Origin: Tubiluchus corallicola | Lineage: Eukaryota; Animalia; Priapulida | Length of the DNA stretch: 6,441 nucleotides | Direction: 5' to 3' | NCBI GenBank assembly: GCA_030141605.1 | Contig: JAQGDQ010002247.1 | Span: forward strand, 1-6,441 | In this document: in pieces, positions 1 through 6,441 of the stretch | Position numbering within the stretch: the stretch's first letter is position 1 | How the letters are laid out: each line of letters starts with the position of its first letter | Program-made: the position numbers and the translations under genes | Notes under the pieces: model-generated | The model's input: the letters and a program-made list of their open reading frames with translations, nothing else | Database searches by the model: none | Told to the model about the DNA's origin: nothing

Positions 1-8
1 CTATTGCT

Positions 9-2468
9 ATATAGTGAGTGATAGGTGCATAGTTGGAGGTGACATGAACGGACATGTAGGAAGTGGAAATAATGCAATAAGACGGATTCATGGTGGAAAT
101 TCATATGGAGAGGGAAATGGAAACAAAATAATCGACGTGGCATTAGCCTTTGACTTGGTGATAGGAAATACCATATTCTGCAAGAAAAATGAACACCTAA
201 TAACCTACCGTAGTGGGGATAGAGAAAGCCAGATAGACTTCCTACTCTACGGACGGAGAGACATCAAAGAGATAAGAAATTGCAAGGTTATACCAGGAGA
301 CCACGTAGCAGCACAACACCGCCTGATGGTTATGGATCTCACCATAGCTGTTACACGTAGGCAGAAAAGGAAAGTCATGACGGAGAAAAGGATTAAATGG
401 TTCAAACTAAAAGAGCAGAGACTTAACCAACTCTTTAAAGACAGATTCCTCAGAGAGGTGGACTACGAAATGGAAGAAATAAACGAATGGTGGAACAGGC
501 TGAGTGAAAATATTATAAGGACGGGAAAAGAAGTCCTCTGGGAAAGTAGTGGTAAAATATGGGAAAACAGAGAAACATGGTGGTTTGGAGAAGAGGTGCA
601 GCAGAAAGTAAAAGAGAAGAAAATGGCAAAGAAAAGATGGGAAGAAACCAAGTTGGACAGGGACAGAGAGTATTACAAACAGTGTTGCAAGGAGACGAAA
701 AGAACTGTAGCTGTAGCAAAAGCGGAGGCGTATGACAACCTTTATGAAGAGTTGGACACCAAGGAAGGACAGGGGAGAGTTTTCAAGTTGGTGAAGCTGA
801 GAAATAAGAATACAAAGGACATTAGACATATAAGGCAGATCAAAGATGAAAGGGGGCAAGTAATACGAAAAGAAAGCGATGTCCTGAGGAGGTGGAAGGA
901 ATACTACGAGAAGCTGCTGAACGAGGAAAATGAAAGACTGGTTAGGGATGATGGAGAACCGAATGAACTGGAGGTAACAGGGGTGGCAAGACAGGAGGTG
1001 GAGTTAGCATTTAAGAAAATGAAAAATGGCAAATCTACGGGACCGGACGGAATACCGGTGGAAGTTTGGAAAGCCTTAGGAGAAGAAGGAATTGACATAC
1101 TGCACCAACTGATGAGAGAAATAGTGGAGAGAGAGGTAATACCGGAAAAATGGAGGGAAAGTACTCTGATACCGATTTTTAAAGAGAAGGGAGACATCCA
1201 GGACTGCGGAAATTATCAGGGGATTAAACTGATGTCCCACACCCTGAAACTGTTCGAAAGAATTCTGGATAATAGATTGAGACAGGTGGTACACATAGGA
1301 CGGCAACAGATTGGATTCATGAAGGGACTTGGAACGGTTGACGGTATATTCACACTTCGACAGAATATAGAGAAACACCAGGAAAAGCAAAGGGCACTAC
1401 ACATAGCTTTCATAGACCTAGAGAAAGCATATGATAGGGTACCACGGCAAGAAGTGTGGAGAGGTCTGAGGGAGAGAGGAGTGCCAGAAAAATATGTAAG
1501 AATAGTTCAAGAATGCTACAAGAACGTGACAACTAAAGTCCGGAGTACAGTTGGTATAACAGACAGTTTCCAAGTAAAAGTCGGCTTACATCAAGGATCG
1601 GCACTAAGCCCCCTACTGTTCAACATAGTGTTTGATGTCATCACAGAGAGTGTAAGGGGAAATCCACCATGGTGTGTGCTGTATGCGGATGACATCGCTA
1701 TAGTGGCTGAGAGTAGAGAAATACTGGAAGGAAAGTTAGAAGCATGGAGAGCCGCTTTGGAGAGCAGAGGAATGAGGATAAGTAGATCCAAAACGGAGTA
1801 CCTTACGACAGACATGAATGGAAACCAACGAGAAACAATAAGACTGAATGGGGCAGAGTTGAAAAGAGTAAAGACCTTTAAGTATCTGGGTTCAATGATA
1901 GACGAGACTGCAGGAATGGAAAAGGAGGTGAATTTCAGGATTCAGTGTGGTTGGAATAACTGGCGAAAAGTTTCAGGGGTGATATGCGATAAGAGGATTC
2001 CAGCGAGACTTAAGGGTAAAGTTCACAAAGCAGTGGTCAGACCTGCCCTAATATATGGGCTGGAAGCAGCACCCCTAAAGAAGACCGAGGAGAAGAAAAT
2101 GGATGTGGCGGAGATGAGGATGTTGAGATGGATAGTGGGAGTAACAAGAAGGGACAAAATCAGGAATAGTAATATTAGAGGAACAGTGAAAGTAGTGGAA
2201 GCCTCGAAATAGATACAAGAGGCAAGATTTAGATGGTATGGGCACCTGAGAAGAAGAGTCGGGGAAGATCACGTGGGAAGGGAGGTCATGGAAATGGAAG
2301 TGCTGGGAAATAGAAGAAGAGGACGACCCAAGCTGAGATGGTTCGAATGTATTAACGGAGACCTTAGAGAGAAGAACATAAATGTAGAGATGGCCAACAA
2401 CAGGAATGCATGGAGACGACTTATTCACAACGGCGACCCCGCATAGGGAAAAGCTGAGAAGAAGAAGA
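9..2468 (+). mobile_element. RTE-clade non-LTR retrotransposon (LINE), 5'-incomplete, copy A
   Basis: Single long frame with the C-terminal part of an APE-type endonuclease (GGDMNGHVG, TY..SQIDFLL, QHRLMV), then RT motifs (GPDGIP, PIFKEKGD, NYQGIKLMSH, FIDLEKAYDRV, QGSALSPLLF, YADD at 1682-1693, FKYLGS). RTE-type C-terminus (RWYGHL..RRRGRPKLRW), very short 3' UTR and (AGA/GAA)4 tail at 2457-2468. The 5' boundary is approximate. Confidence 0.95.
14..2446 (+). pseudogene. RTE endonuclease/reverse transcriptase ORF with premature stop and missing N-terminus
   Basis: ORF 14..2212 ends at TAG 2210-2212, but the same frame continues IQEARFRWYGHLRRR...LIHNGDPA to TAG 2444-2446. It begins mid-endonuclease, so the GTG at 14 is unlikely to be a real start. 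Confidence 0.9.
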
Positions 2469-3124
2469 TTGCTCTATGTGTAGTGCGCATGCGCGTTAAA
2501 ATAATACACACCAGTTAGAGGGTACAGAAGACGACGTTTTGCGTACTCTATTGCTCTGTGTGTAGTGCGCATGCGCGTTAAAATAATACACACCAGTTAG
2601 AGGGTACAAAAGACGACGTTTTGCGTACTCTATTGCTCTATGTGTAGTGCGCATGCGCGTTAAAATAATACACACCAGTTAGAGGGTACAAAAGACGACG
2701 TTTTGCGTACTCTATTGCTCTATGTGTAGTGCGCATGCGCGTTAAAATAATACACACCAGTTAGCGGGTACAGAAGACGACGTTTTGCGTACTCTATTGC
2801 TCTGTGTGTAGTGCGCATGCGCGTTAAAATAATACACACCAGTTAGAGGGTACAAAAGACGACGTTTTGCGTACTCTATTGCTCTGTGTGTAGTGCGCAT
2901 GCGCGTTAAAATAATACACACCAGTTAGAGGGTACAAAAGACGACGTTTTGCGTACTCTATTGCTCTATGTCTAGTGCGCATGCGCGTTAAAATAATACA
3001 CACCAGTTAGAGGGTACAGAAGACGACGTTTTGCGTACTCTATTGCTCTATGTGTAGTGCGCATGCGCGTTAAAATAATACACACCAGTTAGAGGGTACA
3101 GAAGACGACGTTTTGCGTACTCCA
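2469..3124. repeat. Tandem array, 8 x 82 bp (left)
   Basis: Units start at 2469, 2551, 2633, 2715, 2797, 2879, 2961, 3043. Consensus ttgctctRtgtgtagtgcgcatgcgcgttaaaataatacacaccagttagagggtacaRaagacgacgttttgcgtactcta. No indels and no spacers. Confidence 0.98.
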
Positions 3125-3230
3125 TTTCTCCATTTAATTCCCAACATTGTCCAGTCATGTAATAATCAAGATTGGCCCTGCTGGTGCCCCCTTGCGTACG
3201 AATCTGGTCCACCCATCTTGGTGCACAAAC
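3086..3230 (-). CDS. Internal exon of integrin alpha-like gene (beta-propeller), 145 nt, phase 0 to phase 1
   Basis: Acceptor ctgttcag|GTT at 3231/3230. Translates VCAPRWVDQIRTQGGTSRANLDYYMTGQCWELNGEMEYAKRRLLYPLT+G. The CAP..G.C pattern follows QWLG in integrin alphas. Donor CTG|gtgtgt at 3086/3085 lies inside repeat unit 8, and an in-frame TAG follows shortly after. Splices in frame to the 3663-3500 exon across a 269-nt GT-AG intron. Confidence 0.82.
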
Positions 3231-3499
3231 CTGAACAGTTTAATAATTTTGAAGTTTATGAGAGTCCAGATAATTCCTTTCTTGTTCTTGATTGTGGTTA
3301 TTGTAGTGAAGACTTTCAGAAACCATTTTGAACATGATCTTATTTACTACTGCACAACTCTAGCTATGAAGAAGTTCTGGAGGTAATTGCTAAGACACTA
3401 GATCAAGTAGAATACTGGTGAACTTTATTTTTATAGTTCATTAATTAATATAGTTAATCATTAATAACACTATACATCACGAAGCACGCTATTTCATAC

Positions 3500-3663
3500 C
3501 GTAATTTTTCCCAGCACATCATCCTGCCTAACAGCAATACTTGCTCCTAACCACTGGTAGTCCTTCTTGTTCCAATAAGACGTCTCATGGACAGATATCG
3601 TACAGACGTCACCTGATGGCACATTGCAAGGAATTTGTCCAGGGAGTGGACAGCATGTATTAC
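3500..3663 (-). CDS. Internal exon of integrin alpha-like gene, 164 nt, phase 1 to phase 0
   Basis: Acceptor ttttcttgcacag| at 3664/3663 and donor ACG|gtatga at 3500/3499. Peptide xNTCCPLPGQIPCNVPSGDVCTISVHETSYWNKKDYQWLGASIAVRQDDVLGKIT contains the integrin alpha K..QWLG.S motif. Part of ORF 3494..3706. Confidence 0.85.
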
Positions 3664-3798
3664 CTGTGCAAGAAAAGTTCATCATCGCAAAAACAATCGG
3701 TAACATTTCACGATATTGTGTAAGTAAAGTTATTGAACTATGAATTTATTTTCACACATCAAAATACAATATCAAACACATTAACAAACTTTAAATAA

Positions 3799-4078
3799 AA
3801 TAATTTGAGTAGTGCGAGGTGAGTGTACAACCATACGTTTATTAACACACTCACCTTATTTAAATGAAAAAATGATTATAGTTATGCATGCTTCTGTAGA
3901 TAACTTAATGTAAATAAGGATGAAGTAAATGATGTAATAATTTGAGTAGTGCGAGGTGAGTGTACGACCATACGGTCATTAACACACTCGCCTTATTTAA
4001 ATGAAAAAATGATTATAGTTATGCATGCTTCTGTAGATAACTTAATGTAAATAAGGATGAAGTAAATGATGTAATAAT
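3799..4078. repeat. Direct tandem duplication, 2 x 137 bp, each with a hairpin
   Basis: 3799-3935 and 3936-4072 (plus aataat to 4078) differ at 4 positions. Each contains aggtgagtgt-N20-acactcRcct. Confidence 0.95.
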
Positions 4079-4211
4079 AGCAATGATATAAGAGCAATAA
4101 ACCTGAAAGTTGAGAAAGGAAAACATAATATGTAATTACGACCTTGAGTGAGCCTTAAAGAGTGAAATTTTTTTTTAAATAGTTACGAATATGAATTATG
4201 TGATTATCTGT

Positions 4212-4609
4212 CAATGCACCACTTACTTGTATTACAATGCACCATATTGCTTACTTGTATATACAATGATATACAATGCACCACTTACTTGTATTACAAT
4301 GCACCATATTACTTACCTGTATATACAAGGCACAACTTACTTGTATTACAATGCACCATATTGTTTACTTGTATATACAATGATATACAATGCACCACTT
4401 ACTTGTATTACAATGCACCACATTACTTACTTGTATATACAATGATATACAATGCAGCACTTACTTGTATTACAATGCACCATATTACTTACTTGTATAT
4501 ACAATGATATACAATGCAGCACTTACTTTTTTACAATGCACCATATTGCTTACTTGTATATACAATGATATACAATGCACCATATTACTTACTTGTATAT
4601 ACAATGATA
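4212..4609. repeat. Compound AT-rich minisatellite with ~62-bp higher-order unit
   Basis: Built from related sub-units acaatgcaccacttacttgtatt (23 bp), acaatgcaccatattRcttacttgtatat (29 bp) and acaatgatat (10 bp). caatgcaccactt recurs at 4212 and 4274; some cycles drop a sub-unit. Confidence 0.93.
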
Positions 4610-4610
4610 G

Positions 4611-5270
4611 AAGTGGAGAAATGGAGTACGCAAAACGTCGTCTTCTACCCTCTAACTGGTGTATTATTTTAACGCGCATGTGCACTACACATAGAGCAAT
4701 AGAGTACGCAAAACGTCGTCTTTTGTACCCTCTAACTGGTGTGTATTATTTTAACGCGCATGCGCACTAGACATAGAGCAATAGAGTACGCAAAACGTCG
4801 TCTTTTGTACCCTCTAACTGGTGTGTATTATTTTAACGCGCATGCGCACTACACATAGAGCAATAGAGTACGCAAAACGTCGTCTTTTGTACCCTCTAAC
4901 TGTGTATTATTTTAACGCGCATGCGCACTACACACAGAGCAATAGAGTACGCAAAACGTCGTCTTCTGTACCCGCTAACTGGTGTGTATTATTTTAACGC
5001 GCATGCGCACTACACATAGAGCAATAGAGTACGCAAAACGTCGTCTTTTGTACCCTCTAACTGGTGTGTATTATTTTAACGCGCATGCGCACTACACATA
5101 GAGCAATAGAGTACGCAAAACGTCGTCTTTTGTACCCTCTAACTGGTGTGTATTATTTTAACGCGCATGCGCACTACACACAGAGCAATAGAGTACGCAA
5201 AACGTCGTCTTCTGTACCCTCTAACTGGTGTGTATTATTTTAACGCGCATGCGCACTACACATAGAGCAA
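4611..5270. repeat. Inverted copy of the 8 x 82-bp array plus ~11 bp of adjacent integrin exon sequence
   Basis: Reverse complement of 2469-3135. Unit boundaries at 5270, 5188, 5106, 5024, 4942, 4863, 4781, 4699. Unit 5 has a 3-bp deletion and unit 8 has two 2-bp deletions. Confidence 0.97.
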
Positions 5271-6441
5271 TCTTCTTCTTCCCAGCTTTTCCCTATGCGG
5301 GGTCGCCATTGTGAATAAGTCTTCTCCATGCATTCCTGTTGTTGGCCATCTCTTCATTTATGTTCTTCTCTCTAAGGTCTCCGTTAATACATTCAAACCA
5401 TCTCAGCTTGGGTCGTCCTCTTCTTCTATTTCCCAGCACTTCCATTTCCATGTCCTCCCTTCCCGTATGATCTTCCCCGACTCTTCTTCTCAGGTGCCCA
5501 TACCATCGCAATCTTGCCTCTTGTATCTTTCGAGGCTTCCACTACTTTCACTGTTCCTCTAATATTACTATTCCTGATTTTATCCCTTCTTGTTACTCCC
5601 ACCATCCATCTCAACATCCTCATCTCCGCCACATCCATTTTCTTCTCTTCGGTCTTCTTTAGAGGTGCTGCTTCCAGCCCATATATTAGGGCGGGTCTGA
5701 CCACTGCTTTGTGAACTTTACCTTTAAGTCTCGCTGGAATCCTCTTATCGCATATCACACCCGAAACTTTTCGCCAGTTATTCCAACCACACTGAATCCT
5801 GAAATTCACCTCCTTTTCCATTCCTGCAGTCTCGTCTATCATTGAACCCAGATACTTAAAGGTCTTTACTCTTTTCAACTCTGCCCCGTTCAATCTTATT
5901 GTTTCTCGTTGGTCCCCATTCATGTCTGTCGTAAGATACTCCGTTTTGGATCTACTAATCCTCATTCCTCTGCTCTCCAATGCGGCTCTCCATGCTTCTA
6001 ATTTTCCTTCCAGTGTTTCTCTACTCTCAGCCACTATAGCGATGTCATCCGCATACAAACACCATGGTGGATTTCCCCTTACACTCTCTGTGATGACATC
6101 AAACACTATGTTGAACAGTAGGGGGCTTAGTGCCGATCCTTGATGTAAGCCGACTTTTACTTGGAAACTGTCTGTTATGCCAACTGTACTCCGGACTTTA
6201 GTTGTCACGTTCTTGTAGCATTCTTGGACTATTCTTACATATTTTTCTGGCACTCCTCTCTCCCTCAGACCTCTCCACACTTCTTGCCGTGGTACCCTAT
6301 CATATGCTTTCTCTAGGTCTATGAAAGCTATATGTAGTGCCCTTTGCTTTTCCTGGTGTTTCTCTATATTCTGTCGAAGTGTGAATATACCGTCAACCGT
6401 TCCAAGTCCCTTCATGAATCCCAACTGTTGCCGTCCTATGT
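5271..6441 (-). mobile_element. RTE-clade non-LTR retrotransposon, copy B (runs off the right edge)
   Basis: Reverse complement of 1293-2468 at roughly 96-97% identity (manual). (GAA)n tail at 5271-5281, stop at 5293-5295, YADD at 6044-6055. Confidence 0.95.
5293..6441 (-). pseudogene. RTE reverse transcriptase ORF, frameshifted
   Basis: ORFs 5426..6424 and 5293..5511 are one RT frame split by a 2-bp deletion near 5527-5530. There is also an in-frame 3-bp loss just before YADD (WCLYADD vs WCVLYADD). Confidence 0.9.

What the first reader, a model, noticed from the sequence alone, without database searches (positions are those of the whole stretch)
1293..6441. Paradox: identical RTE-array junction and array haplotype, but RTE bodies diverged under purifying selection
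Seen: both RTEs end gaagaaga|ttgctctatg at the same base and are followed by exactly 8 units. Rare variants match by position (unit 4 ttagCggg, unit 7 gtCtagt), which says one duplicated block. Yet manual comparison of ~1.15 kb of RT frame gives about 22 synonymous differences versus 8 amino-acid-changing codons. Knowledge: dead copies diverging neutrally accumulate more replacement than silent changes, so this pattern marks separate active lineages. Inference, alternatives: (a) sequence-specific targeting of this repeat by an RTE family; (b) 3' transduction with template switching; (c) duplication followed by gene conversion from another family member; (d) assembly chimera.
Basis: partly seen in the sequence, partly recalled or inferred. 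Interest (0 to 1): 0.72.

Follow-up and report, generated by a model that had tools for sequence, protein, structure and literature searches.

The report
Mirror-image retrotransposon, likely assembly artefact
A dead jumping gene with a short repeat array appears twice, mirror-wise, with matching arrays but different gene bodies; public sequence data of what is likely the same species show only one array and many unrelated insertion sites, so the second copy is likely an assembly error filled in from other copies of the same family, not a new targeting trick.

Summary
In detail: both arms share the RTE|array junction and array order, yet the bodies differ by 23 silent changes versus 8 altered codons (dN/dS 0.11). 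The paradox has an ordinary reading.

Targeting is refuted: in four public runs the family's 3' ends run into unrelated flanks. Arm B carries the family-majority base at all 22 listed arm-difference sites (of 34); arm A is a divergent dead copy.

In sample S1, which shows the window's spacer alleles, the array-flank contig of arm A is unbroken in two runs, with no fork for arm B's end. Array depth is 3.2-4.0x single copy, against 4.35 expected for one array and 7.75 for two. All five deletions fall on arm B, two beside sites where A and family disagree.

Best reading (0.55): arm B is a mirror copy from an inverted chimeric read, its RTE body overwritten by other family copies. Main rival (0.3): a real, young, private inverted duplication with template switch or gene conversion. 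Evidence is contigs, not reads; arm A's body is not confirmed in S1.

The parts
1..2467 (+). RTE-like LINE copy A (5' end outside the window); single ORF 2-2446 with RT domain, in-frame stop at 2210-2212; 3' UTR of about 20 nt ending in GAA repeats. Divergent dead copy.
   Evidence: (RVT_1 E=2e-35)
2468..3122 (+). Array A: 8 units of 82 bp starting exactly at the RTE tail
3123..3132 (+). 10-nt tail, 7 of 10 like the unit junction; end of the block shared with arm B. Junction to the flank is present in sample S1 (contig 3093-3394 in X1 and X2).
3133..4613 (.). Spacer, 1,481 nt: single-copy stretches, a high-copy interspersed repeat from 3734 with a 137-bp tandem, and a 62-bp array 4212-4609 joined to arm B by 4 nt (4610-4613)
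4614..5271 (-). Tail plus array B: mirror copy of array A with 3 substitutions and 3 short deletions; its end is not seen in sample S1
5272..6441 (-). RTE body B (runs off the window): family-majority alleles at all 22 listed sites, plus a 3-nt and a 2-nt deletion

Best explanation
One dead RTE-type retrotransposon followed by an 8 x 82-bp array appears twice in inverted orientation, and the second arm (B) is likely an assembly artefact: probably an inverted chimeric (fold-back) read mirrored the array and RTE end, and the mirrored RTE body was then likely overwritten in consensus or polishing by reads from the roughly ten other long copies of the family. Only the RTE part has paralogues that can overwrite it, so the array keeps the local haplotype while the body takes family alleles right up to the family's 3' end. 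The silent excess is ordinary: copy A comes from a different source lineage than the family majority. Shown: the arm differences, their polarity, mixed 3' flanks, one array's worth of depth and one array end in S1. Inferred: the chimeric read, the polishing step, and that S1 represents the assembled haplotype.
For: (1) At the 22 of 34 arm-difference sites listed, the B base is the majority in all four runs (median share 0.99-1.0, minimum 0.54-0.95). (2) The last difference lies at 2457, 10 nt before the array; loose ends in 8 X1 contigs show the B-type base there, so the change of identity coincides with the end of family homology. (3) In X1 and X2 the contig 3093-3394 runs unbroken from unit 8 into A's flank; three 31-mers (starts 3100-3102) are shared by the A and B ends and should fork if B's end existed at like depth; X2's depth in bins 3069-3132 is explained to the decimal by just two contigs. 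(4) X2 unit contig depth 500 is 4.0x or 3.2x the flanking 125/157; expected 4.35 for one array, 7.75 for two. (5) At all 13 substitution and 2 single-contig indel sites listed in single-copy spacer 3144-3719, at least one S1 run shows the window's allele. (6) All 5 deletions are on B (sign test P=0.06); the two in the body touch sites where the arms or A and family differ (P about 0.014, post hoc). (7) Inverted chimeras with spacers under 10 kb are the commonest amplification chimera (PMC9984789, passages), and polishers overcorrect repeats (PMC12016036, passages).
Against: Only Logan contigs were available, no reads; contigs drop rare variants, so absence of B's end is indirect, and 130 loose-end rows were not shown. 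S1 holds only 0.40-0.52 of the window's words and is not shown to be the assembled individual. A's own body alleles have zero depth in all four runs at 4 of 22 sites and in X2 at 13 of 22, so arm A's body is not confirmed either, and no listed contig bridges RTE and array. B seems to hold private synonymous bases (1555, 1756, 1849; inferred from contig mismatch counts), which suits one real donor copy better than a plain majority. A and B share base 1352 against the family. No microhomology can be read at B's junction. Library type and any amplification step are not on record. Depth is a rough measure; B on one haplotype only would predict about 6x, not far from the upper bin values (about 695/125).
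Confidence: 0.55

Rival explanations
1. Real, young inverted duplication private to the assembled individual or haplotype: a break or stalled fork in the 62-bp array folded back, copied tail and array, then switched at the GAA tail to another RTE copy; or one body was later replaced by non-allelic gene conversion.
For: Matching array order; B looks like one family member with a few private silent bases; patchy divergence, 3 of 363 nt at 1313-1675 versus 29 of 787 at 1676-2467, P=0.006; LINE-cut ends do form fold-backs and inverted duplications in human cells (bioRxiv 10.1101/2024.12.14.628481, passages).
Against: No B end and one array's depth in S1, which shows the window's spacer alleles; arrays already differ at 6 places, odd for an event too young to be shared; a conversion tract would have to end within 10 nt of the end of homology.
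Confidence: 0.3
2. RTE plus array plus tail moves as one unit by 3' transduction, with reverse transcriptase switching to a different RTE RNA at the tail.
For: The block ends at the same base in two unrelated flanks; the array starts exactly at the RTE tail. In X4 the flank contig starts at 3131 with 19 unlike letters before it and no unit is covered.
Against: No second array end or source array in S1; no GAA or A-rich tail after the block; two insertions 1.5 kb apart in mirror orientation would be a coincidence; X4's 19 letters may be adapter (adapter-like loose ends of 18-21 nt occur in X4; label recalled) and X4 has holes in single-copy DNA.
Confidence: 0.07
3. The family targets this repeat and inserted twice at the same base.
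For: Same junction on both arms.
Against: Family 3' ends run into mixed flanks in all four runs (agreement 0.45-0.49); unit depth is about one array; position-matched rare variants need block copying, not two insertions.
Confidence: 0.02

Closest known systems
Inverted chimeras / palindromic reads in long-read assemblies (PMC9984789 and PMC6218980, passages; PMC12870357, search listing only)
   Same: Mirror arms with a short (1.5 kb) spacer; second junction not seen in other data.
   Different: Arms are not identical; an overwriting step is needed. Amplification of this sample is unknown; no 5-8 nt overlap can be read.
Polishing overcorrection of repeat copies (PMC12016036, passages)
   Same: One copy takes paralogue alleles only where paralogues exist.
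   Different: B seems to keep a few private silent bases and one A-type base.
Dead-on-arrival non-LTR copies from different active lineages (PMC1626080, passages)
   Same: Third-position excess between copies reflects constrained source lineages, plus neutral decay after insertion (A has replacements at conserved L, D, M, L, E and a stop).
   Different: None; it explains the dN/dS fully.
LINE-induced fold-back and inverted duplication (bioRxiv 10.1101/2024.12.14.628481, passages)
   Same: Inverted duplication next to a LINE insertion.
   Different: Described for human L1 with small hairpins; here the spacer is 1.5 kb and the LINE body differs.
RTE-clade LINEs
   Same: Single APE-RT ORF of about 990 aa in relatives, very short 3' UTR with a short-repeat tail.
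   Different: Closest database protein is unnamed and 80% identical; named hits are fish and psyllid proteins at 44-56%. Clade not tested by tree.

Membership tests
RTE-clade non-LTR retrotransposon | RT domain in one long ORF | tested here: met
   RVT_1 E=2e-35 and 9e-31; frame 2-2446 with one stop
RTE-clade non-LTR retrotransposon | N-terminal AP endonuclease in the same ORF | tested here: inconclusive
   Window part scores below cut-off (E=0.019); P0001 (80% identical) has PF03372 and PF14529; the window starts at P0001 residue 94
RTE-clade non-LTR retrotransposon | No C-terminal zinc knuckle; short 3' UTR with short-repeat tail (features recalled; plant RTE tails in PMC3747384 passages) | tested here: met
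   ORF ends like the relatives', 1 Cys in the last 150 aa of 6 of 6 relatives checked; about 20 nt UTR ending in GAA repeats
RTE-clade non-LTR retrotransposon | RT tree placement with reference RTEs | not tested
   No named RTE reference was fetched; the label rests on anatomy and recall
Site-specific non-LTR elements (R2/Tx1-like behaviour) | Most copies share one target flank | tested here: not met
   Mixed flanks at 2468 in 4 of 4 runs
3' transduction | Source locus plus daughter copies, new tail after the transduced DNA | tested here: not met
   One array end, one array's depth in S1; no tail after 3132/4614
3' transduction | Target-site duplication around the whole unit | not testable with these tools
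   5' ends lie outside the window; no genome held
Inverted chimera artefact | Spacer under 10 kb | tested here: met
   1,481 nt; range from PMC9984789 passages
Inverted chimera artefact | Junction absent from other data of the same haplotype | tested here: inconclusive
   No fork and one-array depth in X1 and X2, but contigs only and S1 not shown to be the source
Inverted chimera artefact | Short overlap at the junction; support by a single read | not testable with these tools
   True sequence beyond 4613 unknown; no raw reads offered

The most novel reading that the evidence does not exclude
The structure is real: an RTE insertion spawned a private 82-bp minisatellite in exact phase with its tail, and the array then moved with a different family member's body by a template switch at the GAA tail, so RTE copies can swap bodies while keeping a captured 3' cargo.
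Probability: 0.08. Interest if true: 0.55.

Novelty: not a real feature. Interest (0 to 1): 0.15.

Why it matters
If the best reading holds, it is a useful warning: a mirrored read plus consensus from paralogues can forge a convincing purifying-selection signal between two 'copies' of one locus, so palindromes in this assembly need read support. If arm B is real, it is a clean natural case of body exchange between retrotransposon copies, a known kind of event. The array's exact phase with the RTE tail is a small open question in either case.

Tried and rejected
No whole genome is held, so family members could not be collected or treed. Exact-pattern scans of metagenome contigs for the unit and for the RTE 3' end found 0 loci. 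Rfam on 2200-5500: one chance-level hit, MIR810 E=0.83. No RNA holder listed. X4 shows no cover of the unit, but it also has holes in single-copy spacer, so this is not used as evidence of an empty allele; its 19 unlike letters before 3131 may be adapter. The unit has no meaningful match to the RTE body or spacer (best local scores 16-26), so it is not derived from them. A mutational signature such as CpG decay does not explain the silent excess: a type-matched simulation falls far short, and neutral decay at A's replacement rate predicts 2-4 silent changes, not 15. Look-ups of earlier scan notes near this place, by sequence, and by artefact words returned nothing. Two paper searches for retrotransposon-generated long-unit arrays returned 0 papers; one for long RTE target-site duplications returned 1 review; these are narrow searches and do not show absence from print. 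No supplements were read.

Full report
Anatomy. The window starts and ends inside an RTE-like LINE. Copy A (1-2467, +) has one frame with an RT domain, a stop at 2444-2446 and a 3' UTR of about 20 nt ending in GAA repeats. Eight 82-bp units (2468-3122) and a 10-nt tail (3123-3132) follow. After a 1,481-nt spacer, the same tail, array and RTE appear inverted (4614-6441). The closest of 120 listed proteins is unnamed, 987 aa, 80% identical, with endonuclease and RT domains. The RTE label rests on anatomy and recall; no tree was built.

Observation. It is confirmed and beyond chance. The bodies differ at 34 of 1,170 nt, 23 synonymous versus 8 altered codons, omega 0.11 (0.04-0.26), P=3e-9. The arrays differ at 3 substitutions in about 660 nt (P=0.0002 against the body), and their order match has P=0.0006. 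Both frames are broken at the same codon: a stop in A and a 2-nt deletion in B. All five deletions in the comparison are on B.

Family context. Four public DNA runs from two samples hold 0.36-0.52 of the window's words; all are contigs. Laid on 1200-2549, they show about 8-13 times single-copy depth over the 5' body in X1 and X2 (27 in X4) and thousands of times near the 3' end. At 2468, 21, 28, 7 and 24 contigs leave into unrelated flanks (agreement 0.45-0.49). The family is therefore not site-specific.

Polarity. The table listed 22 of the 34 arm-difference sites (40 rows were hidden), and the B base is the majority at all 22 in all four runs. On A's side are 15 silent changes, 7 replacement bases and the stop. 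Relatives' proteins confirm that A is the changed copy at conserved L, D, M, K, L and E, and B at V2273. Neutral decay predicts 2-4 silent changes, not 15. So A is a dead copy from another source lineage, the known pattern for non-LTR copies (PMC1626080, passages). From contig mismatch counts, 1555, 1756 and 1849 appear private to B (inferred). Base 1352 is shared by both arms against the family.

How many arrays exist? Laid on 3005-3935, single-copy depth is about 8-10 (X1), 125-157 (X2), 6 (X3) and 8 (X4). X1 and X2 each have one contig, 3093-3394, running from unit 8 into A's flank, so this junction is real in S1. If B's end were present, three shared 31-mers would make a fork at 3132; there is none. 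X2's depth over 3069-3132 equals exactly two contigs (468.95 versus 468.9; 531.3 versus 531.3). The unit contig's depth is 3.2-4.0 times single copy, against 4.35 expected for array A alone and 7.75 for both. At each of the 13 substitution and 2 single-contig indel sites listed in the single-copy spacer, at least one S1 run has the window's allele, so S1 plausibly holds this haplotype. The tool warns that the best holder may be the source sample, so this is not independent support.

Mechanism. The simplest account is that B is not in the genome. An inverted chimeric read mirrored tail, array and RTE end (PMC9984789 and PMC6218980, passages), and reads of other family copies then set the consensus wherever they align (PMC12016036, passages). 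This predicts family alleles up to the last base of family homology (last difference 10 nt before the array), an array that keeps the local order, and indels at contested columns (2 of 2 body deletions, P about 0.014, post hoc). These steps are inferred; I give them 0.55.

Limits. No raw reads were available. A's body alleles are missing from contigs at 4 of 22 sites in all runs and 13 of 22 in X2. That is expected if single-copy bubbles are dropped, but it means the true body at this locus could be B-like and A the foreign one. No listed contig bridges RTE and array. A real private duplication with template switch or conversion stays at 0.3 (LINE-linked fold-backs: bioRxiv 10.1101/2024.12.14.628481, passages), transduction at 0.07 and targeting at 0.02.

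Open detail. The array begins exactly at the RTE tail and ends after a whole number of units plus a 10-nt tail that is 7 of 10 like the unit junction. This suggests, without a test, that the array grew from target-site DNA at or after insertion.

Host. Earlier notes on other pieces of this genome suggest a priapulid worm; I did not check this.

Verdict. The pattern is a real sequence pattern in the assembly with ordinary causes, probably artefactual. Interest 0.15.

Noticed in passing
window 2010-2467: Depth rises from about 10x single copy in the 5' body to about 6,700x at the 3' end in X2, with a joint skipping 2133-2306 in all four runs: likely many short 5'-truncated copies or a deleted non-autonomous partner sharing the RTE 3' end.
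   Followed up: no
window 3734-4078: Very high-copy interspersed repeat (up to 1.39 million depth versus 157 in X2) with a sharp left boundary at 3734 into mixed flanks and an internal 137-bp tandem that recurs in all four runs; may be a Helentron- or MITE-like element with internal repeats (label recalled, untested).
   Followed up: no
window 3365-3402: Short high-copy repeat fragment with mixed left flanks in X1, X2 and X4.
   Followed up: no
window 2468 and 3123-3132: Array is in exact phase with the RTE tail and ends in a 7-of-10 copy of its unit junction; possible amplified target-site sequence.
   Followed up: partly
window 4212-4609: AT-rich 62-bp array built of 23- and 39-bp subunits; arm B joins it through 4 unexplained bases.
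   Followed up: no
window 3144-3719: Runs of one sample differ from each other at about 15 sites in 580 nt of single-copy spacer, which suggests high heterozygosity or a pooled sample.
   Followed up: partly

What the first reader, a model, noticed from the sequence alone, without database searches (positions are those of the whole stretch)
2469..3230. Satellite born from an exon-intron junction: eight tandem copies of an integrin splice donor
Seen: the minus-strand frame VCAPRW...GQCWELNGEM runs without a break into repeat unit 8 (EYAKRRLLYPLT) and meets CTG|gtgtgt there. The 82-bp unit therefore equals the last ~36 nt of the exon plus the start of the intron. Knowledge: integrin alpha propeller blades continue past G.C to a Pro-containing segment, which fits this peptide. 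Inference: the array arose locally from the host gene, leaving the exon with 8 identical competing donors. Skipping directly to a distal donor would include an in-frame TAG (cac tac aca tag), a potential NMD route.
Basis: partly seen in the sequence, partly recalled or inferred. Interest (0 to 1): 0.8.

Follow-up and report, generated by a model that had tools for sequence, protein, structure and literature searches.

The report
Repeated splice donor, mirrored between retrotransposons
An 82-base piece that likely spans the end of an integrin-like exon and its splice signal is repeated eight times, a known and likely harmless kind of repeat; a backwards copy of the whole run lies 1.5 kb away on a second jumping-gene copy, likely a one-off repair copy or an assembly error, and is predicted to fold over the splice signal if it is real.

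Summary
The array is real: 8 x 82 bp at 2468-3123. All eight units carry CTG|gtgtgt, and an in-frame stop at 3050-3048 lies ahead of the seven distal donors. In another individual's contigs the unit has only about 8 times the exon's depth, so it is local, not a genome-wide satellite. This is a 'mirage' minisatellite, known from human F7, CBS, LMNB2, PDGF and amphioxus, where the first donor is used alone or with the next one or two. The integrin name rests on motifs; no profile search hit it and no RNA showed splicing.

A second eight-unit array lies inverted at 4614-5271, and each array abuts the (GAA)n tail of an RTE-type LINE. The arrays match unit by unit (3 substitutions in 658 nt). The two LINEs are independent copies (33 in 1170; 22 synonymous, 10 not). 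So the array was likely copied once onto the second LINE's tail by a repair template switch, or it is a chimera; the other individual's depth fits one array. If real, the copy is predicted to pair with the donors around a 309-nt in-frame two-exon cassette. Mostly ordinary.

The parts
1..2467 (+). LINE-A: RTE-type non-LTR retrotransposon, 5' part outside the window; one EN+RT frame 2-2446 with a nonsense codon at 2210-2212; 21-nt 3' UTR ending in a (GAA)3G tail at 2458-2467
   Evidence: PF00078 E 2e-35; 80% identical to the 987-aa P0005 over 810 aa; tail junction
2468..3123 (-). Array A: 8 x 82 bp; each unit = last 37-38 nt of exon B + first 44 nt of the intron; begins flush with the LINE-A tail
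   Evidence: tandem junction also in sample S1 contigs
3078..3088 (-). Most upstream donor CTG|gtgtgtat (first intron base 3085), likely the one used; seven identical donors follow at 82-nt steps
   Evidence: best U1 match of 11 GT sites between 3229 and 3041; use inferred from PMC1557585
3048..3050 (-). In-frame TAG reached by any transcript that passes the first donor and runs on to a distal one
3123..3133 (-). Imperfect direct repeat of the unit end on the exon side (8 of 11 matches); likely the microhomology that seeded the first duplication
   Evidence: 11 of 40 matches further upstream
3086..3230 (-). Predicted exon B, 145 nt, phase 0 to phase 1, integrin-alpha-like beta-propeller segment
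   Evidence: acceptor and frame; 4 of 4 SNPs synonymous; integrin motifs recalled
3231..3499 (-). Predicted 269-nt GT-AG intron; holds a short dispersed repeat at about 3365-3402
   Evidence: depth about 1000 against 8
3500..3663 (-). Predicted exon A, 164 nt, phase 1 to phase 0, with a K-x-x-QWLG-x-S motif; in frame with exon B (102 codons, no stop)
   Evidence: a contig of sample S3 matches 3497-3563 and diverges 3 nt into the intron; ITGA7 peptide in PMC13589951
3799..4078 (.). 137-bp tandem duplication, 2 copies, 97%
4212..4609 (.). 62-bp AT-rich minisatellite, about 6 copies; ends at the junction with array B
4610..4613 (+). Four letters (GAAG) between the 62-bp array and array B that belong to neither
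4614..5271 (+). Array B: inverted copy of array A plus 10 nt of exon B flank (3132-3123); antisense to the donors in the gene's pre-mRNA; 3 substitutions and 3 deletions of 2-3 nt against array A
5272..6441 (-). LINE-B: second copy of the same RTE family, tail-to-tail with LINE-A; in-frame 3-nt deletion next to the YADD motif and a 2-nt frameshift; tail flush with array B

Best explanation
The 82-bp array is likely a 'mirage' minisatellite, born on the spot by slippage from the end of a predicted integrin-alpha exon and the start of the next intron, with the first donor likely the one used; the whole array was likely copied once more, backwards, onto the tail of a neighbouring LINE copy by a DNA-repair template switch. 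Steps: (1) shown: eight units, eight identical donors, a stop ahead of the distal seven, low copy number. (2) Inferred: an 8-of-11 repeat 82 nt apart allowed a first duplication, and unequal exchange or slippage grew it to eight. (3) Inferred from F7 and amphioxus: the most upstream donor wins, and rare distal use gives stop-containing RNA that is degraded, so the array is tolerated rather than a switch. (4) Shown: LINE-A and LINE-B are independent insertions, while arrays A and B are near-identical in register. (5) Inferred: a broken end at the LINE-B tail invaded the 97%-identical LINE-A, was extended about 665 nt through array A into the exon, then let go and was end-joined to the 62-bp array with four added letters. 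(6) Predicted: in a transcript of this allele, array B and the LINE arms pair over at least 1.84 kb, covering the donors and looping out exons A and B (309 nt, in frame).
For: Array and donors. Copy number in run X2: exon contig depth 125, unit paths 500 and 403 (4.0x, 3.2x); expected 4.3 and 4 for one array, 7.6 and 9 for two; neighbouring dispersed repeats reach about 1,000 and 17,600 against 8 in X1. Flanking repeat 8 of 11, P about 0.002. Donor 8.5 of 11 against at most 5.5 for the ten other GT sites; a score this high arises in 1.5% of shuffles of a stretch that size. Exon B SNPs 4 of 4 synonymous, chance about 0.002. LINE arms: 33 substitutions in 1170 nt, 22 synonymous and 10 not, pN/pS 0.13, P 2e-8; arrays 3 in 658, Fisher P 3e-4. 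Each LINE has private changes against ten homologues, so neither is a family consensus. Unit variants are in the same order in both arrays, permutation P 6e-4. Array B carries the three exon-specific letters at 3131, 3127 and 3123, and the exon-unit junction occurs on two haplotypes of sample S1, so A is likely the source. LINE differences run to 10 nt before the tail, as expected if LINE-B kept its own sequence. Precedent: PMC1557585 and PMC3087553; repair routes reviewed in PMC7407515.
Against: No RNA shows which donor is used, or that the gene is expressed. No search recognised either exon as integrin, and conservation of the peptide inside the unit was not testable. Array B has no independent support: none of the 5 contigs of X1 or 3 of X2 laid on 3042-3350 shows its junction, and depth fits one array, although contigs drop variants. 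All five indels between the arms are deletions in arm B, which fits error-prone synthesis but also poor consensus. Two coincidences are unexplained: the array ends flush with the LINE-A tail, and array B's breakpoint falls within 1 nt of the edge of the flanking repeat. One contig of S1 has a 1-nt deletion in exon B at 3187 (depth 8.1), so the gene may be decaying on some haplotypes.
Confidence: 0.6

Rival explanations
1. Array A is a real mirage, but array B is a library or assembly chimera: an inverted template switch during amplification or a chimeric long read, joined to a different LINE copy through the shared tail.
For: Sample S1 fits one array and shows no B junction. All five indels are deletions in arm B. 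Amplification chimeras are mostly inverted and intramolecular (PMC1855051, abstract); whether this genome was amplified is not known.
Against: A single fold-back would copy LINE-A, yet LINE-B is a distinct copy with a synonymous-biased difference pattern and private lesions right up to the tail, so two switches are needed. Two of the three array substitutions swap one unit variant for another, which looks like array turnover rather than random error.
Confidence: 0.2
2. The LINE machinery made the repeats. RTE endonuclease nicks 82 nt apart gave a long target-site duplication that seeded array A, and/or LINE-B's reverse transcriptase first copied the array (from LINE-A read-through RNA or nearby DNA) and then jumped onto its own RNA at the GAA tail.
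For: Array A begins flush with the LINE-A tail, with no spacer; a random insertion would hit that phase about 1-3 times in 82. Both arrays meet the tail at the same base. The age of the array copy (3 in 658) cannot be told apart from the age of the LINE copies (a few private changes each).
Against: The 8-of-11 flanking repeat explains the first duplication without a LINE, and two other tandem arrays in the same region (137 x 2, 62 x 6) show that duplications are common here. RTE target duplications in PMC2887409 are 10 and 20 bp in the passages read. The LINE 5' ends, where a duplication would show, lie outside the window.
Confidence: 0.12
3. The unit is not host exon. A foreign array, carried with a LINE, was inserted into exon B at about 3133, and the open frame and donor inside it are chance or exonisation.
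For: Both arrays end within 1 nt of the same point (3132/3133). The frame stays open by chance in 40% of shuffles. No orthologue confirms the peptide. One S1 haplotype has a frameshift in exon B.
Against: About eight units per exon in S1 leave no room for a source locus. A neutral tail could not stay 0.5% diverged while synonymous LINE sites diverged 8.9% (P 2e-10). A donor this good is expected in 1.5% of shuffles. No loose end at 3133 in 8 of 8 S1 contigs laid.
Confidence: 0.08
4. One reading: the eight donors compete, and use of a distal one sends a sizeable share of the RNA to nonsense-mediated decay, tuning integrin level.
For: All distal donors are intact and include the stop. In human 6-16 and CBS, two pseudo-sites are used besides the authentic one (PMC1557585 introduction).
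Against: In F7, LMNB2 and PDGF only the first donor is used, and amphioxus mirages do not disturb splicing. The units are 97% alike, so intact donors show youth rather than selection.
Confidence: 0.1

Closest known systems
Splice-donor minisatellites of human F7 IVS7 (37 bp x 5-9), 6-16, CBS IVS13, LMNB2 (100 bp x 10-15), PDGF intron 4 (81 bp x 16-18). PMC1557585: abstract and 12 passages read
   Same: The first unit spans an exon-intron boundary, so identical donors are repeated in the intron; unit size and copy number are in the same range.
   Different: Invertebrate-type genome; a longer exonic share (37-38 nt against 4 nt in F7); the array is flush with a LINE tail and has an inverted copy upstream. 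Donor use is untested here.
Amphioxus 'mirages' (Adh3, globins BflGb6 and BflGb9). PMC3087553: 7 passages read
   Same: Tandem copies of an exon-intron boundary, a few units long, that carry splice signals.
   Different: The passages read give the mechanism as unclear and mention neither a LINE nor an inverted copy; here an 8-of-11 flanking repeat points to slippage.
RTE-clade non-LTR retrotransposons, e.g. HmRTE-e01. PMC2887409: 12 passages read
   Same: One frame of about 990 aa with endonuclease and RT, a very short 3' UTR, a GAA-repeat tail.
   Different: Both copies here are damaged and cut by the window; clade placement was not tested with a tree; target duplications are not visible.
Inverted intronic repeats that pair across exons (inverted Alu pairs). 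PMC11263572: 3 passages read
   Same: Inverted copies in the introns on both sides of exons can pair and favour back-splicing or change exon choice.
   Different: The stem here would be at least 1.84 kb and 97-99% matched and would include the exon end and all eight donors; this is predicted only.

Membership tests
Mirage / splice-donor minisatellite | Head-to-tail array whose first unit spans an exon-intron boundary | tested here: met
   the boundary itself is predicted, not seen in RNA
Mirage / splice-donor minisatellite | Splice signal reiterated in the units | tested here: met
   8 of 8 units keep CTG|gtgtgt
Mirage / splice-donor minisatellite | Locus-specific, not a dispersed or genome-wide satellite | tested here: met
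   Depth 3-4x per variant path and about 8x in total over the exon in X2; contig depth is a rough measure and no genome was held
Mirage / splice-donor minisatellite | Authentic (first) donor used in the mRNA | not testable with these tools
   No RNA holder listed
Integrin alpha subunit | Propeller motif K-x-x-QWLG-x-S followed by GK | tested here: met
   End of exon A compared by eye with the ITGA7 beta-propeller peptide in a figure legend of PMC13589951
Integrin alpha subunit | Significant match to an integrin profile, structure or protein | tested here: inconclusive
   No hit for the 43-83 aa pieces in Pfam, PDB sequences or protein collections; the pieces are too short for absence to count
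Integrin alpha subunit | Seven-blade propeller with FG-GAP/Ca sites, thigh and calf domains, membrane helix, GFFKR tail (recalled) | not testable with these tools
   Only two exons lie in the window; no genome held
RTE-clade LINE | Single frame of about 1000 aa with AP-type endonuclease and RT | tested here: met
   PF00078 E 2e-35, weak PF14529 E 0.15; best homologue 987 aa with PF00078, PF14529, PF03372 at 80%
RTE-clade LINE | Very short 3' UTR ending in a simple repeat | tested here: met
   21 nt with (GAA)3G in both copies; compare PMC2887409
RTE-clade LINE | Placement in the RTE clade by RT phylogeny | not tested
   No tree built; the homologues carried no clade label
RTE-clade LINE | Target-site duplication on both sides | not testable with these tools
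   5' ends lie outside the window
LINE with the array as its own 3' tail | Tail diverges at least as fast as synonymous sites and matches the LINE's copy number | tested here: not met
   0.46% against 8.9%, P 2e-10; about eight units per exon in S1

The most novel reading that the evidence does not exclude
A LINE-driven splice switch: an RTE insertion seeds a splice-donor minisatellite at its own tail, and recombination between two tail-to-tail RTE copies then writes an antisense copy of the exon end and all eight donors upstream in the same transcript. The resulting stem of 1.84 kb or more hides every donor and turns two integrin propeller exons (309 nt, in frame) into a skipped or circularised cassette, and the same arms could invert the cassette in DNA.
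Probability: 0.1. Interest if true: 0.6.

Novelty: new member of a known kind. Interest (0 to 1): 0.27.

Why it matters
As a donor array it adds one more case to a described class, and the scan's own index already holds 105 findings with these words in at least 34 genomes. What is worth keeping is the history that can be read here: a visible slippage seed for a repeat class whose origin PMC3087553 calls unclear, and a likely copying event between two independent LINE copies that moved host exon sequence without any conversion of the LINE itself. If array B is real, the locus would be a natural test of whether a long cis-antisense stem can override first-donor selection. If it is a chimera, it is a warning about inverted duplications in this assembly.

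Tried and rejected
No RNA holder was listed among 6 runs. Run X6, guessed to be RNA, had 1 contig on 3042-3798, on a dispersed repeat only: no evidence either way.

A lead that the unit is an insertion came from a contig of X4 that stops at 3131 with 19 unfitting letters. One search printed the letters; I recognise them from memory as an Illumina adapter end, so the lead was dropped. X4's lack of cover on the unit counts for nothing, as it also lacks exon A.

Integrin searches gave nothing: Pfam, 0 families for 4 of 4 short pieces; word-index searches, 0 hits; PDB, 0 hits and 1 hit at E 1.3; phmmer on 1.84 billion proteins, 2 hits, both repeat proteins scored over 13 and 7 weak stretches and judged spurious. 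The Atlas could not read the sequence. The metagenome scan gave 1 locus of 304 candidates, a 22-residue match judged spurious and not read. Three old integrin papers listed by the search did not hold the sequence in their readable text. A search for integrin intron phases listed nothing relevant, so the fit of exon B's phases to integrin genes is untested.

Rfam gave one match at E 0.05, far below its gathering score; no tRNA. The idea that arm B is a polished family consensus was rejected, because both copies have private changes. Allelic copies of one insertion were rejected by pN/pS 0.13. Sequence look-ups in earlier findings were blank. In one search the script's 'obs' line missed the donor by an edge error; the 8.5 comes.

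Full report
Observation. Eight 82-bp units lie at 2468-3123. On the minus strand a frame that starts behind a good acceptor at 3231 runs open into the last unit. All eight units carry CTG|gtgtgt, and the first in-frame stop, at 3050-3048, is included if any of the seven distal donors is used. Public contigs of sample S1 hold the exon-unit junction on two haplotypes and the head-to-tail junction, so array A is not an assembly error.

The window is a large inverted repeat. Positions 1293-3132 pair with 6441-4614 around a 1.48-kb spacer. Each arm is the 3' part of a LINE followed, with no spacer, by an eight-unit array. The LINE has one endonuclease-RT frame (PF00078; 80% identical to a 987-aa protein) and a 21-nt 3' UTR ending in (GAA)3G. 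This matches the RTE description in PMC2887409 (passages); I built no tree.

The gene. The spacer holds two predicted exons on the minus strand, A (3663-3500) and B (3230-3086), separated by a 269-nt GT-AG intron and in frame for 102 codons. They behave as coding sequence: 4 of 4 SNPs that runs X1 and X4 show in exon B are synonymous (chance about 0.002). In exon A, 2 of 3 are synonymous; the third, R to K, is in a contig of another sample whose match ends 3 nt into the intron. The end of exon A resembles the ITGA7 propeller peptide printed in PMC13589951 (one passage), and the CAP-R-W and G-x-C motifs of exon B fit integrin alpha blades as I recall them. No search tool recognised either piece. 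I put integrin alpha at about 85%, on motifs alone. Earlier unchecked notes on this genome suggest a non-arthropod invertebrate; I did not test that.

Is the unit host sequence? Four results say yes. First, copy number: in run X2 the exon contig has depth 125 and the two unit paths 500 and 403, that is 4.0x and 3.2x, against 4.3 and 4 expected for one array and 7.6 and 9 for two. Dispersed repeats next door reach about 1,000 and 17,600 against 8 in X1. Contig depth is rough, but this is no genome-wide satellite. Second, the exon side of the array has an imperfect copy of the unit end, 8 of 11 letters at lag 82 (P about 0.002; 11 of 40 further up), the kind of seed that slippage needs. Third, the donor at 3085 is the best of 11 GT sites (8.5 of 11 against at most 5.5; 1.5% of shuffles). 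Fourth, none of 8 S1 contigs has a loose end at 3133. Against: the open frame alone is weak (40% by chance), all four SNPs lie upstream of the unit, and no orthologue could be compared. One S1 contig has a 1-nt deletion in exon B.

How the donors likely behave. PMC1557585 (abstract and passages) shows that in human F7 the repeated donors are functional but that only the most upstream is used. It lists LMNB2 and PDGF as the same, and 6-16 and CBS as using two further sites. PMC3087553 (passages) reports that amphioxus mirages do not disturb splicing. So first-donor use with rare, degraded by-products is the likely state. This is inference; no RNA holder was listed.

Where the second array came from. 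The LINE arms differ at 33 of 1170 sites. Of the 32 coding changes, 22 are synonymous and 10 are not (pN/pS 0.13, P 2e-8), and each copy has private changes against ten homologues. They are therefore independent insertions, not a duplication, alleles or a consensus. The arrays differ at 3 of 658 sites plus three short deletions, and their unit variants come in the same order (P 6e-4). A tail carried by the family is excluded (0.46% against 8.9% at synonymous sites, P 2e-10). Array B includes 10 nt of exon flank with the three exon-specific letters, then four foreign letters and the 62-bp array. The simplest route is one copying event from A to B, primed at the shared LINE tail: invasion, about 665 nt of synthesis, release and end-joining. 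Synthesis of several hundred nucleotides, template switches and templated insertions are reviewed in PMC7407515 (passages); the route itself is my inference. The alternative is a chimera: S1 fits one array, shows no B junction, and all five indels are deletions in arm B. Amplification chimeras are mostly inverted (PMC1855051, abstract), but a simple one would have copied LINE-A. A jump by the LINE's own reverse transcriptase also remains open; PMC13526784 (abstract only) shows that L1 intermediates recombine through shared sequence.

Predicted effect if array B is real. In a fold of the gene-sense RNA from 4790 to 2990, the exon end and first donor pair with array B (9 of the 11 donor positions); without arm B, 8 of 11 are paired in a much weaker fold, so the point is the length of the stem, not pairing as such. 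Exons A and B total 309 nt and begin and end in phase 1, so skipping both keeps the frame. Inverted intronic repeats are known to favour back-splicing (PMC11263572, passages). None of this was observed.

Unexplained. Array A ends flush with the LINE-A tail, and array B's breakpoint lies within 1 nt of the edge of the flanking repeat. The first could mean that the LINE's nick started the duplication; the 5' flank needed to test this is outside the window.

Comparison and verdict. The array works like, and meets the testable features of, a splice-donor minisatellite or mirage; donor use was not testable. The scan's index has 105 findings with these words in at least 34 genomes, one with mirrored arrays around an exon (unchecked notes). 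My paper searches on this class and on LINE-adjacent arrays showed no title or abstract start describing a mirage copied between two LINE copies, but I read only listings for most of them. No supplements were opened. New member of a known kind; interest 0.27. The bold reading, a LINE-written antisense block on the donors, has probability about 0.1.

Noticed in passing
window 3731/3734 to beyond 3798: A very high-copy dispersed repeat begins here: summed depth up to 17,600 against 8 in X1, with many unrelated flanks ending at 3731-3736. Likely the end of a MITE or SINE; it runs up to the 137-bp duplication.
   Followed up: no
window 3365-3402: A short dispersed repeat of about 38 nt in the intron between exons A and B, depth about 1,000 against 8.
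   Followed up: no
window 3187: One contig of sample S1 (X1, depth 8.1) lacks one base in exon B and carries the four synonymous SNPs; run X4 has the same SNPs without the deletion. A possible null allele or decayed paralogue.
   Followed up: partly
window 3497-3563: A 583-nt contig of sample S3 (same species label) matches the end of exon A with 4 differences and then has a different intron, whose 30 printed letters hold an 11-nt word twice: a paralogue or a diverged relative.
   Followed up: partly
window 1394-1406 and 4682-4694 (and the other units): A 13-nt word in the LINE's RT region is identical to part of the 82-bp unit in donor orientation (family D5). About 0.02 expected by my rough count; probably chance.
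   Followed up: partly
window 4212-4609: The 62-bp minisatellite ends 2 nt short of a full unit at the array-B junction. If array B was added later, the LINE-B tail may once have abutted this array as LINE-A abuts the 82-bp one.
   Followed up: no
window 2468-4609: Three unrelated tandem arrays (82 x 8, 137 x 2, 62 x 6) within 2.1 kb suggest a high local or genome-wide rate of tandem duplication.
   Followed up: no
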